From Zootoca vivipara (lineage: Eukaryota), in contig NC_083292.1 in NCBI RefSeq assembly GCF_963506605.1, positions 29,512,001-29,576,000 on the forward strand: a DNA stretch of 64,000 bases. The letters run 5' to 3'. The notes under the pieces are model-generated. The model saw nothing but the letters and a program-made list of their open reading frames with translations, was not told the origin of the DNA and searched no databases. A program made the position numbers and the translations under genes. Every line of letters starts with the position of its first letter. Position 1 is the stretch's first letter. Shown in pieces: positions 1-64,000 of the stretch.

Positions 1-1010
1 CCATCCCCCGACTGGTCCTGCCTCCTTCTGTTCCCTTTTTGGGCTTCTTCTTTCCTCCCTATCAATCAAAATATAAAACCCTACTAAAGCTTCCTCCTGC
101 AGGGGGCAGTGGGAGACAGGAGTGCCTGGCATGCTCTGGTCCATGGGATCACGAAGAGTCGGACACGACTAAGCGACAACAAATCTCTTCAGGACAAACT
201 TCCTCTGTAAAATCACCTTGACGTAGGTGAAAACAGAGTCATAAATTAATAAATAATAATGATGCTTTTTTAAAAAGCCCAGTACATTGTGAGTAGGGAG
301 CCTCTCGCCCTCCAGATGTTGTTGGACCCCAACTCCCATCAGCCACAGCCAGCATGGCCAGAGATCAGGGATGATGGGCGCTGTAGTTCAGCAACATCTG
401 GAGAACCTGAAGTTCTGCATCCTTACTTTATTCCTTTTTTGGAGAGGAGGAGGAGGAGGAAACAGAACCTAGTTAGTTATTATCAGATTGTGATAATATG
501 GAAGCAGGCTTTTAAACTGGTGGTACCAGTGCTATGGAATGCCCACCCTACTGAAAGACGAGAGGCCCCGTCAGTAGTACTGGCTTGCTGCCAACCCTTG
601 AAGACCCACCTGTTTAGGCAAGCATTCCTCTGAACTTGAAGCTCCCGATGTAATCGTTTTTAACTGTTTTAATTGTTACGCTTTTAATCTGGCTTTTCTA
701 TTGCATATTTTCATTGCATGTGTTTTCAATGTTTTGTGGAAATTATTTTATCGTATATTAAAGAATACACAATGTTACATTCCATAGGATTTCTTTTAGC
801 ACAGTATTTTAAACTCGTAAGCCTATCTTGGGCACCTTGGCAGAAAATGTGATAAATAAATAAATTCATATTTCAATTAATGTATGGATTGTATAATTGA
901 TTTTTCCCCCCACTTGCAAACCCCTTAGAAGCCATTTTGTCATGTAAGTGGCGTATAAAGTTAATAGTCAATAATAATAAAAGGAAGGGTAGGCAGTGGA
1001 GCCGACTCAC

Positions 1011-1202
1011 CTACGTACTCCGGATCCACACGTGGGGAATATAGGCCGAATTTGATAAAGATGGGGAGGAGGAAGCCAAAACGCACCCACTCAATAACAT
1101 AGAGGGGAGGAGTCGCTTCGTCTGGCTTCAGTAGGTCGCAGCCCAAAATGGCGCTCTCTCCCGTCCGGCCAATCACAGCACGGGGCTCTGCTTCACGGGT
1201 AC
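1011..1202 (-). CDS. IGSF9: IGSF9 (protein turtle homolog A) coding exon 2, N-terminal part of Ig domain 1; gene continues beyond the left edge
   Basis: Translates (G)TREAEPRAVIGRTGESAILGCDLLKPDEATPPLYVIEWVRFGFLLPIFIKFGLYSPRVDPEYV(G), matching the IGSF9 motifs GESxxLGCDL and VIEWxRFGFLLPIFIxFGLYSPR. Acceptor ccagcag|GT at 1203/1202, donor TAG|gtgagt at 1011/1010, 192 bp, phase 1-1. Confidence 0.93.
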
Positions 1203-3120
1203 CTGCTGGTGGTAAAGTCAGAAGCACATTTTATTTTATTTTTTTCTATTTATTCCACGGAATTTATATGCCACTTGATTGTAAGGGGGGGGGACCCTCA
1301 AAGCGGTTTACGAAAAAGGCAAACAAAGGCTTTCTGTGCAGCCTTGAAAAAAAAGGCCTCCAAAAGTTTTAAAAGTTCTAGTCCAGAGGCCAGCATCCCT
1401 TTGGGGGCCTGTGGACACACCTGGATTTTTGAGTAACCTGCTGTCACAAAATGGCTGCCATGAGGGGTTTCGCACACACAAAATGTCTGCCACATCAAAA
1501 AGGAAAAAAGAGAGGCAGGAACACACAATGACACCCAGGATCCCTCCCCAATAGGGGAGAAATCACCTATATCGGCCAACACCACACTTGGTTAAAGAGA
1601 AGCTCTTTGCGCCTTTCCTCTGTCTGGATGGGGCCGGGAGTCCAATTCTAGTATTCAATTAAATGTGGGCATGTTCAATGTAGGCGAGGCTGAAACAGCG
1701 TGAAAAAGAACTGAACAAGAACAACAAACAGCCTCTCAGGCGTTGTGTAGTTTGGAAGGAATATTGTCCCACCTAGCCCTGACCTGGTACCAGACACCCC
1801 CAAGGCCGAGGCAGCCCCCCCCCCGGTCCTCAATCCTCAAGAGCAACAGGTTTGAGTCCAGGCCAAAGCGTGATGGCACACTATGCACACACAGGCTGAC
1901 AGTCATTGGTCTACTTGCAAGTAAGGGGCTTATTTGTGAGTAAGGATTCCTCACTCCTGCATCACAGCTGGCAGTTGTGGTTAGAGTATGGCTTAGGAGG
2001 CAAGAATATGGAAATCAAGCCCATAACGCTATGCTCTTTGCGCTTTCCCTCATTCACCCAACGTGCTCTATTGCCAAAAAAGTGGCACTCTTGAGCCACA
2101 CCCCAGATTAAGTGTGCTACTCCCCCCCCCCATAGTGTTCCTGTGCCTTTCCAAACAGCAGGTGGAAATTCAAGCAGTGTATTTTTTTTCCCTCAGCACA
2201 CAAATGCAGAAAAGCTTCACCTGCTAAAAGCCAACCTATCATGGGGCTGGGAAGCAAGTTGGCCACACTAATTTGTGAATTATTGCTGCACGGAAAGGCA
2301 CCCTGTAGCGAAAAGGCAGCTTGTTAATTGAGCAGAGGGAATTCAACGGGCGGAAAGTTAAGTTGCAGAAATCCCAGGGAAAAACAGGAGTGCCACACAC
2401 TTGGCTGGCTATGTAGACTTGAGTTTGCAAGAAAGTTACATTCGTAGACTCCTTCTACCGACAAGTGCAGCCTAGTTGCCAATTCTTTCGGCTCCTAAAG
2501 TTCCCATTATAAGCAAACAATGGATGATTCAAGGATGTCCGTGTGCTATAACTCCATGGCAGAATAAAACAAATAATGAAGACCAAGTTTCTAGTCCAGG
2601 CATAGGCAAACTCGGGCCTCCAGATATTTTGGGACTACAACTCCCATCATCCCTAGCTAACAGGACCAGTGGTCAGAGATGATGGGAATTGTAGTCCAAA
2701 AACAGCTGGAGGGCCAAATTTGGCCATCACTGTAATGTAAGTTGTGGTGCAAGTAAGGGAACATAGGTTTTCATGACATATTTTGGGTGGTCTCCAAGGG
2801 AATAAACAAACAAACAAAAAACCAAAACAAGGAATGGGGAACCTCAGGGCTAGAGAATAAATGCAGCCTAGAGAGATTTCCAAGGGCCAGACAGAGAGGC
2901 AGAGAGGGCCGTGGGCCAGAGGTGCTCCACCTTTGGGCTACAGAATCTTCAGAGCCACAAACCCCGCCCACTCTGGGCTCTGGCTCCGCCCACCACCAGC
3001 TGCGGCCCCCTCGAATGACATTTCCCCAGGGTCAGCGGCCCTTCATAGCCTATTGGCAAGACTTAGCGCACCGCCAGCATCGTCTTCCAAAAGAGAGACC
3101 AACAAAAAACCTTTGCCCAC

Positions 3121-3178
3121 CTTCAGCGAAGCTGCTGCAGACCAGGGCAAGGCGGACAATCCATAAACGCCAATTCAT
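3121..3178 (-). CDS. IGSF9: IGSF9 coding exon 1, signal peptide MNWRLWIVRLALVCSSFAE(G)
   Basis: ATG at 3178, 58 coding nt, phase-1 donor GAAG|gtgggc that joins in frame to the 1202 acceptor. Hydrophobic 19-aa leader comparable to human MVWCLGLAVLSLVISQGADG. Likely exon acceptor (tttgctccgacag) at 3499/3498. Confidence 0.85.
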
Positions 3179-4154
3179 AGCACAGCTGCCCCCACCAGAC
3201 ACCTCGCACCGCCAAAACCGCCCACTTGCCGAAACGCCGAGCCGGCAAGCTGACCAGCTGCTCGTTTGAGGGAGGAGGTGGTAGAAGAGAGGGTCAGGCT
3301 GCCCCTTGCAGCTCAGGAGACACCATCGGACGATTCCCGGGGAACTTGGTGATGGAGCCTTGCAGCCTGTACGCCGTTTCTCATCCCCACAAAGCCCTTC
3401 GGAGTAGCACCAGTTTCTGCCGCTTTAGCGAGCTGGCAGGGAAGTCTCAAGACTTCAGAGCTTTCTGTCGAACTCTGCACCTCAGCATAGACCAAACCCT
3501 GTCGGAGCAAAAGATCCAGAAAGGGGAAATTAATTCAGATTTGTTTATCTTTGTTTATACGTACATAATAAAAGGTTATTTAGTAAAAGTATTCATGCAA
3601 TGCAGTACTGCGGTGCACATTGATACATACAATAAATAAAATGCCACAAAGTGGTAAAAATAATTGTGACTGGCCAATAAAAATAAAATAAAAGGAGTCT
3701 TCCATCAAATCGCCATTCAGCCTTGAAGCTCACCTTGGGCCAGTCATGGCCTCTAAGCCTAACCTACCTCACAGGGTCGTTGTGGGGATTAAAATAAGGA
3801 GTGGAATAAACATGAAAATGATGAAATGTCTTCAAGAGATGCCTGGAAACCAAAAAAATGAGGGTCTCTGCCAATCACATCTGGAGGGCCACAGGCTCCT
3901 CAATCTTGTTTTTACTCGTTCTTGTCAATCTGCTCTTACGGACCAGAGGTTATGCCCAACCGAAATCTACTCTTCTGCAATTCTAGCTCATGGGCTTCTA
4001 TACCAGCAGCAAAGAACAAGCCTTTGCATTTCTCCTATATGATGGCCCTCCAGCAATTTCAAAGAGTGCTGCCCTGTGTATGTCCCCCTGCCCCAGTCTT
4101 CCCTACTGAATTAAACAACGTGGCCTTCATAAGAATGACTCTTGTCCCCAGCGA

Positions 4155-4660
4155 ACCGAAAAAACCAGAGTTCTTTCTGTTGGGGATAATTCAGACTGAA
4201 ATTCCCAGGTGTCAGAAAAGGTTATTTATGTATGCTACTACTGCGGCCCGTGTTTCGTTAGCCCCAAAATGGAAAACGAGCAAGGTCCCAACTGAAGAAG
4301 AACGGCAACTTAAGTTGACAGAATATGTACAACTTTCAGACTTAACGTATGGAATAAGAGAACAAGAAGAATAAATGTTTAAAGAAGGTTGGGAAACGTT
4401 TATTGAATATATGGAAAATAACTGTGTACAGCTGAAAACGCTGGCAGCATTAAGATAAATTCAACAGTGTAAATAAGTTGGATGCAATAATGGATGGATG
4501 CAATAATGGAATACTGACTGGTATAGTTTTTGCAAAATATGCAGGGATTTGAGATCTATAAAATGAACCATGGAAAGAGAAGAAGGGAAGGCATTGATAT
4601 CTTAAAGATGTAAAATGAGCATTTGAAATTGTAAAACAGAAAATGTAATAATTATTTTTT
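4155..4660 (+). mobile_element. L1/Tx1-clade LINE 3' fragment (ORF2 C-terminus and 3' UTR)
   Basis: PEFFLLGII...LFMYATTAARxxLAPKWK motif shared with the 47954-48412 ORF; A-rich end. Confidence 0.7.
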
Positions 4661-7600
4661 TAAAAAATGACTCTCATTCCCCGATCCCTTGAAATAGCTT
4701 AGATTGTAAAGGGGGACACAGAAGGGTGTGTCACTGTGTATAGAAACTAGTCTACTGTGTGCAAAGGTAAAATTCACAGGTAATTTCCCTGCTCACCACA
4801 GTCACAGGGACTTTTGAAGGTTGCCCAGAAGTAACATGGTCCTTGAGCATAGAAAGAGTTCCCTGTTCCCTTTTACAGAAGCAAGAAAGCTGATGGGCTG
4901 ACAGATTCAACTCTGAACTCCGCAAAAATCTCCTATTCTACCTCCTTCCCTTCCTCAGCCCTCATTAGCTTTCCTCTCTCTCCATCTCCTTAGCCTCATC
5001 TCCCTCTCCTGCCTTTTTGGGGGGGGGAGTGAGGTCTAGAGGTAATTTGCCTATTCCAACCTTGCTCATAAGGAACCTCCGCTTTCCACCTTCCCAGCAG
5101 ACAGAATGTTATAGATTCTGCCCAAAGCCCACCCATATCTATTTCTGCGTTTTAAACACCCTGGGAAAGAGGGGAGGGGAGGGGGAACGGTCATGCTCTC
5201 CCTAATATTCTCTCTCCTCCTCTTTTAAAATCTTCACAACTCTGCTAAATTAAAAACACACACGTCTTGGCCAGCAAGTAACTCCAGGCAGACTCCGACT
5301 CACACAGGCTCAAGAGTTGTTTGGCCCACTTCGCGCTTTCTGATACGATCTGTGCAAAACTCGCTGATGGATGGGCTCTGGGGAAGGCTGCGATTTGATT
5401 TTTATTTTAAAAAGCGTTGGCTCGAAACTGAAGGCATGCAGGCCAATTAAGGTTAAATTGGGAGGATGGGGCCCTGGAAGTGTAGGCCTACAAATGCCAG
5501 TTCACAAAGGAGGCGGAATTCTCCCCCCCCCCCCAAAGGATATTTATTTTGCTGCACAAAGTGTCTTGGAGATCGGTTTATTTTTGCTGGTGGTTGGGCT
5601 TCAGAATGCCATGGCTGGGCCAGTTCCAGAAAACTAGGCCGCATCCACACCAATACGTTTAAAAGCTCTATTATACCACTTTAACAGCCATGGCTTCCCT
5701 CATATCACCGGGGCAAAACAGAGGTGCCTTTCTCTGTATTGGGGTGGAGGAACCTGAAGAGCCCAATGTGGCCCTCCAGGCCTCTCTGCTCGGCCCTTGG
5801 GACCCCCAGGCCACACCCCTCACTGGCCATACACCATGCCCTGCCCTTTTCATGTGAACTGAATGTTTCCTTAAGCTGTGTTAACGGTGCAAAATGCGCC
5901 TGGCAAATTTCAAACACTGGCTGAACACACCCCATAGAGGAATTGAACTGGAAAAATGGAATATAAACACATATTATTAATTACAGACAAACCAAAATTA
6001 TGCTTTGGGATCCCGGCATTCAGCTGGTACACAGGCAGCATGGTCCCTTGCTGCTACTGTGGAGTACAGTTCCGCAGGCAGAACAGGTGCTGTATAGCAA
6101 AGCTCAGCTCCTCTGCCCTTTAACCCACACCTAACACTCAGCTTGCCAATCCTTGCTCGATATTAGGGGGCCAGGGTCTTTATCCTAGCATCCCAGAAAG
6201 GTTACAGTTCCTCATCGAGTGTGTCTACATTCACCTTTGGAAGAGTTTACAACATGATTCCACCCAGTTCAGCACCCTGCAAATCTTAGTGCACCCCGCC
6301 CCACTCTCTTCAAAACGAAAGCAAGTTTCTAGTCCTCATGGGCTGAAAAAATTGGCTTCAAAGTATGCGGGCAATACATTGTAAATTCTCAGGTGGGGGT
6401 GAGGGGTCTCTTTCTACTCTGCCTAAAGCAGGGCACCAGGATACAAGGGCACTGCCTTTGTGGTCTTTAAAAGAGGCTGTGTGAAATATACACACATAAA
6501 ATTATCTAGGCATCAGTTTGTTTTGTTTCTCGCTTTCTAACCAGACGATCAATGACCGGGCTTGGCACTTCAGTGCCTGTAGCTCACTGCCGTTCCCCAT
6601 GATTACTGAAGCAGAAATGAATTTATGCGAGCTAACGGGATGCGTGCCAATTTTCATGATTTACACAGGTTGCAGAATTCCTCTTTTCTCCACGCCAAAG
6701 CTGCACATTCCCTTCTCACCACACTGATGAAGTTTAGGTTGTAAGCGCCTCGAGGCAAGAGCCTGTACAGGACTGCACCACAGCAGACGAGAGGCTACTG
6801 TGTGTACAATTTCAATTTCGAGTCTATCAATCTACTGAACTTGCACACACTTTTATACGAGAAAAATCCATCTTGTGTTGGGGGAGGCATACATTTTCTA
6901 AAAACAATGTGCACCTATGTTGCAGCAGGTCTTAAAAGAGGCATTCAGTATTCTTGCTCTCAAACTGGTACACAAATCCGTTTTCTAAGATGGTTCTTGC
7001 TGTCTGCAGTTTTAGTAAGTATATTTCTTTTTTAAAATATTTAACATTTCCTCCAATGAACATGAGAAGAGCCTGCTGGATGAGGCCAATGGCTCATCTA
7101 GTCCAGCATTTTGTTCTCATAGTGGTCACCTAGATGCCTGTAGGAAACCCTCAAGCAGCAGAGTTCAAGGCACCACACTTTATCTTCACAATACCCCTGT
7201 AGGGTAGGACAAGCTGGGACAAATGAATAGCCCAGGGTCACCACATAAGCTTAATGGCCAATTGGAGGATCAGTACTTAGGTCTCCCTTAGAGACTCTTA
7301 ACTACTTGACAGGCCAATGCCTCTCCAGATATTCAGGATAATATTAAAGATAGGCTTCACTGTGTGTGGTGACGTTTCTGCAGCCATTTGGCCAAAGCTA
7401 AGTACGATTTCTGCCCCGGCAGATAGCTGACGACAAGCTATTCTCATCCTTGACTGTCACTCCAACCACACCAGCATGCAAAAATAATAATTGGTTCTCC
7501 AACTAACTGAGGGCATTATTACAGCTGATCAATTTTTTTAAAGCCAATTAATTAATCAACCTAATCATGCGGCCATAACAACCACTCCCACAAAGGCTGG

Positions 7601-9499
7601 ACTGGTTGGGGGTGGTAGTTCTACCCCTAATTCTCCATACCCTGTTTTTGTTGGTCTACAAAATTTTGGTTTCTCCTAGGGCTGCCATACGTCCGGATTT
7701 TCCCGGGCATATCTGGTCGGAAAATTGGGCAGACGTCAGGGAAAATCCAGGCATATGGCAGCCCATGTTGGCAGTGCCCATTTTGCAGGTTTTTCTTTCA
7801 AAAAATGGCATATTTTCAGCAACCTTGCCCAACAGCTTTGGCAAAAAAAAGGAAGAAGAGCTCAACAACTTTTCTGTTTGAAATATGGCAACCCTAGTTT
7901 CTCCCTCATCCTGCTGTTCCTCCATCTTGTTTCTTGGTGACACTGCTTAGGTTACTATCCTGCCGCCCACCAGAGAGTTCGCTATTACAAAGAGCTGCAG
8001 TTCAGCACCCTGATGTAATGAAAGCCACTCGCCTGCTCCAGAGCTTTTGGCTGACTTTTTTGGAGTGCATTTTATATATTTTTTGTTAGCTACTTTGACT
8101 TTAAGGAAAGCTGGGGTACAAATGTTTTAAAAGAACACAAAAGGGAAGACAGTGCAATTTCCCCCTCCTCCAGCAAATAATCAGGACTGGACAGGGATGC
8201 ATGGAAAGGCAATCTCAGAAAGCTTTTATGCATGGTGGCTGGATCAGGCCAAAAGGCCCATCAAGTTCAGGATTCTGTTCTGACAAATGGCCAACCTACA
8301 TTTAAAAGCAGGGGAATTAGAGAGAGGAAGAAGCAATTTTCTGGAAAGAGAGGAGATGGCTATTACACTTATGCCAAAATTAGAGTTCCTCAGTTACGCT
8401 GTCTTCTAGGGAAAAGTTTCTGGCTCCAGTTACTTATGAGAAGAGCAAACCAAGAGTAGCAAAATCTCCTACAGATTGCACCCCAGTTCCAGGTGGGAAA
8501 ATCCAACCCATCACATCTCCCCTTTGGATGATCCCTCTATCTGGGCACCACTGCCAAGCGACCAAACACACAACAGCAGTCCTCTCAAACACACCGGCTT
8601 TCTAATGAATACATTTCCACTTTTCAAAGTAAAATAAGAACTTCTCTCAGCTCCGTAAGGAAAACAGACAGGGAGATGGAGGATACTGTGCTTTTGTGTG
8701 AAGAAAAGCGCTAAAATAGTTATTACTGATGCTAATCGGTATCGATCATGATATGTGAGCCAAGCTCCCATTTGCCAACCCCCCCCCCTGCTGAATTGTT
8801 CGAACAGCCTTCCTCCAGCCTGAGCCCCCAATCGCAAAGGGAGATCGGCTTCCATTCCCGTCCCCAATAAATGTCTGGGGGAAGAACAAACAGCCAGTGC
8901 TGCATCTGGGATATATGCTCACGATGATCCAGCGTAAACGCAAGAAAGCGCCCTGGGATATTTCGTATGAATTTGAATCCAAAGCCCACAGCCAGGCACC
9001 ATCTTTCAGATCCACTTCCAAAGGTTCCAAAAACTGTTCACCAGGCTGGATATTTTAAACAAAGGGGAGGGGGTGTTGTGGAAATTAACCGTCTTTCTGT
9101 TGAAGTCTGGGACCTGCAGTCGGTTACAGTCTCATAAGTTAGAGAACCTCCATATGTGGCTCTACACACTTTGATCCCCCGCCCCCATAGTTTCCAGCTG
9201 AAAGACGCATTTTTTTATAACAACACAGCAGACTTCCACATTGCCTTGTTCCTGTGTGAAAAACCCAGGAGTCCTGCCTGCTCAGCCCCCACCTCTTCGA
9301 GCCCGAAGGGGAACCCAGGCACCCTGAGAATCCTTCTAGGCCACAGATGGTGAGCATCAAACCCAGGGGCCAAATATGTCCCTCCAGACCTGTCTGGCCC
9401 TTGAGACTCTCCCAGCGCAACATCTCATCCTGGTCCTGCTCTGTTTCCACCTGGGTGGAATTTGCCCCTGAACTCCAAACCCTCTGCACAAAAGGAAAC

Positions 9500-10900
9500 C
9501 GTGCATTCACCGTGCCTGCCCACTTGGAGGCCGATCACATGCATGTGGCCCCGGGAAGATTGTCTCGAAGGGAATGTGGCCCTTGGTCTGAAACGGATCC
9601 CCCCCCCCCCCGATCTAGAACAGACTCTCGGCTCTCCAAGACCACCCAGTTCTTCTCCCTCTTCTGGAGTCTGGCGGGGATGGAAGCGGAGGCTCTTACG
9701 GTACTTCCTAGCGACAAGCGTCTCCTCCGAGCAGAGCCCCCGAGGCTGTTCCCGACTCTCCACCTCAAACCACTAGACTTCTCTTCCCTCGCTTAAAAGC
9801 TGGACCTGGAAAATCGCGATTCTCTCCCCCTATGCGCGCGACGGCAGAGGTGCAGGTCCAAACTGCTGTTCCAGACTCCCCTCCCTCTGGGGAGACAACC
9901 CAGGCGTCCTGGCTCTCCCGGATCCGCCTCCCCAACCCCCTGCCCGGCCCCGCTGGAGTTGGGAGGGGGAAGCAAGAGTAGGATCGCCGACCCACCAAAC
10001 CCCGCAACTCTCTCCTGAACAGTTGGGGGGACAAAAGCTTCAGCTCCTACCAATTCCGCAGCCTCTCGCGACTAGGGAAAAAGCGCACGCATTATTAGAT
10101 CCGGGCTCAAGACGGGGGACCCCATCGCCCTCCTGTCTCCGACGCACAGGGGTTTTTTGTTTTTTTTACCTGCGCACAGGCGCCGCTTTGCTGTGCCCCC
10201 TCCCAGGAAGGGCTCTTCCGTCCCGGCCAGCCTCTGAGCTCCGGCCGCCGGCTCCATCAACAAGTCCCCAGCCAGCAAGCCGCGGCGCTCCCAGGCAGCT
10301 CTCGCCGCTTGGGCGCAAACATTGCGCGCAGGATCGGCGCTTGGAGAGGGGATGTGCGCGCGCCCCTTTAATTTTCGGAATACCCTCTTTTTTACTGCTA
10401 TCAAAATTTTAAGTATTTCTCCCTTTCAGTGTTCTCGCATCCCTCCACCCGCCTTGCAAGACACCGGATTCCCCTCAAGCGCAAAATAAGAAGGCGCGCG
10501 CGGGCGCGCAATCCGCCTGCGCTGAGATATAAGCGCTACGATCTCAACTCGCTTCTCTTTAACTCCCCCAGCCAAGCTTTTGGCAAGAAAAACTCGCAGC
10601 ACAATGGAGGGGCGGGTCCCCTGGCCCCCTCCCTTCCCCAAGCCGCTTTGTTGCCACAGGAACAGCCAATCCCGCGCCCAGAAACACCTCTTGCGCCTTC
10701 CAAACTCACTAATCAGAAAAGCGGAAAGGCAGGACTTGAGAGCTTTTAAAAGAGGGGGCGGGCGAGGCTATGTGTGGATTTATAGCCATCTATGTCCGTT
10801 TCGTTTGCAAAGGCTTGTGGGAGATGTAGTTCACCCCCCGTGGGCCGAGGGCTCCTCTATTGATGCGGAGTCAGTGCCTCCTAGCGGAATGGGCTGATGA
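9500..10900 (-). promoter_or_regulatory. IGSF9: CpG island, probable IGSF9 promoter and non-coding first exon (donor near 10170)
   Basis: GC- and CpG-rich stretch (many GCGC/CGCG, GGGCGG boxes) upstream of the signal exon. Minus-strand donor gcgcag|gtaaaa at ~10170/10169. Confidence 0.6.
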
Positions 10901-12826
10901 GCATGTTGCAAAGGATGGTGATCTCTCTTCCCTCCCCATTTTACAAATGATTGCCCCCACCCTCAGAGCCGAATCTATTTGATAATGCTGTTTTACTGGT
11001 TTTTATGTTGTCTCTCCACTCTGTTTTATTATATATTTAATACATTTGTTGTTGTTGTTTAGTCGTGTGTCCGACTCTTCGTGACCCCATGAACCATGCA
11101 TTTAGTGGTTGCTTTTTAACCAAGGTAACCCAACATGACACACAAACAAACACATACATTGAAAGGAAAAACGAATAAAATCCTATTTTTCAAAGGCAGG
11201 ATTAAAACATTCCACCCATGGGTAATTAAGAGCCAAAGACCTGGTGAAAAAGAAATATTTTTTGCCTGGCGTCAGATGATGATGATTACAGGGTCCGGGT
11301 CGTTTCAAAATGGGAGAGGCAGACCATGAGGTGTTAGGGTCCTGAGCCATTTGAGGCTTTATAGGTCAAAACCAGCACTTTGAATTGGGCCTGGAAACCA
11401 ATGGGCTGCCAGCAACTTGGCCACTGAATTCTGCACCAAGTCACCTTCAAAGGCTGTACCACACATAACACATTGCAGTAATCTAACACAGAAGCTACCT
11501 ACTGGAACATAGACAACAGAAGTTTGAATGTTTCATTTTTTGTACACCACTTAAAGGTTTTTATTGAGCAGTGTATAAATGTTTTTAAAATGAACGAACT
11601 CCCTGAACAGTTGGTTTGGCTATGCAGAGTCCAATCCCAAACCCTCCAGGTGTCCTTTTCATTCTGCATTCATGTGTATTCCGCAACCTGTCATCGACAC
11701 GATAATAGTGGATTGGTGGCGGATTTCGTCTGGACTGTCCACTCAACATTCCACCTTATTAACTGCTCTGCTGTGCTTCTGCATTATTGCCGTCCGGAGG
11801 GGCACAGCATAATAAAAAACTTAAACCTGAACAGTTGTGGTATGAAATATTACAGGATTTCAGCAGGGAGTTGCAAGGCATGCAGGGACTGGAAATGAGG
11901 CAGCATGTCCCCCCCCCCCCATGAAACATTTGCAGGCACAAATAGTGTAACTGCCCTGATAATGTCATGAGCACAAATAATCATGAATGCACAACAAAAA
12001 GGGCATTATGGAGAGTTCCCGTGAGCTCAGAAGAGCAGGATTTACCAAGTAAATCCAAGACACATTCTACTTTCCCGATGCTTTTTGGACAGGCTATGAG
12101 ATGCACAGGTGCGTGATCAAATGTGACTCAACGCGCCGCAGTGGGGAGCCCAGTCTCTCGCTGCGGCTTCTAAATTGCCACTCAAACCCAAACTCCCCTT
12201 CCATTCTCCACTTCCCCCTGGGCACAAAGCAAGCCTCCTCTACTGTGACTGCACACACATCAGAGCCAGGCAAGGCAGCAGGTGTGTGACGGAGGGATTA
12301 TTTTCCTCTCTCTAATCACTACCTCAGAGGGGCTGAAACAAGAGATATTGTTTGAAGTTCCCTTTAATCTAATCCTGGTCTGGGCGCAGGAGACATCTGA
12401 TCTCTCGCTGCGGCGGCTGAGCTGGAAATACCTGTCTGGGCTCAAATCCATCCAGGCCTCCCCCCCCCCGCCCCTTTATTTTGTCAAAGTTTTAAAATAT
12501 ATTTCCCAGCCAAGGAATGCGTTGAAACAAGGCTCAAATTCCATTCACCCAGCCCCTCTAAGCCTTCACAAGTAGCAGCTGCTCTAGGAACCTGCATTTT
12601 ACCAAATCAGACCAGGGTGCATCTCTCTCAATATCATGTAACACCAGAGGTTCTCAACCTTTATTTTTTTACACACCCCTGGGGTCACTTGAAAGCTGCT
12701 GAGGATTTTGGTGGATCACTCAATTATTATTTTTGCTTTCTGTTGTAAGAATTGTAATGTGCTGTGCTGGGGCTTATTTTATTTGTTATTATGCTGTGTT
12801 TTATTGTGTAGGATTCAAATTGCATA

Positions 12827-12976
12827 GGGATAGCTCAGTCGGCAGAAGCATGGGGTGCTTAATCTCAGGATCATGGGTTTGAGCCCCACGTTGGGCAAAA
12901 GATTCCTGGGTTGCAGGGGGTTGGACTAGATGACCCCCTAGGATCCCTTCCAACTCTGCAGTTCTATGATTCTATG
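12827..12976 (+). mobile_element. tRNA(Lys)-derived SINE with CR1-like tail, nested in a hAT-like element (~12645-13165)
   Basis: tRNA-like head (tagctcagtcgg...gtttgagcccc), tail gttggactagatgacc...ttctatgattctatg, flanking direct repeat attcaaattg. Confidence 0.7.
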
Positions 12977-13597
12977 AATTCAAATTGTGATACAATAGAA
13001 TGCAATATAGGAAATGAAATAAGCAATAAGCATACAAATAAAATTCAACAGGAGGCACATGCCATCGCCTGCCTTCAGCCACAAATCCACAGACATGCCG
13101 TGGACCAGCACCACAAAACTCCCAAACATCTGGTTGTCCGCAGGCTACGGTTTGAGAACCCCCGGTCTACACAGACTGGCAGTGGCTCTCCAGGCTTTCA
13201 GACAGGGCCTTTTCCAGTCCCATCGGGAGATGTAGGGGATTAAACCAGTGACATTCTACATGCAACGCAGCTGCTCTACCTCTCTTTTAACCACGAATAT
13301 TGCTGTATATTTAGCCGCATTTTTGGACTATAGCTTTACTCTGCCTTTCCTCCAAGGATTCGCGACTTCCTCTTGACAACAACAATGCTGCAAGGGAGGA
13401 GGGGCTGGCAGAGAGAAAGAGGAAGGCTGGATCCAGGCACGTCAAATAAGCGATTCAGTTAAACGCGTTATAAACTCATACAGTAACGGGAAATCTGGTA
13501 GGGAAAGACAGGACTCCACAGTGCCATCTGGTGTCGCAGTGTTATATCGCATAATACAAAGCACCTAAGATGCTTTTCCTTTACCCATCTAGCTGAG

Positions 13598-13599
<2 letters not shown>

Positions 13600-13639
<40 letters not shown>
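13600..13639. repeat. (AG)n microsatellite
   Basis: About 20 AG units. Confidence 0.95.
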
Positions 13640-13643
<4 letters not shown>

Positions 13644-13721
13644 TACTTATTGGAATCCAGTGAGCTTCATGGCTGAACAGGGAAGCCATTCTGCTGGGTG
13701 AGACCAGAGGACTACCTAGAC

Positions 13722-13868
13722 CAGGCATTCCCAAACTTTGGCCCCCCAGATGGACTACAATTGTTTTGGACTACAATTCCCATCATCCCTGACCACTGGT
13801 CCTGTTAGCTAGGGTTCATGGGAGTTGTAGGCTGAAACATCTGGAGGGCCGCAGTTTGGGGATGCCTG
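13722..13868. mobile_element. Palindromic hAT-type MITE (~135-bp family)
   Basis: TIRs caggcat(t/c)cccaaact...agtttggggatgcctg, 8-bp TSD acctagac on both sides. Confidence 0.85.
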
Positions 13869-16800
13869 ACCTAGACAGTCCTAATCCAGTGTCCTGTTTC
13901 CTCCCCTGTCCAACCCGATGCTTCTTGGGGAGCCCACAAGCAGGGCACAGGGACACTGTGGTTCACCAGCAACTGGAATTCAAGTGGCACCCTGCCTCAG
14001 GTAAAGGTGGTAAGACATAACTAATGGGATGTAATGGGACTAGTTGGATACAGAGGAATGGTAGGAGGAACCAACTGGGGAGCCAGCAAGGGAACAGGCT
14101 CAGAGCCTGGGGAGCGGTGGTGGGACAATGATTAGTGGTTATAGAGAGAAGAGAAAGAGGACTGGGAAGAGGAGGAGGTGTCGGAAGCTGACGTGGTAAC
14201 AGACCTTAGTGAACAGGGGAAGTCTCTGGTAGAAAGAAGACCAGAGGCAGAAGCAGAAGGAGGGAAGCCAAGAGCCAGAGATGAATCAGGAGGGTGCCTT
14301 CCCCTCCTGCTATGACAAGCACCCCTCCCTCCTGTCTTCCAGAACCAGAAGAGGGCTGAAAGGGGCAGAGCAGTGACAGGCTTCACACAGGCACAGCCTC
14401 TGATTGCTTGGGAAGAGCCCTGGAGAGGAGGGGACTTAGATGGCTGTGGGGGGGGGGCTCGGCAACTGATTTATGAGCGGGGATGAGCTGCTGTGCTCAT
14501 TAAGCATATAACGTTCCTTCTTCCTGATCTGCACTGCTTGCGATTTGCTACCAGGCCAAGTTCAAGGAGTTACTAGTAGCATATAAAGCCTATCACAGCC
14601 TGGGATCAGTATACTTGCGGGATTGCTTTGCCCCCTATGTACCCACTTGACAGCTTCGATCGCCAGAACTGGCGCTGTTACAGGGGCCCATAATACCCCT
14701 TCTGCGCTTTGGAATCGCTGTAATCTTATCGGAGTACATTTTTGTTAAGGCAAGCCTGTTCAGAGACGGAGAGGCAACCCACTCCGATGGGCGGCATAGA
14801 AAGATCAAAACCATCATCTCTTTTTAGCTTCTGATGATTTTAATAATCTTTTAACTGTTTTTAAACACCTGTCTTTAACTGCTTTTTATTCATAATTTTA
14901 ACTTTTTTTGCATTTTTGTAAAACGCTTAGAGCTCCTCTTACGATCCAGCGCTATATAGATTTTGTTAGCGTTTTATTCCCCCCAAGAAAAAAAAGGTGG
15001 TAATACTCAATATGAAGTTGTTACAGTTAGTGCTACTTTTAACATTTTGGGGGGATTGGGGGGAAAAGATGCCAGTACTACTGCACACCCTTGAGTACCC
15101 CCAGAAAAACGCACTGGGTTTTGTTAAATAAATAAAAATAAATACATTTAAATAACAAGAAAATCAGACCAAGGCTGCAGTATTTCTTTGCTGTAGGTTC
15201 CCATTCAAATCAGTGGGTCTTAGCGTAAGCGCTGTGTTTTTATACCCTCAGGTTCATGAATGGACTGAGATCTAGGGGGCTTCTCAGTCCATAAAGGCAG
15301 TGACCCTGTTTCAAGGCCAGGCTTTGGGCAGTCAGCGCCCCTCCAACTTTTGGCAGTGGGCGGAAAAGCCTACGTCATGCAGCCTCTGCCAGGCACCCTC
15401 TTAGCCGTGAGCTTGCTGAGGACACGGCTAAAGGTAAGAGGAGTTTAAGAGTAAATAATATTGCAGCTAAGCTGCTTTCATGTATCTCCCACAACAGCCT
15501 CAATCAATCCCTTGCAGTTTGGCAGAAGAGTCTCGTGGTTCGGAGTGGAGCCGGCCGCTCTTCCTCTCCCCACAGCGGCCCCATTTGCAATAAGTCTCAT
15601 CTCTCTCTCTCTCTGGGTCCTTCTGTGTGTTGCTCCCCAGAGCTGGCGTTTTTTTTACAGGCCCTAGCTGTCAAAATGGCAGGTAGCCGGTAATTAGCCA
15701 CTGAAAACATAGCAAATCAGATGGCCACCATCTGCCGGGTTCTTCTGACAGGCTCTCTGCCCATAAATCTGCCGGCTTTTCATGCCTTGACTCTGCCCCC
15801 CAAATAGAGATGGCGAAGGAATCCGATCCAGTTCGCATTTAAAGGCACGTCCCGAAACAATAAGTGAACCGAAAAACAGCTGTCCTTCGAAATTTGCAAT
15901 TCTCCAGATTTTGCGACTCAGTTCTCCAGGCAAGTAATGTATACAGAAATGCATACACAGGACTAGGGAAAGGTGTGCATGAATGCATATTAGGGTGATG
16001 ACTTTTTCATTTTTCCCCCTCAAAAATTATTTCCTGTAGCACAAATGGATGAACTTTTGCCTATTAATGACTAAAATGAGGTATATTCCACTGAAATATT
16101 AAAAAAGGTTACACACAAACCGTTTTTAGTTTTTTTGTATGCCGTTTTACCATTTCATAAAATTGTATTAACAATCCTATATATATTTCGTATCAAATTT
16201 GAACACAACACCACATTCCACATTGGGGAGTGTTCTTAGCAACATTGGGTATACAAATGTCACACCTGCGCAAGGTAAAAGCCCCTTTTGGGGACCTCAA
16301 AACTCAGCCAGCAGACCCTGCCGGGGATGCTGGGAAAAGAACCTACAGGAGAGGTAGCAAAACATCGTCCTCTAGCGGCGTCTATACTGTTACTGCAGCT
16401 AAAAAAAGCTTCCTTGTGTGTTTGATGACCCTATATAATGTTGTATATATGTGACTCTAATGCTTGGGTTCAATTTTATATCTGCTTACAGTGACTTCAA
16501 AAATGGTTAAAAATCTCATAAATAAAAATTTTAAAATCATTTTGTGCGGGAGGTGTTTTTTTTACCAAATCTCTTTGAAAGTAAGATTTTATCTAATCTT
16601 TAATGAAAGCTCATCAAATTATGATACAGGGAAATGAGGTTGTAAAAAAGTCACCATCCTAATGCATATGCTAGTAAGAAAGAACAAAAATGCATTACAG
16701 TATGGAGCTTATGTGTGTGCATGTAAATATATGGCTTGTTTGTGACAGGACTCACTAGTGCAGAATACTGGCATCTCTCTCTCTCTCTCTCTCTTGCTCC

Positions 16801-17030
16801 CCATGGCAGCCATTTTGTGCCGGCACCTACAGCAGTTTTACTATGAATATATCATTAGCATAAATGTCTCCAATAAACATTAACTTACTAGGTTGCCAAA
16901 TAGACAAGTTGGTGTCAGTCCTTCTGCTGATTAGGGTTGCCAACTTACTTTAAAAAAAAGTTTAAACGTACAAGATGAATTTTAATCATGACACTGGCAC
17001 CTCAATTTTTTTTACCTTTATCTCTGCATG

Positions 17031-17222
17031 TACAGTCATACCTCGGTTTAAGTACGCTTCCGTTTGAGTACTTTCAGTTTAAGTACTCTGCGGACCCGTC
17101 TGGAACGGATTCATCCACTTTCCATTACTTTCAATGGGAAAGTTCGCTTCAGGTTAAGTACGCTTCAGGTTAAGTACAGACTTCTGGAACCAATTGTGTA
17201 CTTAAACCGAGGTACCACTGTA
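17031..17222. mobile_element. Tc1/mariner (Tigger-like) MITE
   Basis: TA-flanked TIRs cagtcatacctcggtttaagtac...gtacttaaaccgaggtaccactg. Confidence 0.75.
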
Positions 17223-17320
17223 TATAAACACTGTACAGTATACCTAAATAAACCATGTTTTGTCAGATAAATAGTTCGGGAGTGTGAAAACTTCCAAAAA
17301 TGACTATATTCCACCTTTAT

Positions 17321-17456
17321 CAGGCATCCCCAAACTTCAGCCCTCCAGATGTTTTGGACTACAATTCCCATCTTCCCCGACCACTGGTCCTGTTAGCTAG
17401 GGATCATGGGAGTTGTAGGCCAAAACAGCTGGAGGGCCACAGTTTGGGGATGCCTT
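17321..17456. mobile_element. Palindromic hAT-type MITE copy
   Basis: Same sequence family as 13722-13868. Confidence 0.8.
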
Positions 17457-19191
17457 GTTGGATTTTTTGAATAGTCAAGTTACTTTAGAGCCAGTCTAAT
17501 GTAAATACTGTCTGTTTAAGAGAAACAGGTGCAGGTGGTTTCTGTTAATTGCCCACAAGCGTGGGCTCTGCTTCTTGTATATAAGGCTCTGCCAGAAAGC
17601 CTTCTGTATCTCTTAGTTAGATCTTTCAGTTTGATTCATCTCGTAGTAGATCACTCTCTCAGTTGTTCTCAGTTTAAGAGATTCCTTAGTTGAATTTTAG
17701 TATGATTGCTTAGTTATAATGCTAGAATACTGTTAATTCTCGGGTAGTTTAATGGGAGGTTTGTGGGAGGTTTTGAATGTGGGTAGATAACATTGCTAAG
17801 AGAGAAAGCATTTATCTTTAGTTTAAAGTCTCTTTAGAGTCAGTTTGTTTTTCAGTTAAAGAAACCCAACAGTTTGTATTTTCTTCTGTATGCTTTTACA
17901 AGCGTACAGCTAGTAAGGGGTTTCATATAAGGGAGATAATTCCCTACGCTCTTGGTGGTGTTTTCTTAGCCAGGTCGACTTCTGACTGCGTATACTCTGC
18001 GTGAAGCATACTTTAAAGGGCCACTGAAAACTGGGATATACGATTTAGATTAAGCAAGTTTCAATACCCAGTTTTCTCCAATATTATTCTTATCATATAT
18101 ATATATATTATTTTTCAATATGCCTGGCCTACCTCATCCTCGTAGGCGGCTCTCATAACACATCAGGCTCCAATCCTGGCACAAACCCTGTTTCATCCTA
18201 TTCCATTTTGGCTCTGTCCCATAGTCATCAAGTTCCACCCCAACTGCACTTTCCTTCTGCAAAACTTTTCTGGCTCCACCCCTCACTCATCAAGCTCCAC
18301 CCTCATCCCATACCTGCCCTGCTTCTCTCCAGAGTCTTCAGTTTCCACTCTGTCTCTGCCCCTGTCCTGTGAGATTGCATTCGGGCTTCTATGGCCCCAG
18401 TACGATCCAGGAACCAGGAACGTAGAAATCACACTTGGCAACCACACCCAGCACTGAAAACGAGCTCTATGCATGCAAAGATTGCCTTTCCTCCAAGCCG
18501 CTTAAGTGCACAGCAACCCTGCAAGGGATTAGGCTGAGAGGTAATGATTTGCTTGTGGGGCATCAGCTGAACAGAACTTCAGCTTGGCTCCCAAATCTGC
18601 AACTGTGCCGTTATCTGTAGAGCGGGCGACCGACCGTCTGGACCCCCAACAGTTATTTTTGTTGGCACAGAATTCACGAGGCTGGCTCCCGCTCCCACGG
18701 CTTCTGGAATCGGAACTCGGGTCTCAAAGTCACTTGCCTACTTTTGCAAAACTGGCCCCCAGGGCCTCGAGGCAAGGCAGGAGAGAAGGGAAAGGGAGGC
18801 AGCGCAGAGCTTTCCAGTTCTGTGAAGGTTTCTTTAGTGGGCAAGAGTTACCTGTCCGTTTGCGTTAGCTCACTGAAGGCGAGAGGTGTACCGTGATGAC
18901 AGCCGGTTGATTGCTTTGACAGGCCAGCGAGTCCAACGCCCGGGGCCCTGGGGCAGCGCAGCTGGAGCAGCACTTTGGCCAAGCCATGCTGGGATACCAT
19001 CTGTGGTTAGAGGTACCTGATTCCAGACTTGCTGGTCTTCTCAGTTGCTGCTGAAACCATTTGTAAAGTCAGCCGGATCATTTGGAGAAATCCTTCCGAA
19101 AGTCCCCCAGTTATTTTGTATTCATTTCGTATCTTCTTTACTTGTTTAAGAAGTATTTTTTTAATTAAAAAACTAGCAGCCTCATAATACT

Positions 19192-19436
19192 AATACTTTG
19201 GCCACCTCATGAGAAGAGAAGAATCCTTGGAAAAGACCCTGATGTTGGGAAAGATTGAGGGTGCTAGGAGAAGGGGACGACAGAGGACGAGACGGTTGGA
19301 CAGTGTTCTCGAGGCTACGAACATGAGTTTGACCAAACTGCGGGAGGCAGTGGAAGACAGGAGTGCCTGGCGTGCTCTGGTCCATGGGGTCACGGAGAGT
19401 CGGACACGACTAAACGACTAAACAACAACAACAACA
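19192..19436 (+). mobile_element. BovB (RTE) LINE 3' fragment
   Basis: MRREESLEKTLMLGKIEG..RRRGRQR.R.LD...AVEDRSAWRALVHGV, (CAA)n tail. Confidence 0.9.
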
Positions 19437-19950
19437 GCCTCATACCCAGCAAAACAAAACTACGGCAGTTCTGAAAGCAGTGGGTAAAATCAGGGCAGTT
19501 ACGGAAGGCCCGTCCGCCATGTTGATTCAAAATGGTGCCCAACTTTAGATAAAGCTTGTCGACTTTAGATAAACCTGCTCCTTCATCTCATGAGAATCTT
19601 CCTTGCGTCAAGAAGGTCCTCAAATGAATCCCCGGCATCTCCAGGTGGGGCTGGAGGAGACTCCTGCCTGGTACCCTGGAGCATCACTGCTGCCAGTCAG
19701 TATAGGAAATACTGAGCTAGATGGACCACTGGTCTGCCTTAGTATAAGGCAGCCTCCTGTGTTCTTGAAAGCCCTGCAAATTGACTAGATATTTGAAGCC
19801 AGTCAACTCCGGTTTCCCCAACCTCCCCTGAGACGCCTGTAGCTGGAAATTGTTCACTGAGTGGGCCTATGGAGGCAGTGGATCACCAAGCAACAGATAT
19901 AATAGGTAGCTTAATAGGTTCAGGGATCATATACAGATAAAGGCTTAGGT

Positions 19951-20078
19951 CAGGCATCCCCAAACTGCGGCCCTCCAGATGTTTTGGCCTACAACTCCCA
20001 TGATCCCTAGCTAACAGGACCAGTGGTCAGGGATGATGGGAATTGTAGTCCAAAACATCTGGAGTTTGGGGATGCCTG
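19951..20078. mobile_element. Palindromic hAT-type MITE copy
   Basis: TIRs plus 8-bp TSD gcttaggt on both sides. Confidence 0.85.
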
Positions 20079-20334
20079 GCTTAGGTCTTGTCAGTTAGCT
20101 CTGTGCATTTGTCCTCAAAGGCTGGACTACCGGAAGATGGAGGCAAGTTGATTAATAATAATAATAATAATAATATGATGCTGCCCATCTGACTGGGCTG
20201 CCCCAGCCACTCTGGGCAGCTTCCAACCAATTAAAACATCAAACACAGTAAAACATCAAACTGCGCTGAGGTTTTTAACAATAAAGCGGTATATAAATTT
20301 TATGAAGTAAAAAAAAATGAAGTTAGTGAGCAAC

Positions 20335-20705
20335 CTAATAATAATAATAATAATAATAATAATATATTATTTGTACCCCACCCATCTGGCTGAGTCTCTC
20401 CAGCCACTCTGGGTGGCTCCCGATCGAATATTAAAACAATACAGCATTAAATATTAAAAACTTCCCCAAACAGGGCTGCCTTCAGATGTCTTTTAAAAAT
20501 AGGATAGCTGCTTATTTCCTTGACATCTGTTTGAAGGGCGTTCCACAGGGCGGGTGCCACTACCGAAAAGGCCCTCTGCCTGGTTCCCTGTAGCTTTGCT
20601 TCTCGCAGTGAGGGAACCGCCAGAAGGCCCTTGGCGCTGGATCTCAATGTCCGGGCTGAACAATGGGGGTGGAGATGCTCCTTCAGGTATACAGCACTGA
20701 GGCCT
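20335..20705 (-). mobile_element. L2-clade LINE 3' fragment
   Basis: RAFSVVAPALWNAL...FKRHLKAALF motif, (ATT)n tail. Confidence 0.8.
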
Positions 20706-21774
20706 GCACCCTTTTTGTTCTATTGCATTTTTAAAAAAGGACTGGACACTTTTAAAAGCAAAAAACTGAAATTTCAGGAAAGAGGCAAATTGGAATATTG
20801 GGGGGAAGGGGGAGTGGACTCCACAAGCCTCAGAAACTCAGTCCCCCATAGCTATCATTTTGGCCATTATATGTTCCTCTGCACCGTCTCCTTCTCTTTA
20901 TGCTCTCAGATCCCTCCCTATTGCTATTTCTTCTTTCTCCTCCCATGGTTATTCTCAAGTTTGCTCGGGGCTACCGGTATTTTTTCCTAGAAAAAGAGGT
21001 GCTGGAACTCACCATGAACTTGTTTCCTTATAATGGCAACGGCGCCCACCTGAGAGCTGCCAGAACTGAGTGTCGGCTGAAAAAAGCCCTGAATTTGCGA
21101 ATGCTCCCTGCATTAATGCTCCAGGCCCTTTTGCCTATCACCAGCCCTCTCTGGGAGTAGAGCTGTGGGGCCAATAGCCGCCAGACACACTTAGGCCTGC
21201 TCTGTCCTTCTGTGACGTAAGAGGAGCTCAGCCAATCAGTGCAAGAGGCTCCAGCTTCACAGCCTATTTGGGCATACTATGCCCTCATCCCGCTAACGTG
21301 CTGAGAACGAACATGAAGCGCTCAGACGGCATGTCATAAAAATTCCTGCGGGTTCACTTTCCCGTGCCCATGGGTTCTCTCTCCGCCCCCACACCCCCCC
21401 GCAATCCAAGTTAAAAGCCAGCCTGGTGCTCTGAGTCAAGAGCACCTCTTATAAAACACGGGAGCGGTTGCATAACCATCTCAGAGGGAGTTCTACAAAG
21501 TTTTCTGCTTAAAGAATAGCTCCTTGCTTCACAGAGTGAGCTTTCTGAAATGGGATCTGAAATTTCAGCCCAGCCCAGCCCCGCCCCCCCGCCCACCTCA
21601 TCCACTGTCTCTGGGGGTTTAAAAGGACAGAAAACCTGAGAGAGAATGTTCTGGAAGAAAGCAGCAGCAACAGCACGGAGAGGAGAAATGGCCCAGAGCT
21701 ATTCCTCCCCATGGGCTGCCTCCCCAAATTATTGTGGCCATTGACAGCTGCCTTCTCTGTGAATTTGCCTAAAC

Positions 21775-22104
21775 CAGGGGTCACCCACCGCGCTTTGGGC
21801 CAGTGCCTGCAGCGCCGACCGCGCGGCGGGCCGGAGAGTGCACGCCCATACGCGTGTGCACACGCTATTTCGGTGCGCCTCCGGGTCGCAGGAGCACCGG
21901 AAATAGCTTGTGCGTATGCATACGGGCCTCCTCCAACCCAGAAATAACGTGCGTGCAAGTTATTTCCGGTGCTCCTTCAACCCGGAAGTGGGCAGCCGCG
22001 CTGCGCCGGTAAGAGTGCGCAGCGGCAGTGGGCATTGCCGCGGGCCGGATAAATGCGTCCTTCGGGCCATATCCAGCCCACAGGCCATAGTTTGGGGATC
22101 CCTG
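21775..22104. mobile_element. hAT (Charlie-like) non-autonomous element with GC-rich internal repeats
   Basis: Ends caggggtc...ggggatccctg, near-TSD (g/t)cctaaac. Confidence 0.65.
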
Positions 22105-22497
22105 TCCTAAACCTCTTTTAAAGACATCCACATTGCTGACCATCGCTGCCTCCTGCAGGAGAGAGTTCCACAGTTGAACGATGCGCCGTGCAAAGTAAAA
22201 TCTTTGTCCTGCATCATCCAGAGTGATAAATTCTAACGGATTTTGGAAGCCCGCAAGCAGGACCTGAGGGCAACTTTCCTTGCTTGTGATTCCCAGCAAA
22301 TGGAGGGAGAATATAGCCAGTGCGACTCGTAGGCCTTGATAGCCTGACCTGCCCCTCCAACCTTCCTCTCGAGTGTCCCCTCCTCCTATCCTCCACCCAC
22401 CTGTGTAAGGAATGTGTGAAGCAGATGGGAAGGATAATCAGGGGTTATTAAAATTAATAATAACCAGGTTCCAATTAGGGACGATGTTTTGTCTAAC

Positions 22498-22897
22498 CCA
22501 GCCACCCCCAAACTGCGGCCCTCCAGATGTTTTGGCCTACAACTCCCATGATCCCTAGCTAACAGGACCAGTGGTCAGGGAAGATGGGAATTGTAGTCCA
22601 AAACATCTGGAGGGTCGAAATTTGGGGATGCCTGGTCTAAAGCATGGGTAGGCAAACTAAGGCCCGGGGGCCTGATTCGGCCCAATCACCTTCTAAATCC
22701 GGCCTGCGGACGGTCCGGGAAACAGTATGTTTTTACATGAGTAGAATATGTGCTTTTATTTAAAATGCATCTCTGGGTTATTTGTATGGCATAGGAATTC
22801 GTTCACTCCCCCCCCCCCCAAAAAATATAGTCCGGCCCCCCACAAGGTCTGAGGGACAGTGGACCGGCCCCCTGCTGAAAAAGTTTGCTGACCCCTG
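22498..22897. mobile_element. Two abutting hAT elements (palindromic MITE 22498-22634 and Charlie-like element 22643-22897)
   Basis: The second element is flanked by TSD gtctaaag; a reverse-oriented copy lies at 56078-56327. Confidence 0.8.
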
Positions 22898-23001
22898 GTC
22901 TAAAGAGAAAAGACAACACACAAGCTCCCCCTTCTGGTAGCTTCTAGTCAAAGCACTTCAGGGTGGAGAAACTGCTTGGTGTGCTTTTTCCCCTTTAGAG
23001 A

Positions 23002-23228
23002 TACAGTGGCACCTCGGTTTACGAACTTAATACGTTCTGGAAGTCCATTCTTAAACCAAGGCGCGCTTTCCCTATTGAGGCATCCTGCCGCCGGTGCCCT
23101 TCCACTGTTCGGCTTCCGTTCGTAGACCGAGGTAAAGTTGGCAAACCGGACACTACTTCCGGTTTTGCGGCATTCTTAAACCGAAGAGTTCGTAAACAGG
23201 GCTGTTCTTAAACCGAGGTACCACTGTA
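23002..23228. mobile_element. Tc1/mariner (Tigger-like) MITE
   Basis: ta-cagtggcacctcggttta...taaaccgaggtaccactg-ta. Confidence 0.75.
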
Positions 23229-23925
23229 CAGGATGCTAAACAGTCATATGCTTTTCCTTATTGTAAATGAGATGCAAAGTTGTGCCCTGGATGGAGCGGG
23301 GCACGACTATTGTTTTTTTAGTATCCCTGAATTTTACAATCGCTAACTGGGTTCTATTCATTGCCATCTAATAACAATAGTAATACTCTTATTCAATCAA
23401 TTATATTATTTGTTTTAAAACGCTTTATATACTAAAGTGATAACCCCCCCCCCCCCATTTAATCACGTCTTGCTTGCCAGGACAGACAACAGAGAGGGGT
23501 GTGTCTGTGTGTGTGTGTGTGTAGAAGCCAGCATATTGTGCAAAGGTACAGTCTTTATCCATTGCTTGGCCTACTTTTGCCTTTGTCTCCACTCCTGCTG
23601 GCACATGGCCCCCCAGAGGGTTTCCCAGAAAGTTAATGTGGCCCTTAAGCTGAAAAATGCTTCCCTAGCCCTGTGGTGAAATGGTTACAACCTGGGAGAC
23701 CAGGGTTCAAATTCCCACTTGGCTGTGAAGCTCACCAGGTGACGCTGGGCCAGTCGCTGTCCCTCAACCTGGCCTACCTCATAGGGTTGCTGTGGGGATA
23801 AAATGGAGGAGGGAGGAACAGTGTACCACTCCTCAGAGGGACCAGTGGGGTGTGAATGTAAGAATAAATAAAACAGAATAAAATGAACTGAAAGTGAATA
23901 TGTACAGTTGTCACCTTTGATCACC

Positions 23926-23931
23926 TTTATT
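23926..23931 (-). other. DUSP23: Probable DUSP23 polyadenylation signal (AATAAA)
   Basis: tttatt on the plus strand, ~530 nt downstream of the stop codon. Confidence 0.45.
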
Positions 23932-24464
23932 TCTGGGCAGTGAAGTGTCAAGCCAGGAGAATCTGCTGGCTTCCGACAGAAAAGAGCACCCCACGACACC
24001 CCTTAAATGCGCAGGCAGTTTGTAAAAGGTCTCCTGACTGCCCATCCTGGCTGTTTCTTCCAGGGTGAAAGGGAAAACTCATTGCTTGCTGCCAACCCTT
24101 GCAATGGGGTCCTGTTCCCTGAGTATCTAATTATCCCACACACAAAAATCAGTTTGTACCCCAACCAGAAGCCCCCACTAAAGAACCCAAAGCATCCCTT
24201 TAAAGCATGTGCAGGGAAACATTGGTCCCCCAGATGTCACTGAACTACAACTCCCATAAGCCTTGGCAAGCAGGGCCAACAGCAAGGCGTGATGGGAGCT
24301 GTAGTTCAGCAACTCTGGAGGGCCGCAGACTGCCTACACCTGCTTCAAACAAGAAAACCAACTAACCAACCAAGCAACAGGGGTTACGGTAAAGGTAAAA
24401 TCCCCTGTGGAGTCAGCTCAGCAGCCGAGGAGTTCCTATTGCGCCTCCACATCTCTTCCTCCAG

Positions 24465-24650
24465 CTATTTGATACGGTGGTGGAACTGGACAACGGCCTT
24501 CTCCTGGTCGTGGGTCTCGATGGAGCCTGGCCGCAGCTTGCGGATCTCGTGGATGGCATCAACGCCAGTGATCTTCTGGGTCTTGGCGAGGTAACAGGCC
24601 AACATGGTTCCGGTTCTGCCAAATCCCAGCATGCAATGCACTGCCACAGC
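24465..24650 (-). CDS. DUSP23: DUSP23 coding exon 2 (catalytic P-loop, stop codon)
   Basis: AVAVHCMLGFGRTGTMLACYLAKTQKITGVDAIHEIRKLRPGSIETHDQEKAVVQFHHRIK*: HCxxGxGRT motif and the DUSP23-type RPGSIET..QEKAV. Acceptor ttttcactag|GCT at 24651/24650. Confidence 0.96.
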   Translation of the reverse strand, partial: AVAVHCMLGFGRTGTMLACYLAKTQKITGVDAIHEIRKLRPGSIETHDQEKAVVQFHHRIK

Positions 24651-24887
24651 CTAGTGAAAAGAGGGGAAGCCGCAGCGTGAAATGGCCCCTCTGGCCCGTG
24701 AGGAAATTAACATTTGTGAAATTAAAGAGCTCCTGGCACGTCTGCACTCTACTGTTGCACACTACCCTGACCTCCGAGCAGTGCAAGATCCCAGGAGTTC
24801 CAAGCACTTACCCAAGGTTCGTGTTTCTTTCAGAATGAGGCACAGCGGAGACTGTGGTGTATTTATGATATATGGTTTATTTATACG

Positions 24888-25175
24888 TACAGCGGTACCT
24901 CGACTTACGAACGACGCAACAACCGAATTTTTCGACTTGCAAATGTAGGCACACGGCCGCACGCTTACGAATGTCTCGACATCCGAAAGGAAACCGCAGA
25001 TTTTTTCGACTTACAAATTTTTAGATATGGTTGCTTCGACTTACAAATTTTTCCGTTTCCAATGCATTCCTATGGGAAATCGTGTTTCCAATGGCGATTT
25101 TTTGACTTACGAATTTTTCGACCTACGAAGGTGCCTTCGGAACGGATTAAATTCGTAAGTCGAGACACCACTGCA
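24888..25175. mobile_element. Tc1/mariner (Tigger-like) MITE in the DUSP23 intron
   Basis: cagcggtacctcgacttacgaa...ttcgtaagtcgagacaccactg, with internal cgacttac repeats. Confidence 0.75.
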
Positions 25176-25903
25176 TATAGAACCTGAGCCTGCATTAATA
25201 TCCCAAGGGGGCATCGTTTCCTTCATAGCCACAGCCTTGAATTCAGGCAGAAATCAAGCATTGCTCTGCCTCTCTCTAGCTTCTAGATCACATCACTGTA
25301 GGCTCAACTCTTACCTCTCATCTTTCTAACTACCAGGCCGAACCTCTGCCACCTCCCCACCCTCCCACAGGGACTGCAGTGAAGCTAGTGAAGCTACTGA
25401 GCTGCTTCTTGAAACTACCTATTCCACGCTTTCTGAAATAATGTGCCAATCGGGGGGGAGGGAACAGCCACCCATCAAAATCCGTACCTCTCCGAATGTT
25501 ACAAGGTAGTTTCCCAGGCAAGGAATGTGTACAAATACACACGCGAAAGTGTAAAAATGGCACACTACGGTACACTGAAAATAACATACGCAAACACATT
25601 GCATTCGACAAAATTGCTCATAATTGGATTTCTGTATTTTAATATTTTGTTGGAAGCCGCCCAGATGGGCAGGGTATAAATATTATTAATATTATTATTA
25701 TAAATTCACACCAAAATTTTCATTTGGATTTTTTTTTAAAAAAAATGCAAACTGGTGTGGAAATGTGAAGACTTAAGGTTGGAAAAGAAACCCATGGAGA
25801 TAGGAATCCGGCCCGCTGCTCGAAGTCCGGTTCGCCACCCCCGGCATAGACAACACTAGACTAGCTAGAGAAATCGCCTTGATACGGCGGCGTGAAAACT
25901 GAC

Positions 25904-26173
25904 CTCCCCCTTGGCGTTGGCATCGTTCACAATCTGCAGGAAGTGCTGGATTTGCTCAGGTGAAGGTGGGCAGAAGTCGGTGATGCGCAGTCGGTGGAGC
26001 TGGATGCCGGGGCAGGTGTCGTGGTACGGTGGGCTGCGCTCCGTGAGTGACACCAGATGTCGGATGCCATGTTCGTGCATGTACCGGTAGTGTGCGGGCA
26101 GGCGGGGCATGGCCAGCCCCGCCAGCTGGCCTGGCGCTACCCAGGAGAAATTGGGTGGCATGTCGGACGCCAT
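25904..26173 (-). CDS. DUSP23: DUSP23 coding exon 1
   Basis: MASDMPPNFSWVAPGQLAGLAMPRLPAHY...RHLVSLTE...DFCPP...ANAKGE. 270 nt, phase-0 donor GAG|gtcagt. Acceptor ctcacag 5 nt upstream of the ATG (exon starts 26178). Spliced product is 151 aa. Confidence 0.96.
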
Positions 26174-38310: not shown

Positions 38311-38933
38311 ACCTTCAAACGAAGGCATTCATATTCCCAGCGAGTTCAAACACAGCCGCTGTGGTTTTGAATGCCTTGTTCCAGGATCCTTTGACCAGCG
38401 TCACTGTCTGCCTGAGAAGCTACACACTGCTGACCCGCTCCTACGGCCTCTTCTCTTACGCCACACAAAAAAGCGACAATGAGCTCCTGATCTTCAAGCC
38501 CAAACCCAACCAATACAACTTTTATGTGGGTAGCTCAACAGTGACCTTCAGTGTTCCGGAAAGAACAACCTCTGGACCTCGGTGGGAGCACATCTGCATG
38601 AGCTGGGAGTCTGCCACGGGGTTGGTGGAGTTCTGGTTGGACGGGCAGCCTCTCCCCCGAATGGGCATGAAGAAGGGTTACTCTATAGGCCCAAGGGGAT
38701 CCCTTCTCCTGGGGCAAGATCAGGATACCGTTGGAGGTGGCTTTGATATCAACCAGTGCTTTGAAGGAGAGCTCACAGATGTGTACATGTGGGACCGGGT
38801 GCTGACCTCAGACGAGGTGCTTCTCATCCGCAATGGTGGCACCCTTTCCAACTATCTTGTCAACTGGAGATCCCTCAGCTATCAAATTAAGGGGTATGTC
38901 GTAGTTAAGCCTTCCCTTATGACCATCTACTGA
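38311..38933 (+). CDS. Short pentraxin PTX-A exon 2, pentraxin domain (228-aa precursor)
   Basis: Acceptor cctgcctccag|AC. DLQTKAFIFP...FSYAT..DNE...HICMSWES (pentraxin signature HxCxS/TWxS)...LGQDQD..GGGFD...GELTDVYMWD. AATAAA at 39153. Confidence 0.95.
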
Positions 38934-39109
38934 ACTAGGGAGCTGTCTTAAATGAAGCCCTTGCCTAAAAAGAAATGGAGCTGTCTTAAAATTATCCAGA
39001 TTTTCTTCAGGGTGTTTCAGTCATGACGGTGTTGATGTCAACTCTTTCAGCCTGTAAACAAGTTCCAGGAAATCATACATGCAACTTCTCCTATATACCA
39101 TTGCCCTTC

Positions 39110-39157
<48 letters not shown>
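39110..39157. repeat. (AAT)n microsatellite in the PTX-A 3' UTR
   Basis: About 15 tandem AAT units ending in AATAAA. Confidence 0.95.
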
Positions 39158-39158
<1 letters not shown>

Positions 39159-40725
39159 GATTGCATTTTATTTCCTTTTCCTTTTTTAAAAAAATGTTTG
39201 TATTGCTGAGGAGAGAATGGGACAGATGTCTAACCGGATGTGGGAATGCTGTGGATACTAGCAGAGGATATATTGATTTAATAGTATCCTTCCTCAGTCA
39301 TGCTTGTGGGTCAACAGCAGAGTGCATTCCCCGATATATAGCAGGAAGCTAGTTGGTAGATTTGTTTGAATCCCTTTACAGTACTTAAGCAATCCAATCT
39401 GGCTTTGTCCAAGGGAGTCCCCTTTTATCCCTCCTAAATAGAATAAAGACACAACAATCTTCTTTACAAGTAATAAGAAGTTTACTTGCATTCAGTTCAC
39501 AGTTGGATCCCTGAAGGCAGGCTTTAGCTTAAGAGTTACAGAAAAGAATGTGGGTTCGTCCCACATGGGGATTTCAGCCCATGTCCTGCTGGCTGAGAGC
39601 CAGCAGACAGCAAAATACAACAGTATCAGCAGAAAAACAGCAAAAGAGAAAGAATGGCATCAAGAGGAATATGGCTGCGTGACCAGCCCTTTTTATGGGG
39701 TCTCCCAGGGTCATGCCCATCTACCTGGTCACACGCAGAGGGAGGAAGCTCCAGACCAGGTGTGACAGGAAGTCCTCCTGGCTGGAGTAACATTCCCCTC
39801 TGTGTCCACTCTGGGCAAACAGGAAGTGCTGTACTTGTCTGCTTATGTTACATCCCACAGCGGAATGGTCCAGGCAGGTTTTGGGAGGAAAGGCTTTGTT
39901 TTGCTTCTCCCAAAATCTGGAGGTGGGGAAGTAGAGTTGTGTGCACAATGGCCTCTTGGCACCCTCCATCCTATTTTGGAAGCAGATCACTTTGGGTTTT
40001 TTTGGGGGGGGCGGCTTTCACAACATTTCTCCAAGGGTAGGAGAAATTCCCCAATGTTCTCTCAGGGGTGGCCTCACCTGCACCGTTAGCAGCGGTAGCA
40101 GCGCAGCTACCTTCCAGACTGGAGAAAGGGAATAAAATAACTGTTTCCACAGATGCGTAAAATTGCTTTTACCTCAGTGAGGATATTTAGTAATTTATAG
40201 ATCTGTATCAAATGGGAACTTCACAGTCTGAACATTTTGACAGTAAGAGCAGTTTAACAATGAAAACAATTAAGTAGAGCAGTGGGGGAGAACTTTTCTG
40301 GCTCCTCCCAAGCCAACATTGATGGTAGGTTAGTTTTTCTGTACACACTCACAAACCATTCTGTCTTGCATCCAGGCAAGTAAAAGACACCATCACACTT
40401 CAAGGACTCATTCTGGCCAAGCAAAGACACTCAAGGGGGGTGCAGAGCATATTGCAGATATTAATATTGCGCAGCTTGAAGCAGTAGGATGAATAAAAAG
40501 TCTTGGAATAAAGATTGTCCAGACCCATCAATATACTGTAATTCGAAAGCTTTACTCCAGAACTTTCTTCAAACAGACTTAAGTGGTTGCATAATTTAAA
40601 TGCTTCTCCAAGCATAGGTTCAGCGCCTTTAAAATATAATGCAACTCCAAACAGACCAGAAATCAAAAGTCTTCCTCTCCACACAGACTCCATTAAAGTC
40701 TGGAGCTGTTTTCTCGCCAGCAGAG

Positions 40726-41130
40726 ACCTGATTAGTACATATTTCTACTTTGGTGGTTTTCGGACCCACACAAAATTGTGGTTTGAAGCCCTCCCATATA
40801 TGTCTCTCATTGCCAGAGAATTGAAAGGGTTGGGGATTCAGTTCCTTACAACAGACCACCGGCCCTCAGAGTGCTTTACTCCCATTCCAGAATATTCCGC
40901 GCCTCGTGCTAAGCCTACAGGTGACCTTTTTTTCTGAAGTAGCGAAGAAGACAATGCACAGTGTGATAAGTCAAGCTCCCAGCTCAGGTGGTGGCCACTG
41001 TGGGGATTTCCAGACATCCAGCAGCATTTCAGAGGGCTTTAAACAGAAGAAACGCAGCTTTGTTTCAGGTAAAAGGCACCCTTTGTTTCCAATAAGAGAC
41101 ATTATTTTGGCCAAGGAGGACTCGGTGACA
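40726..41130 (+). pseudogene. Candidate decayed pentraxin exon-2 remnant
   Basis: Phase-1 ag|AC CTG start reading DLISTYFYF (cf. DLQTKAFIF), followed by colinear nucleotide remnants of VVLKA, TDLxRPxxxFSY, VTF and IILGQEQDS. The preceding sequence is homologous to the PTX-C intron. Frameshifts and stops are present. Confidence 0.45.
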
Positions 41131-41495
41131 GCGTGGAATCTTGTTCAGACCTCATGTTTCCCCATCGCCAAGTCATGGCTCTGAGATCAGGAGAGGACTT
41201 GAACTTCCTCCCCTCTGCTTTTGTCCTTCAATAGAGTTTTGTCTCCAACACAACTGAAGACCAAACAATCTAAAACTGATAATTTAGTCTAGGAATGGTG
41301 GAAGAAATTTGATTTCATTCACCTTTAAAGGCAAAAGCAATGTATGCAGCGCTTTCCAAAGCAATACGTGAACTGGAACGCAGTTTCTGAATTTTTCAAT
41401 GCCGTTCTACAGCCACGTAATGTGGGCATGAATGCACACCCTTGGATAGGAGTGGGCATAAACATGTGTATATTAGTAAATAACATACAAAATAT

Positions 41496-42196
41496 GAGAG
41501 CACAAAATATGGTCTGAAGCTCAACATCAAAAAAACCAAGATCATGGCCACTGGTCCCATCACCTCCTGGCAAATAGAAGGGGAAGAAATGGAGGCAGTG
41601 AGAGATTTTTACTTTCTTGGGCTCCTTGATGACTGCAGATGGTGACAGCAGTCACAAAATTAAAAGACGCCTGCTTATTGGGAGAAAAGCAATGACAAAC
41701 CTAGACAGCATCTTAAAAAGCAGAGACATCACCTTGCTGACAAAGGTCCGTATACCGGTAGTTAAAGCTATGGTTGTAGTGATGTATGGAAATGAGAGCT
41801 GGACCATAAAGAAGGCTGATCGCCGAAGAATTGATGCTTTTGAATTATGGTGCTGGAGGAGTCTCTTGAGAGTCCCATGGACTGCAAGAAGATCAAACCT
41901 ATCCATTCTTAAGGAAATCAGCCCTGAGTGCTCACTGGAAGGACAGATCATGAAGCTGAGGCTCCAATACTTTGGCCACCTCATGAGAAGAGAAGACTCC
42001 CTGGAAAGGACCCTGATGTTGGGGCACTAGGAGAAGGGGACGACAGAGGACGAGATGGTTGGACAGAGTTCTCGAAGCTACGAACATGAGTTTGACCAAA
42101 CTGCGGGAGGCAGTGCAAGACAGGAGTGCCTGGCGTGCTATGGTCCATGGGGTCACGAAGAGTTGGACACAACTAAACGACTAAACAACAACAACA
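41496..42196 (+). mobile_element. BovB (RTE) LINE, ~700-bp 3' fragment
   Basis: DSSHKIKRRLL.GRKAMTNLDSILKSRDITL.TKVR...ESWTIKKADRRRIDAFELWCWR; (CAA)n tail; flanking repeat aacatacaaaa. Confidence 0.92.
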
Positions 42197-43017
42197 TACA
42201 AAAATGCATTGTATTTGAAAAAATGGCTGTGCAGAACATTGTATGTTACCCAAAATCTTATATAAATGGTGGGAAATGGAAATGGACAGATTTGCCCCTC
42301 CCCAGCACCTCCCCACTGATAAGCAAGAGGCATCATCATAGATCAAGGATACATTTGAGTCAGGTGGGAGACCAGAACAGGGATGGCGAGAAGATTAAAA
42401 CAATTCACTGGAAAAAGTATCAAATGAAGCAGAACTGCAGTGTGTATACTGGCAAGTCACCAGAGAGCTCTGTTTCTCAAAGAATGACGTATTTTTGCAA
42501 TGAAATTTCCCCTAACATAATGCATTCCTGTATTTATTTATTTTTAACTAATAAATGCATTTACATGCAGACTTTACCCTAGAGCAGGTGTGGGGAAACT
42601 TTGGCCCTTCACTTGTTTCTGAACTACAATTCCCATTATCCCTAGCAAGTATGGCCAATAGCTAGGCATGATGGGAGCCGTAGTTCAGCAACCTCTGGAG
42701 GGCCAAAGGTTCCCCACACATGCCTTAGCACATGCCACACAGGACGTGGCAGGGTAACCGCATTGCAAAATTCAGAGTACAAATTTCACAGGATGTCTGG
42801 GTTTGGGTTCACATATAGTTTAGGAAAGCGGGAATTAATTATGTTTGTCTTTAAATGTGAACTGAATTGGATTTCTGTCCCTTCCCTAAGTTGGAGGGTG
42901 AATGTAGGGAGCCTCCCACAGTCTTGGAGGCTTCCTGCATATTTCAGGTGTTCCAGAGAGGCAAAGCCACCTGGTTTGCTCAGAAGGAAGGTGTTAAACC
43001 AAGCAAAGGTCTGGTGA

Positions 43018-43515
43018 ATAATAATAATAATAATAATAATTTTATTTATACCCCGCCCTTCCCATTCATGACTGGGCTCAGGGCGGCTAACAACAAGAAT
43101 ATCAAAGCAAGCATAAAAGAAACAATTCAATTAAAATGCAGATTAAATACAATGTTAAAAATCAATTTTAAAATTAGGAATCTACAAGTGCAACCTCATT
43201 TAAATATCTGTAGGATAAAGCCTTAGGGGAGGGTAACACCGGGGTCAGACTGAGTCAGTCCAAAGTCCAAGCGGAACAGCTCCGTCTTGCAGGCCCTACA
43301 AAAAGATGACAACTCCCGCTGGGCCCTAGTGTCCTGAGAGAGAGCATTCCACCAGGTCGGGGCTAGTACTGAGAAGGCCCTGGTCCTGGCCGAGGCCAGT
43401 CTAACCACCTTGTGACTCGGGATCTCCAGTATGTTATTATTTGTGGACCTTAATGTCCTCTGCGGGGCATACCGGGAGAGGCGGTCCTGTAGGTACGAGG
43501 GTCCTAAGCCGCATA
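43018..43515 (-). mobile_element. L2-clade LINE 3' fragment
   Basis: GLGPSYLQDRLSRYAPQRTLRS...RAFSVLAPTWWNAL; same subfamily as 62690-63173. Confidence 0.82.
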
Positions 43516-44923
43516 AGTGGTGAATGCTAAGAAACTTGCCTGGGGAGAATCCAAGGGCCAGGCAAAGATTCCTGGGGGGCCACATCTGGTCCTTGGGCCT
43601 GAGACCTCTCACCCCTGCCCTAGCATCCAAAGGGCAGAACATCATCATAAAAGCACAGAAGTAAATGCCAGAGGTGCTCTTGTGGATTAAGGGGGCAGTA
43701 ATCTTGATTGTTCTGTAAGATTATCCCTATGATAGGAAATACACTTTAATAAACTTGCCTCTAATCTTTTCAGCAGCCTTGGCAGGCATAAAAAGCCACC
43801 TGAGAAGCAACATTTACCAGAATGGGCAACCGACCTTCTGGACATGTGTTTCATAAGAACAGGTGCCAGGTAGAAATCAGCGGCCAAGAAGATGGAGTCT
43901 CAAGGAGGTTGCCAACACACACCCTGGAAGGAGACACGAGAGACAAGTGGTGGTGGTCCTATTAAACATATCATTTGTGCTCATATTAAACATAGCAGAT
44001 AGAAGATTTGCCAAAAACCCCACCTAATTGTGTAACTATGGTGGGTTTGAATTAACGCCTAAGAGGGAAGTATCCCTCAATCCCCTGGGCATATGAAAAA
44101 CTGTGTTCCATGGCTCAGCGGCCAAGAACGATGGGAAAACTCTCTCTCCTTGCTCAGAGAACCCAATATGTTCACCCAGACCCATCGGCCAGGATTCACC
44201 AAGATGCACATGCCAGGTCCGAAGGACACCCCAAGCTGAAGGCTGTAGAAGGGGACAGGCTCAAGGCTCAAAACCTGCATAAAGCTGGAGAAAACAAATT
44301 TCAACATTTTGTGCCAAATAGCTCACAATGTATGGGAAATAATATAACAATTCAAAAAACAGATTCAGGTAGGTAGCCGTGTTGGTCTGTCATAGTCATA
44401 ATAAATAACAAGATGAAAGATTAAAAAAAATTATGAAAAGATGGTCCAAAAAGAGCTCCCTTAAGTCTTTTTGTCTTAAGACAGACTTTAAAAGACTCTA
44501 AATTCTTTTTATTTTGGAAATAATTCCAGTAGCATAGATTCACAAATCACACCATATTGATAATAAAAAAATGCATCCTTGGATCCTTTTAAAAGTCTAA
44601 AGGGTGTGCCTCCCCCATTTTTTTCAAGCAAAGAACTGTATCACAAAATTCTGAGAGTTCAGATACATTATTTCATTCAGTGTGATTTCTCCACATTGAA
44701 TTTTTCAGAAAACCTACCGTATTTCTACCTGTAAATTCTGTATCCCACAAGGTTGTCTGGAAAGCCTCCCGCCATCTGTGTGGGCTAAGAGGGATCATTT
44801 TCATACTGGCAGGGTTTTGCTTTTTTAAAAACCCAGCTGACAACTGATACCACGTTTGGGATGGGAAAAAATATTTCCATCTATTTCATGGATTATCCCC
44901 CTGCAAATCCCTTGCTGTGCACC

Positions 44924-44930
44924 TATAAAT
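44924..44930 (+). promoter_or_regulatory. TATA box of PTX-B
   Basis: TATAAAT ~140 nt upstream of the ATG, followed by ccagagag as in the PTX-D promoter. Confidence 0.65.
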
Positions 44931-45066
44931 ACCAGAGAGACTCTCCAGTAGCTCCAAATCGGTGATCAGCTTCAACCAGGGAGGAGGTCTCCAAGGTAGA
45001 TCTGATCGTTTCGCGGAGATCCATTTCATCCTCCCTCCAGGCCCCTCCCACCGAGCAGCCAGCAGC

Positions 45067-45130
45067 ATGGAGATCTTCCATCCCTTTCTCCTCATCCTTG
45101 CTGGCCTGCTGGGATCTCTTGCCCAGGAAG
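45067..45130 (+). CDS. Short pentraxin PTX-B exon 1, signal peptide
   Basis: MEIFHPFLLILAGLLGSLAQE(D), good Kozak context (agcATGG), donor GAAG|gtgggt. Confidence 0.9.
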
Positions 45131-45859
45131 GTGGGTGCCATGTTGAGCTGTAAAAGCAACCCAGGGGTGTGAGCTGGAAGGCTGGGGCACATTCGTGAAA
45201 GTGACTTTAGAGGAGATAAGACAAATTCATGGTGTAGGATGGGGCTATCAAGGGCTATTAGGCATGACATATGGAAACAAAGAATTGCAGCAAGGAGTGC
45301 AGCTTTTCACAATTCCAACTCCTTCTTTCCACCCTTTCCACCATCCCTTTAAAAAAAAAAGCTTTTCTGTTTCTGAGTTGTTCTGTGTTCTGTTCTGCTT
45401 CCACCTGTGATTCAGGTTCTGAGTCTTTTTGTGTTCCCCATAATCTTTTATGGGGAATATAAAAGCAGCTATCACTCCCTCCCCCTTTTGACAGAAGCAG
45501 ATGGAATTTGCAGGTAATCGTTCCAGACAATACTTTCTACTATTTGAAATATAGATGTTTTCAAAACTTGTGCTGTCTCTTAATCGGAATCAGTTTGTCT
45601 CCCTTTTCTATGATACTCTCGACTGGAGATATTCAAACCAGAATAGAAAATCACCACCTATTAACTGTTTTATTTCTTCTTATGACCGAAAAAAGTCATC
45701 ATATACCTAATTAAACTATGGAATTTGCTCCCACGAGAAGTAATGATGACTTCCAGCAGCAGCAGCAGCAGCAATTTTATTATTTATACCCCACCCATCT
45801 AGCTGGGTTTCCAGGAGGGCTTTAAAAGAGAAGTAGATGAATTCATGGGGAATGGCTAT

Positions 45860-46324
45860 TGTCAGGCCTGAGGAGGAATGGTGGGAACCGAGAAGAGGAG
45901 GACAGTATAGATTTAGAACAGTGGTTTGCAGAAGGTCATTGTTCAGAGGCTGCAGAGGAGAAGAGCTGGGAAATATTGGGGGAGCAGCAGGAAGAAGCAG
46001 CACCAGGGGAGAGACAGCTAACACACTCAGTGTCTCTTGAAAGCATTCCCTCCCCTCCCCTCCCAGAACCAGGTGTGCCTTGAGGGTAGTAGAACAGAAA
46101 GCTCAGAGGCAGAAAGCACAGATAAGCTGGTGCAGTAGTGATGTAGAATAGGAGGGACTGAGGGGGTGGGACTTTACTTGGAGCAACATCATTATCTAAG
46201 AGAGATCGCATTCATTCGTCTCTCTCTGTGAATGTTGAATAAACTACTCGGTAAGAACTCTTCTGGTTTTTCTGCTTCTTGGCATCCCACCGCGAGAGAG
46301 ATAGGATTCCCTGAAGCCTTGACA
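45860..46324 (+). mobile_element. Solo LTR in the PTX-B intron
   Basis: TG...CA termini (tgtcagg...cttgaca), perfect 5-bp TSD gctat, internal AATAAA at ~46238. Confidence 0.75.
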
Positions 46325-46852
46325 GCTATCAATGGCTACAAACCATGATGGCTTTGTCCTATCTCCACTGTTGGAGGTAGTCTGCCTTTGTTTTGTTTTT
46401 TAATCAACATTTTTATTAGGTTTTCCAATTTAAACATCTACTTAATTCTCAAATTATACAAATTATGCAAATATCAATTAAACAATTAATCCAGATCTTC
46501 TGCCAAATTATACAAATTTAAAATTGACTTCCCATGCTTCAGACTCAGAAAGCTATGACCTCCTCCTGTCACTGCTTTCTAATCAATAATATCCAGATCT
46601 TATCCAATAATCTATTAAAATCCTTTCATCTTCTTTCAGGCCCCTGAGTTTTCTCAGGCAAGCGAATTTGACCAACATATAAGTTTCTGTGTGAATTTGT
46701 GCCTATGATTCCTCTGTAAGTTAACGCTGTCTCTTCGCACGCTGGCAGCTTGCCAGGTCTGTGCAGCAATCCAAAGATCCTTCTCTCTCAGCCAGCAGCA
46801 GCCATCTTTAAGCAGTCCCCATAAATCAGATCTTTACGCTCCTATAATAATA

Positions 46853-47196
46853 ATACCTGCCAAGTTCCTGCCTGAAAAATAAGGGATCGGACCGGAAGTA
46901 GCAGACTGGAAGTAGCGCTGCCGCCATTTTGGAACTGGGCGGAGCATGCTCAGAAGCGACTTTTGATGCTGCTCTGCCCTGTTCCAAAATGGCCGCCCCA
47001 CCAGAAGTCGCGCTGCAGCCATTTTGGAACTGGGCAGAGCAGCATCAAAAGTCGCTTCTGAGCATGCTCCGTCCAGTTCCAAAATGGCCACCGTGCCAGA
47101 ATAAACCAGGGAAAAACAAAAAAATCTGTTTTTTCAGCTGGGAACAGCTGGAAAAACGGGGGTTTCCCGGGGAATACAGGAGACTTGGCAGCTATG
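46853..47196. mobile_element. hAT-like non-autonomous element with internal inverted repeats
   Basis: Ends atacctgccaagt...acttggcagctatg, ataataat flanks, internal gccattttggaact...gttccaaaatggc hairpins. Confidence 0.7.
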
Positions 47197-47724
47197 ATAA
47201 TAATTCGCTCCAGATCGCTTCTCGAGATAGCCTTTTCAGGGGGAGAATTGCCAAGTCAAACCTATAAAAACATATCCAATGTCTTATTTATGGCTCTCTC
47301 TCCCCCTTTGACTAATCTCGCGCCGGCGTGGTCTCTCTGTGTCCGACTCTGAATTAAAGCTGCGTCATAACTCAAAAGTTTCTCGACAAGTTTCCAGCTG
47401 CTAATAATACAGTTTCTCTTTGATGACCATGATTTGAGGAGTCTTTAACCACATTCCAGGCAATTCCAATAGTGCTTACTTTGATTATTTATGTTTTCAA
47501 TTCCCACAGCATATATATTCAAAGGACCATATTAATTCAATAAATTTCAACTTTCTCATCTCGCTTGCTTTGTAAATACTATTTTCGGTTCTTTAGGTGG
47601 GAGGTTGTTAAGTGCAAATATAATAAAGCGAAGCTATAAAGTTCTCGCTCCCCCTTTCAGTTCCGTCAAATACATACATTTCTTGTTGGTTACATTCCTC
47701 TGTCATCTTTTGTTTTCTCTTTTT

Positions 47725-48235
47725 TTAAAAAGCAATTTATTAGATTTTCCAATTAAAACACATTAAAAAAGATTAAACAAACAAACATTACAAAAACAAT
47801 CACACACATACATACATCTTTTTTAACAATTCTCTCCCATCTTAAACAGTGCTCCACCGAGCTTGACTTCCCTCCCTCCCCTCATTTGGTTTTCTATTCA
47901 GTTCTTATCTCGCAGTTCCTTTATACTTCCCATTTAATGTCAATTCGTAGGATTTATTTCAGTCCTGCAGGTGTCTTTAAGCTTCTACAGTTCTTTTCCA
48001 TATAGTCCACAAATTTACTCCAGTCTCTTTGGAACCTTGCTTCCCCCTGGTTCCGAATCCTGCTAGTCAGTCTCGCTAATTCTGCATAGTCTATCATTTT
48101 TGTCTGCCACTCTTCAATCGTCGGTAAGTCCTGAGTTTTCCATTTTGGGGCTAACAGTGTCCTAGCCGTGGTTGTCGCATACAAGAATAATATATTGTCC
48201 TCATCTTTTGTTTTCTCAGTGGCAGAGTTTAGCAG
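47725..48235 (-). mobile_element. L1/Tx1-clade LINE 3' fragment (flanking 46400-48530 likely contains further L1 pieces)
   Basis: LFLYATTTARTLLAPKWKTQDLPTIEEWQTKMIDYAELA...F.RDW.KFVDY motif. Confidence 0.72.
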
Positions 48236-48810
48236 AATAAACCTTCTTTCCTTGTCTGAAGCATGTCCGTGACTTAGTCCAATCTTTCTCTTATCATGGA
48301 GCCTGTTTCGCTCGTAGAAATGGCGTTCGGGGGATCCGAATTCCCACGGGGGCTTTTCACCCAGAGCCCCCCATCTTCCCCCTTCCCAAGGTCGGAGATG
48401 GTAGCGGGCCACTGCGGGTGAGACTGCACCCCCCCATACCCTGAGGGGGCTTCGGGAGCCTGCATACTCCCCTTGGCAGCCTCGTAAATCAGCCCGTGAG
48501 ATCGGAGAGGTGGAATCTATCAGCCATTTTCTAGTGCACCCTCAAGTCTGCCTTTGAATGCCAGTTGCTGGGAATCACAAGTACAGAGTGTGTCGTTGAG
48601 CTCATGACATGCGTGTGAGCTTCTCATTGGTTGACCACTGCAAGTACATGATGTTGAACCGGATGTGGCCAACATCCAGACATCCTTCAGATGAGGCACA
48701 TGGAGAATACAGAGCCTAGCGTGAATAATGGCACCGTCTTGACGCCATACTAATCCTTGGGGGACAAAATGCCTGCTCCTTTTAATCTGTTGTCTTCCTC
48801 CACCCCCCAG

Positions 48811-49442
48811 ATCTTGAAAGGAAGGTCTTCATATTCCCGGAATCATCGGACACCAGCCACGTGGTTCTGAAGGCCACCTCACAGCAGCCTTTGACCAGCT
48901 TCACCATCTGCCTGAGATCCTACACCGACATGACCCGCGCTCACACCCTATTCTCTTACGCCACCAAGACGAGCGACAACGAGATCGTGGTCTTCAAATC
49001 CAAAACCAACGAGTACAGCCTTTATGTGGGGACTGCCGATGTGATTTTCTTCTTCCCAGAAAAGCTGGTTTCAGAACCTAGCTGGGAGCAGATCTGTATG
49101 AGTTGGGAATCTGAGACAGGATTAGTGGAGTTCTGGCTCGATGGGCAACCTTTCCCCCGAAACGGTATGATGAAAGGTCATGTTATAAGTCCAGAGGCAT
49201 CGATTGTCCTGGGGCAAGATCAGGATTCCTTTGGGGGTGGCTTTGATATCAACCAGTCCTTTGTAGGGGAGCTCACAGATGTGTACATGTGGGACCGGGT
49301 GCTGTCTGGGGACGAAATGTGCCTTGTGTGGGGCAACCATGTTCCTTCCAACCCAATAATTAACTGGAGATCGTTAAATTATGTCATGAGAGGCTACACC
49401 GTTCTTAAGCCCTCCTTGTTTTCCAACTGTAGAGCTGAGTAG
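48811..49442 (+). CDS. Short pentraxin PTX-B exon 2, pentraxin domain (231-aa precursor)
   Basis: Acceptor caccccccag|AT. DLERKVFIFP...FSYATKTSDNE...QICMSWES...LGQDQDSFGGGFD..QSFVGELTDVYMWD...SNCRAE*. AATAAA at 49656. Confidence 0.95.
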
Positions 49443-49754
49443 GCTTTGAAAACAGATGGAGAGTCTTTAAAAAAAAATTACAAGGGGGTGGACTAAATGA
49501 TCCTTAGGGTCCCTTCCAACTCTACGATTCTATGCTTCTTTGATTGAAACCTCCAACAGGGCAATAGACACTGTTAGTTGCATTGATTTCAATTCTTTCT
49601 GCCAGAATGAGGAGTTCTGTGAAACCCACAAGCTGCCGTTTCCGTTTATTCCTCCAATAAAAGATTAACTCATACGTCTGTTGTATCCTTCAGCAGTTTC
49701 TGCCTTCAACAACAACCTTCGGAGGGGAGACTTGAGTTTGTTTCTTCCAAAGTC

Positions 49755-49760
<6 letters not shown>

Positions 49761-49804
<44 letters not shown>
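49761..49804. repeat. (TG)n microsatellite
   Basis: About 22 TG units. Confidence 0.95.
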
Positions 49805-49807
<3 letters not shown>

Positions 49808-51067
49808 CGCTTTTAAAGCTGATTCTACCTGATTCACACTTTCCAAAACAATGCATGAACTGTCACACAGCCATCCTGCCAATTCCACACTGCTCTGAAC
49901 CTTGCAATGCCATGTCATGTGTACAGCCAACATGTGCAGATACTGGGGGTGAAGTGTGCATACAAATGCGCATATTAGTGAAAAGCAGCTTACAAAATGC
50001 CTTATTTCTATCAGGGAAAATTCTTTTTGCAAAATTGTGCATATTAGGCAAAATTGCCTAGAAAAGTGTGTCTATTAGGAGAAATTTGCACTAAAAAGGT
50101 GATACATTTGGGTGATACTTTTTTCTAATAATGATGATTATGATAATAATAATAATAATAATACTGTAATAATAATAATAAAGCAAATGAGCGTGTGAAG
50201 AACTGAAGTTAAGATTGGGAAAAGGAGAAAATATAGAAATCAATACACTGGCAGATTTACCCGTCTCTAGAGACGTGGGGGGTGGGGGTGCTGATTAATC
50301 GGGGGGCATTTCGTTGCCCTTGTAGTTTGACTTGGGGAAGGGGAACAGCAACTCAACTCATCTTTTTTTGGCCCCAGCACAGAATGGCTAAGCACCTCTA
50401 CCATAAACCACTTGACATCATTTTATGTGTTCACAAATATTTGGACAGTAATCTAAAGTCTGTGAAACTGGGCCTGCAGGATGGTATGTCGTTCCCCCCC
50501 CCCACGCAGGAAAGGTGGAACCAGGTGTTAAATCAACCACACCTTTTTTTTTTTTAAAGTGTATTTTATTGATTTTCAAGAATCACATTTCAGCTGCTCT
50601 TTCACGCCAAACAAAAACCAAGTAAAAAGGAGTACGGTCTCCTCGTTTGCATAAAGCAATTACAAGTCTACACCATGGTATATAAACACATCTAAATTCT
50701 CTCTGTAGCGATTCATGCGTCATCAAAGGTTCTATTCAGGAAGCCGACTTCCTGGCCTAAGTAAGAAACATAAACCAGGTTGTCTCAAGTTTGAAATCAA
50801 TGCCTTTCTGAAAATGTTCTTGCTTTTGAACTCCTTTGTGAAAAACATCCCCCTTTGGACTCCTTTGTGAAAAATTGAAAGCAAGGAAACGCCAGTTGCC
50901 AGTTCTTAGGTAATCTTTCCAGAAGAGGATTTGCCAAAACATTTCCCTTCATGCCCCTCAAGCGCATATTTGGGACAGAATTTGAAGCTCTCAGTTGAGA
51001 ACCGATCTCTTGAAGAGCCTGTTATCTTGACACCCTCTTGCCTCTCTTCGTTCTGCAGTCAGGCAAG

Positions 51068-51131
51068 ATGGAGAAAGCGTTCCTCTCCCTTCTTGTCCTC
51101 GTGAGGGTCTTGGGGTCTTTTGGCCAGCAAG
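51068..51131 (+). CDS. Short pentraxin PTX-C exon 1, signal peptide
   Basis: MEKAFLSLLVLVRVLGSFGQQ(G), donor CAAG|gtgggt. MEK...FGQ resembles the mammalian CRP leader. Confidence 0.88.
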
Positions 51132-53222
51132 GTGGGTGACAACCTCAGTTGCATTGGTGTGTGTTTGTGTGTGAAAAAGTGTGTGTGTGTGGGGGGGAGG
51201 GCTTCTGTAGCACAGTCTCGCACATACAAAACCTTTTTTTAAAAAGGATTTTAGATTTCTGACACAACACCTTCATTCTTTGTTTATTTAAAGGGATGGG
51301 TTGAATCTAGAAGAGGGGTGTTGTTGTTTTTTAAGGAGGAAGAAGAAGAGTTTGGATTTGATATCTGGCTTTATCACTACCCCAAGGAGTCTCAAAGTGG
51401 CTAACATTCTCCTTTCCCTTCCTCTCCCACAACAAACACTCTGTGAGGTGAGTGGGGCTGAGAGACTTCAAAGAAGTGTGACTAGCTCAAGGTCACCCAG
51501 CAGCTGCATGTGGAGGAGTGGAGACGCGAACCCGGTTCCCCAGATTATGAGTCTACCACTCTTAACCACTACGCCATACTGGCTCAGTGGCGGTTGATGA
51601 TCCCACTGCAAAATTCTGTTGCTTCAACCCTCTTGGAGCCAGGGGTGGAGGAAGCTGCTCAGGCACCTGGGGTGGCGCACCCAGGGGTGGGGCAAGCCGC
51701 CGATAGGGGCGGGGTGCACCACAGGGCCTCCGGAGTCTGCCTGTCTCCTCCCACTCAGCTGCCCTACAGCTTGGAGGAGGGGGGCATTGGGGGGGATCAT
51801 TAGGGCGGTGTGGAGCCTGTGCGTACCCAAGCCACCGTGTCTCTCCCAGGAGAGACGCTTGGCTTGGGCATGCTACAGGCCTCACGGTGAGTGCTGCCTG
51901 GCATTTTCTCACCCTGCATTGGTGACACACGGGGTGGACCGCACCCACCACACCCCCTTCCTTCACCCCTGCTTGGAGCCCCCTTCCTCATGGAGATGAA
52001 ATCAGGGAAATGAAGGACTTCTGCAAAGGAGGCATGGCGGCTGCTGCTGCTGCTGCTGATGGTGACACTTGAAAGTTTGGGGAAAATTCTTAGGGAAGGC
52101 AGCCTCAGGGCTTGCAGAACCTAGAACAGGTGAGATGCAGAGAGAGACGAGTATCTCCTGCTGCCTTTGATGCGAAGGAAGGCAGAAAGTTTTGATAAGA
52201 AAGTTGTGACATTTTCTCTCTCTCTCTCTGTTTGGGACTATTGCAGTTATTAATATTGCACAGCATGAAGCAATTGGATGCATAAAAGCTGACTCCTTTC
52301 GGAATAAAAATTGCCCAGGCTCATAATTAAGATTCAAAGCTTTACTCACCAGAACCTCTTCAAAACAGGCACAAAACTATCAACAACACATTCTAGAAAG
52401 TTGTATAAAGCACATGCATATCCAAGCATAGGTTCTTCTTCCTAAATATATAACTTAATTATGACCAGAGCGGAAATCAGTGCTTTGCCTCTCCCATAGC
52501 CTGCATCCAGCCTAAGGCCATGCAGCTCCAGAGAAGGCCTTTTATCACGTCCTTCTTTCACTGTGCCAGGGAACAAAAGGCAAAGGCGGCTTCCTTTCAA
52601 AATGGCGAATTTGCAATTGAGCACTTTAATCTAAGGTTAAACACTCATGTGAAGGATGATGGTTTAATTTCCTGAAATTAATAAAATTAATAAAATAGGA
52701 ATGTTTGCTTATGTTGGGTTACTGTGTCTTTTTCACATGGGGCTTTTAAATCTGGCAGAGGCTTTCATGTGATTGGCTGACTGTGAGTCACATGAGAGTG
52801 GCATTCCATTCTGTTGTGACTGTTATGCCTATAACTGTCATTTTTAACTGTTTCTCTCTCTCTCTCTGAGAGAGGCTACTCAGGATAATGCTGTGGGCAG
52901 TGTGTGAGCTGGTGTGATCTATCTGAAGTGAAACAGACAGAGGAAGATTCCTAAATGTTAATAAGGATAAACGTGTGCAGGGGCTAGATTGTAAATATAT
53001 TCTTCTCAGCTATATGTTTATGACAGTAAAGTTATTTTTGAATATAAAGAGTCTTTATATACTGTCTTTACAAAGAAGTTTTCAATCACTCAGAATAGTT
53101 ATTTAGCTTCCTAGTTGTAAGCTACTCTGCAAATTATCAAAATTTACACCCACACCCACACAGGCTAGCAGAGAACATCGGTAGTTAATTATCAACAGGT
53201 TATACCTCAGAGAGAGCTTCAG

Positions 53223-53446
53223 TACAGTCATACCTCAGCTCCCGAATGCCTTGGGAGTGAAACGTTTCAGCTCCCGAGTGATCGAAAACCGGAAGTGAGT
53301 GTTCCGGTTTTCGAACGTTCTTTTGGAAGCTGAACGTCCGACAGGGCTTCCGCGGCTTCCAATCAGAAGCCGCACTTTGGATTTCGAACGTTTTTGAAGT
53401 CGAACGGAGTTCCGGAACGGATTCTGTTCGACTTTCGAGGTACGAC
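53223..53446. mobile_element. Tc1/mariner (Tigger-like) MITE in the PTX-C intron
   Basis: tacagtcatacctc...gaggtacgac; body similar to 37820-37950. Confidence 0.6.
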
Positions 53447-53568
53447 CTTCAAAGGAATAGTTCAACGTGAAACCCTTAGCAACATACATACAGGCATTCT
53501 CCAATTCAGTGTGCAATTAAACAATTATATATAACGTGGCATCCTTAATTCTCCTCCTCTCACCTCAG

Positions 53569-54185
53569 GTTCGGGCCTCGCTGGGAAGCAGCTAGTTTTT
53601 CCACAGGCATCGAACTCTGCCCACGTGGTTCTGAAGGCCGCCCCGAAGGGGCCCTTGACCAGCTTCACCCTCTGCCTGGCCCACTTCACGGACCTCAACC
53701 GCCCCCACACCTTCTTCTCTTACGCCACCCGGGGAAGTTTCAACGAGATCATCCTCCTCAAAGAAAGAAACGACAAGTACGGATTTGCAGTAGGGAATGA
53801 AGCCGTGACCTTCACGGATCTGGAACAAAAATCGCTTGGCAGGGAGAACTTGTGTGCGACTTGGGATTCTGCCACCGGTTTAGCAGAGTTGTGGGTGAAT
53901 TCAAAGCGGATGCCCCGCAAGGGCCTAAGGAGAGGGTACTCCATAAGTGGGGTGCCGTCCATCGTGCTCGGTCAAGAGCAAGACACTATGGGGGGCGGCT
54001 TTGACATAAACGATTGCTTTGTGGGGGAGCTGCAGGATGTGAGAATGTGGGACCGGGTTCTCTCCAGTGAAGAGCTGCAGCTTGCTTGCAGAAACCTAGA
54101 CGTTCCTGGCGACCACGTGTTCGACTGGAAAACAGTCGATTATGAAATCAAGGGTTATGTTATTGTTAACCCCGTGGCCTACTGA
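53569..54185 (+). CDS. Short pentraxin PTX-C exon 2, pentraxin domain (226-aa precursor)
   Basis: Acceptor cacctcag|GT. SGLAGKQLVFPQASNSAHVVLK...FSYAT...NLCATWDS...LGQEQDTMGGGFD...GELQDVRMWD...GYVIVNPVAY*. Confidence 0.94.
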
Positions 54186-54670
54186 GGCAGGGGTTACCTG
54201 AAATACAAGATGCTGGTCTAAGAAAAGGTCTCTCTGTGTGTGACTTTTCTTTACTTAGCTATTCCTGTGTTGATCTCTGAAGCTTGCTGCAGATTTTGTT
54301 TTTTTGGGTGTGTGTGTGTGTGTGTTGTAAAATTCAATGAAATGTGAATTTCAAATGATACCTGCATCTCGGTTCCTGAATTGTTCTGTGAAGTGCAGTT
54401 AGGGTAATACAAACCAGACCAAATTTCAAACTCCAACTGAAGTATCCCCTTGGGTGTGGGAGGAGGTTTAAGGGAAGTCTTTTCCTGGGAAAGATTGTGT
54501 AACAATTGGCAGCTGGGGACGTTTCTAAATGAAACTTGGCAGAATCAGAAAAAGGTCACAAAAATCAGATGTAATCTTTTCTGGAGAAAGAAGAATTGAC
54601 AAGAGGTTTGCATTCCTTATATTACCACTGCACCACCTTTGTGGGAGGGCGGGGTATAAATACCGGTAAA

Positions 54671-54718
<48 letters not shown>

Positions 54719-55295
54719 GAGATTTTGCAGCCCCATGACTTCTCCTGAGCATGTTGGGCGCCTCATAAATAAGAAGACGTAGGGGAAAGAATGTGAGATG
54801 TGATACATAAGTAGCAGTCAAGTACAACATTCCTTGTTTTCCTAGAGTGGACATGCAAGGGAATGTTTGGTCCAGTTAGTTGAAAACTTCCTGTTTCCTC
54901 CTGACTGGGACTTACTTCCTTTTGCATGTGACTAGAGGTGGGCGTGACCTTACCTGCCCAGGTAACAAAAGGGCAAGGCACACAGCACACTCTCTTCTTC
55001 GCCTCTCTTCTCCATCTTGCTTTCGTTGTGTAAGCTGCAGTGGCTGCCAGTCTGCAGTCACTGGAATTACCACCCCACCCACCCAAAATATGGGGTAGAT
55101 CCACATGTATATACTTTGTAACTAAGTCTGCCTTCAGGGATCCAACAGTGCACTGATGTGAGTAAACTTCTTTTATATACTTTACACAAGATTGTGGCGT
55201 GCTTATTCTTTTAAGAGGGATATAAGGGGACTTACCAGGAACCTAATATTGAGAGGCTTAAACAAGTCTGCAACCAGCTGTCTGCTGTGCATTAA

Positions 55296-56400
55296 TTTTT
55301 TTTTAAAAAAATAAATTCTTTATTGTTTTAATAATTTAAAATACAAAAACAAGAATAAAGGAAAAAAGATACACCCAAAAAATACATAAAGAAGAAGAAG
55401 AAAAAATAACAAAAAGCAAAATACAACCATAAAAACGCTTCCAATTATTTAGTCTGTAATTTGTGTTTTCATTATTTTATCGCACAGTTGTAACTATCTA
55501 CTTGCCGTTTCATTTCTTATTATTTATACCAGGTTCAGCCTAGATCTATTAGGATTTCAGGTATACCATTATTCGTTAAATATTCTTCAAACATCCTCCA
55601 TTCCTTCTGTGTTTTTTGTCTCATTTGTCCTCTTATTCTTCCTGTTGTTTTTGCCAACTGTAGGTATTCTAACATTAAAGTTTGCTAATCTGTTATGCTG
55701 GGTAAACTTTTACTTTTCCAATTTCTAGCCACTAAGACTCTTGCTGCAACTATCCCATGTCCTTTTTGTTGTTTTAATGTCTTCTGGTATTATATTTAAT
55801 AAAAATATTTCTGGTTTTTCCCCTAAACGTATATTTTAACAGTTTCTTAAGTTCTTCATAGATTACATTCCAATATTTACATATGTTGGGACAGCTCCAC
55901 CACCTATGTATAAAAGACCCCTTTTCTCCATTACACCTCCAGCACACAGAGGATTTGCTCTTATACAGCTTGGCAAGTTTCTCAGGCATTTGCTACCACC
56001 TGTACATCATCTTTAATATATTCTCTCTTAAATTGTAGCAGGCGGTAAATTTCATATCCACCCTCCACAGTCTTTCCCAGGGGTCAGCAAACTTTTTCAG
56101 CAAGGCGCCGGTCCACTGTCCCTCAGTCCTTATGGGGGACCAGACTATATTTTGGGAAAAAATATGAACGAATTCCTATGCCCCACAAAAAACCCAGAGA
56201 TGCATTTTAAATAAAAGGACACATTCTACTCATGTAAAAACATGCAGATTCCCGGACCATCCGCGGGCCAGATTTAGAAGGCGATTGGGCCGCATCCAGC
56301 CCCCGGGCCTTAGTCTGGGGACCCCTGGTCTTTCCCATTTAAAGGGGGGTATAAACTCTGCTAAGTAAAGGAACTTGCTAGCGCAAGTTAGGAAAGTTAT
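55296..56400 (-). mobile_element. L1-clade LINE 3' fragment interrupted by a hAT element at 56078-56327
   Basis: CCHC-type zinc knuckle CWRC...H.WWSC; the inserted element has TSD gtctttcc on both sides. Confidence 0.8.
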
Positions 56401-56436
56401 TAATAAACAATATATTAATAAACAATATTAATATCA

Positions 56437-56729
56437 GGGAAATCAGCCCTGAGTGCTCACTGGAAGGACAGATCCTGAAGCTGAGGCTCCAATACTTTGG
56501 CCACCTCATGAGAAGAGAAGACTCCCTGGAAAAGACCCTGATGTTGGGAAAGATGGAGGGCACAAGGAGAAGGGGACGACAGAGGACGAGATGGTTGGAC
56601 AGTGTTCTCAAAGCCACCAACATGAGTCTGACCAAATTGCAGGAGGCAGTGGAAGACAGGAGTGCCTGGCGTGCTATGCTCCATGGGGTCACGAAGAGTC
56701 GGACAGGACTAAACGACTAAACAACAACA
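56437..56729 (+). mobile_element. BovB (RTE) LINE 3' fragment
   Basis: MRREDSLEKTLMLGKMEGTRRRGRQRTRWLD; (CAA)n tail. Confidence 0.9.
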
Positions 56730-57951
56730 TATCCTCTCCTGCCTCCCTGAACATTCCCACAAAGAAATTATAGCTGCCAATACTCCATTATTTTTCTTGT
56801 AAGGTGCCCTCAGCTCTGCCTTTGGTCTCCGAATATGGCCATCCCCCACAACAACCCTGTGAGGTAGGCCAGGCTCTGTGTGGTTGGCCTGAGGTCACAT
56901 GGTGAGTTTCATGGCAGAATGGCGATTTTAAGCCTGTTCTCCATCCCACATTCTTGAAAATAAGGTGAGGAAAGGAATAACCTCTGGGAGGGAGATGATG
57001 TTTCTCCATAGGTCTGGAAATTTATGGGATCCTTTGTCAACGATCTTATGTATTGTGGTTATGAATAGTGCACATTTGGAAGCAAAATGGATGAATAAAA
57101 CCAGAAATTAAAAATTGTCCAGTCCAAAAATATGGTTCAAAGGCTTTACTTACAGAACGTGCTTCGAAACAAACGAAAAACAAAAAAAAAATGTTACATT
57201 CAGGCAACAGCATGATATCATGTGCTGATCTCATGACAGGTCTGATCATGTCACGACAGGTCAGGTCAGGTCACGACAAGACAAGACAAGACAAAGCACA
57301 ACAAGACAAGACAAGAATGCTGAAGTGCAGTTTTCTAGCAAAGTAATGTGTGCAAAAATATACAGTCTATGCGCAGCTGATGCCTGCATTGATTCATGAA
57401 AATACCATATTTTTCTATGTATAACATGCCCTCATGTAGAAGACGCCCCCTATTTTTGGGGGGAAGATTGTATCCGTGTATAAGACGACCCACAATTTTG
57501 AACATAATTTTAAAATTAAAAAAATCCTAGTCTTATACACAGAAAAGTACGGTAACTTACAATAAGGCATTACATTCGGGAAACCATTTTGCGGAAGTGT
57601 GTATATCAGACAAAAGCGCATACAAAGCACCTATATTCACCCTAAGCTGCTGACGAACTTTCACAAGTACTAGTAAAAAAAATTGCAATTTCAAACCGAA
57701 TCAGAAATGTAGAGAATGGAAGACTGTAAAAACGAGAAATGGAGAATAACCCAAACTGACAGATCGGAAGAAGATTAGCATAGGTTCAGGTGGGGGAGGG
57801 GAACCTTTGGACCACCCAGATGATGCAGAAACTAGAGCTCCCATCGTTGCTGGGAGTTGTAGTTGAGCAAAATCCAGAGGGCCAACCCCCCCCCCCCAAA
57901 TCTCACAGAAATATTAATAGAGCGACTTCTTGACGAGCCAGCAAGAGACTC

Positions 57952-58634
57952 TCATAGCGCCACCCTCCTCCAGCAGGAGGGCACCGCTTGCAAAGGGCAC
58001 CCGCAATCCGCTCGGCTAACTGGCAAGAGGGTGTGCGTGAGAACAACGTTGCCCTTGATCTTGTATGCCAAGGACCCCCAGTTGATCACGGAGTTGGCCG
58101 GGATGCGTTTGTCCCCCACGCGGCACATTTCCTGGGGGCTCAAGACCCGTTCCCACATGTAGACGTCGGTGAGCTCGCCTACGAAGGACTGCATCAAGTC
58201 AAAGCCGCTCCCCATGGAATCCTGGTCTTGCCCCAGGATGATGGAGGCCCGGGGGGTGATGGCATAGCCTGGCTTCACCGCCTTCCGGGGCAGAGGGTTG
58301 CCATCCAGCCAAACCTGGACCACCCCGCTGGTGGAGTCCCAAGCCAGGCAGATGTGCTCCCACGCGGGCAGTGGGGTCGCCCTCTCTGCGATGTTCAGCT
58401 TCACCGCATCACCTCCAACATACAGCCTGTACTGGGAGCGGCTCAGTCGGTCGACGGCGATGTCGTTGGGCTCGGCCTCCGTGGCGTAAGAGAACAGGGT
58501 CTGGGCCCGAGTGATGTCCGTGTAGAGCCTCATGCACACCGTGAAGCTGCTCAAAGGCCGCTCCAGCCTGGCTTTCAAGACCACGTGTGCCGTGTTGGTC
58601 GGCTGCGGGAAAAGGAAGGTCTTCCTCTGGAGAT
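57952..58634 (-). CDS. Short pentraxin PTX-D exon 2, pentraxin domain with Cys-rich C-terminal extension (248-aa precursor)
   Basis: Acceptor ttccgcag|AT. DLQRKTFLFP...FSYAT...HICLAWDS...ILGQDQDSMGSGFD..QSFVGELTDVYMWE...RADCGCPLQAVPSCWRRVAL*. Confidence 0.93.
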
Positions 58635-58689
58635 CTGCGGAACCATAGAATTGTAGAGTTGGAAAGGGGATCCCCCCCCCAAGGGTCAA

Positions 58690-58936
58690 CTATACCTGAA
58701 GGAGCGTCTCCACCCCCAACATTCAACCCGGACACGGAGGTCCAGCTCCGAGGGCCTTCTGGCAGTTCCCTCGTTGCGAGAAGCCAAGTTGCAGGGAACC
58801 AGGCAGAGGGCCTTCTCGGCAGTGGCGCCCGCCCTGTGGAACACTCTCCCATCAGATGTCAAGGAGATAAACAACTATCTGACTTTTAGGAAACATCTGA
58901 AGGCTGTTTAGGGAAGTTTTTTAATGTGGCTGGGGA

Positions 58937-58987
<51 letters not shown>
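58690..58987 (+). mobile_element. L2-clade LINE 3' fragment plus (AAT)n in the PTX-D intron
   Basis: Same family as 20335-20705 (gggaaccaggcagagggccttctcgg...ctgtggaa). Confidence 0.8.
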
Positions 58988-60323
58988 TTCCAATCCCAGA
59001 CAGGTAAAAGCACTCAAGGAGGGTGTGAAGCAGGGCTGCTGTGGCACATGGCCTGGGAAGAGTACTGAGGGCCAGAAATATAAGCATGGAGGGCCGCATC
59101 TTGTTCCTGATGATTCCCCCAACTTGCCTTAGTCTTTGAGGAAGATGCTCTGACGGCGGTCTGAAAGACTGACCAGCACTTCATCAGGTTTACTGGGGGA
59201 GGGGGCAAAACATACTTGCAACTCTTCCACTTGCCCCCATCCCCTCACCTCAATCACTCAAGCCCCCCCTCCGCCCCCCACTATTTGCCAACCACCCTTT
59301 CCTCCCTTCTTCTAGAATGACAGCTCCGTGCCCTAAGACGGACCTGCAACGGTTATTTGGTGCATGCGCCACCTGGCGGCAGATCCGGATAGCACATGCA
59401 TGTGTGATTATTGCAGACTCCATCCTATTCACTTTGGAATATTGGGGTGGGGTGGGCACAGCTCAGCTGTAAGCGTACGGTATGCTGCGCAAGCATAAGG
59501 TCCCAGTGTGGGGACAATATTGGGCTGGCTGGAGGAACAAATTGATCTTCTCTGAGGCAGCTTTTTGCGTTTCGTTGATCCCTTTTATTCCTGTATTTAA
59601 GCCTCTGGTTAGGTCTCTTGTTCAAATCAACGGGGCTCACCAGTGCTTAATTCTGGGTTGTGCGTTCAGCCACACAGACTCTGTAAGTAATCAGGCATTT
59701 ACTGGCCAACGAGACTCTGTTGTTTAAGCCCCACAGTGGGAAGGAATGGAAATTCTGACATGCAATTTGAGAATTCGGGGTGGTGGTTGTTTTTTTGTTG
59801 CCGATCTGACATTTGAGAGTTGTATTTGTATCCTGCCTTTCCACGTTTCACACATAGGAAGCTGATACGCAGATCCGACCACAGGTCCAGCTAGCTCAGT
59901 ACTGTCTCCTGACAGGAGCTCTGTAGCATTTCAGAGTAATAGGAAGGGGTCCTAAGGGTCATCTAGTCCAACCCCCTTTGTGCTCCTTTCCCTAAAAATA
60001 AAGTAAGCTTCCAGTCCTCATTGTTCTTAATAAAGGGCTGATTAAAATAGGAACAGTATTGTCCACACTGACTGGCAGTGACTATTTAGAGGTTTCAGAC
60101 AGAGGGGTCCTTCCCAGAGCCACCTGGAGATGCCGGGATTTGAACCTGGGACTTCATGCTAAGCAGTTCCTCTACCCGCTGAGCTACAGCCCTTCTTTTT
60201 GGCTCCAATTCAAACCCAACCAGAAACAGGGATACTTCCACGTCTGAACTCACAATGCAGCCAGTCAGTCCATGCACACAGCAACACCCACAATAGCTCG
60301 TTGCATCTGATCAGAGCACCCAC

Positions 60324-60387
60324 CTTCCTGGGCAAGAGACCCTAACAGTCCGGCCAGGATGAGGAGGAAGATCTGAAGGAACCCCAT
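60324..60387 (-). CDS. Short pentraxin PTX-D exon 1, signal peptide
   Basis: MGFLQIFLLILAGLLGSLAQE(D), donor GAAG|gtgggt. TATAA at ~60490-60494 upstream on the minus strand. Confidence 0.9.
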
Positions 60388-60782
60388 GCCGTCTGTCTGC
60401 AGAATAAACTTGGCAAGTGGTTGAAATGGATCCTGGATTCAGCCTGTCCTGGAGGAAACCAAACCCTTGGCTGTGAAGTCCTCTCTGGGTTATATCCCTG
60501 GGCTGGAAGGGAGGGGGGCACCTCCACTCTCAGAGCAGTTCCATAGGGCAGAGATTAAAAAAATCAACAAATGGTGTCCATTCACGTCCCCTGGTCTTAT
60601 CTGCCTGTTGGTTAAATTTTCATTCCTTCCAGAATGAACCTGCCTCTTTCAAACCCTGAATTGTCAAGAACCTCTCCTGATCATTTTGCTAGGCAAGGAA
60701 CGCATAGATCCTCACATTTTACGGATCATGATTTTTCACAGTCTGATTTTCACACAAAGGGTGTTTCCATATTTCAAAAAGT

Positions 60783-60979
60783 NNNNNNNNNNNNNNNNNN
60801 NNNNNNNNNNNNNNNNNNNNNNNNNNNNNNNNNNNNNNNNNNNNNNNNNNNNNNNNNNNNNNNNNNNNNNNNNNNNNNNNNNNNNNNNNNNNNNNNNNNN
60901 NNNNNNNNNNNNNNNNNNNNNNNNNNNNNNNNNNNNNNNNNNNNNNNNNNNNNNNNNNNNNNNNNNNNNNNNNNNNNNN
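60783..60979. other. Assembly gap (197 N)
   Basis: Run of n characters. Confidence 1.
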
Positions 60980-61579
60980 AGATTTTTTGGCAAAATCACA
61001 AAGGAAAATTGGGGGAACGGCAAAAACGACACTGCCAGCATGTCATACATTTTGCTCCAGGCTGCAGCATTCCGGATATGTCTGGCAACCCTAGATAGGA
61101 TCACATACCCTCCAACATTTCTTGATGGAAATAGGAGTGTCCTATATAATAAGAATAAGAATTAGAATTCTATTATTTATACCCCACCCAACTGACTGGG
61201 TTGCCCCAGCCACTCTGGGCAGCTTCCAACATATCTAAAAACATAATAAATCATTAAATATTTTTTAAAAATTCCCTATGGAGGGCTGCCTTCAGGTGCC
61301 TTCTAAAGGGTGCGTAGTTACTTATCTCCTGGGCTCGGTGGTCACATAACTCCATGCCCTCCAATGTTTCTCCGATGAAAAGAGGGACGTCCTAAGGAAA
61401 AGTGGGATATTCCGGGATGAAATCAGAAAGCAGGACGGCTTTTGTAAATCCAGGACTGTCCCTGGAAAACAGGGACACTTGGAGGGTCTGGATCACTGCG
61501 AGGGACTTCTCCCCCACCCTGCCAACACACACATATATGTATTACAAAGAGCTCTCCATTGCCACAACAGAACACACCC

Positions 61580-61618
<39 letters not shown>

Positions 61619-62114
61619 GAAGGAAGGAAGGAAGGAAGGAAGAAAGAGGCATTTGCAGTGGGGCAGCCTGTTTAAGAGATTGGAAGAAGCTGCTGATTTG
61701 AAAAGCTGTCACCAGCAACTTGACATTTCTTTTCTTTTCAGTTTTGAGTAATTACATTTTGCTGATGTTTTGTCTTGTGGTTGTGGAGCAATGAGCAGAC
61801 TTTGCGGCTTCCGTTGGGAGGGGTTTGCCCCTCGCCTGTTATCTGCGAGGGTCAAACCGAGATCAGAGTGACCTATGCAGGACTGAGATGACAGAACGTT
61901 CCCTGCCAGGGACAATGCAAGCGTCCCAAAGGCCAGGAAAATGACGAATCTCAGGGGTGCCAAGCTATTAGCTGAAGAAGGCTCACCTTTAGAAGCGGCA
62001 GAATTGCAGGGCTTATAACAGTGGGACCTTTGAGTTCGTTGGCTTGCCTTCACGAAAGAAGAATCTTTGGTAAGCCACTTAGAAGTCCTTTGTTTAAGTG
62101 GCATATCAATTTTC

Positions 62115-62151
<37 letters not shown>

Positions 62152-62399
62152 GGTGCACAAGAATTTTCCACCCTGCACTCATCTCTCACCTGTGGCTCCT
62201 AGAAGCTGTCAACATGCGACAGTGGCTACACCCAGTGAAACGGCCTAGACTGGCCAGCTAAACCAGGTGAAGGGAGACAATGTGTGAGTTATGGACGTCC
62301 CCTGTATGTGAAGACAGGCTCTCTAGCAGATTCAGCAGGCGAGCAAATAGTGGGTCCAACGGTCAAGCAGGCGGTTTCTGCACTTGCTATAGAAGTATT

Positions 62400-63320
62400 A
62401 TTATTATTATTATTATTATTAATACCCCGTCCATCTAGCTGGGTTTCCCCAGCCACTCCAGGTGGCTCCCAACAGAATATTAAAAACATGACAAAACTTC
62501 AAACATTAAAAACTTCCCTAAACAGGGCTGCCTTCAGATGTCTTCTAAGTCAGATACGTAGTTGTTTATTTCCTTGACATCTGATGGGAGGGCGTTCCAC
62601 AGGGTGGGCACCACTACCAAGAAAACCCTCTTCCTGGTTCCTTATAACCTCACTTTTCGCAGTGAAAAGTGCGAGGGCTTTCAGAAGGCAGAGGGCTTAG
62701 GACCCTCGTACCTACGGGACTGCCTCTCCTGGTATGCCCCGCGGAGGACCTTAAGGTCCACAAACAACAATATTCTGGAGATCCCGAGCCATAAGGTGGC
62801 TAGATTGGCCTCAACTAGGGCCAGGGCCTTTTCAGTATTGGCCCCAACTTGGTAGAACGCTCTTTCACAGGAGACCAGGGCCCTGCGGGATTTGTCATAT
62901 TTCCGCAAGGCCTGCAAGACGGAGCTGTTCCGCCTGGCCTTTGGGTTGGATTCAGTCTGACCCCTGTGTTTTCCTCCCTCATGGTTTGGATTTATGGACT
63001 ACTTAAAATGAGGCTGCATTTTAAATTTTAATATTGTATTTTAATTTGTATTTTAATTCATTGTTTTCTTTTCTTTTATGTCTGATTGCAATTTTATTGG
63101 TGTTAGCCGCCCTGAGCCTGGTTTTGACTGGGGAGGGCGGGGTATAAATACAAATTTATTTATTATTATTATTAGTGAGGGAACCGGCAGAAGACCCTCG
63201 GAGCTGAACCATCATCCCCCAGTTGAACAATAGGGATGGAGATGCTCCTTCATGTATACTGGGCCATTTAGGGCTTTAAAGGTCAGCACCGACGCTTTGA
63301 ATTGTGCTCGGATAGCGAGG
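62400..63320. mobile_element. Nested L2 elements: plus-strand L2 (62690-63173) inserted into a minus-strand L2
   Basis: The host L2 breaks at cgcagtga (~62665) and resumes at agtgagggaacc (~63174). Confidence 0.75.
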
Positions 63321-63849
63321 AGCCGATGGGGCTCGTCAACTTGGAAAGGTGGAAAGAGAAGGAAAACTGATCCTAAAATCTCTACTATCTCCACAATCAG
63401 GAGAAGAAAAGGCTAAGGAGCAAATCCTGCACAATTCTGGAGCGGAGTCCCTAAGACGGTTGGATGGCACCTTGCACATGTCCTTCCGGCAACTCCCGCA
63501 GCCAAGCTGGTGCCAAATGTATCGCTCTACTTGCCTTTGGACGCATAAGTCTGGGATTGAAGGGCACGTGCTTGCCACATCCCCACACTGCCCTCTCCCC
63601 GAGTGGCCTTGCAAGGCTCGGATCCAGGGAGGGTGGTGCGAGAAGAGCACAACAACCACACGCTGTGCCACCTGCCTACCCACACAGGGGGAGCCCGGCC
63701 AGCTGATGCATCATTCAGCAGGCACAAAGGAGGTGCCCCCATGCCATCCTGGAGGCACTGGCATGGGGGCACCTGCTTTGTGCCCCCCCTCAGAAATCTG
63801 CACCCAGGACCACGGCCCCTCTGGCACCCCCAAGCTAATGCCCCGTATC

Positions 63850-64000
63850 AGGAGTAACTTTCTGACAGTAAGAGCTGTTTGACAGTGGAACGGTCTCCCT
63901 CGGAAGGTGGTGGGCTCTCCTTCCTTGGAGGTTTCTAAGCAGAGGTTGGATGGCCATCTGTCATGGATGCTTTAGTTGAGATTCCCGCATTGCAGGGGGC
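63850..64000 (+). mobile_element. CR1 LINE 3' fragment
   Basis: tctccttccttggaggtttctaagcagaggttggatggccatctgtc. Confidence 0.8.

What the first reader, a model, noticed from the sequence alone, without database searches (positions are those of the whole stretch)
38470..58480. Calcium- and ligand-pocket residues differ in every paralog
By-eye alignment to human CRP (Ca ligands D60, N61, E138, D140, E147, Q150; phosphocholine contacts F66, T76, E81). A = D,N,D,D,D,Q with F66/Y76/T81. B = D,N,D,D,D,Q with F66/Y76/D81. C has D60->F, Q150->D, L66/A76/A81 and a SAP-like KER. D has D60->P, F66->D and A81. None keeps the full CRP F66/T76/E81 set. The signature His is Q in B and N in C. Inference: distinct ligand specificities, and C and D may bind Ca weakly or not at all at site 1.
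Basis: partly seen in the sequence, partly recalled or inferred. Interest (0 to 1): 0.7.

Follow-up and report, generated by a model that had tools for sequence, protein, structure and literature searches.

The report
Lizard pentraxin cluster, diverged ligand pockets
Four intact CRP/SAP-like immune genes in a lizard differ in the pocket that would pick their ligand but keep the residues that calcium binding needs, so they likely all bind calcium and likely prefer different ligands, a pattern already known from fish.

Summary
A-D are intact two-exon short pentraxins of a lacertid lizard, and C is spliced in RNA. Pockets do differ, but that is the family norm: 0 of 118 squamate domains carry F66/T76/E81, and they show 59 different triplets. 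These genes are not CRP or SAP orthologs; Y76 is the SAP-type state. Calcium loss in C and D is not supported. Position 60 is the dispensable ligand: non-acidic in 38 of 118 domains, Ser in dog CRP, which binds phosphocholine with calcium (PMC6503050), and human D60A is secreted and reported to keep calcium binding (PMC5784126). N61 (118 of 118) and D140 (117 of 118) stay fixed. Only B's pocket is more constant than family rates predict (P about 0.012 uncorrected; C 0.22, D 0.61). The signature His change is uninformative. Verdict: a real but expected case of pocket diversification in an expanded pentraxin cluster. It was not found described for lizards in the searches made.

The parts
34346..34409 (+). 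Gene A exon 1 (signal peptide, 64 nt, phase-1 GT donor)
   Evidence: agrees with annotated protein P0195
38311..38933 (+). Gene A exon 2, pentraxin domain; D60 38475-38477, N61, L64, F66 38493, N74, Y76 38523, T81 38538, D138 38718, D140, D147, Q150 38754
45067..45130 (+). Gene B exon 1 (signal peptide)
   Evidence: P0275
48811..49442 (+). Gene B exon 2; D60 48975, N61, V64, F66 48993, S74, Y76 49023, D81 49038, D138, D140, D147, Q150 49254; N149 sequon; two extra Cys
   Evidence: pocket constant in 11 lizard orthologs bar one S74N
51068..51131 (+). Gene C exon 1 (signal peptide)
   Evidence: splice joint to exon 2 in X1, X5 and X19
53569..54185 (+). Gene C exon 2; F60 53739-53741, N61, I64, L66 53757, G74, A76 53787, A81 53802, E138 53976, D140, D147, D150 54012
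57952..58634 (-). Gene D exon 2; P60 58468-58470, N61, A64, D66 58450, R74 58426, Y76, A81 58405, D138 58225, D140, D147, Q150 58189; Cys-rich C-terminal tail
60324..60387 (-). Gene D exon 1 (signal peptide)
   Evidence: P0267

Best explanation
These are four intact, signal-peptide-bearing short pentraxins from a lizard gene cluster that likely all still bind calcium and likely differ in ligand preference because the walls of their pockets differ. Shown: intact two-exon genes, pentraxin fold, N61/D140/Q139 and an acid at 138 in all four, different residues at 60/64/66/74/76/81, and splicing of C. Inferred from human CRP/SAP: two Ca ions held by N61, D/E138, the 139 carbonyl, D140 and Q/D150 grip a phosphate or carboxylate, and the neighbouring pocket selects the rest of the ligand. 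Predicted pockets, all untested. B (V64/F66/Y76/D81, old and fixed across lizards) would bind an amine-bearing phosphate head group, phosphoethanolamine more likely than phosphocholine. A (L64/F66/Y76, no acid at 81, fast-evolving) is a SAP-type pocket. C (F60/L66/G74/A76/A81) would be a larger, apolar pocket. D (P60/D66/R74) would be a charged pocket. Ca affinity at site 1 of C and D may be altered but is unlikely to be lost.
For: Gene structure. Fold. Among 118 squamate domains N61 is 118 of 118, D140 117 of 118 and 138 acidic 116 of 118, whereas 60 is non-acidic in 38 of 118 with at least 14 acid/non-acid changes on the tree. This matches mutagenesis: D60A and E147A are secreted and reported to keep Ca binding, the other Ca-site mutants are not secreted (PMC5784126). 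Dog CRP has S60/F66/S76/D81 and binds PCh Ca-dependently (PMC6503050). Human SAP's pocket is L62/Y64/Y74 (PMC4118831) = positions 64/66/76. PC-binding residues are more variable than Ca residues across 121 CRPs (PMC8956723). B pocket: 1 change observed vs 6.45 expected in 11 orthologs, P about 0.012. C is spliced, and a diverged C allele has 9 synonymous vs 6 non-synonymous codons, pN/pS about 0.28, none at Ca or pocket sites.
Against: No binding data exist. Phe and Pro at 60 are not Ala or Ser and could distort site 1. The D60A calcium claim was seen only as cited in PMC5784126; the primary paper was not held. The effect of Q150D in C is unknown. Pocket constancy is not significant for C (P 0.22), D (0.61) or A (0.82), and B's P becomes about 0.07 after correction for six groups, with one long-branch skink row (P0026, altered pocket) left out. 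So distinct selected specificities are not shown for A, C or D. A charge compensation between 60 and 150 was not supported.
Confidence: 0.7

Rival explanations
1. C and/or D have lost or crippled Ca site 1 and work as one-calcium or calcium-independent binders.
For: D60 is a crystallographic Ca ligand (PMC6503050). F and P are drastic replacements, fixed in 5 of 5 lacertid C rows and 4 of 4 lacertid D rows counted. D's amphisbaenian ortholog has A60. C also has Q150D.
Against: All other site-1 ligands are intact. D60A is tolerated, dog CRP has S60, and residue 60 is non-acidic in 38 of 118 squamate domains while N61 never changes. A domain in the same genome whose Ca loop really has decayed (G000:C10, L005) looks quite different: it has no D140 and no Q150.
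Confidence: 0.15
2. The pocket differences in A, C and D are relaxed drift after duplication, and the copies overlap in function or act through sites outside the pocket.
For: Changes at six pocket sites within A, C, D, E and F groups match family-wide rates. Ligand-contact residues of CRP are known to be variable without changing in vivo function (PMC8956723).
Against: B's pocket is held constant. D66/R74/Y76/A81 are shared by D and its amphisbaenian ortholog. All six pocket sites differ between lacertid C and its amphisbaenian ortholog and are then constant in 5 lacertid rows. Non-conservative charge changes must alter pocket chemistry.
Confidence: 0.25
3. C and D are decaying pseudogenes.
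For: Both lack D60. D had no splice joint and no depth over 58028-58351 in four runs, which shows nothing either way.
Against: Both have intact ORFs, signal peptides and splice sites, full-length orthologs in Podarcis, Lacerta and Rhineura, and confident folds. C is spliced and has pN/pS about 0.28.
Confidence: 0.03

Closest known systems
Human serum amyloid P component (1SAC/1GYK)
   Same: Top Foldseek hit for C and D. Tyr at 76 (SAP Y74) in A, B and D, and Asp at 147. A's L64/F66/Y76 mirrors SAP L62/Y64/Y74.
   Different: Not shown to be orthologs. D138 replaces E136 in A, B and D. C lacks both pocket aromatics, and D has Asp at 66.
Human and dog C-reactive protein
   Same: Same fold, two-exon gene and Ca core. 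B shares F66 plus an acid at 81 with dog CRP (F66/D81). C and D share a non-acidic 60 with dog CRP.
   Different: None has T76/E81. None has Y175 of the C1q site (R, W, C, G). Four or more genes instead of one.
Zebrafish CRP1-7 cluster
   Same: Local tandem expansion whose isoform differences concentrate in the PC-binding pocket, with isoform-dependent lipid binding (PMC6336239, passages).
   Different: Zebrafish genes are group II; these lizard genes fall with group I (PMC5446266, section 17).
Other squamate short pentraxins (NCBI 'CRP-like', 'SAP-like', 'mucosal pentraxin-like')
   Same: A-D are identical to annotated proteins P0195, P0275, P0262 and P0267, which NCBI names under Zootoca vivipara. 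The same variable-pocket, fixed-core pattern holds in geckos, iguanians, skinks and snakes.
   Different: In the sample examined, the C/F and D groups contain only lacertid and amphisbaenian rows, and the F60/L66/A76/A81 and P60/D66/R74 pockets are confined to them.

Membership tests
Short pentraxin (CRP/SAP family) | Single pentraxin domain (PF00354) behind a signal peptide, two coding exons | tested here: met
   signal peptide judged by hydrophobicity and agreement with annotated proteins
Short pentraxin (CRP/SAP family) | Cys36-Cys97 pair | tested here: met
   all four
Short pentraxin (CRP/SAP family) | Signature HxCxS/TWxS | tested here: inconclusive
   Exact only in A; B has Q and C has N at the His, D has Ala at S/T. 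His is present in only 92 of 118 squamate domains, so the motif is not strict.
Short pentraxin (CRP/SAP family) | Pentraxin fold | tested here: met
   C and D models, TM 0.94 (query) and 0.95 (target) to 1SAC; A and B by sequence only
Short pentraxin (CRP/SAP family) | Dual Ca site residues needed for secretion (N61, 138, 139, D140, 150) | tested here: met
   By sequence in all four, with Q150D in C and E138D in A, B and D; D60 absent in C and D
Short pentraxin (CRP/SAP family) | Cyclic oligomer and Ca-dependent ligand binding | not testable with these tools
   Needs protein; R118 and an acid at 155 are kept in all four, K201 is lost in C and D (interface roles recalled)
CRP proper (mammalian ortholog) | F66/T76/E81 phosphocholine pocket | tested here: not met
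   0 of 4; also 0 of 118 squamate domains, and dog CRP itself has F/S/D
CRP proper (mammalian ortholog) | Orthology to mammalian CRP or SAP | tested here: not met
   The four mammalian rows form their own group (SH-aLRT 93); A-D lie in a squamate-only group (97). Quick tree, 52 rows, human sequences not included.
CRP proper (mammalian ortholog) | C1q site D112 + Y175 | tested here: not met
   Y175 absent in all four; D112 absent in C
Ca-site-degenerate pentraxins | Loss of N61/D140/Q150-type core ligands | tested here: not met
   C and D keep them; contrast L005:6538-7146

The most novel reading that the evidence does not exclude
Lizards run a two-tier pentraxin repertoire: fixed members (B, E) plus rapidly re-pocketed ones. 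C and D are lacertid/amphisbaenian inventions that recognise ligand classes no characterised pentraxin binds: C a bulky apolar group in a pocket emptied of aromatics and re-walled by F60, D a ligand read by a D66/R74 pair with one or no calcium at site 1. Mixed pentamers, as in heteromeric Limulus CRP, could make this combinatorial.
Probability: 0.15. Interest if true: 0.6.

Novelty: new member of a known kind. Interest (0 to 1): 0.3.

Why it matters
A 2019 review states that no reptile CRP protein had been isolated or characterised (PMC6503050). This cluster offers a natural panel of four to six pockets on one scaffold for learning how pentraxin specificity is encoded. It names B as the conserved, probably core, member, and it independently supports from evolution that D60 is the dispensable Ca ligand. 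The general pattern (variable pocket, fixed Ca core, lineage-specific expansion) is already in print for CRPs and for zebrafish, so the surprise to a specialist is modest.

Tried and rejected
(1) Compensation of D60 loss by an acid at 150: 11 of 38 non-acidic-60 domains have D/E150 vs 10 of 80 others, but independent pairs gave no signal (median p 1, 8 pairs on supported branches, too few to reach significance). (2) Pocket constancy as proof of fixed specificity in C and D: not significant. (3) His95 change as functional: rejected, variable among orthologs. (4) E59 replacing D60 in gene D: doubtful, the Rhineura ortholog has N59. (5) Orthology of D to snake genes P0044/P0046/P0053: 0.90 in FastTree but unresolved in IQ-TREE, so not used. 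(6) Further pentraxin fragments in the window or the fetched flanks: none. (7) Expression: no RNA holder was listed on record for C; no joint was seen for D in four runs, which is no evidence; expression of A and B remains unexamined. (8) Literature on lizard pentraxin pockets: searches listed no such study. The library lacks most subscription papers, the primary D60A paper was not held, and no supplements were read (the mutant tables of PMC8956723 may bear on Q150 and E138). (9) Complex prediction was not run, because homo- or hetero-oligomers would pass by likeness to solved CRP/SAP pentamers. (10) Cross-species dN/dS was not possible: no ortholog DNA was available. (11) Earlier scan notes: none found.

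Full report
What is there. Six-frame translation shows four pentraxin frames, all PF00354 at E 1e-60 or better. Each has a 64-nt signal-peptide exon with a phase-1 GT donor and an AG acceptor, and each spliced frame is open to a single stop: A 228 aa, B 231, C 226, D 248 on the minus strand. The domains are identical to annotated proteins that NCBI names under Zootoca vivipara. A genome search found two more close relatives on the same chromosome, E about 7 kb past the window end and F about 0.7 Mb away, plus a distant domain on C10. C's predicted intron is skipped in contigs of runs X1 and X5 (RNA by guess) and in 3 raw reads of RNA run X19. No joint was seen for D, and A and B were not examined.

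Observation. AlphaFold models of C (pLDDT 94.5) and D (89.3, tail disordered) match SAP and CRP best. No realignment restores an acid at 60.

Is it unusual? Three homolog searches and a cluster look-up gave 278 proteins (one search listed only the best 120 of 608), cut to 294 domains including the genome's own seven. For counts I kept 118 squamate domains. I dropped 11 duplicates or isoforms, 4 fragments, the C10 domain, non-squamates and unnamed or doubtfully labelled rows. In these 118, N61 is invariant, D140 is 117 of 118 and 138 is D 67 / E 49. Position 60 is non-acidic in 38; 14 of those belong to the C, D and F groups and 24 are from geckos, agamids, anoles, a cordylid, a skink and snakes. 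F66/T76/E81 occurs in 0 of 118, and in 2 of all 283 non-duplicate domains (human CRP is not in that set). There are 59 different 66/76/81 triplets, and position 81 ranks 3rd of 207 columns in entropy. A tree built without the trait columns needs at least 14 acid/non-acid changes at 60 and none at 61. So 'differs in every paralog' and 'none keeps the CRP set' are what any squamate cluster would show.

The calcium claim. PMC6503050 (passages) lists D60, N61, E138, Q139, D140, E147 and Q150 as ligands. PMC5784126 (section 8 and reference list read) reports that D60A and E147A were secreted and are reported not to affect Ca binding, while all other Ca-site mutants tested were not secreted. The paper it cites for Ca binding was not held. 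The squamate pattern matches this split: 60 and 147 vary, 61 and 140 do not. Dog CRP (NP_001301045.1) has S60, F66, S76, D81 and KER, and is described as binding phosphocholine Ca-dependently. For contrast, the C10 domain is closest to zebrafish CRP (E 2e-54), matches squamate 'pentraxin fusion protein' records at 74-76% and has lost D140 and Q150, as have its snake and gecko matches. That is what a decayed Ca loop looks like. C and D do not look like it. Phe and Pro are harsher than Ala or Ser, and Q150D is untested, so reduced affinity remains possible.

History. The four mammalian rows group together, apart from a squamate group holding A-D (quick trees, deep nodes partly open), in line with PMC5446266 (passages and discussion read). 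B has single, close orthologs from lacertids to Salvator, Varanus, Elgaria, Sceloporus and Anolis, 98-99.5% identical within lacertids. Its pocket V64/F66/S74/Y76/D81 shows 1 change against 6.45 expected (P about 0.012, about 0.07 after six tests; skink row P0026 with an altered pocket left out). A is the fastest (84-88% within lacertids) and varies at 66 and 81. C and F are sister groups; D150 is already present in the amphisbaenian ortholog of C, which keeps D60, so D60F arose later in lacertids. D shares D66/R74/Y76/A81 and a non-acidic 60 with its amphisbaenian ortholog. Constancy in C and D is not significant (P 0.22, 0.61). A diverged C allele in X1 differs at 19 letters over its second piece, of which 17 were listed in the coding exon: 9 synonymous and 6 non-synonymous codons, pN/pS about 0.28, none at Ca or pocket sites. 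That fits purifying selection.

How it likely works. By analogy with human SAP, where the ligand carboxylate binds the two metals and the pocket is L62/Y64/Y74 (PMC4118831, passages), all four would use two Ca ions to grip an anionic group and select the remainder with positions 64, 66, 74, 76 and 81. A, B and D have the SAP-type Tyr76. That a Tyr at 76 disfavours choline is recalled from CRP mutagenesis and was not read here. B adds an acid at 81, so an amine head group such as phosphoethanolamine is the best guess. C has an emptied, apolar pocket with F60 beside it, and D a charged D66/R74 pocket. These ligand assignments are inference. None of the four has Y175 of the C1q site, so the effector face has diverged too.

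Comparison and novelty. Across 121 CRPs, PC-binding residues are more variable than Ca and disulfide residues (PMC8956723, section 9 read). In zebrafish CRP1-7 most isoform differences fall in the PC pocket or the cholesterol-binding region (PMC6336239, passages). The kind of phenomenon is therefore known. My searches (listings only) found no study of lizard pentraxin pockets, and the 2019 review says no reptile CRP had been characterised. Verdict: observation confirmed, ligand divergence likely, Ca loss unlikely; a new member of a known kind, interest 0.3.

Noticed in passing
L005:6538-7146 (+) = G000:C10 near 39673540-39674142: Zebrafish-type (group II) pentraxin domain, last exon of a probable 'pentraxin fusion protein', with a decayed Ca loop (no D140, no Q150) that is likewise decayed in snake and gecko matches. 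PMC5446266 lists group II only for fish, shark, coelacanth and frog. This is a better candidate for a Ca-independent pentraxin than C or D.
   Followed up: partly
L001:7104-7706 (-) with exon 1 near L002:416 (-): Fifth cluster gene E, 7 kb past the window end; groups with bird and turtle pentraxins (support 100), has N150 and keeps Y175.
   Followed up: partly
L003:6659-8407 (+): Gene F, sister group of C, about 0.7 Mb from the cluster; D60 here but H60 in Lacerta and Podarcis orthologs, D150 in all four.
   Followed up: partly
window 57952-58020 (-): Gene D has a C-terminal tail with three extra Cys, also present in the Rhineura ortholog and disordered in the model; it might form inter-subunit disulfides as the rat CRP tail does (recalled). 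B has a shorter Cys-bearing tail.
   Followed up: no
window 49251-49259 (+): Gene B has an N-Q-S glycosylation sequon at N149, next to Ca ligand Q150; it is the only sequon in A-D.
   Followed up: no
window 53569-54185 (+): Contig of run X1, under the same organism code as the runs that hold this stretch in full, differs from gene C at 17 listed coding letters (about 6% of synonymous sites): a deep lineage or an old allele.
   Followed up: partly
window 25868-26218 (-): Exon of a small dual-specificity phosphatase (PF22784); likely DUSP23, recalled as a neighbour of human CRP/APCS, which would suggest conserved synteny.
   Followed up: no
P0037, P0051, P0054, P0059, P0061, P0064: Several bird and turtle short pentraxins are annotated with Ig domains fused in front of the pentraxin domain; these may be real fusions or joined gene models.
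   Followed up: no
window 41602-42027 and 56382-56717: Frames resembling LINE reverse-transcriptase ends (Bov-B/Sauria type, recalled) between the genes, with very high read depth at 56084-56731.
   Followed up: no
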